Origin: Actinomycetota bacterium
GTDB taxonomy: Bacteria; Actinomycetota; Humimicrobiia; Humimicrobiales; Humimicrobiaceae
Reading direction: 5' to 3'
Assembly (NCBI GenBank): GCA_014360385.1
Contig: JACIXO010000001.1
Location: forward strand, 1 to 28,750
DNA length: 28,750 nt
This document shows, one piece after another, positions 1 through 28,750 of the stretch; positions within the stretch are counted from its first letter, which is position 1, and each line of letters begins with the position of its first letter. The notes under the pieces are model-generated. The model was not told where the DNA came from. It made no database searches and saw nothing but the letters and a program-made list of their open reading frames with translations. The position numbers were made by a program, and so were the translations under genes.

Positions 1-10
1 TAACTTTCAT
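1..10 (-). CDS. 5' end of a gene running off the left edge (M-K-V...), product unknown; could be a further BMC-locus gene
   Basis: ATG at 10-8 on the minus strand (ATG AAA GTT), preceded by duplicated AGAGGA purine tracts, 77 nt downstream of the EutN/CcmL stop. Only 3 codons are visible. Confidence 0.3.
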
Positions 11-31
11 TCCTCTAAAATTCCTCTAAAA
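10..31. repeat. 11-bp tandem duplication (ttcctctaaaa x2), followed by degenerate 14- and 9-bp period repeats to about position 62
   Basis: Read directly: 10-20 and 21-31 are identical. Confidence 0.85.
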
Positions 32-87
32 TACTTTCCCTAAAATACCTATTCTACCTATTTGGATTTAGTATATTATATTTAAGT

Positions 88-360
88 TCACTTTACTATA
101 TTTACTTTATCAATAATAGCAACAATAGTAGCATCAGTCGGGACATCCTCGCCATCAAATGCCCAGGTTGCTTCCATTCCATCTTCATAACCAACCAGGT
201 CCCCTATGCTTGAAGATGTAACATCTAAAGCCACAAGAAAACTCCCAACATCATTCCCGGTTTCCATATCTACTGGCTGGATTATCTGAATTTTCTTCCC
301 TTCCAGGCCTTTATATTTCATGGTAGAGATTACTTTTCCGATAACTCTTGCATAAAACAT
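88..360 (-). CDS. EutN/CcmL family bacterial microcompartment vertex (pentamer, BMC-P) protein
   Basis: 90 aa. N-terminal 'ARVIGKVISTMK', 'VALD....IGDLV' and C-terminal 'P.DATIVAIID' match the Pfam EutN_CcmL pattern. AAGGT SD-like sequence upstream. Confidence 0.9.
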   Translation of the reverse strand: MFYARVIGKVISTMKYKGLEGKKIQIIQPVDMETGNDVGSFLVALDVTSSSIGDLVGYEDGMEATWAFDGEDVPTDATIVAIIDKVNIVK

Positions 361-502
361 ATATACCTTACCTTGTGTCTTAAAAATGTCTATTATGGAT
401 GTGCCTTTATATTACAAGATGCACCTTATCCATCTCTTACTACCGTGCTTAACTTCACAGCCACTCTTTTCCAGTAATGCCATAAACCAGATTAACAGAA
501 TC

Positions 503-536
503 AGTCAGGCTTTGCAAGATATTGCAGAGCCTGACT
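503..536. other. 15-bp stem hairpin (agtcaggctttgcaa-gata-ttgcagagcctgact) in the fhs-ccmL spacer
   Basis: Arms are complementary with one G-U (plus strand) or C-A (minus strand) position. Confidence 0.7.
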
Positions 537-538
537 AT

Positions 539-567
539 AAAACTTGCCTGTGCCCGGGCATAGCAAG
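539..567 (-). terminator. Possible intrinsic terminator downstream of fhs
   Basis: Minus strand CTTGCTATGC-CCGG-GCACAGGCAAG followed by TTTT, about 45 nt after the fhs stop. The stem is imperfect and the U-tract short. Confidence 0.4.
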
Positions 568-610
568 CATCATAATAAGAATCTAAAAAGCATATGGACA
601 AGATTTTTTA

Positions 611-2308
611 CTAGAAAAGTCCCACTACATTTCCATTTTCATCAATATCTACTTTGGTTCCAGCGGGAACTTTGGGAAGCCCGGGCATTGTTCTCATTTC
701 ACCCAAAAGTGGATACAAAAAGCCTGCTCCCACTGAGGCTCTGACATCCCTTATTGGAACTCTAAACCCTCTGGGCCTACCTTTAAGGTTGGGGTCATGA
801 CTCAAAGAAAGATGGGTCTTAGCCATGCAGATTGGAAGCTTATCAAAACCCTGCTTTGTATATAGCTCAATTTTCTGTTCAGCCAGAGGTAGATAATCAA
901 CTCCATCTGCTCCATATATCTTTGTGGCGATAGTCTCTATTTTCTTTTTGATCGGCCACTCTAAGGGATAAAGAAACTTAAATTCACTCGGTTTTTCAGC
1001 AGCCTTTACAACTGCCTCAGCAAGCTCTATTCCACCTTCCCCGCCTTTTTCCCATACCTTGCTAACCACTGCATCTTCAGCACCTGCAGCTATAGCTCTT
1101 TCTTTTATTACCTCAATTTCTTCCTGTGTATCAGCATAGAAATGATTTATAGCAACGACTACAGGAACTCCAAAAAGCTTCATGTTTTCGATCATTTTCT
1201 CTAAGTTTTCACAGCCTTTTCTAACAGCTTCCACATTTGGCTTCTCCATAAGCTCCTTGTCCACAGCCTGTCCAGGAACAAAGTCAAAGCCACCACCATG
1301 CATCTTTAGAGCCCTTACAGTACAGACTATAACTACAGCATTTGGCTTAAGACCACTGTACCTGCATTTTATATTCATAAATTTCTCAGCGCCGCAGTCT
1401 GCACCAAATCCACTCTCAGTAACCACAAAATCTGCTAGCTTTATAGCTATTAAATCTGCAAGAATTGAACTATTTCCATGTGCAATATTAGCAAAAGGAC
1501 CTGCATGAACGAAGCATGCAGTATGTTCTATAGTTTGAAGCAAATTAGGCTTTATGGCATCCTTAAGCAGCACTGTCATAGCGCCTGCGCATTTTAAATC
1601 TTCAGCAGTAACAGGCTTACCACTACGTGTAGACCCTACAACCATTCTACCAAGTCTTTGCCTTAAATCTTTAAGACTAGTAGTGAGAGCAAGGATTGCC
1701 ATGACCTCAGAAGCTACTGTAATATCAAATCCGGTTTCTCTGGGAATTCCATTTTGTGGACCTCCCAGCCCTATAATGATATTTCTCAAAGCTCTATCAC
1801 TTATGTCCACAACTCTATTCAAAGTTATACTAAATGGATCTATGTCAAGTTCATTACCTTTCATAAGATGGGTATCAAGAAAAGCTGCAAGAAGATTATG
1901 AGCAGCACCTACAGCGTGGTTATCACCAGTTAAATGAAGATTAAAATCCTCCATTGGAAGAACCTGTGAATATCCTCCTCCCGCAGCTCCTCCTTTTATC
2001 CCGAATACAGGTCCAAGAGAGGGCTGCCTTATACAGGTGATAGTCTTTTTGCCTATTTTATTGAGGGCCATGCTCAAACCAATAGTGGTAACAGTCTTTC
2101 CCTCCCCAAGAGGTGTGGGAGTAATTGCGGTAACATCGATATATTTTCCGTTGGGTCTATCCTTAAATTTATCAAGAACTTCAAGCTTTACTTTTGCCTT
2201 GTAATTTCCATAAAGTTCTAAGTCTTCCTCATTCAGACCTATGGACTGGGCTATTTCTACAATGTGCTTCATTTTAGCAGCTTGAGCAATTTCAAGGTCG
2301 CTTTTCAC
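611..2308 (-). CDS. fhs: Formate--tetrahydrofolate ligase
   Basis: 565 aa. 'MKSDLEIAQ', '[13 protein letters not shown]', '[19 protein letters not shown]', '[11 protein letters not shown]', 'TMPGLPK' motifs. GTG start with AGGAG SD. Confidence 0.98.
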
Positions 2309-2362
2309 CGTAGCACTCCTTTCCTCTGGGTTATTTAATTTTAAAATACCTCATTTTGGAAA

Positions 2363-3709
2363 TCATGAAGAAACATATTCCCTTAGAAACCTCGGAACTT
2401 CCCCTGCTTCTCTCGGTCCTACAACAACTTTCCACTCATTACCAAGTTCATCTTCCAGCTCCCCCTGAAGCTGTGCCACATATCCAGGAATTACTAAACT
2501 TCTATGTTTAACTTTGTTCTCTATACCGCTTCTTTTAATAAATTTTGCTATCTCTTCAGGAACAAATTTCCCTGCAGCCCACGCAGTAAGAACTGACTGG
2601 CCTTCCACATTCATAACCAGGAGCCAGGAAGGGACTTTGCTGTTCTCTACTTCACCTGAGATTATAAAATATGTGAGAGAAAAATTGGTAGTAATCAAAA
2701 CTGGGGAATCTTCATTGGGGCTACCGATTTCGTATACTTTTTCTTCAACCTGCATTGGTTGTCTTGGATCAGTGTAGATATTTTGTCTATAGACTAAAAG
2801 AGGATAAATGTTTTGAGGACTGGGATTAGCTAAAACTATTATAGAACCATATTTAGCCACAAAAATGGATGCAATAAGAGCTTCCTTTAAGGGATTGTCA
2901 GTCATTTCGCATGGGAATACTATTGTGGGATATCCAAGAAGTCTATTTTTCTTTTTAATAGCAGCCGCTCGAAGAGCAATCTGGTTGTAGAAGTCTTCCT
3001 TAAGATTTCTTGAACCTATATCTATAACTAAATTTTTTATTCCTGCATTACGCATCTTTTCAGTGACTTCCATAATTTCGGTAAAAGATTTTCCCCTAAC
3101 TACTATTGGGCATCCTGTGCTTTTACCTATATTAATAAATTCATCAACACTGGCTGTATCTGCACCATGTAGAAGAGGCTTTTTCTCTTTTAATTTATCA
3201 CCAATAACCTTTAGAGTCTCAACATCAGAAGACACAAAAATAAGAGGTTTCTTGGTAAGTGAGCTTACCTTTTCAGAAACCTTGATAAACTTATCTCTGT
3301 TATTAGATTTATTTCTTACACAAATGGCATCTATTTTCAAAATCTGGCCAACTCTTTCATACTTGAGGCTCTCAATCTTTTTTACTCTCTCATCAACATC
3401 ATCCATGTCATCGTCAATAGTTATTGCAAAGGCATTAGGGTTAACAAACGTTCTTTCATGTCTGAACATTACAGTTTCTTCACCGACTTTAAACTGCTCT
3501 TCCCCTGCCCCAACTTCCACTTTTAAAATTGGAGGCTGGGAAGCCTCAGCAAGCTCAGCTTTGGCTTCTTCAGAGACATGCGGACATTTTTCCAGCTCAA
3601 CCTTTCCTGCAGCAAGCTGCATAGCAAAAGCAAGACACGTAGGAAACCCGCAATCCTTGCAGTTAGTTTTAGGAAGTCTTTTAAATATATCCAGACCACT
3701 TAAAGCCAT
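2363..3709 (-). CDS. acsC: Corrinoid iron-sulfur protein large (gamma) subunit
   Basis: 448 aa. N-terminal 4Fe-4S motif 'LPKTNCKDCGFPTCLAFA...C', 'YTDPRQP', 'TTNFSLTYF', 'SVLTAWAAGKF', 'GPREA'. AGGAG SD. Confidence 0.97.
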   Translation of the reverse strand: MALSGLDIFKRLPKTNCKDCGFPTCLAFAMQLAAGKVELEKCPHVSEEAKAELAEASQPPILKVEVGAGEEQFKVGEETVMFRHERTFVNPNAFAITIDDDMDDVDERVKKIESLKYERVGQILKIDAICVRNKSNNRDKFIKVSEKVSSLTKKPLIFVSSDVETLKVIGDKLKEKKPLLHGADTASVDEFINIGKSTGCPIVVRGKSFTEIMEVTEKMRNAGIKNLVIDIGSRNLKEDFYNQIALRAAAIKKKNRLLGYPTIVFPCEMTDNPLKEALIASIFVAKYGSIIVLANPSPQNIYPLLVYRQNIYTDPRQPMQVEEKVYEIGSPNEDSPVLITTNFSLTYFIISGEVENSKVPSWLLVMNVEGQSVLTAWAAGKFVPEEIAKFIKRSGIENKVKHRSLVIPGYVAQLQGELEDELGNEWKVVVGPREAGEVPRFLREYVSS

Positions 3710-3839
3710 AAATCACACTCCTTTTTAAGTCCTTATATATCAAATTCATTACATATCTTATAGCATACATTGACTTTCTTTTGTAAGTTTATAGCATTAT
3801 CTGCTATCTTTTCCCTTATATGTCTTATAGTATCTTTTA

Positions 3840-3861
3840 GCTTGTATATTGCTTGTATATA
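3840..3861. repeat. 11-bp period tandem duplication (gcttgtatat)
   Basis: Read directly in the acsB-acsC spacer. Confidence 0.75.
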
Positions 3862-3905
3862 TTGACTTAATTTCCAAATCTGCTTAAGAGGCTATTCTTA
3901 TATTT

Positions 3906-3955
3906 TTCCTACATTATTACTTTTTCTACATTCCTACATTATTACTTTTTCTACA
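3906..3955. repeat. 25-bp perfect tandem duplication covering the acsB stop codon
   Basis: ttcctacattattactttttctaca at 3906-3930 and 3931-3955. Confidence 0.9.
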
Positions 3956-6131
3956 TTATTGGCTCCATCTCCAGAGCAGGATGTCCCACCTTCTGCATCC
4001 ACTCAAGAACCTCCTCTTCGGTCTCGGCTTCTTCTTCAGTTGCAATCTTATCCACAAAATCAGGAATCCCGATTTCCCTGGCTCGCTGTTCAAGCAAATC
4101 TCTTATCTCCTCCTTTAACTCCTTAGGCATCCATACCAGCCTCTTAAGGCCACCATCTGCTCTTATAAATTTTCGCGAGCCGATGAAGAACTTACTAACC
4201 CCGATAAATCCAGGAGTCTGAATACCACCCCCAACCGATCCCGCAAGAGTCGAGAACTTCATTCCACAAGGAGTCATCCCCGGGTATTCTCTGTTGACAG
4301 CCATCACACCATTCGTCATAGGCAGTATAGCCACAATCACCTCAAAACACCCACAGGATGTCATCGGGTTAACAATCATTGAATAAGCTGAAAAAGATTC
4401 CAGAGTCTGGTTTGATGCCCTGTAAACGAACTCGTTTACACCCCTCCAGATACCCAGGGTCTCATCTATTGTCTCACCTTTCTTTATAGGCTGGTTAGGG
4501 CCTGTGGGATTTATCTCATAGCTAGCCTTACAGTCAAGCCAGTTATATGCTCCACAAAGTCCGGACCTTTCTGGAGAGACAACACACACATGGTTTGGAG
4601 CAAAAGACTGACAAAGAGTACAGGAATAGAAAGTATCTACAGATTCGTCTGTTAAGGTTCCCAGTCTTTCATCCCTCGTTCTAAAAATTTCTCTTGCCCT
4701 TCTTCTTAAGGCCGAGACATCTTCAGGATTGGTATAAATTTTTACCTGAACTTTATCCATTATATTACCAAACTGGGAATGCATTTTGGCATGAAGAATG
4801 GTGCCTATGTGTCTTATTTTAAATCCACTTTTAACCGCGTCTTTACTGAATCTGACCCAGGGAATATCCCTCTGACCCATATGAAAAACTCCTGAGGCAT
4901 AGTTCAAGAAATAATGTATTTGCCTTTCCATAACAGGTTCAAAGTCCTGCTGCATTTTTCTTCCTGCAACTTCTACCAATACCCCAAGTGGAAGAACACT
5001 TCCTTCTTCCACATCATCAACTTCGGGACCAAAAACCTCAATTTTTCCATCTTCTACCTCAGAGGGATCTACCATCACAAGCAGTTCCACTGCCTCGCTC
5101 TTATTACCCCCAAACTCGACATAGGTATTTTCCTTTCTCACCCTTTCTCCTTCAAATGCGGGTCCAAACGGAACTGGGACATCTACTTTGTCAACCGTTA
5201 TCTTAAGACCTCTTACTTCTATAGCCTTTGATACAATCTCCTCATCTGGAATATTTGAAACCACATGTTCATACGTACATATACCTCGAGGCAATATTTC
5301 GGGGATGGGAGTATCAGCAATAGTAGGAAAACCAAAGCTTATTGCACCTGCAGCATTAGCATATTTTTCCTCGTCAACTTCTCCTAAAGCAAGAACAAAT
5401 GCAAAAACTCTGTTCTTATTGTAGAGAAGCATTCTCCTTCCATCACCTGGCTGAACTCCACCAAAGCTCATAGCTGCTCTTGCTGCAAAGCCAAGAGAGT
5501 AAACAGTTGCACTGATATCTTTACCAAACGGGACAAGTCTTGTATCCCAACCAAGGTCTACCCCCTCCTCTGCTAATTGTTCAGCCATTGATTTTCCATC
5601 AGTAGAAGCACTCATAAAAACGTAAATATTTTTTTCCTGTAGCTCTCTTGCAATTCTAACTGCAGTTTTATTGTCTTTACATGCTCCTACACACGCTGCA
5701 AAACCTGGTGCAGTTCCATCCACAAATTCTATTCCTCTTTCTCTTATAATCACATCTGAGGCTGCACCGAGCCATATTCCTTCAACAGGAGATGGTCCAT
5801 CTATGTATTTTATTGCCTCTATTATCTCCTCCGCCCACAGCGTTGCAATTCCTGCATCAAGCGCAGCTCCAAGATAAGGTAGCCACACCCTATCACTTGG
5901 AACAGGTGGCAGCAATTTTTTGGCTTCTTCAATCACTATCTCTGCGTCAGCCAGCTTTTCCACTTTTATACCTGTCATGCTATATATGATAGGAAGATAA
6001 TATGCAGTATCAGGGAACTCAAGTTTTTGGTCCCTGCCATGCTTTTCTATGCAAGTTTTGAGAGTCTTCTCAGCTCTTTCTACAATCTTATAAGCACCTC
6101 TTATGGCACTTGACGCAATTATCTTAGACAT
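3951..6131 (-). CDS. acsB: Acetyl-CoA synthase (CODH/ACS complex, bacterial type with N-terminal domain)
   Basis: 726 aa. A-cluster ligands 'YSCTLCQSFAPNHVCVVSPERSGLCG' and 'PMTSCGCFE', 'GFIGVSK'. N-terminal 'FPDTAYYLP' domain. Confidence 0.98.
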   Translation of the reverse strand: MSKIIASSAIRGAYKIVERAEKTLKTCIEKHGRDQKLEFPDTAYYLPIIYSMTGIKVEKLADAEIVIEEAKKLLPPVPSDRVWLPYLGAALDAGIATLWAEEIIEAIKYIDGPSPVEGIWLGAASDVIIRERGIEFVDGTAPGFAACVGACKDNKTAVRIARELQEKNIYVFMSASTDGKSMAEQLAEEGVDLGWDTRLVPFGKDISATVYSLGFAARAAMSFGGVQPGDGRRMLLYNKNRVFAFVLALGEVDEEKYANAAGAISFGFPTIADTPIPEILPRGICTYEHVVSNIPDEEIVSKAIEVRGLKITVDKVDVPVPFGPAFEGERVRKENTYVEFGGNKSEAVELLVMVDPSEVEDGKIEVFGPEVDDVEEGSVLPLGVLVEVAGRKMQQDFEPVMERQIHYFLNYASGVFHMGQRDIPWVRFSKDAVKSGFKIRHIGTILHAKMHSQFGNIMDKVQVKIYTNPEDVSALRRRAREIFRTRDERLGTLTDESVDTFYSCTLCQSFAPNHVCVVSPERSGLCGAYNWLDCKASYEINPTGPNQPIKKGETIDETLGIWRGVNEFVYRASNQTLESFSAYSMIVNPMTSCGCFEVIVAILPMTNGVMAVNREYPGMTPCGMKFSTLAGSVGGGIQTPGFIGVSKFFIGSRKFIRADGGLKRLVWMPKELKEEIRDLLEQRAREIGIPDFVDKIATEEEAETEEEVLEWMQKVGHPALEMEPIM

Positions 6132-8121
6132 CTTTTAAAGCCCTCCTTGCCTCCATGTCAAATAGAACCCTCTCTTTCTTAACATCGATCTTTAATGCCT
6201 TCCTCCTGGATTGAATGTGCTCTATTACTTTATTGAGAACTTCATTTATATTGGAAACATATTCTAGTCTTCCGCCATATTTTTCTTCCCATTTTCTTGT
6301 CATTATATCCTTTACTTCCTCACTTGACTCTACAGGTATGGGCTCACCACTAAACACGACGTAAACTCCGGAAGCTGCAAAATAAGTGCCAATGGATAGT
6401 GCTTTTTCGCTCATCCACTCAGGTGCAATACCAGCCACCGGAAGATCACTTATGTCTTCCCCAAGCCCTCCTTCCTCTACTACTTCAGACAGAACTGTAA
6501 GTATCCTCGAATTATCAACACAGGAACCAAGGTGTAAAACAGGAGGTATTCCAACTGCTTCACATATTGATTTAAGCCCTTCTCCAGCATATTCCATAGC
6601 TTCGGGAATCATTACGCCACATTTAGCTGAAGCCAGTGCTCCACAACCTGTCTGAACTACTAAATAGTCTCTCTTTATTAACTCTCTGGTCAGGAAATTA
6701 TGATATCTGTCCTGAGTCAATCTTGCGTTATTGCAACCTACTATAGCTACCACACCCTGGATTCTGCCATCTATAATAGCATCATTAAGTGGCCTAAATG
6801 ATTCTCTAAACCTGCCACCCAGCATATATCTTATGTACTCATGTGAAAATCCAGCTACAAGATCTGATGTTATCTCTGGAATGTGAACCCTTTCTTTCCT
6901 GTTTCCAAAATTGTCTATTGCCATTTTGATTATCTGTCTTGCTATATCTACACCCTTCTCTTCTTCAAACTCCATATGAATTGCCCCAGGGATTTTACAT
7001 TTTGCTGAAGAAGTTACAAGCTTGGTATGATATTTCTTCGCAAGTTCACCCAGAGCCTGCATTATACACTGAATGTCAACAACCATAAGCTCTACCGCAC
7101 CGGTAGCTATAGCCATTTCCTGAGATAGAAAATTTCCAATCGGAGCTATGCCCTGTCGCATCAGCACCTCATTTGCTGTACAACAGATCCCAACCACATT
7201 GATACCATTAGCACCTTTGCTTTTAGCATATTCTACAAGTTCTTTATCATCCGAAAGCTCCGCGATAATCTCCGATAGAGTAGGCTCGTGACCGTGAACT
7301 ACAATATTCACCTCGTCTTTCTTCAACATTCCAAGATTGGTTTTTGCAGGAAGCGCTTGTGGAGTTGTGAAAAGGATGTCAGTAATCTCAGTAGCTATCA
7401 TAGAGCCTCCCCATCCGTCAGAAAGAGCAGTCCTTACAGCCTGGTCTAAAATATGTTCAGCATCCTGGTCAACCCCCATGTGGGTTCTATGCATAAGCTC
7501 GACCACTTCTCTGTCCACACCACGAGGAACTACCTTATTCTTTCTCCATATTTCCTGCCTCTTTTTAGGAGCTATGTTTATTAGATCTATTTCCCCTTCC
7601 TGCTGACCAAATAAGGAAAGAGCCTTTTTGGCAGTATCTATAGCTATATCTTTTGTATCTCTATCACCTATCTCTATTCCAAGATTTTTGGCAAACTTTA
7701 AAAGTTTTAATTCATCTTTAATCATAAGCCCCTGTGCCTTCCCCTCTGCTACCTGGCCTAATAAATGAGCTAAATCTCTACCGTGATCAGAATGAGCAGA
7801 AGCTCCAGCAGCAATGTGTCGGGCAAGGTTTCTTGCTGCTATTGTTCCAAGAGTTGCACCACAAAGACCAGTTTTGTCTTCTCTTACCCTGCATGGACCC
7901 ATAGCACAGTTTTTACAACAAATACCAGAAATCCCGGAACCAATGGGGCATGGCTTCATCTGTTTGGCTCTATCAAAAACAGTGCAAATCCCTTCAGACT
8001 CAACACACTCCAGAAGTTCAAGTATAGCTCTATCCTCACTTACCATATCACTTACCATATCAGAGTAACTTTGCGTTTCAGAACCAGGATTATTTTCCTT
8101 CTCTTTTTTATCATTGCTCAT
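6124..8121 (-). CDS. cooS: Anaerobic Ni-Fe carbon monoxide dehydrogenase catalytic subunit, ACS-associated
   Basis: 665 aa. B/D-cluster 'C..G....GICCKNCAMGPC', C-cluster ligands 'HGHEP', 'ICCTANE', 'DIQC', 'GCNN', 'TGCG', 'GSCVDN', Lys in 'MSEKA'. Overlaps the acsB start by 8 nt. Confidence 0.97.
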   Translation of the reverse strand: MSNDKKEKENNPGSETQSYSDMVSDMVSEDRAILELLECVESEGICTVFDRAKQMKPCPIGSGISGICCKNCAMGPCRVREDKTGLCGATLGTIAARNLARHIAAGASAHSDHGRDLAHLLGQVAEGKAQGLMIKDELKLLKFAKNLGIEIGDRDTKDIAIDTAKKALSLFGQQEGEIDLINIAPKKRQEIWRKNKVVPRGVDREVVELMHRTHMGVDQDAEHILDQAVRTALSDGWGGSMIATEITDILFTTPQALPAKTNLGMLKKDEVNIVVHGHEPTLSEIIAELSDDKELVEYAKSKGANGINVVGICCTANEVLMRQGIAPIGNFLSQEMAIATGAVELMVVDIQCIMQALGELAKKYHTKLVTSSAKCKIPGAIHMEFEEEKGVDIARQIIKMAIDNFGNRKERVHIPEITSDLVAGFSHEYIRYMLGGRFRESFRPLNDAIIDGRIQGVVAIVGCNNARLTQDRYHNFLTRELIKRDYLVVQTGCGALASAKCGVMIPEAMEYAGEGLKSICEAVGIPPVLHLGSCVDNSRILTVLSEVVEEGGLGEDISDLPVAGIAPEWMSEKALSIGTYFAASGVYVVFSGEPIPVESSEEVKDIMTRKWEEKYGGRLEYVSNINEVLNKVIEHIQSRRKALKIDVKKERVLFDMEARRALKDV
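8036..8062. repeat. 12-bp in-frame tandem duplication in the cooS 5' end (SDMV-SDMV)
   Basis: tcacttaccata x2. Confidence 0.85.
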
Positions 8122-8276
8122 TATTCTAACACCACCCTCCCGTTATTATTCTCCGTTCTTCTTATAACTTCCCACAGAATTATTTGCTACAAAATTGATA
8201 GCTACTTTCATGTGATTCATAATGGTTTCTGTTCTCAGTTTGACATACTATTAATGCCCTGGTGGTCTAGCCTTCT

Positions 8277-9218
8277 TTAAAGGAGCTCTTTTATTATCTC
8301 TTTTACCAGACTAACTGCTTTTGGATGTCTCATTACCAGAATATCAGCTCCAGCTATAAGCATACTCATAGCTGATATTGCTTCCCAATTTACTCCTCGC
8401 TCCTCAAGATCACCCCACTCCGGATATCGCTCCTCACTTTCTCTTACTTCTTTAACCTTCCATACTTCAGGAGCTAAATTACATATGATAGGCATCTGGG
8501 TCATTTTATCATCCTGCAAAAGCGCAGCAATTCTCAATCTCTCCATAGCAGAATAGCAATACTCAATACCATATCCAAGACTGGAAGTTGAAGGATCCAT
8601 AACTATCCGGTCCGGAGGAAGCCCAAGCTGAGTTAAAAGTATATTTAGCTGCTTTGCTATATTTACATCCAGGGGATTTAAAGCTATGACATTATTATTA
8701 TATCCCATAGCTGCAGCAGCAATTGTTTTATAGTTCTCTTCTTCAGCCCATCCAATCAGAATGCTTGTGTCAGCATTTTTTTCTGACACCTTTTTCATTA
8801 CTTCAGCCACATTTTCCAGAGAGCCTGCACCATATACAATAAGGGGTTTACTTATAGCTTCTCTAACTTTTTTTGTAAGTTCTGCAGCCTCCTCTGGTTT
8901 CATGTCTCCAACATCAGGATTTGTACTAACGAGTTGAAGACATATGGCCTCTGCTCCAAACTCATCAATACATTTCTTAGCCCATTTTACCGGATCATCA
9001 TAAACATCCCTATAATACTTATCTACACTTTCTGGCCATCCCTTTGGCCTGCTGTCATATACCTCAATTGCTATTATTGGTTTGTTCGGGATCTCACCTT
9101 CAAAAGTATGAAATGGTAGAGCAGTCTCACCCCCTACTTTTACCTCTAGATCTCCCTTGCCCAATTTAACTGTATTTATCTTGCCTGTGTATTCATTTTT
9201 TGGAACTTGAAATTCCAA
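8277..9218 (-). CDS. acsD: Corrinoid iron-sulfur protein small (delta) subunit
   Basis: 313 aa. 'VGGETALPF..FEG', 'YGIEY.YS.MER.R.AAL..DDKM.QMP', 'GADIL.MRHP'. TTG start with AGGAGG SD. Confidence 0.96.
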   Translation of the reverse strand: MEFQVPKNEYTGKINTVKLGKGDLEVKVGGETALPFHTFEGEIPNKPIIAIEVYDSRPKGWPESVDKYYRDVYDDPVKWAKKCIDEFGAEAICLQLVSTNPDVGDMKPEEAAELTKKVREAISKPLIVYGAGSLENVAEVMKKVSEKNADTSILIGWAEEENYKTIAAAAMGYNNNVIALNPLDVNIAKQLNILLTQLGLPPDRIVMDPSTSSLGYGIEYCYSAMERLRIAALLQDDKMTQMPIICNLAPEVWKVKEVRESEERYPEWGDLEERGVNWEAISAMSMLIAGADILVMRHPKAVSLVKEIIKELL

Positions 9219-9269
9219 CCTCTCCTCCTTTTTGTAACTTAACCTTTTAACTTAGCTTTTATGGTATTG

Positions 9270-9299
9270 TTGATTTAGAAATCAAGATTTAGAAATCAA
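9270..9299. promoter_or_regulatory. Palindrome TTGATTT-AG-AAATCAA, tandemly duplicated (14-bp unit gatttagaaatcaa x2); candidate regulator site upstream of acsD
   Basis: Sequence is seen directly; function is inferred only from its position 50-80 nt upstream of acsD. Confidence 0.35.
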
Positions 9300-9482
9300 G
9301 GCTGCCTAAAATTTTATTTTTTGGTTTCTGGCAATAAATCACCCACGCATATAAAACTTATTAATATAGATTTTATTCAAAGCTCTGCTTGAGAACCTTA
9401 TTTCTTTTAGCTACTTGACTAACCAGGAGATAGTTATCTTGCCGCCAATTATTAGCTCTATGCAATAAAACACAATTACGCT

Positions 9483-9491
9483 ATTGTAACA
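9483..9491 (-). promoter_or_regulatory. Candidate extended -10 promoter (TGtTACAAT) for acsD-cooS-acsB
   Basis: TGn + TACAAT on the minus strand in the 380-bp cooC-acsD spacer. No good -35. Confidence 0.35.
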
Positions 9492-9597
9492 TTTTTGCAC
9501 AAACTTTGCATTAAATTTACCGAGTTTTGGCACATCTTTCCCTTATCTTCTTTTACCAATATAACTTTAGTTCTGGCTTTTTAACCCATGGCTAAAT

Positions 9598-10392
9598 TTA
9601 ACCCTTCTTCAACCAATCTCCCTTTAACTCTCCAATTTCAGAAACTAACTTCCTCACAAAACATTTTACCTGAGTTAATGCAATGCTATTCGAGGGAAGA
9701 TCAAATATGCTTTCACCTGAAAGATCCATCTCAGATATGCTTGCGTCCAAATTTACACAAGAAAGAATCTCGAGTCCGGTCTTCTTTATAGATTCGATAA
9801 GCTTTACATCCAGTTCTGAATTTACTCTGTTAACAATGAGAAGAATTCTCCCAATCTTAAGTTTTAACTCCAAAGCTAGGTCTCTGATTCGTGACGCTGT
9901 AAGTATTCCCTTAGGAGAGAAATCAGAAACTATAAGAAGAAAATCTATATCTCTGGTCGTCCTTCTGCTTAAGTGCTCCATTCCAGCCTCATTATCCATA
10001 ACTACCCAGTTATAATTTTCCTGAAGCACATCTATATACTTTCGGAAAAGGGTATTGGCATAACAATAGCACCCAGGTCCTTCACCTCTCCCCATAGCCA
10101 ACAAATCAAATCCATTACCTTCCACAAGAGCCTGATGGATATTCATTTCCACAATCTGGTCCTTATACATCCCTTTTGAATAACGAGGAGCATCCCTCTT
10201 AAATTCCTCTCTCAAGGACCCTACGGTTTTCGTAATCTTGACCCCCAAAACCTCATTAAGATTTGAATTGGGGTCAGCATCAAGAGCTAATACTGGAGTT
10301 TTTCCCTCTTCTATCAGACTTCTAATTATAAGAGCACATAGAGTAGTTTTTCCTGTTCCACCCTTTCCTGCTAAAGCTACACTTATACTCAA
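9598..10392 (-). CDS. cooC: CooC/AcsF-type nickel-insertion ATPase for CODH/ACS maturation
   Basis: 264 aa. Deviant Walker A 'GKGGTGKTT', 'DADPNSNL', metal-binding 'GPGCYC', 'DNEAGMEHLSR'. TTG start with AGGAG SD. Confidence 0.93.
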   Translation of the reverse strand: MSISVALAGKGGTGKTTLCALIIRSLIEEGKTPVLALDADPNSNLNEVLGVKITKTVGSLREEFKRDAPRYSKGMYKDQIVEMNIHQALVEGNGFDLLAMGRGEGPGCYCYANTLFRKYIDVLQENYNWVVMDNEAGMEHLSRRTTRDIDFLLIVSDFSPKGILTASRIRDLALELKLKIGRILLIVNRVNSELDVKLIESIKKTGLEILSCVNLDASISEMDLSGESIFDLPSNSIALTQVKCFVRKLVSEIGELKGDWLKKG

Positions 10393-10394
10393 AG

Positions 10395-12350
10395 CTATCT
10401 CCTATCTCTTCCTCTCAAATTGTTCATCGAATATATAAGCTCTTCCACGGTAGGAAAGTCCTTTAAGTCTGTATATGGCAAAAAAAGACCAGCCACATAT
10501 CTATCCATGAACTTCATGTTTACACTTAATTCGATATATGTAATTTTATTCGCAATCTCCAGACTCTTCTTGTACTTTTCCTCAGAAAGTAAGCTAAGAT
10601 AAGCTCCAGTCACCGAAGTATTTCCCAAAAAATGGTATTTACTTATATCTATGTCCGGAAGCATGCCTATAACAATTGCGTTTCGAATGTTTAAATGTTT
10701 TCCAAGTCCACCAGCTATATAGATTCTGTCAAGGTCATAAACGTTTAAATCAACCTCCTCTAAAAGTGTCTTAATTCCCGCATAAATAGCAGCCTTGGCT
10801 CTCATCAGATTATTGATATCGACCTCACTTATAAATATAGATTTACCTGTGGCACTATCCCTGGCATCTACAATAATATACCTTAAATCTCCATCAACAC
10901 ATTCAAGATATCTGTTTCCTATATCTCTATTAAATTTGCCCTTTCTATCTATAACACCTTTAAGATACATTTCACCAATGATATCAATTAGTCCAGACCC
11001 ACAGATTCCCCTGGGCTTACCTCCTCCAATCACTTCGACCTCACATTTATAAGTCTCTTCATCTATCCATACTTTCTCGATAGCACCATCAACCGCCCTT
11101 ATCCCACACTTAACTCCTCCGCCCTCAAAAGCAGGGCCAGCAGAACAGGAGCATCCCATCATCCACTCCGAGTTTCCCACTACAAGCTCTCCATTAGTAC
11201 CCAGATCTAAAAATAAGGTTAATTCTTTCTGACAGGCCATGTCTGTAGCCAGAACCCCTGAAGTAATGTCACTGCCAAGATAGCTTGCTACACCTTTCAT
11301 ACTGTAAACCATTGCATTTCTTATATGTTTTATTCCAACCTCTTCGGCTGTTGAATTTGGAAATCTATTAGCCACTGTGACATAAGGTTCCTCTCGTATA
11401 TACCTGGGCGGAACACCATAGAAAAGATGCATCATGGTAGAATTGCCAGCTACCACAACAGATACAATACTATCAGGATCAACACCGCTATCGAGAAGTA
11501 AATTCCATATTAAACTATTCAGGCAGTCCACCACTACTTCTCTAAGCTTATTCAATCCTTCCTTTCTGGTAGAATATACTATCCTATTTATAATATCTTC
11601 CCCAAACTTTATCTGGGGGTTATATTCAGACGCAACGCTCAAGATATCCCCATTTTCAAGATCAACAAGATACAGGACAAGGGTAGTGGTTCCAATATCA
11701 ATAGCTATTCCATAACATTTCCTGTCAACTTCTCCTGCCTGGATATCTATTAATGTTCTGTTCCACTTATCCACAGTAACTGTAACTGTCCAGTTCTTTT
11801 CTCTCAATACATTTGGCAGAATTCTCATGATGTGAATTGGAACAACACAATCCTCTATTCCCAAGCTTTCCTTGATAGCCTTCTGCAACCTAAATAGGTC
11901 GCTCGTGCCATAGCTAAAAGATGGCTTCTCCACTTTCAACCATTCTTTAACTATCCAGGGCTTTACCTCTATCGAAGAAAACTCTCTTTTGCTTATCCCA
12001 GCATAAATTTTGGATGGTCTTTCTCCCAGCTCTCCCTTTTCTATTTTACCCTTCTGCTTCACCCTTTCTGGAACATATACAACCAGATCGCTCTTTACCC
12101 TCGCCTGGCAGGAAAGAACAAACCCATTTTCTTTTTCTTTCTTGCTTATAAATTTGGGGAAGTCTTTGGTTTCTACAGTACCCTCTATTATCTGAACTAC
12201 ACATCTTCCGCAGGTACCAGCTCCGCCACAGGAGGAGTCTATATCCAGTCCACAGTCAAGAATGGCCTGCCTGAGATTATAGTTGGGATCTATAGTAATA
12301 GACTTGTTGCTGGGAAGAAACTTTATGAAATATTTCTTCACTCTATTCAT
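10395..12350 (-). CDS. acsV: Reductive activator of corrinoid Fe-S protein (RACo/AcsV; 2Fe-2S ferredoxin + ASKHA ATPase, DUF4445)
   Basis: N-terminal 'CGGAGTCGRC...LSCQ' 2Fe-2S domain, 'IDIGTTT', 'DLGTNGE', 'SAGPAFEG', 'GICGSG', 'IAGGLG'. Start placed at the ATG at 12350 (MNRVKK); the ORF is open to a TTG at 12416. Confidence 0.93.
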   Translation of the reverse strand: MNRVKKYFIKFLPSNKSITIDPNYNLRQAILDCGLDIDSSCGGAGTCGRCVVQIIEGTVETKDFPKFISKKEKENGFVLSCQARVKSDLVVYVPERVKQKGKIEKGELGERPSKIYAGISKREFSSIEVKPWIVKEWLKVEKPSFSYGTSDLFRLQKAIKESLGIEDCVVPIHIMRILPNVLREKNWTVTVTVDKWNRTLIDIQAGEVDRKCYGIAIDIGTTTLVLYLVDLENGDILSVASEYNPQIKFGEDIINRIVYSTRKEGLNKLREVVVDCLNSLIWNLLLDSGVDPDSIVSVVVAGNSTMMHLFYGVPPRYIREEPYVTVANRFPNSTAEEVGIKHIRNAMVYSMKGVASYLGSDITSGVLATDMACQKELTLFLDLGTNGELVVGNSEWMMGCSCSAGPAFEGGGVKCGIRAVDGAIEKVWIDEETYKCEVEVIGGGKPRGICGSGLIDIIGEMYLKGVIDRKGKFNRDIGNRYLECVDGDLRYIIVDARDSATGKSIFISEVDINNLMRAKAAIYAGIKTLLEEVDLNVYDLDRIYIAGGLGKHLNIRNAIVIGMLPDIDISKYHFLGNTSVTGAYLSLLSEEKYKKSLEIANKITYIELSVNMKFMDRYVAGLFLPYTDLKDFPTVEELIYSMNNLRGRDRR

Positions 12351-12669
12351 TATGAAGATTGAGATTTTTACAAAGGTACAGATTTTCAGGTATTTCCTTC
12401 TAGGAAGTTGCCTCAAAAATTATATTATATGCGACTCCAAAAATCAAAGACATAGACTTACCCCGATAACGTGGAGTTTTTTACATCTTTAGAAAGCATC
12501 TCTTTTTCTCGGGATAGGAAAACAAACTACTGGATCAGGATGGGCGTTAAGAAAACAGTTTGAAGGCGAAGTGGGCATGGAATTGGAGATGCTTTCATAC
12601 CTTTACATTTTATATTTTTATATTTTTTATACTTTTTATGCAATTTATTACTCCTCGTGTATTCTTTAT

Positions 12670-14568
12670 CTATTTTGTATCTATCCTGTATATACTCAAA
12701 AAGGCCTCTCCTGGTATTTCAACTTTTCCAATTTTTTTCATCCTTTTTTTGCCTCTTTTCTGTTTTTCAAGTAGCTTTATTTTCCTTGTCACATCTCCTC
12801 CATAAAGCTTAGCAGTTACATCCTTCCGCAGAGCTGATAAACTTTCTCTAGCAATGACCCTTTTCCCAATAGAAGCCTGGATAACTACTTCAAAAAGCTG
12901 TCTTGGAATCTGCTCTTTTAGCTTCTTAACAAGTTCCCTTCCCAGATAATAAGCCTTGTCCCTGTGAGTTATAACTGAAAGATCTTCCACTTTTTCGCCT
13001 GCTACTATCATATCCAGTTTTACCAGATCAGAGGGCCTGTATTCTAAAAACTCATAGTCTAAAGACCCGTATCCTGAGGTTATTGACTTTAGAAGATCAA
13101 AAAAATCAACAATCATCTCAGAAAGAGGAATAGTGTACTTAAGATTTGCTCTTTCTTCCGAAATATACTGCATATCAACAAAATTTCCTCTCTTCCTGTT
13201 AGCAAGCCCCATAACTTCCCCAACATATTCTTTCGGGGTTATTATAGTAGCTAAAACATACGGTTCCTCGACCTTCAGTATTTTTTCCTCTGAAGGAAAG
13301 TCAGATGGTTTTTTTACCTCAATAACATCTCCATCAGCTTTCGTAACTTTATAAACAACATTTGGAGTAGTAGCTACAAGTCTTAAGTCATATTCTCTCT
13401 CCAGCCTTTCCTTGACTATTTCCATATGAAGCATTCCAAGAAACCCACATCTAAACCCAAATCCTAATGCTGAGGAAACTTCAGGGATAAATTCAAGAGA
13501 CGAATCATTTAAGGATAACTTTTTCAAAGCTGCCCTCAAATCCTCGTAGTCTCCACCTTCGACAGGGAAAAGTCCACAATAAACCATTGGCTTTGGCTTC
13601 TTATAACCAGGTAGGCTTTCGGGAGCAGGGTTCTGAAAATCAGTTATCGTGTCTCCCACCATGATATTATCAACCTCTTTTATGCCAGTTATAACATATC
13701 CGACCTCTCCTGCAATCAGCTTGTCCTTACCCATCATTTTGGGAGCAAAAATTCCAAGTTCTTCCACTTCAGCTACAACATTTTCAGCCATAAATTTAAT
13801 TTTCATTCCCTTTATTATCGAGCCGTTTACTATTCTTACCAATGCAACAACCCCTCTGTAAGAATCATACTGGGAATCAAAAATTAATGCCTGAAGAGGG
13901 CTTCGTATATCTCCTCCTGGAGGTGGGATATCTACAACCACTCTTTCCAATACATCCTCTACCCCATAGCCTGTTTTAGCACTAATTCTTAGAATCTCAT
14001 CTTTCTTTATGCCAAGGATTTTACTAAGTTCTTCTGCAACTTCATCAGGTCTTGCACTTTTTAAGTCAATCTTATTTATCACAGGAATAATTTCTAACCC
14101 GTTTTCAAGTGCCAGATGAACATTTGCAATGGTCTGGGCCTGGACACCCTGTGTGGCATCAACCACCAGTATCGCTCCCTCGCATGCTGCAAGGCTCCTC
14201 GAGACCTCGTAGGTAAAATCAACATGTCCTGGGGTATCAATTAAATTGAATATATATTGCCTGCCATCCAGCTTACAGTTATAGAGTACCCTCACTGCAT
14301 GGGCCTTAATAGTTATTCCCCGCTCTCTTTCAAGCTCCATATCGTCAAGGTACTGGTCAAGCATTTCTCTCGGGCTAACTGCTCTGGTCAATTCTAGAAT
14401 TCTATCTGCAAGGGTAGATTTACCATGATCTATGTGTGCAATTATAGAGAAATTTCTTATTAATTCTTGCTCACTTCTCTCACTACTATTTGTAACCTCA
14501 CTACTATTTGTAACCTTATTAATATTTGTACCCTTACTACTATTTTCAATGATATTTTCTCTGGTCAT
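12670..14568 (-). CDS. lepA: Elongation factor 4 (LepA)
   Basis: 632 aa. '[20 protein letters not shown]', 'ERERGITIK', 'DTPGHVDF', C-terminal '[13 protein letters not shown]'. About 30-aa repetitive N-terminal extension. Confidence 0.98.
14479..14550. repeat. 18-bp in-frame tandem repeat (2 perfect + 2 degenerate copies) in the lepA 5' end
   Basis: ctcactactatttgtaac at 14479-14496 and 14497-14514. Encodes [24 protein letters not shown]. Confidence 0.85.
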
Positions 14569-16148
14569 ATCCTCTGTTTTTCCTTCAAACCTTTTAATAA
14601 ACTTATAACAAATCGTGACTCATCCATTTTAAACAAAATAGTACATCCTGCATATACCCCTACACCAAGAGCTATCACTCCAAACAAAATGAGTATAAGA
14701 ACCCCCACGCCTCGATAAGCAAGGGCATCCAAATGTTTCCAGACAAAAAATACAACCGTCCCCATTATCAAGGAGGAAAGAAATATTTTAATGTAAGAAA
14801 CAACGATCCTCTTACCATCCAGACTACCAACCTTTTTTCTCAAAACTATTAGAAGAATTACCACGTTGCATATTGCTACAAGAGAGGTTGAAAGAGCAAG
14901 CCCTCCAGCACCCATAAACTTCACCAGAATCCAGTCAAGTATAAAATTAACCACTATCGAAATAAGAGCTACCTTCAAAGGTGTATACACATTTTTAAAA
15001 GAATAGAAAATCCTGTTCAAAATCATAAGTAGCCCAAAAAATAAAAGTCCTATACTATGAAAAATCAAAATGGAGGAAACCCTTTCGGTATCAGAAGCAC
15101 CGAATTGGTTGTATTCAAATAAGAGTTTTATTACCGGATGACTAAGAACAATAAGTCCCACAGTAGCCGGCACCATTACGTAACCTATTTCTCTTATGCC
15201 CAGAGAAAATGTTTCCTTGAGCCCTCTAAGGTCGCCCTCACTTGCTTGCCTTGAGAGAAGAGGGTAAAGCACGGTTATTATAGCAACCGAAAAGACCCCA
15301 AGGGGAAGATTAGCAACTCTCCAGGAAAGAGTGAGAGCCGTTGTATTACCAGCTCCGAGGTTTAAAGCAAAAAAGTTATCTACCCCATTATTAAGCTCAA
15401 CAGCTCCAAGGCTCAGAAGAATTGGAAGAGCCATAGAAAAAAAATCCTTAACGGGCTTACTTCTAAAATCTATCCCGAAGCTGTACTTTATTTTCGAAAC
15501 TCTAAGCTGTGGTAGCTGGATTGCAAGATGAAAGACTGAACCAACCATTACACCGAGAGCCATGCTTACAATCCCTGTTCGAGCTGAAAGAAAAATAATA
15601 AAAATAATAGTAATAACGTTCATAGCAAGAGGTGCTACAGAAGGAGCTGTAAATATGTAGTGGGAATTTAAAATACTCGCTGCTAAGCCAGAAAGACTCA
15701 TTGTCAGCATGGAAAAAATCATTATCCTGCTCATCAAAGAAAATCTTGTTATGCTAAGCTCACTACCAGTTATTCTGGAAAGCAGAACTCCTATTTGTGG
15801 AGAAAAAATAAAAATTATTGTGGATATTACAAAGAAAGCCAAAATCATTACGTTTAAAACAGAGTTCACAAACAATTCCAGCTCTTTCTTTTTCTCATCC
15901 CTGTTGATATAAGAAGAATAAATGGGAATGAAGGCAGCAACAATCAGTGACTCGGCAAAAAGAATCCTAAAAAGATTGGGTATGAAATAAGCCCAGGTAA
16001 AGGCATCAGTGTCATAGTTTATACCAAAATAACCTGCCATTATCTGGTCTCTTACCAGACCCGAGACTTTGGATAAAAGTGTAGCAATTATTACTATGAC
16101 AGTAGCCCCAAAAATTCTTTTCCTGGAAATCAGGTATTCTTCCTGCAT
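14565..16148 (-). CDS. murJ: Lipid II flippase MurJ (MviN)
   Basis: 527 aa polytopic membrane protein. '[10 protein letters not shown]', '[17 protein letters not shown]', '[10 protein letters not shown]'. ATGA overlap with lepA. Confidence 0.93.
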
Positions 16149-16221
16149 AAAATTTTGTTTACAGATTTCATGTACACGGTTTCTTTTAAATTGTTGCTTT
16201 TCTACAAAATTGCGCAGCCGG

Positions 16222-16252
16222 TTGTTATTTCATAATTGGTTGCTATTATAAT
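16222..16252. promoter_or_regulatory. Candidate divergent promoter region for rpsT (+) and murJ (-)
   Basis: TTGTTA at 16222-16227. Overlapping TATAAT hexamers on both strands at 16245-16252. Confidence 0.35.
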
Positions 16253-16363
16253 AAATATTTTTATTTTTTAAAAAAAATGCTAAAATAAGTGGCCATTAAA
16301 ATCCTTTAACCTGTAACCTATAAACTAAAGCTTTTTATATTATCTTGGAGGGAAATTAGTACT

Positions 16364-16630
16364 ATGCCAAATATCAAATCTCAGGAAAAACGGGACAGAC
16401 AAAACAAGAAAAGACAGTTAAGAAATAAGGCTTTAAAAACCAGGATAAAAAATCTAAGAAAAAAGCTGCTTCAGGCAGTTGAAAGTAAAGATACTGAGCA
16501 AGCAGAAGGACTGTTAAGTTCTCTGTTTAAAGCACTGGATAAAGCAGCTAAAAAGAATGTGGTTCACAAAAACTTTGTGGCTAATAAAAAGTCTAAGGCA
16601 GCAAAATTGGTAAACTCTCTGAAATCTTAA
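16364..16630 (+). CDS. rpsT: 30S ribosomal protein S20
   Basis: 88 aa, basic. 'MPNIKSQEKR.RQN.KRQLRNK', 'LDKAAKKNVVHKN.VANKKS'. GGAGG SD 12 nt upstream. Confidence 0.97.
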   Translation: MPNIKSQEKRDRQNKKRQLRNKALKTRIKNLRKKLLQAVESKDTEQAEGLLSSLFKALDKAAKKNVVHKNFVANKKSKAAKLVNSLKS

Positions 16631-16705
16631 CGCCACCAACTTTTTATAAAATTAGCTCTTACACCTTTACAATCAGGGCTCATTTCGAGCTTCTAATTCA
16701 AGCCT

Positions 16706-17728
16706 CTAATCCTCTAATATTTCAAGGATTAGCATGTTTGCAAGGTTTATGCTTTCCTCTATAGTAGCTTTTCTAAATTGGATATCATAGTGATTTAATA
16801 TGCCAAAAATCCGTATTATATCTTCTTCGGAATAGTTTTTACTGAACTTCTCATATTTTCTAACAAGTTCATCAATAAAATACTCCTTTGCACTTATATT
16901 TTTTCGGAGATAATCTTTTACACTTCGTCTACCATTTTCATATTTAAGATACATAAGACACTTAAACATCCTATAAAGAAGAGTTACCATCCCGATTAAA
17001 CTTTTCTTTCCATCTATCATATCCTTGAGAGCTTTGAGCGAATTTCTTTTGTCTTTAACGCCAACAAAATCTACAAGGTCAAAAACCTTCAAAAAATAAG
17101 TTCGACTTATAAGAGATTTGGCTATTTTCTCATCTATCAGCTTTTCTTTCTCCGAAATCACATAGGTGTGTAACTTCTCATATTCAAGTTTCAGCGAAGT
17201 TAAATCTTCCCCTACACTTTCTAGCAGGAGATTTGAGGCCTTTGTTGTGAACTTTATTCCATCAAGTTCTGATTTCTCTTCCAGCCATTTCTTAAGCTCT
17301 GTAGCTGGTGGACTTTTTATATCTTCAACTTTTCCTATTCTCTCAACTAACTCCATCAGCTTCGAACCAGGTTTGCTTTTCGTGGAAGTAAGAACAAAAA
17401 CAATATCTTTACTTTCTTCAAGCTTGTCAATGAGTACATCAAGAAGGTGTGATGGCAAGCGCTCTACATTTTTAACTACCAGAAGTTTACTGGTAGAGAA
17501 AAAGGAAGGAGTGCTCATGAAATTTCTGAAATCATATTCGTCTATTTCGCTTGACGCATCAAAAACTCTAAAATCAGTATCAAAATTAATTTTACCACCA
17601 AAAATTTTCTTTATTCTGTTGACTTCCTCCTCAAGAACATAGCTACTTCTGCTTATGAAAAGATAGCATTTTTCTAAATCTTCCAGTTTTGGTTCTGACT
17701 TTTTAACCCTTCCTGCTTTTCTATCCAT
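16706..17728 (-). CDS. holA: DNA polymerase III subunit delta
   Basis: 340 aa. 'TPSFFSTSKLLVVK', 'VGEDLTSL..EYEKL', 'VFDLVD'. Canonical comEC-holA-rpsT position. Confidence 0.88.
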   Translation of the reverse strand: MDRKAGRVKKSEPKLEDLEKCYLFISRSSYVLEEEVNRIKKIFGGKINFDTDFRVFDASSEIDEYDFRNFMSTPSFFSTSKLLVVKNVERLPSHLLDVLIDKLEESKDIVFVLTSTKSKPGSKLMELVERIGKVEDIKSPPATELKKWLEEKSELDGIKFTTKASNLLLESVGEDLTSLKLEYEKLHTYVISEKEKLIDEKIAKSLISRTYFLKVFDLVDFVGVKDKRNSLKALKDMIDGKKSLIGMVTLLYRMFKCLMYLKYENGRRSVKDYLRKNISAKEYFIDELVRKYEKFSKNYSEEDIIRIFGILNHYDIQFRKATIEESINLANMLILEILED

Positions 17729-19380
17729 CTTTCTCTAATTTTATTTTTTCGATCATAACTGCGAGTAAAACAAGAGACAAAAGCCAAGCACATAATAAGT
17801 CCAGTATAATACAATATTATATATTTAGCCTTAAAACAATCTATAGAAATAACACTTATCTTTCTCTCTCCTAAAAACCGAACCACCTCGAGTATATACT
17901 TTATGAGAAGCCAGGCTGGTTTTATCAGCACTGCACCGAAAAAATAATGTAAAAGACCCAGAATAGAGGAAGCAAAAAGAAGAAATAAAACTGCATAAAA
18001 AACAGGGATAACCATGAGATTGGAAAGAATGGACACCGTGGAGACATCTCCAAAAAAATGAAAAAGAAGAGGCAGTATAGAGATTTGAACAGAAACATTT
18101 GAGATTACAAGAGCCATCCAGGAGCTTCTAACTATTCTAGTTCCAGGTCCTGGAAGCCATATTTGTATTATTTTTTTTAGTAAGGGGTTTAGAAAAATTA
18201 TTGCAGCCATAGATACAAAAGATAGCCAGAATCCTGAGTCATACCAGAAGAATGGGTTGGATAAAAGCATAAAAGTGTAAGTTAAATACAATACTATTTT
18301 CATACTGTATTCTCTACCAAGCCATCTTCCCAGAATCACAAAAATCCCCATAATAGTAGCACGCTCCACACTTGCTTTTTCCCCGACCAGAAAATTGTAC
18401 ATAAAAAGAAACAAGATCATCACCCCGAATGTAAACCATGAAAAATTCGTTTTTCTAAAAGCCCCCAAAAAATAGACTAGTATTGAGATATGCAAGCCCG
18501 AAATTGCAAGGATATGAAACACTCCACTTTTCCTGAAATCAGACTTGATACGAGTCGAAATGCTTAAGGTGTTTCCCAGAAATAAGGCTTCAGCAATTGA
18601 TGCACTCTCAAAATCCAGATTTCTGTAATAAATAGTCTTAAGGTATCGATAGACTCGCCTTCTTAACGCAAATATCCTTCCACCTATACCAGCCTCTTCA
18701 ATTCGCTCAATCCTGGAAGGCAAACATGTGAAATAGTCTCGCTCCATTTCAACTCTCACCCTTATATAATCATCCCTTTCCACAAATCCGGGATAACAAT
18801 TTTTCACCTTTACTTTTGCCGTGCCTTGAACTTCAATTAGCTTGAGAGTACTTTGAGGATTCATAGATTGAAGTTCCATAGATCGAAGTTTGGTGCTCTC
18901 ATACGAATTTTCATCAGATTTCATTTTCATAGAAGTAATTACTCGCTGCACATCTAATATAAAATATAGGTTTCCGTTTTTAAACCGGGGATGATCTGAA
19001 ATCCTTCCTTCCAAACTCAGGGCTTTATTTTCAAATACTTCGTTTCCATCTGGAAGTTCGCATCCAGCACGAAACCAGGAAAGCAAATCACTGGCTTTTC
19101 TGTGAGTGCTTACCACACATACAATGTAACCAAGAATCAGAAAGCAAAGCATGGAAACAAGGACAAGTAACCATTTAAGTCTTGATGGAAATTGTCCTGG
19201 GAAAGACTGCTTTCTTTTGAGAACTAAAAGTAAATAGAACAAGAGGAGCAGTAAAGATAAGAAGGGAGTTAGAATAAAAAAATAGAACAAGCCAAAAACA
19301 TCAAAATTAAATGGATATCTACTCCCAAGATAAAAACCTAAACTTACGCCTACTGCCCATGCTAGATAAATTTCCCCCAT
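17674..19380 (-). CDS. comEC: ComEC/Rec2 competence channel (DUF4131 OB-fold + Competence domain, no C-terminal MBL domain)
   Basis: 568 aa. 'FRKSGVFHILAISGLHIS', 'ASVERATIM', 'GFWLSF', 'SILSNL'. Overlaps the holA start by 55 nt. Confidence 0.92.
   Translation of the reverse strand: MGEIYLAWAVGVSLGFYLGSRYPFNFDVFGLFYFFILTPFLSLLLLLFYLLLVLKRKQSFPGQFPSRLKWLLVLVSMLCFLILGYIVCVVSTHRKASDLLSWFRAGCELPDGNEVFENKALSLEGRISDHPRFKNGNLYFILDVQRVITSMKMKSDENSYESTKLRSMELQSMNPQSTLKLIEVQGTAKVKVKNCYPGFVERDDYIRVRVEMERDYFTCLPSRIERIEEAGIGGRIFALRRRVYRYLKTIYYRNLDFESASIAEALFLGNTLSISTRIKSDFRKSGVFHILAISGLHISILVYFLGAFRKTNFSWFTFGVMILFLFMYNFLVGEKASVERATIMGIFVILGRWLGREYSMKIVLYLTYTFMLLSNPFFWYDSGFWLSFVSMAAIIFLNPLLKKIIQIWLPGPGTRIVRSSWMALVISNVSVQISILPLLFHFFGDVSTVSILSNLMVIPVFYAVLFLLFASSILGLLHYFFGAVLIKPAWLLIKYILEVVRFLGERKISVISIDCFKAKYIILYYTGLIMCLAFVSCFTRSYDRKNKIRERWIEKQEGLKSQNQNWKI
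18862..18891. repeat. 15-bp in-frame imperfect duplication inside comEC (KLRSM-ELQSM)
   Basis: catagattgaagttc / catagatcgaagttt. Confidence 0.65.
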
Positions 19381-19444
19381 TAAATTCTTTTAAAAAATCA
19401 AAATTAGTGCGATGTGATATATTCTCCACAAAATTTTCATTGAA

Positions 19445-19470
19445 ACCTCATAAAAAATTTTTATAGAGGT
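19445..19470. other. Bulged AT-rich hairpin between comEA and comEC
   Basis: acctc-ataaaaa-a-tttttat-a-gaggt. Confidence 0.35.
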
Positions 19471-19477
19471 ATGATAT

Positions 19478-20257
19478 TCATATAGATATTAGATTCTCAA
19501 TTTCCCTGTATTTTTTCTCACCAATTCCCTTTACATTCTTAAGCTCTTCCTTGGACTTAAAGAAACCGTGCTTATCTCGATAATCAATTATATTCTGAGC
19601 CAGTATAGAACCTATTCCTGGGAGGGATTCAAGCTCCTGCCTAGTTGCGTAATTTATATTTATAGTTCTGTTACTATTAACAAGCCCTTCCGAGCCAGAA
19701 CTGTCCCAGAGGGAAACCCCTCCCCCTTTCTTGACCTCATCGAGAGAAGGAATATAAATCTTCTGTCCATCCATCACAATAGAAGCGAGGTTTACTGCTT
19801 CCAGACATGCCTCGTCCGTGGGTCCACCTGCTAAATTAAGAACATCTATAATTCTTGAACCATCCTTTAACTCATAAACCCCGGGTGAAGAAACATAGCC
19901 ACATATATAAACTTTTATCAATAGGGTAGAGCCTTCGAACTCATCATTTTTAGATTTTTCAGCTTCTTTCGAACCCGGAGAGCAGCTAATCCCGCTCTCA
20001 TCTCTATTCTCATTTCCACTCCCATGATCTGGGTTTTCAAGGTCCGAATAAAAGCTTTTAAGAATATTTTCTCTCACTGTAATTTCTTTCTGCTGATTTA
20101 TCATCACCAAAGAAAATATCCCAAAAACTACCAGGAGAAAAACAACCATAAAAATATAGAAATGTCTTTTTCTCTCATATCTAAACCACTCTATTCTGCA
20201 TATAAGCGCCTGAATCTTTTCCTTAAGACCCAACATCTTTTTTTCTCTTATGAACAA
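19478..20257 (-). CDS. comEA: ComEA DNA-uptake protein (TM anchor, SLBB domain, HhH motifs)
   Basis: 'VYICGYVSSPGVYEL..GSRI.D.L.LAGG', 'DGQKIYIP', 'ININYAT..ELESLPGIG..LA..II.YR', 'VKGIGEK'. Alternative ATG start at 20236. Confidence 0.93.
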   Translation of the reverse strand: MFIREKKMLGLKEKIQALICRIEWFRYERKRHFYIFMVVFLLVVFGIFSLVMINQQKEITVRENILKSFYSDLENPDHGSGNENRDESGISCSPGSKEAEKSKNDEFEGSTLLIKVYICGYVSSPGVYELKDGSRIIDVLNLAGGPTDEACLEAVNLASIVMDGQKIYIPSLDEVKKGGGVSLWDSSGSEGLVNSNRTININYATRQELESLPGIGSILAQNIIDYRDKHGFFKSKEELKNVKGIGEKKYREIENLISI

Positions 20258-20319
20258 AACTTCGCAACACTATTGTGTACTAAAGCAAAGATGCTAAAGC
20301 ACAAATACATTATGGCACA

Positions 20320-20362
20320 ATTATACCAGAAAGTGTGTGAAATTCAAATATTCTGGTATAAT
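20320..20362. promoter_or_regulatory. Back-to-back extended -10 promoters (TTCTGGTATAAT on each strand) for comEA (-) and pfpI (+)
   Basis: Perfect 12-bp inverted repeat attataccagaa-N19-ttctggtataat. Each arm contains TGnTATAAT. Confidence 0.6.
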
Positions 20363-20414
20363 ATTTGGAAAGATTTTTATTTAGAGTCTATAAGAAATTA
20401 AGGAGGGATTTGTC

Positions 20415-20939
20415 ATGGCGAAGAAAGTTCTTCTTCTTGTGGAAAATGAATTCAGAGACGAAGAAGCAATCTACCCATACTATAGATTCAAAGAGGCTGG
20501 CTATGATGTAAAAATAGTTGGACCTGAAATGGGAAAAGAATATAAAGGAAAATTCGGTTTCCCAATGACATCTGATCTTTCAGCTTCTAATATATACATG
20601 GAAGATGTAGTAGCAGTGATTGTGCCAGGAGGGAATGCTCCTGACAAGATGAGAACTCACCCGAATATGGTAAATCTTGTAAAAGAAGCTTTTAACAAAT
20701 GTAAAATCGTAGCTGCCATATGTCACGGTCCACAGCTTTTGATAGAAGCAGACATAATAAGAGGCAAAAAAGTAACAGGCTATAAGGCAATAGCGACTGA
20801 CCTTAAAAATGCTGGAGGCCAGTACATAGATAAAGAAGTGGTGGTTGATGACACCATTGTGACTTCAAGAATACCAGATGACCTTCCAGCCTTCTGCGCA
20901 CAAACAATAGAACTTATAAAGGTTTACTTTAAAGAGTAG
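20415..20939 (+). CDS. DJ-1/PfpI family type 1 glutamine-amidotransferase-like protein (glyoxalase/deglycase/protease)
   Basis: 174 aa. 'FRDEE..YP', 'IVPGG.APD.MR', nucleophile elbow 'AICHGPQLL', 'VTSRIPDDLPAF'. AGGAGG SD. Confidence 0.93.
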   Translation: MAKKVLLLVENEFRDEEAIYPYYRFKEAGYDVKIVGPEMGKEYKGKFGFPMTSDLSASNIYMEDVVAVIVPGGNAPDKMRTHPNMVNLVKEAFNKCKIVAAICHGPQLLIEADIIRGKKVTGYKAIATDLKNAGGQYIDKEVVVDDTIVTSRIPDDLPAFCAQTIELIKVYFKE

Positions 20940-20947
20940 CTTTCACC

Positions 20948-21014
20948 AGTTTAGTTCTAGAACAAGTTTAGCTCTAGAACCATATACAAATAAGGTGATG
21001 CAAACAAGGTGATA
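20948..21014. repeat. Two adjacent imperfect tandem duplications (17-bp and 14-bp units)
   Basis: agtttagttctagaac/agtttagctctagaac and caaataaggtgatg/caaacaaggtgata. Confidence 0.75.
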
Positions 21015-21016
21015 AT

Positions 21017-21053
21017 AAAATTTCGCCACCATTCTATTTGGTGGCGAATTTTT
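21017..21053. terminator. Bidirectional intrinsic terminator between convergent pfpI and leuS
   Basis: aaaat-ttcgccacc-attctattt-ggtggcgaa-ttttt: 9-bp GC-rich stem with T-tracts on both strands. Confidence 0.8.
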
Positions 21054-21153
21054 ATAATCACCATAATAATTACTATAAACAGTATAGAGTATAAAGTACA
21101 GGATTAATTTTATTCTGATCTGTTCGTAAGTTAGGCTTTAGACCTTACTGATT

Positions 21154-23715
21154 TTACTTAATAACAATATTTACAAGCTTATTGGGCACTACTATCTTTT
21201 TTACTATTTCCCTGCTGCCTATAAACTTTCTTACCTTCTCTGAGTTAAGTGCTTCTTTTTCCATTTCTTCAGGAGGCATATCAACAGGAAGGTCTTTTTT
21301 ATCACGAAGTTTTCCGTTTACCTGGAAAATGATAGTCACAAGCTCCTCTTTTGCTACCTCTTCGTCGTACGTGGGCCATGAAACTCTATGAATGCTATCC
21401 TGTTTGCCCATCCTTGACCAGAGCTCTTCAGTAATGAACGGAACAATTGGTGATAACAAAACAAGAAGTTTCTCAGTTGACTCTTTTATTAAAAGAACGT
21501 TTTTCTTATCATCACTTACAGTATCATTATACTTATACATTAGATTTACAAGTTCCATAATCGCACTTATAGCAGTATTAAAGCTAAATCTATCTAAAAC
21601 GTCCTGGGTTACTTTTTTGATGGTCTGGTGAAGTTTTCTATAAAGTTCTTTTTCAAGCTTGCCAAGTTCTCCATTCATAAACTGGTTTTTACAATCCAAA
21701 ACTACACTTGTAGACTTGCATTTTTCTTCAATAGAATTTTTCTGAAGAAATTTAATATTCGCAACCACCAGCCTCCACAGCCTACCAAGAAATCTATAAG
21801 CTCCTTCAACCCCACTATCACTCCAGTCAACTATAGAATCAGCAGGACCTATGAACAGTATATAAAGCCTTAACGTATCTGCTCCATACTTGTTATAAAT
21901 TTGAGAAGGATTCACTATATTCCCCTTAGACTTGGACATTTTCTGCCCACCAAGATTTACTACTCCATGAGGAAAATACTTGATAAACGGCTCCTTAAAA
22001 TTTACAAGCCCCGCATCATACAACACTTTAGTGAAAAATCTGGCATATATAAGGTGCATGGTTGCGTGTTCTATGCCACCAATGTACTGGTCTACTGGCA
22101 TCCAGTAGTCTACTTCAGACCTCTCAAAAGGAGCTTTCTCATAATGAGGGCTACAGTACCTCAAGAAATACCAGGAGGAGCAAACAAATGTATCCATCGT
22201 ATCAGTTTCTCTTTTTGCTTTTTGCCCACACTCAGGACATATAGTATTTACAAACTCCTCGCTATAAGAAAGAGGAGACATACCTGTAGGCCTGAAATCC
22301 ACGTTGTAAGGGAGAAGGACTGGCAAATCTTTTTCTGGCACAGGAACTGTTCCACAGTTATCACAATAAATAATAGGGATAGGTGCTCCCCAGTATCTTT
22401 GTCTGGAAATAAGCCAATCTTTTAGTTTGTAATTTATAGTAAATTTTCCTAAATTATTTTCCTCCAGATAAGAAACTATTTTTTTTCTCCCCTCTACAGA
22501 GTTAATCCCATTAAAAATACCGGAATTTATCATTATCCCTTCATCCACATAAGCCTTTGCAAGTTTTTCATGTTCCTTTCCGTCAGGGGAAATAACCTCT
22601 CTTACAGGAATATTGTATTTTTGAGCAAATTCGAAGTCTCTTTCATCGTGTGCAGGGACAGCCATTATTGCACCTGTCCCATATTCCAGCAAGACATAAT
22701 TTGCAATCCAGACAGGAACCTTTTCACCATTTAATGGATTAATAACGTACCTTCCTGTAAAGCACCCGATCTTTTCTACCTCAGTAGAACTTCTCTCTAT
22801 ATCACTTTGTTTTAGAATTATTTCCTTGACTCTCTCAACTTCTTTGCGATAATCACTATCTTTTACAATTTCGTCTACAAGTGGGTGTTCAGGGGCAATA
22901 ATGAAGAAAGTAACTCCATACAGGGTATCAGGCCTGGTCGTAAAGATAGGAATAACAATATCTTTACTATCATCCAAAAGTCTGAAGTTAACAATGGCTC
23001 CCTCACTTCTCCCTATCCAGTTTCTCTGTATGGTGAGTACTCTTTCAGGCCATCCTCCCTCTAGAAGTTTCATATCATCCAGGAGCCTCTGGGCGTATTC
23101 AGTAATCTTAAAAAACCACTGAGCAAGAACCTTCTTGGTTACCTCACTGTCACAGCGCTCACACCTTCCTGAAATAACCTGCTCATTAGCCAGAACTGTC
23201 TGGCAGGAGTTACACCAGTTAACTTTCGCCCTCTTTTTCTCGGCAAGCCCCATTTTATAAAAAAGCAAGAAAAACCACTGAGTCCATTTATAATAATCCG
23301 GCTCACACGTGATAATCTCATCAGCAAACTCATAGCTCATGCCCATTCTCTTAAGAGCTTTTCGCATCTTATTTATATTTGCCATTGTGCTGTCTTTGGG
23401 ATGAATTCCACTCTTGATAGCCGCATTCTCTGCAGGAAGACCAAAAGCGTCGTAGCCAATTGGATGAAGAACATTATAGCCCTTTCTTGCAAGAACTCTT
23501 GCAACTACATCACCAATAGTGTAATTTCGAGCATGGCCCATGTGAGGCTCACCGGAAGGATATGGAAACATTTCTAAAACATAATATTTGGGCTTACTTC
23601 TGTCAGATTTCAAGGAATATACTCCAGTTTTCTCCCATACCCTGGCCCACTTCTCTTCTATCTCTTTGGCATTGTAGCTTTCATCTGATTGAAACTCTTC
23701 TTTTTTCCTTTCCAT
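21154..23715 (-). CDS. leuS: Leucine--tRNA ligase
   Basis: 'YVLEMFPYPSG.PHMGH' (HIGH), 'TVLANEQV', CP1 editing 'FTTRPDTLYG', 'GTGAIMAVPAHDERD', 'WLISRQRYWG', 'KMSKSKG'. Start is uncertain (ATG 23715 or 23724, or TTG 23778). A 13-bp out-of-frame duplication at 23755-23780 favours a downstream ATG. Confidence 0.97.
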   Translation of the reverse strand: MERKKEEFQSDESYNAKEIEEKWARVWEKTGVYSLKSDRSKPKYYVLEMFPYPSGEPHMGHARNYTIGDVVARVLARKGYNVLHPIGYDAFGLPAENAAIKSGIHPKDSTMANINKMRKALKRMGMSYEFADEIITCEPDYYKWTQWFFLLFYKMGLAEKKRAKVNWCNSCQTVLANEQVISGRCERCDSEVTKKVLAQWFFKITEYAQRLLDDMKLLEGGWPERVLTIQRNWIGRSEGAIVNFRLLDDSKDIVIPIFTTRPDTLYGVTFFIIAPEHPLVDEIVKDSDYRKEVERVKEIILKQSDIERSSTEVEKIGCFTGRYVINPLNGEKVPVWIANYVLLEYGTGAIMAVPAHDERDFEFAQKYNIPVREVISPDGKEHEKLAKAYVDEGIMINSGIFNGINSVEGRKKIVSYLEENNLGKFTINYKLKDWLISRQRYWGAPIPIIYCDNCGTVPVPEKDLPVLLPYNVDFRPTGMSPLSYSEEFVNTICPECGQKAKRETDTMDTFVCSSWYFLRYCSPHYEKAPFERSEVDYWMPVDQYIGGIEHATMHLIYARFFTKVLYDAGLVNFKEPFIKYFPHGVVNLGGQKMSKSKGNIVNPSQIYNKYGADTLRLYILFIGPADSIVDWSDSGVEGAYRFLGRLWRLVVANIKFLQKNSIEEKCKSTSVVLDCKNQFMNGELGKLEKELYRKLHQTIKKVTQDVLDRFSFNTAISAIMELVNLMYKYNDTVSDDKKNVLLIKESTEKLLVLLSPIVPFITEELWSRMGKQDSIHRVSWPTYDEEVAKEELVTIIFQVNGKLRDKKDLPVDMPPEEMEKEALNSEKVRKFIGSREIVKKIVVPNKLVNIVIK

Positions 23716-23754
23716 CCTATCCATTCTCCACCCGTTCCGTTTTCTTTGTCTAAT

Positions 23755-23857
23755 TGAAGTTTCAAACTGAAGTTTCAAACCTTTCCTACTCCCACTCTAT
23801 TACTCTCACTCCTACCCTATTACTCTCAATCTCACTCTATTACTCCCACTCTATTAC
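23755..23857. repeat. 13-bp duplication (tgaagtttcaaac x2) plus about 3.5 copies of a 20-bp unit derived from the rsfS 3' end
   Basis: cccactctattactctcact / cctaccctattactctcaat / ctcactctattactcccact / ctattac. Confidence 0.85.
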
Positions 23858-24184
23858 ATCTGAATCTCTCCAGAGCCTTTCAAGATCGTAATAATCCCTG
23901 TATTCATCAGTAAAGATATGGATCACAAAATCATCGTAATCCAACAAAACCCAGTTCCCTTCACTCTGACCACTAACATTTATAGGAAGTAGATTAGCCT
24001 CCTTCAAATTTTTCCTTATTTCTTCTTCGAGGGTCCTCGTAAGTCGGGTATTTTTTGCGCTCAAAATTATAAAATAATCAGTAATTACCAATCTTTTACC
24101 AACATCCAGAATCTTAATGTAGCTTGCCTTCTTTTTATCAGCAAGCCTGGCAATAAACTTTACTATATCTATAGATTTTTTCAT
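23840..24184 (-). CDS. rsfS: Ribosome silencing factor RsfS (Iojap)
   Basis: 'DKKKA..I.ILDV', 'TDYFII.S', 'WVLLDYDDFVIHIF...YRDYYDLERLW.D'. May start at an in-frame ATA at 24217 (see findings). Confidence 0.94.
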   Translation of the reverse strand: MKKSIDIVKFIARLADKKKASYIKILDVGKRLVITDYFIILSAKNTRLTRTLEEEIRKNLKEANLLPINVSGQSEGNWVLLDYDDFVIHIFTDEYRDYYDLERLWRDSDVIEWE

Positions 24185-24190
24185 ATTCTT

Positions 24191-24210
24191 AAGATTTAGA
24201 TCTAAATCTT
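24191..24210. other. Perfect 20-bp palindrome aagatttagatctaaatctt just upstream of the rsfS ATG
   Basis: The sequence equals its own reverse complement. Confidence 0.8.
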
Positions 24211-24346
24211 TGTTTATTTTCTTGCTCCTCCTTTCTGGTAATAAGTTTATACCTTAATATAATCTATTAACTTAATAATCCAGTAACTTAATAGTCTTCA
24301 TAAAATCTGGAAAATTCTTACAGTGTCTTTATAATTCCCTCTGACC

Positions 24347-26104
24347 TTATTTATTTGTATAGTCTTTTCCAACAATTATACTTATGTCCACATTGTCAGG
24401 GTTTTCTTGCGAACTCTTTACAACTCCAACTCCTAAAAGCTCTTTTATCTGATTAGCAAGCTGGGAAACATTTTCATCCTGAGTAAAAACTATTATCTCT
24501 GTAGTAGTATAATTCCAGTTATCTGCATTTTTTGTTTCCACTACCTTTAAAACCTCTGTATCTTTATTAAAGTGATCTTCAATTATCTTCTGTACTGTTT
24601 TTGCAAGACCGGTAGTTCCTTCACCATTCAAGATATTTATCTTTACAACCTCACTGGCTACTTCTTCCTTCTGTTCCCCCTGCGACTCCAGAGAGGCAAG
24701 CGATGCCTCGTAATTATAATCTTGCCCCAGAATTATAACAATGTCAGCTCCACTTTGGACTTCTCCTGTAGTTATGCTTCCTACCCTCAATATACTTTTC
24801 ACTTGTTCTGCAGCTTTCATCAAGCTACTTTCAGAAGAGCTCACAACAATCTTTGTAGTGGCATAATCAAAGTTATCTGCGTTTCTAACATCCACTATAT
24901 TAAACTTGACGGTCCCATCATCATATTTCAAGCCACTAAAAAGTTCAGAGACTTTCTTGGCTATTCCCTGGACTCCCATCCCATTCAAGATTACAAGATT
25001 TACAGGTTCTACCTTTTCCGCTATTCCCTCCTGAGGAACAGACTCCCCAAAAATTTCAGACACCATTGAAACATCAGGAACATAAAAGAGCTCTCCTTCT
25101 AACTCGACAGGGGTTACACTTAAAACATAAACCTTGCTATTCTCCGGCTTTAGTTCAGCAAAGGTGGAAATTACCTTTGGCAACTCGTCTTCCACTCCAA
25201 GGTTAGTATCAATGTAATCTTTAATAAGCTTAAGGTTGGACGCCAGAACATCCTGATTTTCGCCTGAAATTTTCTTTATCAAGTTCTCAATTACTGTTTT
25301 CTGTTTTTTCATATTTTCTGTAGAAGTCTCGCTTCCAAGATTACCAAAATACTCGAGAATACCACTCGTGGTAATGCCATCTATCGTGTTTTCTCCACTT
25401 CCAAGCTCCAGTTTTGAACCATCTTCTCTTTCTACACTTATTGCCTCATCAATGTACAAATCCAGTCCACCCAGTTTATCCACAGTATTTACTACATCAA
25501 AAAGTAAATAATGGTCTATCTCTATGCCAAGACCATTTTCTAAAGTGAGGCTTAGCAAATCCATTCCCCCATAACTTACAGATTTATCTATGCTCTCAAG
25601 TCCAAATCCAGGAATTTCCATCAATGTCTTTATTGGAACACATAAACATACAAGTTCATCTCTGGTACTGTTGTAACGAGACACCATGATCGAATTTATT
25701 TTAGGCTCCAAAAGATTTCCGCTTGCACCTGCAATAACCACACTTATATCCTGATCCAGCTCCAGAGTCTCAGGTATTTTTATACCCTCTTCTTCCGTGG
25801 TAGCCACTTCTTCGGGAGCTTGTCTATCCTTAAAGTATTTGTTATATACCCACACTCCACCCCATGCAATCGAAGCTAGAATCAGAAGCACAAAAAACGT
25901 GGAAAACACCCTTTTTATTCTTCTTCGCCTTTGTCTTATCCTCCTTGTCCTGTAACCAGAGCCAGAATACCTGCTATCACTGTTGTCCTCGAATTCAAAA
26001 TCTTCATCACTAAAAAAACTACTCTCTTCATCAAAATCCTCTTCCTCTTTCATGTCTTCTTCTTCCACATTTTCATCATCATAATCCTTATTTTTTGGAG
26101 ACAT
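24347..26104 (-). CDS. LytR-CpsA-Psr (LCP) family membrane protein, catalytically degenerate, with two C-terminal LytR_C domains
   Basis: Acidic N-tail, Arg-rich patch, one TM, LCP fold remnants ('IPGFG', 'YGG.DLL..TLENGLGIEIDHY', 'VDKLGG'). Two 'ILNG.G..G.A...NADN..Y.TT.I...DI..I.G.DY' repeats. Confidence 0.85.
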   Translation of the reverse strand: MSPKNKDYDDENVEEEDMKEEEDFDEESSFFSDEDFEFEDNSDSRYSGSGYRTRRIRQRRRRIKRVFSTFFVLLILASIAWGGVWVYNKYFKDRQAPEEVATTEEEGIKIPETLELDQDISVVIAGASGNLLEPKINSIMVSRYNSTRDELVCLCVPIKTLMEIPGFGLESIDKSVSYGGMDLLSLTLENGLGIEIDHYLLFDVVNTVDKLGGLDLYIDEAISVEREDGSKLELGSGENTIDGITTSGILEYFGNLGSETSTENMKKQKTVIENLIKKISGENQDVLASNLKLIKDYIDTNLGVEDELPKVISTFAELKPENSKVYVLSVTPVELEGELFYVPDVSMVSEIFGESVPQEGIAEKVEPVNLVILNGMGVQGIAKKVSELFSGLKYDDGTVKFNIVDVRNADNFDYATTKIVVSSSESSLMKAAEQVKSILRVGSITTGEVQSGADIVIILGQDYNYEASLASLESQGEQKEEVASEVVKINILNGEGTTGLAKTVQKIIEDHFNKDTEVLKVVETKNADNWNYTTTEIIVFTQDENVSQLANQIKELLGVGVVKSSQENPDNVDISIIVGKDYTNK

Positions 26105-26726
26105 TTATAACACCCCCACAAATATTATTCCAAATCTTACTCGTATCGGGATGTAGTAGCTTATTTTCCTTTATAACATAAATTATGGTATTTTTGTAAA
26201 CTTCAGCCAAACAAAGATTTATGTCCTTCAGAGAGAGTTTTCTCAATCTCTCAACCCCCTCATAATCTCTTGTTTCCTCTATTTTATCAGATATAAATAG
26301 AATTTTATCCTCAATACTCATATTGCAATAACCAATGGTATGATACTTAATAGCTTTTAGAATTCTCTTATCCTGTATCCCGAAGTCCCTTGCAACCAGA
26401 AAATCACCAACTAACCCATGAAGAAGAGGAGGTAATTTAAGCTCAAACTCCCTGATTTTTAAATGATTGTTTCTGGCTACTTCTATTAGCTCCTCGTAAC
26501 CAAACATTCTACCATAGTCATGAAGAAGACAGGATACATATAGCCTGTAGTGAGCTTTTTTATTCCTATCATCTATGTATAATAAAGAAAGCTTTTTAGA
26601 ATAATTCAAAGTTCCTATAGTATGGTAATAAAGTTCAGGAGACATCGAAGTCTTAAGTTTCTCAGCAAGAGAAAAAATATAGTTTTTCTGCTCATTACAT
26701 AGATTTAAATCATCTATAAAGTCCAT
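26088..26726 (-). CDS. yqeK: YqeK-like HD-domain symmetrical bis(5'-nucleosyl)-tetraphosphatase (Ap4A hydrolase)
   Basis: 212 aa. 'YYHTIG', 'LLHDYGR', 'LLHG', 'AIKYHTIG', 'FISDKIE..R.Y.G'. Immediately after nadD. Confidence 0.88.
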   Translation of the reverse strand: MDFIDDLNLCNEQKNYIFSLAEKLKTSMSPELYYHTIGTLNYSKKLSLLYIDDRNKKAHYRLYVSCLLHDYGRMFGYEELIEVARNNHLKIREFELKLPPLLHGLVGDFLVARDFGIQDKRILKAIKYHTIGYCNMSIEDKILFISDKIEETRDYEGVERLRKLSLKDINLCLAEVYKNTIIYVIKENKLLHPDTSKIWNNICGGVINVSKK

Positions 26727-27333
26727 TTTTCAAAATAAATTTACAAACACCCTCAGGAAGAAGATAATCTATTGGTCTTTGTTGTTTGATTCTTGCTCTT
26801 ATGTCGGTAGATGAAATAGCAAGTGCAGGAACTTCCATCACGAATATCTTATCTTCTGTATCCAGAATCTTCTTCTTCAAACTTTCCAGTCTGCTTAAAT
26901 CATACCCTGGCCTTGTAGCTGCAATAAACTTACAGAGTGTGAGTATCTCAGCTGTGTCTTTCCAGGTAAGTATCTCCAGTATTGCATCAGCTCCAGTAAT
27001 AAAGTAAAGAGATACGTCCTCGGTATATATTTTCCTGAGTTCCCTAAGAGTGTCTATGGTATAGGATTTTCCTTTTCTGTCTATTTCTATCCTTGATACA
27101 AAAAACTTGCTATTTGAAGCAGTGGCTATAACAGTCATAAGATACCTGTGCTCAGCGCTTGCTATCTCTTCATCTGTTTTATGAGGTGGGTCACCAGTGG
27201 GGATAAATATAACCTTGTCCAGATTGAACTGGCTCAAGGCCTCCTGGGCAGTAACCAGATGGCCGTAATGTATCGGATTAAAAGTCCCTCCCATTATTCC
27301 AATTTTCTGCAGGGATTTTCTGGATTTTTCTAT
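26710..27333 (-). CDS. nadD: Nicotinate-nucleotide adenylyltransferase
   Basis: 'KIGIMGGTFNPIHYGHL', 'PPHK', 'SYTIDTL', 'FITGADA', 'ISSTDIR'. The only canonical start (ATG 27294) cuts the first beta-strand, so the start is placed at an in-frame ATA at 27333. Confidence 0.95.
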   Translation of the reverse strand: MEKSRKSLQKIGIMGGTFNPIHYGHLVTAQEALSQFNLDKVIFIPTGDPPHKTDEEIASAEHRYLMTVIATASNSKFFVSRIEIDRKGKSYTIDTLRELRKIYTEDVSLYFITGADAILEILTWKDTAEILTLCKFIAATRPGYDLSRLESLKKKILDTEDKIFVMEVPALAISSTDIRARIKQQRPIDYLLPEGVCKFILKNGLYR

Positions 27334-27345
27334 TTTGTCTTAAAA

Positions 27346-27351
27346 CCTCCT
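27346..27351 (-). promoter_or_regulatory. Strong Shine-Dalgarno (AGGAGG) for nadD
   Basis: cctcct on the plus strand. An in-frame TAA follows it directly, then an open frame into nadD. Confidence 0.75.
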
Positions 27352-27415
27352 CTTAGGTATGGTGTCGAAGATCTGGCAGTAAGAAAAGCTAAATTGCTTT
27401 ATATTTTTGCATGAG

Positions 27416-28672
27416 TTACTCCCTTATATGACCACTCCCATAAACAATAAACTTATTGGTAGTAAGCTCTCTTAATCCCATTGGCCCTCGCCAGTGTAGT
27501 TTCTGGGTGCTTATTCCTATCTCTGCACCCATACCAAACTCTCCCCCGTCAGTGAATCTTGTAGAAGCATTAACATATACAGTCGATGAATCAATAGCTC
27601 TCGTGAAGAGAATGCAGTTTTCATAGCTAGAAGTAATTATAGCATCAGAATGGTGGGAACCATAATGATTTATATGATTTATAGCCTCTTTTATATCTTT
27701 TACAATCTTTACTGCCATTACCAGATCAAGATACTCCTCATACCAATCCTCCTCACTCGCATCCTCCAGTGAAGGACATATATTTCTAGCCAAAGGACAC
27801 CCCTTTAGTCTTACCCCTTTCCCTTCGAGCTTTTCAAGCACAAAGGGCAGAATTTCTTCTGCTACATCCTGGTGGATAATTAACTTTTCAGCTGCATTAC
27901 ATACGCTGGGTCTCTGGGTTTTGGCATTTACTATTATGTTAGCTATAACTTCTTTATTCATATTTTCAAGGTGGTTATCCACGTATATGTGACAGTTGCC
28001 GATGCCAGTTTCAATTACTGGAACCTTGGAATTTTCAATCACACTGTCTATGAGACTTTTTCCGCCTCGGGGTATCAATACATCTACATATTCCCTAAGT
28101 TGCATAAGCTTTATGGCATCTTCTTTTTCTACAGTAGGAATAATCTGAATTATATCAGGTGGAAAGCCGTTTTTCTCAAGAGCGTCCCTCATTATATCCA
28201 CAAGTTTTTTATTGGTATTTATAGCATGGGAACTGCCTCTTAAAATGACGCAATTCCCTGACTTAAGGCATAAAACCGAAGCATCCACAGTAACATTTGG
28301 TCTTGCTTCATAGATTATACCCACAACCCCAAGCGGAACCCTTACATTAGTAAGAATAAGACCATTCGGGAGATTATAGCCAAAAATAACTTCACCAACC
28401 GGGTCGGTAAATTCTATCACCTGATTTATACTTTGAGCAATTTTCTCTATCCTATTCTCATCCAGACGAAGTCTGTCAAGCAGGCTTTCAGATATACCTT
28501 CCTTCTTTGATTTTATAAGGTCCTTTTTATTCTCCTGTATTATTTGTGCACTTTTAAACACAAGCTCTTCTGAAATACTTTTAAGAACCCTGTTTTTTTC
28601 TGCAGTTTTTGCCTCAGAAATAAAATAAGTACATGCTTTAGCCTTTTTTGCAATATCTAAAACTATATCCAT
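27416..28672 (-). CDS. proA: Gamma-glutamyl phosphate reductase (glutamate-5-semialdehyde dehydrogenase)
   Basis: 418 aa. 'VPLGVVGIIYEARPNVT', 'GNCHIYVD', 'RPSVCNAAE', 'NASTRFTDGGEFG.GAEIGISTQKLH.RGPMGL'. GGAG SD. Confidence 0.98.
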   Translation of the reverse strand: MDIVLDIAKKAKACTYFISEAKTAEKNRVLKSISEELVFKSAQIIQENKKDLIKSKKEGISESLLDRLRLDENRIEKIAQSINQVIEFTDPVGEVIFGYNLPNGLILTNVRVPLGVVGIIYEARPNVTVDASVLCLKSGNCVILRGSSHAINTNKKLVDIMRDALEKNGFPPDIIQIIPTVEKEDAIKLMQLREYVDVLIPRGGKSLIDSVIENSKVPVIETGIGNCHIYVDNHLENMNKEVIANIIVNAKTQRPSVCNAAEKLIIHQDVAEEILPFVLEKLEGKGVRLKGCPLARNICPSLEDASEEDWYEEYLDLVMAVKIVKDIKEAINHINHYGSHHSDAIITSSYENCILFTRAIDSSTVYVNASTRFTDGGEFGMGAEIGISTQKLHWRGPMGLRELTTNKFIVYGSGHIRE

Positions 28673-28718
28673 TTACACTCCATACTCTTATATTTTTTAC
28701 ACCCCATACTCTTATATT
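28672..28718. repeat. 24-bp period duplication of the proA ribosome-binding region
   Basis: tttacactccatactcttatatt / tttacaccccatactcttatatt. The distal copy has GGAG changed to GGGG. Confidence 0.8.
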
Positions 28719-28750
28719 CATGTATTCTGATACATTTCTGGCTTTCATTC

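Follow-up and report, generated by a model that had tools for sequence, protein, structure and literature searches.

The stretch of DNA analysed here, referred to as the window, consists of the first 28,750 bases of contig C1 of a metagenome-assembled genome (MAG) of 465 contigs (90% complete, 3.2% contamination), and position 1 of the window is the end of that contig. Between positions 1 and 16000 every gene lies on the minus strand, with the following order of features:

1..87, minus strand: spacer between EutN_A and EutN_B; at 10-31 the ribosome-binding region is repeated in tandem (11-nt unit)
88..360, minus strand: EutN_A, gene for a BMC-P vertex (pentamer) protein (PF03319 match)
361..610, minus strand: intergenic region from fhs to EutN_A, exactly 250 bp (from the sequence)
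611..2308, minus strand: fhs, formate-tetrahydrofolate ligase, 565 aa, without terminal extension (PF01268, E 8e-269)
2363..12416, minus strand: CODH/ACS cluster, upstream of fhs (Pfam matches), with the six genes below
2363-3709, minus strand: CFeSP subunit (Pfam match)
3951-6131, minus strand: AcsB (Pfam match)
6124-8121, minus strand: CODH (Pfam match)
8277-9218, minus strand: second CFeSP subunit (Pfam match)
9598-10392, minus strand: CooC (Pfam match)
10395-12416, minus strand: RACo activase (Pfam match)
17-286 of contig C60 of the same genome: EutN_B, second BMC-P gene, starting just past the C1 end (BMC-P match)

EutN_A is a genuine gene for a microcompartment (BMC) corner protein. Its product of 90 aa is a single PF03319 domain, within the 85-100 aa expected for BMC-P vertex proteins, and a profile search matched it to the EutN_CcmL family over the full length (E 6.4e-21; score 75.1 bits, cut-off 25; the match runs from position 1 to position 83 of the 83-position profile). 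Its nearest solved relatives in the PDB are the BMC-P pentamers 5v74 (E 9e-8), 2qw7 and 4i7a, which come from a Haliangium shell and from carboxysomes, and from its similarity to these EutN_A is predicted to form pentamers closing the vertices of a shell. Of the four BMC-P paralogs in its genome EutN_A comes first, its reading frame is intact in 37 of 37 family genomes, and its dN/dS across these genomes is about 0.05-0.15 (with dS saturated); the pair of EutN_A and EutN_B is under purifying selection. An earlier reading of the window, the original prediction, had placed an EutN/CcmL gene 250 bp past fhs on the same strand and downstream of a CODH/ACS-fhs cluster, and this is borne out by the profile match, by the measured gap and by the Pfam matches at 2363-12416, in which the CFeSP subunits are the corrinoid-protein subunits. 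The Pfam match of Fhs itself spans residues 2-565.

Two hairpins separate fhs from EutN_A, as had been predicted. The one nearest fhs (542-568) is followed by UUUU and is terminator-like, the second (503-536) is perfect, and the spacer folds with z = -2.1. A consensus terminator scan did not flag these hairpins, and since they are visible by folding and by eye only, the name of terminator is one that we infer for them. No Rfam family came near the threshold when the spacer was compared with riboswitches and known RNAs, and neither a trace of folD nor any repeated element turned up within it, the spacer being single copy in the genome.

At the window edge a further gene does follow, although not from the MKV start that had been assigned to it. 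The ATG at window 10-8 lies in the ribosome-binding region of EutN_B and is out of frame ('ATGAAAG'), hence it was rejected as a gene start. The ends of C1 and C60 overlap by 15 nt; an exact k-mer overlap search from the C1 end found no join, and the junction was noticed on visual inspection; it was then borne out by Logan contigs (runs X1 and X4), which represent the source sample and a second oil-field sample and which bridge from window position 4 into the first codons of EutN_B. In these contigs EutN_B starts ATGGTACTTGGC..., translated MVLGKV, and is a BMC-P paralog, in line with the expectation that such paralogs commonly stand side by side. The junctions fhs-EutN_A-EutN_B thus recur in independent assemblies of two samples. 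Window positions 1-31 and C60 positions 1-16 carry tandem copies of a motif resembling a ribosome-binding site, TTTTAGAGGAA then GGAATGAAAG, whose copy number varies between samples, X4 having one extra 15-nt copy. Given that the contig break coincides with this repeat and that its copy number varies, the tandem repeat in the EutN_A-EutN_B spacer probably caused the break in C1. Sequencing runs containing this DNA are metagenomes of oil fields, and one of them, labelled metatranscriptomic, is probably DNA.

Beyond EutN_B, contig C60 carries a Fur-family gene between the BMC-P pair and folD, and the resulting order, fhs-EutN_A-EutN_B-Fur-folD, is reproduced in the assembly of the second sample. 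The same contig (L012) holds two folD copies, at 1421-2551 and 3350-4144, and the contig stops within the second, in a stretch that is protein-identical to the first; this doubling could reflect either a duplication or the assembly of mixed strains. The first copy (FolD_a) ends in a coiled-coil tail of 77 aa. The tail was considered as a targeting extension and rejected, as it occurs in no relative and the contig there has duplicated folD segments.

The distribution of these genes was followed in a sample of 80 genomes from 17 genera of the family. BMC-H and BMC-P genes co-occur in the same 12 of the 17 genera, and neither was found in genera g3, g5, g8, g13 and g16, where the CODH/ACS-fhs-folD genes stand without BMC-P genes behind them. 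An ortholog of EutN_A (61-80% identity) is present in 37 of the 80 genomes, spread over 12 genera, and is always followed by an ortholog of EutN_B. The adjacency to fhs, for which the original prediction had proposed a check in related genomes, is conserved: in 34 of the 37 genomes the ortholog lies just after fhs-folD, and the remaining three are cut by contig ends. Thirty-one genomes have it on the fhs contig and strand, 1.0-1.75 kb past fhs with folD in between, and in three further genomes, where a contig end intervenes, folD is directly upstream. The distance in the present genome is only 0.25 kb, and in no other genome does the BMC-P pair sit between fhs and folD.

What follows the pair differs among relatives. 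The main BMC locus begins about 1 kb after fhs-folD-EutN_A-EutN_B in L045 and L046, 2 kb after it in G005 and 4.7 kb after it in PWYO01, with a BlaI-like gene on the other strand in between, which agrees with the suggestion that EutN_A marks the edge of a BMC locus. In G003, G010, G013 and G014 unrelated genes come after the pair, and in genera g4, g11 and g14 the pair stays behind fhs-folD though the main locus is elsewhere. In G006 the main locus is present and the pair absent, only the other two BMC-P genes being there. The very stable position of the BMC-P pair behind fhs-folD can serve as a synteny marker of the clade.

Additional shell genes were noted in the family. In L057 (G021:C5) a tandem BMC-P satellite with four EutN matches and a BMC-H gene occupies 3799-5495, between gltX and a penicillin-binding-protein gene and near genes for a class II FBP aldolase, TIM, a split transketolase, RpiB and a SorC regulator. 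Genera g6, g10, g12, g14 and g17 include genomes in which 8-11 BMC-P genes were counted, and these genomes may hold a second, fragmented BMC.

The main BMC locus of the present genome is spread over three small contigs, in the order C204, C247 and C20, of which the last two are joined by an end overlap; C20 and C247 together give six matches to the BMC domain (PF00936), and the genome gives four BMC-P matches. Its genes, identified with Pfam and NCBIfam, are in order a DeoR regulator, two BMC-P genes, a PduS-like flavoprotein, a BMC-T, a class II aldolase, a BMC-H, PduL, a CoA-acylating AldDH, a second BMC-H and a second BMC-T. The DeoR regulator (PF00455 and PF08220) is on C204 directly before the two BMC-P genes, as in relatives. 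AldDH reached 529 bits with PRK15398/NF011927 (cut-off 403) and PduL 255 bits with PRK15070/NF011652 (cut-off 209). The signature enzyme of the locus is the class II aldolase (PF00596) on C247/C20, whose full-length ortholog of 289 aa (E 2e-47) is extended by about 90 aa, the last of which form an amphipathic helix. The aldolase falls below every NCBIfam equivalog cut-off, the best matches being 3-oxo-tetronate-4-phosphate decarboxylase and FucA. Short amphipathic helices resembling encapsulation peptides are found at the C-terminus of the aldolase and at the N-termini of AldDH and PduL. From DeoR to the last BMC-T, no alcohol or lactate dehydrogenase was seen in the contigs of this genome or in L046, L036 and L052, and neither RpiB nor DeoC was seen in the main locus. 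The components that the original prediction had proposed to look for further left, BMC-H and BMC-T, AldDH, PduL and a signature enzyme, were found on C204, C247 and C20, and the lack of BMC-H genes that it had named as a refutation is not observed, as BMC-H genes are present on C20 and C247.

Neighbors of the BMC locus in some relatives (L040 6628-9140; L052 5561-6847) include a CCG/4Fe-4S oxidoreductase with a partner of 435 aa, a butyrate-kinase-like gene, or the lactate racemase LarA, which hints at the handling of lactate or lactaldehyde.

Metabolosomes of the PVM and PVM-like kind, built on a class II aldolase, were reportedly treated by Erbilgin in 2014. The present locus is assigned to the PVM-like type from its Pfam content, and not by a published HMM classifier of BMC loci or shells; the supplementary files of the BMC catalogue have no entry for these MAGs. 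It shares with PVM and PVM-like loci the class II aldolase (PF00596) as signature with a targeting-like helix at its C-terminus, the acylating AldDH, PduL, the DeoR regulator, several BMC-P paralogs, an acyl kinase gene nearby in relatives and, across the family, a link to rhamnose genes. A class II aldolase is the signature of both PVM and PVM-like BMCs (PMC8217296, PMC4207490). It differs from PVM in having four BMC-P genes in two pairs where PVM has a triplet, and further in the PduS-like gene, in the lack of an alcohol or lactate dehydrogenase seen in the locus, in an uncultured, low-GC, anaerobic Actinomycetota host and in one BMC-P pair fixed behind fhs-folD; most PVM-like loci are, however, likewise without an alcohol or lactate dehydrogenase that recycles NAD+ (Axen 2014, PMC4207490). 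As for the isolated pair, satellite shell loci are common, and BMC-P satellites beside unrelated genes have been catalogued (Sutter 2021, PMC8217296). The pairs of the present genome and of g4, g11 and g14 fit this description, containing shell genes only and lying away from the main locus among unrelated genes, and Bacteroidetes MAGs have a related BMC-P pair beside GGDEF and sigma-70 genes. In contrast to such satellites, the neighbor folD is unusually constant here, and because the pair is 1-5 kb from the main locus in several relatives, it is rather the upstream edge of that locus.

The idea that the organelle is coupled to CODH/ACS and Fhs finds no support in the distribution of the two systems, which are independent of each other among genera, and the locus is that of a standard sugar-aldehyde metabolosome. 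AcsB was not found in the 17 genomes of the BMC-bearing genera g4 (0/6), g14 (0/3), g10 (0/6) and g7 (0/2), where the order fhs-folD-BMC-P-BMC-P persists, and it is present in the BMC-free genera g3, g5, g8, g13 and g16. A compartment confining C1 intermediates, as had been suggested, finds no counterpart in the proteins either: whether or not a genome carries BMC genes, Fhs and FolD are alike in length and termini, with no targeting-like helix and no BMC-specific extension, whereas three core enzymes of the metabolosome have one. The original prediction had itself named a standard sugar locus with its own promoter as the finding that would speak against coupling, and this largely describes the situation, the locus being of that kind and promoter-like -10 boxes occurring in relatives. 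Among the sequences upstream of EutN_A orthologs in L033-L046, many have a TATAAT-like box directly before the gene, 5-8 nt ahead of the ATG, and other relatives have a TGnTAAAAT box with a Shine-Dalgarno site, as judged by consensus match only; by the same measure L046 has a strong, clear terminator after folD. The position of the TATAAT boxes suggests that EutN_A transcripts in these relatives would be leaderless, and leaderless mRNAs are common in Actinobacteria. In several genomes the gap from folD to EutN_A is about 14-60 bp. A search of the literature on microcompartments in Actinobacteria with the Wood-Ljungdahl pathway gave nothing specific to this clade.

The presence of RhaA, on the other hand, does follow the organelle: it was found in 36 of 43 BMC-bearing and 6 of 37 BMC-free family genomes, counts in which kin are not independent. 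G014 (L051, G014:C3 8765-14545) has a lone BMC-H gene inside an L-rhamnose operon with the order FGGY kinase, RhaM, URO-D-like, RhaA, BMC-H and Zn-ADH. This genome (7 contigs, 91% complete) keeps the BMC-P pair and one BMC-H gene, and PduL and the BMC AldDH were not found in it; at G014:C2 582475-584552 its AcsB match is broken in two, one of the fragments containing a TGA, and its CODH/ACS is possibly decaying. Taken together, the independence of AcsB and BMC, the termini of Fhs and FolD, the promoter boxes, the tracking of RhaA and the BMC-H gene of G014 indicate an organelle for deoxy-sugar catabolism and not for C1 metabolism. RhaA was not found in the present genome (90% complete, 465 contigs), which makes rhamnose no more than a candidate substrate in this particular organism.

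In our view, then, EutN_A in all likelihood caps the vertices of a PVM-like class II aldolase metabolosome and stands beside fhs-folD by descent, a reading whose observed parts are the gene identities, the synteny, the distribution and the helices resembling targeting peptides. EutN_A would open a BMC-P cassette of two genes, which EutN_B completes, and the cassette would belong to a PVM-like metabolosome whose other genes are on other contigs of the genome. Within the shell the aldolase would cleave a deoxy-sugar phosphate, most likely rhamnulose- or fuculose-1-phosphate, to give DHAP and an aldehyde, for example lactaldehyde; AldDH would convert the aldehyde to acyl-CoA, PduL would make the acyl-phosphate and recycle CoA, and PduS would pass electrons out of the shell; substrate, assembly and transcription units are the parts that we infer. 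An ancestor of the BMC-bearing genera presumably acquired the gene set directly downstream of fhs-folD, the position being kept by descent, and rearrangements in some lineages, the present one included, would have left the BMC-P pair alone by fhs as a satellite locus. Some observations sit less easily with this account: the place of the pair behind fhs-folD is more persistent than that of a random neighbor (g4, g11 and g14), G014 has the pair and one BMC-H gene where the search found no PduL or BMC AldDH, the pair is absent from G006 in spite of its main locus, RhaA was not found in the present genome, and no alcohol dehydrogenase was seen in the locus.

The persistence of the pair behind fhs-folD is an argument for a real functional or regulatory coupling, in which the pair would be held there by a tie to the methyl branch of the Wood-Ljungdahl pathway or to the folate C1 pathway, linked through the supply of vertex protein or through the output of the organelle (reducing equivalents, formate or acyl-CoA). 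The adjacency in 34 of 37 genomes and 12 genera includes lineages with the main locus elsewhere, the folD-EutN_A gap is as short as stated above, and the pair of G014 is intact even though neither PduL nor the BMC AldDH was found in that genome. In Acetobacterium woodii a PDU-like BMC, an aldehyde-oxidising metabolosome in a Wood-Ljungdahl organism, performs oxidations that are known to feed electrons to the pathway (PMC7593272), and a flow of electrons from the BMC to the pathway is plausible in the present family. No gene-level link is described for A. woodii; the link here is positional only and persists in genera where AcsB was not found. We nevertheless regard coupling as improbable, given the persistence of the adjacency in g4, g14, g10 and g7, where AcsB was not found, the whole pathway cluster retained by BMC-free genera, the lack of a targeting extension on Fhs and FolD, the promoter-like -10 boxes directly before EutN_A and the terminator after folD in L046; moreover, all genomes are from one family, so that the conserved adjacency may be inheritance alone. 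A related thought is that the position of the pair is itself selected, because it is locked behind fhs-folD in at least 12 genera, also where the main locus has moved away and even in G014, with the expression of vertex protein, or a minimal shell that may consist of one BMC-H and two BMC-P proteins, tied to folate or C1 metabolism. It would mean that a metabolosome shell is connected, physically or through regulation, with the Wood-Ljungdahl methyl branch, and we hold it to be quite improbable.

Doubt may equally be directed at the kind of organelle or at the reality of the locus. The aldolase under the equivalog cut-offs, with 3-oxo-tetronate-4-phosphate decarboxylase and FucA as best matches, the combination of PduS and a kinase, which resembles the SPU-like description, and the failure to find RhaA in the own genome would all fit a BMC that likewise contains a class II aldolase but uses some other sugar phosphate, be it the SPU-like one of Latescibacteria or an undescribed subtype. 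No RpiB or DeoC was seen in the main locus, RhaA goes with the BMC family-wide and the rhamnose operon of G014 contains a BMC-H gene, and we therefore give this alternative only a slim chance. Least likely of all is that the pair is a roleless leftover of a split or lost locus, or that the neighborhood is an artefact of assembly or binning. A MAG of 465 contigs with 3.2% contamination, in which a contig ends right at the pair, invites such a suspicion, and G006 manages with the other two BMC-P genes alone; against this stand the intact reading frames in all 37 genomes and their low dN/dS, the junctions reproduced in the independent assemblies of two samples, and the same order on long contigs of many relatives.

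Hence an organelle confining CO or formate, tempting as such a claim is beside a CODH/ACS-fhs cluster, is unsupported here. The analysis instead describes a sugar microcompartment of the PVM-like kind that is carried by about half of the genera of an Actinomycetota family, uncultured, anaerobic and low in GC, whose habitats are oil fields, sediments and fens, and it points to the fermentation of deoxy-sugars (rhamnose or fucose) as a niche trait of these bacteria that is independent of acetogenesis.

What the first reader, a model, noticed from the sequence alone, without database searches (positions are those of the whole stretch)
27292..27351. nadD apparently must initiate at a non-canonical codon (ATA, or CTG/ATT)
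Seen on the minus strand: AGGAGG TTT TAA GAC AAA ATA GAA AAA TCC AGA AAA TCC CTG CAG AAA ATT GGA ATA ATG GGA GGG ACT TTT. An in-frame TAA directly after the SD leaves no ATG/GTG/TTG before the Met of 'GIMGGTF'. Established: K-I-G-I is beta-strand 1 of the NadD Rossmann fold preceding the GGTF.P.H.GH motif, so starting at that Met would truncate the core of a normally essential enzyme. The ATA at 27333 is 12 nt from the SD, the same spacing as rpsT here. The internal 9-bp KSR/KSL duplication is in-frame, as expected for coding DNA. Inference: ATA initiation, which with rsfS hints at lineage-wide use of AUA starts or deliberate down-tuning of NAD synthesis.
Basis: partly seen in the sequence, partly recalled or inferred. 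Interest (0 to 1): 0.62.

Follow-up and report, generated by a model that had tools for sequence, protein, structure and literature searches.

The report
nadD gene starting at ATA codon
In this uncultured oil-field actinobacterium, the essential NAD-synthesis gene nadD has no normal start codon and is most likely translated from a rare ATA codon behind a strong ribosome-binding site, a known kind of exception that its relatives also use in a few other genes.

Summary
On the minus strand, AGGAGG(T) (27351-27345) is followed by an in-frame TAA (27342-27340). No ATG, GTG or TTG occurs before the Met of GIMGGTF (27294). It is not an assembly error: contigs from four public runs (three studies, one a slightly different strain) are identical here.

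A model puts beta-strand 1 at residues 9-15, so Met14 lies inside it. The gene body is intact, and nadC and nadE are present, so NadD is probably needed. All 29 relatives examined, and every database homologue checked at DNA level, have a canonical start. This loss is therefore private to this species.

ATA 27333 is the only near-cognate codon within reach of the SD (12 nt, as for rpsT here). It also sits at the family's commonest start position (MEKSSKFYKKIGIM versus I-EKSRKSLQKIGIM).

The "lineage-wide" idea is partly right. The family starts rplU at ATT in 23 of 23 genomes, and often starts coaE and ruvB at ATA, ATT or ATC, always behind strong SDs. rsfS here does not need its ATA. I found no evidence for deliberate down-tuning.

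Verdict: a probable AUA start, unproven without protein data; a new member of a known kind.

The parts
26710..27333 (-). nadD coding region as proposed: 207 codons from ATA 27333, plus the stop at 26712-26710.
   Evidence: NCBIfam NF000840 gives 289.7 bits against a cut-off of 150, with the profile starting at position 4 on residue 9 of the TAA-to-stop frame. The closest solved structures are mycobacterial NadD (5db4, 4ymi, 4s1o; E about 1e-64), aligned from residue 8. All invariant family residues are present.
27331..27333 (-). ATA, the proposed start codon.
   Evidence: It is the only near-cognate codon within SD range, 12 nt after AGGAGG. It lies 13 codons before the Met of GIMGGTF, where 53 of 120 homologue clusters and six related genomes start with ATG or GTG.
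27345..27351 (-). Shine-Dalgarno sequence AGGAGGT.
   Evidence: It is a 7-nt match to the SD consensus used in this genome. GGAGG-to-start spacing in clear canonical starts runs from 3 to 15 nt; 12 nt accounts for 5 of 72.
27340..27342 (-). In-frame TAA that closes the frame between the SD and the ATA.
27310..27312 (-). CTG, an alternative near-cognate start 33 nt from the SD.
   Evidence: No SD-like sequence lies within 20 nt upstream.
27301..27303 (-). ATT, an alternative near-cognate start 42 nt from the SD.
   Evidence: No SD lies upstream.
27292..27294 (-). First canonical ATG, which is Met14 and lies inside beta-strand 1. Gene callers use it as the start of a 194-aa product.
   Evidence: The AlphaFold2 model places a strand at residues 9-15. 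This Met is invariant in 32 aligned homologues as an internal residue. P0002 is the 194-aa call. There is no SD upstream.
27389..27412 (-). Mini-ORF ATG..TAG (MQKYKAI*), 3 nt after the proA stop and behind AGGGAG. It may be a relic of an older nadD start.
   Evidence: Relatives start nadD directly after the proA stop, with N-termini such as MYKSKEE.. or MDKYENS... The relic reading is inference only.
27416..28672 (-). proA (glutamate-5-semialdehyde dehydrogenase), the upstream gene.
   Evidence: NF001221, 572.9 bits.
26088..26726 (-). yqeK (HD-domain Ap4A hydrolase), which overlaps the 3' end of nadD.
   Evidence: TIGR00488, 109.3 bits.

Best explanation
nadD is a working gene whose canonical start codon has been lost in this species. 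Ribosomes are recruited by the strong Shine-Dalgarno AGGAGGT (27351-27345). They initiate with fMet-tRNA on the near-cognate AUA at 27333, 12 nt downstream. The product is a 207-residue NadD with a short disordered tail (M-EKSRKSL) in front of beta-strand 1 (QKIGIMG).

Initiation at AUA is expected to be several-fold to about 100-fold weaker than at AUG. The strong SD, which relatives lack at this gene, probably compensates. NadD is a low-abundance enzyme, so this level may suffice.

Shown: the sequence is real; no canonical start exists; the SD and its spacing are as described; beta-strand 1 lies upstream of the first ATG; the gene body is intact; relatives have canonical starts; AUH starts occur in other genes of the family.

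Inferred: that AUA, rather than CUG or AUU, is the codon used, and how much protein it yields.
For: 1. There is no ATG, GTG or TTG between TAA 27342 and ATG 27294.
2. Four runs from three studies, including a second strain, are identical here.
3. Met14 lies inside predicted strand 9-15, and residues 1-5 are disordered. PDB NadD structures and the NCBIfam profile align from residues 8-9.
4. The gene body is intact and keeps every invariant residue. The two strain differences inside nadD (26818, 27133) fall on third codon positions and are synonymous.
5. nadC and nadE are present, there is no NAPRTase hit, and the only other PF01467 hit is a 166-codon open frame on C290 that I did not examine. 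NadD is therefore probably needed, though a second adenylyltransferase is not formally ruled out.
6. ATA is the only near-cognate codon within SD range. A 12-nt spacing is used by rpsT and by 5 of 72 clear starts.
7. ATA sits at the modal start position of the family: 53 of 120 clusters, with MEKSSKFYKKIGIM against I-EKSRKSLQKIGIM. ATG or GTG is found there in G002, G023, G007, G018, G004 and G020.
8. The lineage demonstrably tolerates AUH starts behind strong SDs:
   - rplU starts at ATT in 23 of 23 family genomes.
   - coaE has no canonical start before its P-loop in 7 genera, including this one.
   - ruvB has no canonical start in G006, G009 and G015; here and in G013 an ATT or ATA sits behind the SD with a GTG only 15 or 5 codons further on.
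   - infC starts at ATT.
9. Natural AUA starts with extended SDs work at about 10-30% of AUG in S. aureus (PMC13009471). AUA gives 1-2% of AUG in E. coli reporters (bioRxiv 10.1101/063800).
10. The protein collection holds a 207-aa product on a 28,750-bp contig (P0001). Either an existing gene call already starts at this ATA, or the row simply echoes my query; I could not tell which.
Against: - There is no protein or ribosome-profiling evidence. The codon used is inferred from SD geometry.
- A 12-nt spacing is in the long tail for this genome. The family's other AUH starts sit 5-9 nt from GGAGG.
- The ATA is conserved in no relative, so conservation cannot support it.
- In the closest homologues (P0003, P0004, P0040), the equivalent codon is an internal Leu or Ile inside a longer tail. 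The match to the 'MEKS' start position may therefore be coincidental.
- AGGAGGT alone is a weak predictor: only 62 of 323 sites precede a canonical start.
- The MAG is about 90% complete, so a second NMN/NaMN adenylyltransferase cannot be excluded.
Confidence: 0.68

Rival explanations
1. Full-length-enough NadD is made from another near-cognate codon downstream, CTG 27312 or ATT 27303. Either would give a protein starting MQKIGIMGG.. or MGIMGG.., like the shortest natural N-termini.
For: Relatives show that a tail of only 3-4 residues before IGIM is enough: MKIGIM in G013 and LRIGIM in family f3. CUG and AUU are as good as AUA in E. coli reporters (bioRxiv 10.1101/063800). The leader is A-rich and not significantly structured, with z=0.6.
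Against: These codons lie 33 and 42 nt from the only SD, and nothing SD-like sits within 20 nt upstream of either. Every AUH start documented in this family sits 5-12 nt behind a strong SD.
Confidence: 0.1
2. Only the internal ATG 27294 is used, or nothing is. The gene then yields a 194-aa protein lacking most of beta-strand 1 and is a recently disabled gene on its way to decay. NAD would be supplied in some other way.
For: ATG is by far the strongest start codon in the region, and gene callers pick it (P0002). About 28% of long ORFs here have no SD match of 4 nt or more. The loss is private to one species, and the genome is small and incomplete.
Against: - Met14 is an invariant internal residue inside strand 9-15, so the truncated product should not fold.
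- The gene body has no stop or frameshift. It is 78-80% identical to relatives, keeps all invariant residues, and the only strain differences are synonymous.
- nadC and nadE are kept, and no clear substitute adenylyltransferase was found: the one other PF01467 hit is a short, unexamined frame.
- A 7-nt SD placed just before the open frame is unlikely by chance, at about 1e-3.
- The state is fixed in samples from three studies.
Confidence: 0.12
3. The missing start is a sequencing or assembly error of the MAG, such as a miscalled base or an indel in the A-rich runs.
For: The genome is a fragmented MAG of 465 contigs, and the region is rich in A homopolymers.
Against: Independent assemblies of four runs from three studies match exactly across 27292-27351 with no indel. 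One is a distinct strain. No single-base indel would bring a canonical start into frame: the other two frames hit stops.
Confidence: 0.02
4. The AUA start is used and has been selected as a regulatory device, attenuating NadD in an IF3- or growth-rate-sensitive way like infC or pcnB.
For: Non-AUG starts can sensitise expression to IF3, ppGpp and nutrient state (PMC5499595). S. aureus ccpN AUA responds to medium (PMC13009471). infC here keeps an ATT start, so IF3 discrimination probably operates.
Against: Regulatory non-canonical starts are conserved, as rplU ATT is in 23 of 23 relatives. This one is found in none of 29 relatives or about 118 homologue clusters. The pre-beta1 tail is an indel-prone junction that varies from 12 to 40 residues in the clade, which fits accidental loss followed by compensation.
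Confidence: 0.08

Closest known systems
S. aureus natural AUA start codons: citZ (NCTC 8325 lineage only), ccpN and infC (Ribo-RET and reporters, PMC13009471)
   Same: A housekeeping or metabolic gene with AUA in place of AUG, directed by an extended SD. For citZ the change is private to one lineage, as it is for nadD here. Expression is reduced but not abolished, at about 10-30% of AUG.
   Different: Those starts are shown experimentally and the SD is close to the codon. Here the start is inferred, the spacing is 12 nt, and the organism is an uncultured actinobacterium.
E. coli infC and pcnB AUU starts (cited in bioRxiv 10.1101/063800 and PMC5499595)
   Same: AUH near-cognate initiation with initiator tRNA. 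The infC gene of this genome also starts at ATT.
   Different: Those codons are conserved and serve regulation (IF3 autoregulation, limiting PAP I). The nadD ATA is not conserved, and no regulatory role is indicated.
Phage T4 rIIB AUG-to-AUA start mutant (cited in PMC5499595)
   Same: A single change from AUG to AUA leaves a functional but weaker start, reduced by about 85%.
   Different: That is a laboratory mutant. Here the state is fixed in natural populations and paired with a strong SD. A direct ATG-to-ATA origin is not established.
Family-wide ATT start of rplU and AUH starts of coaE and ruvB in the same actinobacterial family
   Same: The same lineage and the same architecture: a strong GGAGG followed by an AUH codon with no canonical alternative.
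   Different: Those starts are shared across genera and sit 5-9 nt from the SD. The nadD ATA is species-private and sits at 12 nt.

Membership tests
NadD, nicotinate-nucleotide adenylyltransferase (NCBIfam NF000840 / TIGR00482, Pfam PF01467) | Profile score above the curated cut-off over the full length. | tested here: met
   NF000840 scores 289.7 bits against a cut-off of 150, covering profile positions 4-199 of 201. TIGR00482 scores 195.6 against 112.45.
NadD, nicotinate-nucleotide adenylyltransferase (NCBIfam NF000840 / TIGR00482, Pfam PF01467) | The N-terminal GxFxPxHxGH nucleotide-binding motif directly after beta-strand 1, and the C-terminal ISSTxxR motif. | tested here: met
   GGTFNPIHYGH and ISSTDIRARI are both present. 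They are invariant in the alignment. The model places a strand at residues 9-15 before the motif.
NadD, nicotinate-nucleotide adenylyltransferase (NCBIfam NF000840 / TIGR00482, Pfam PF01467) | Conserved gene neighbourhood proA-nadD-yqeK-(LCP)-rsfS. | tested here: met
   Seen. Homologue contigs carry the same neighbours.
Bacterial genes with a non-canonical AUH start codon | No in-frame ATG, GTG or TTG between the upstream stop and the conserved N-terminal core of the protein. | tested here: met
Bacterial genes with a non-canonical AUH start codon | A Shine-Dalgarno sequence at a functional distance upstream of the near-cognate codon. | tested here: met
   AGGAGGT lies 12 nt before the ATA. That spacing is within the genome's 3-15 nt range but in its tail: 5 of 72 clear starts, and the same as rpsT.
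Bacterial genes with a non-canonical AUH start codon | The sequence is verified independently of a single assembly. | tested here: met
   Four runs from three studies are identical. These are assembler consensus contigs, not raw reads.
Bacterial genes with a non-canonical AUH start codon | Direct evidence of initiation at that codon, such as an N-terminal peptide, Ribo-RET or a reporter. | not testable with these tools
   The organism is uncultured and no proteomic or ribosome-profiling data are at hand.
Conserved regulatory non-canonical starts (infC/pcnB type) | The non-canonical codon is conserved in orthologues across related genomes. | tested here: not met
   All 29 relatives read have a canonical start, as do the homologue clusters. 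The 'MGGTF' clusters have GTG or ATG upstream in their DNA.
Pseudogene / decaying gene | Internal stops, frameshifts, loss of catalytic residues, or relaxed selection. | tested here: not met
   There are no stops or frameshifts and every invariant residue is kept. Both strain differences are synonymous, though n=2 is weak.

The most novel reading that the evidence does not exclude
In this family of uncultured, low-GC subsurface Actinomycetota (Humimicrobiaceae-like), AUH codons behind strong GGAGG sites form a regular part of the start-codon repertoire. About 9-10 genes per genome would use them. These include ribosomal protein L21 (ATT in all 23 genomes read) and, recurrently, coaE and ruvB. 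Because of this permissiveness, even an essential single-copy gene such as nadD can lose its canonical start and be rescued at once by an AUA plus a strong SD. The nadD locus would then be a snapshot of start-codon turnover in progress.
Probability: 0.35. Interest if true: 0.6.

Novelty: new member of a known kind. Interest (0 to 1): 0.4.

Why it matters
- Annotation: gene callers give this essential enzyme a 194-aa product that begins inside beta-strand 1. Such a product would probably not fold, and a 207-aa product from ATA is more likely correct. Metabolic reconstructions and protein-family alignments inherit errors of this kind.
- Biology: the locus shows that an essential, single-copy gene can live without ATG, GTG or TTG in a natural population sampled in three independent studies.
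- Lineage: together with rplU, coaE and ruvB, it marks this actinobacterial family as a good place to study how strong SDs license AUH initiation and how start codons turn over.
- Limits: it does not change what is known about initiation mechanisms, and the key step (which codon is used) is still inferred.

Tried and rejected
- Assembly error: rejected by the four independent run assemblies.
- Other lineages with the same problem: the 198-aa 'MGGTF' clusters P0074, P0081 and P0103 looked like candidates, but their DNA has GTG or ATG 13 or more codons upstream. They are gene-caller choices.
- Termination-reinitiation from an upstream ORF ending at TAA 27340: rejected, because that frame has no canonical start back to 27426. 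The only uORF (MQKYKAI*) ends 55 nt upstream.
- Riboswitch or leader RNA: Rfam gave only a spurious lncRNA hit (E=0.12). The fold z-score is 0.6. No promoter-like site was found.
- Genome-wide AUH enrichment: absent with SD matches of 5-6 nt (ATA 7/427 against an overall 1.7%). It appears only with SDs of 7 nt or more (11/51, p=0.01), so AUH use is gene-specific, not pervasive.
- Relaxed IF3: the equivalents of E. coli Y75, R99, D106, R112, R133 and E134 are kept, and R131 is Lys as in Geobacillus. Which residues matter is from my memory, so this check is weak.
- Unusual tRNAs: the initiator tRNA (CAU, three G-C pairs) and tRNA-Ile2 (CAU) look ordinary.
- A single ATG-to-ATA mutation as the origin: not established. 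The tree places this NadD in a clade with tails of 12-40 residues, and in the nearest homologues the matching codon is an internal Ile or Leu.
- A duplicated proA 3' end as the source of the SD: the repeat finder gave no support.
- rsfS ATA (24217) as a second case in this window: not needed. The profile starts after ATG 24184, although the SD sits before the ATA.

Full report
**What is there**

Read on the minus strand, the proA stop (TAA 27418-27416) is followed by these features:
- a 7-codon mini-ORF, ATG 27412 to TAG 27389, encoding MQKYKAI*;
- about 40 nt of spacer;
- AGGAGGT at 27351-27345;
- an in-frame TAA at 27342-27340;
- GAC AAA, then ATA at 27333;
- 12 more codons, including CTG 27312 and ATT 27303;
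- ATG 27294, the Met of ..KIGIMGGTFNPIHYGH...

No ATG, GTG or TTG lies in frame between the TAA and that Met. The frame before the TAA has none either, back to a TAA at 27426. So is the remark that rpsT here has the same 12-nt spacing, with GGAGG 12 nt before ATG 16364.

**Is the sequence real?**

The genome is a MAG of 1.8 Mb in 465 contigs. The stretch is held by public runs from oil-field and oil-facility metagenomes of three studies. Logan contigs of four runs were laid on 23500-28750. All cover 27292-27351 with no substitution and no indel. One of them is a strain with 13 differences in 3.9 kb. The two differences that fall in nadD (26818, 27133) are third-position and synonymous. These are assembler consensus sequences, so rare alleles could be hidden, but a MAG artefact is excluded.

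**What the gene is**

The frame is nadD: NF000840 scores 289.7 bits against a cut-off of 150, and TIGR00482 scores 195.6. The neighbourhood is proA-nadD-yqeK-LCP-rsfS. The nearest solved structures are mycobacterial NadD (5db4, 4ymi, 4s1o), which also read ..RLGVMGGTFDPIH... Names attached to homologues place the organism among Actinomycetota, close to Candidatus Humimicrobiaceae/Hydromicrobium.

**Why the ATG cannot be the functional start**

- An AlphaFold2 model built with 32 homologues (pLDDT 77.8) has beta-strand 1 at residues 9-15 (QKIGIMG). Residues 1-5 are disordered.
- The first ATG is Met14. It is an invariant internal residue of the family.
- The NCBIfam profile and the PDB alignments begin at residues 8-9.
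- From established knowledge of the nucleotidyltransferase Rossmann fold, beta-strand 1 is the central strand that leads into the GxFxPxHxGH loop. A protein starting at MGGTF should therefore not fold.

The rest of the gene is intact with all invariant residues. nadC (QRPTase) and nadE (NAD synthase) are present and NAPRTase was not found. The only other PF01467 hit in the 90%-complete genome is a 166-codon open frame on C290, which I did not examine. NadD is therefore probably needed.

**Relatives**

All 29 related genomes read have ATG, GTG or TTG upstream of K[IV]GIMGGTF. G032, an unpublished genome, was among those searched, but no claim here rests on it.

Among 120 homologue clusters, the nearest non-identical one is only 80% identical. 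All have canonical starts. Five clusters called from 'MGGTF' were checked in DNA for three (four contigs); all have GTG or ATG upstream. The loss of a canonical start is therefore private to this species.

**Which codon?**

ATA 27333 is the only near-cognate codon within reach of the only SD. GGAGG-to-start spacing in clear canonical starts of this genome spans 3-15 nt; 12 nt accounts for 5 of 72 cases. CTG and ATT lie 33 and 42 nt from the SD with nothing SD-like before them.

ATA also lies exactly 13 codons before Met14. That is the commonest start position in the family: 53 of 120 clusters, for example MEKSSKFYKKIGIM against I-EKSRKSLQKIGIM. ATG or GTG is found there in G002, G023, G007, G018, G004 and G020.

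I do not claim a simple ATG-to-ATA mutation:
- A tree of the protein core places this NadD in a 21-member clade (support 0.91) whose pre-beta1 tails vary from 12 to 40 residues.
- In the nearest homologues the matching codon is an internal Ile or Leu (..NIEKERRSHQRIGIM..DIEKSRMPVRRIGVM).

The junction is evidently indel-prone. The mini-ORF behind proA may be the relic of an older start, but this is inference. Relatives with an intergenic gap have weak or no SD before nadD. The strong SD here therefore looks compensatory, which is also inference.

**Does the lineage use such starts?**

A survey of the genome gave mixed results. AUH codons showed no excess among leader codons behind weak SDs (ATA 7/427, against 1.7% overall). 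Behind SDs of 7 nt or more there was an excess: 11 of 51, against 9.8% expected, p=0.01.

Individual cases are convincing:
- infC starts at ATT (profile position 3 at residue 2).
- rplU reads ATT-TAC-GCT.. (IYAII..GGKQYKVEE) behind AAAGGAGGT. ATT is at that position in all 23 family genomes read, while the sister family has ATG.
- coaE: the TIGR00152 profile begins at an ATA, and the first ATG lies inside the P-loop. G007, G004, G002, G015, G016 and G001 likewise have no canonical start but do have GGAGG plus ATA, ATC or ATT.
- ruvB: G006, G009 and G015 have no canonical start before the conserved LRP motif. Here and in G013 an ATT or ATA sits behind the SD, with a GTG only 15 or 5 codons further on.
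- rsfS starts at ATA in sister family f3.

In this window, however, rsfS has ATG 24184, and the profile begins 7 residues after it. Its ATA is therefore optional.

Earlier notes of this scan had already reported the class-wide rplU AUU start, and private ATG-to-ATA changes, in a related genome (e1-929551). Another note reported an rsfS AUA start (e1-966158). My tests agree with both.

IF3 keeps the fidelity residues I could check, and the tRNAs are ordinary.

**Comparison with what is known**

- AUA, AUC, AUU and CUG initiate at 1-2% of AUG in E. coli reporters (bioRxiv 10.1101/063800).
- AUA can approach AUG in an optimised initiation region in vitro, and a T4 rIIB AUG-to-AUA mutant keeps about 15% (PMC5499595).
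- S. aureus uses AUA naturally for infC, ccpN and citZ (the last only in the NCTC 8325 lineage), at about 10-30% of AUG, always with extended SDs (PMC13009471).

The nadD case is a new member of this known kind. citZ is its closest analogue.

**Verdict**

AUA initiation is the best explanation (about 0.68), but it is unproven without protein data. The lineage-wide idea holds for AUH starts in specific genes, not for nadD's ATA itself. Deliberate down-tuning is unsupported. Interest is moderate.

Noticed in passing
G000 contig C54:1973 (minus); loci L109-L132: rplU (ribosomal protein L21) starts at ATT, 5-6 nt behind GGAGG, in this genome and in all 23 family genomes read. The sister family f2 has ATG.
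   Followed up: yes
G000 contig C52:434 (minus); loci L047-L065: coaE has no canonical start before its P-loop; the first ATG lies inside GKMASGKS. The TIGR00152 profile begins at an ATA behind AAAGGAG. Six other genera (G007, G004, G002, G015, G016, G001) show the same with ATA, ATC or ATT. The gene is split over contigs C52 and C126, which overlap.
   Followed up: yes
G000 contig C301:1492 (minus); loci L146-L161: ruvB: the ruvA-side stop TAA is directly followed by ATT CTG behind AAGGAGGT, and the first GTG is 15 codons later. G006, G009 (ATT) and G015 (ATA) have no canonical start at all before the LRP..EFIGQ motif.
   Followed up: partly
window 24184-24232 (minus): rsfS: AGAAAGGAGG lies 9 nt before an in-frame ATA (24217), while ATG 24184 has no SD. 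The family profile starts 7 residues after the ATG, so either start would work. A minor contig in run X2 lacks one base at 24191, which would put the ATA out of frame. In sister family f3, rsfS has only an ATA start (GGAGG, 5 nt).
   Followed up: partly
G000 contig C112:21558-21563 (plus): infC starts at ATT (or at the ATC one codon earlier) behind GGAGGTGA, the classic IF3 arrangement.
   Followed up: partly
G000 contigs C152:1328 (minus), C191:1500 (minus), C15:2508 (plus): Three further likely ATT starts behind 8-10-nt SDs: a Phd/YefM-like antitoxin (first canonical codon 48 codons in), a URO-D/MtaA-like methyltransferase, and a membrane protein.
   Followed up: no
G000 contig C84, around 800-830 (plus): prfB carries the usual programmed +1 frameshift site (AGGAG .. 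CTT TGA). The RF2 profile resumes at position 18 after it.
   Followed up: no
window 27389-27412 (minus); L141, L003, L004: The proA-nadD junction is unstable in this clade. This genome has a 7-codon mini-ORF right after proA. Some relatives carry what looks like a degenerate second copy of the proA 3' end (..GTGCATATAAGAAAATAA) before their nadD ATG.
   Followed up: partly
window 25609 and 24244-24355: Strain-level structural variants in public runs: a 6-nt insertion (AGGAAT) after 25609 inside the LCP gene in run X6, and a contig in run X2 that skips 110 nt (24244-24355) between LCP and rsfS.
   Followed up: no
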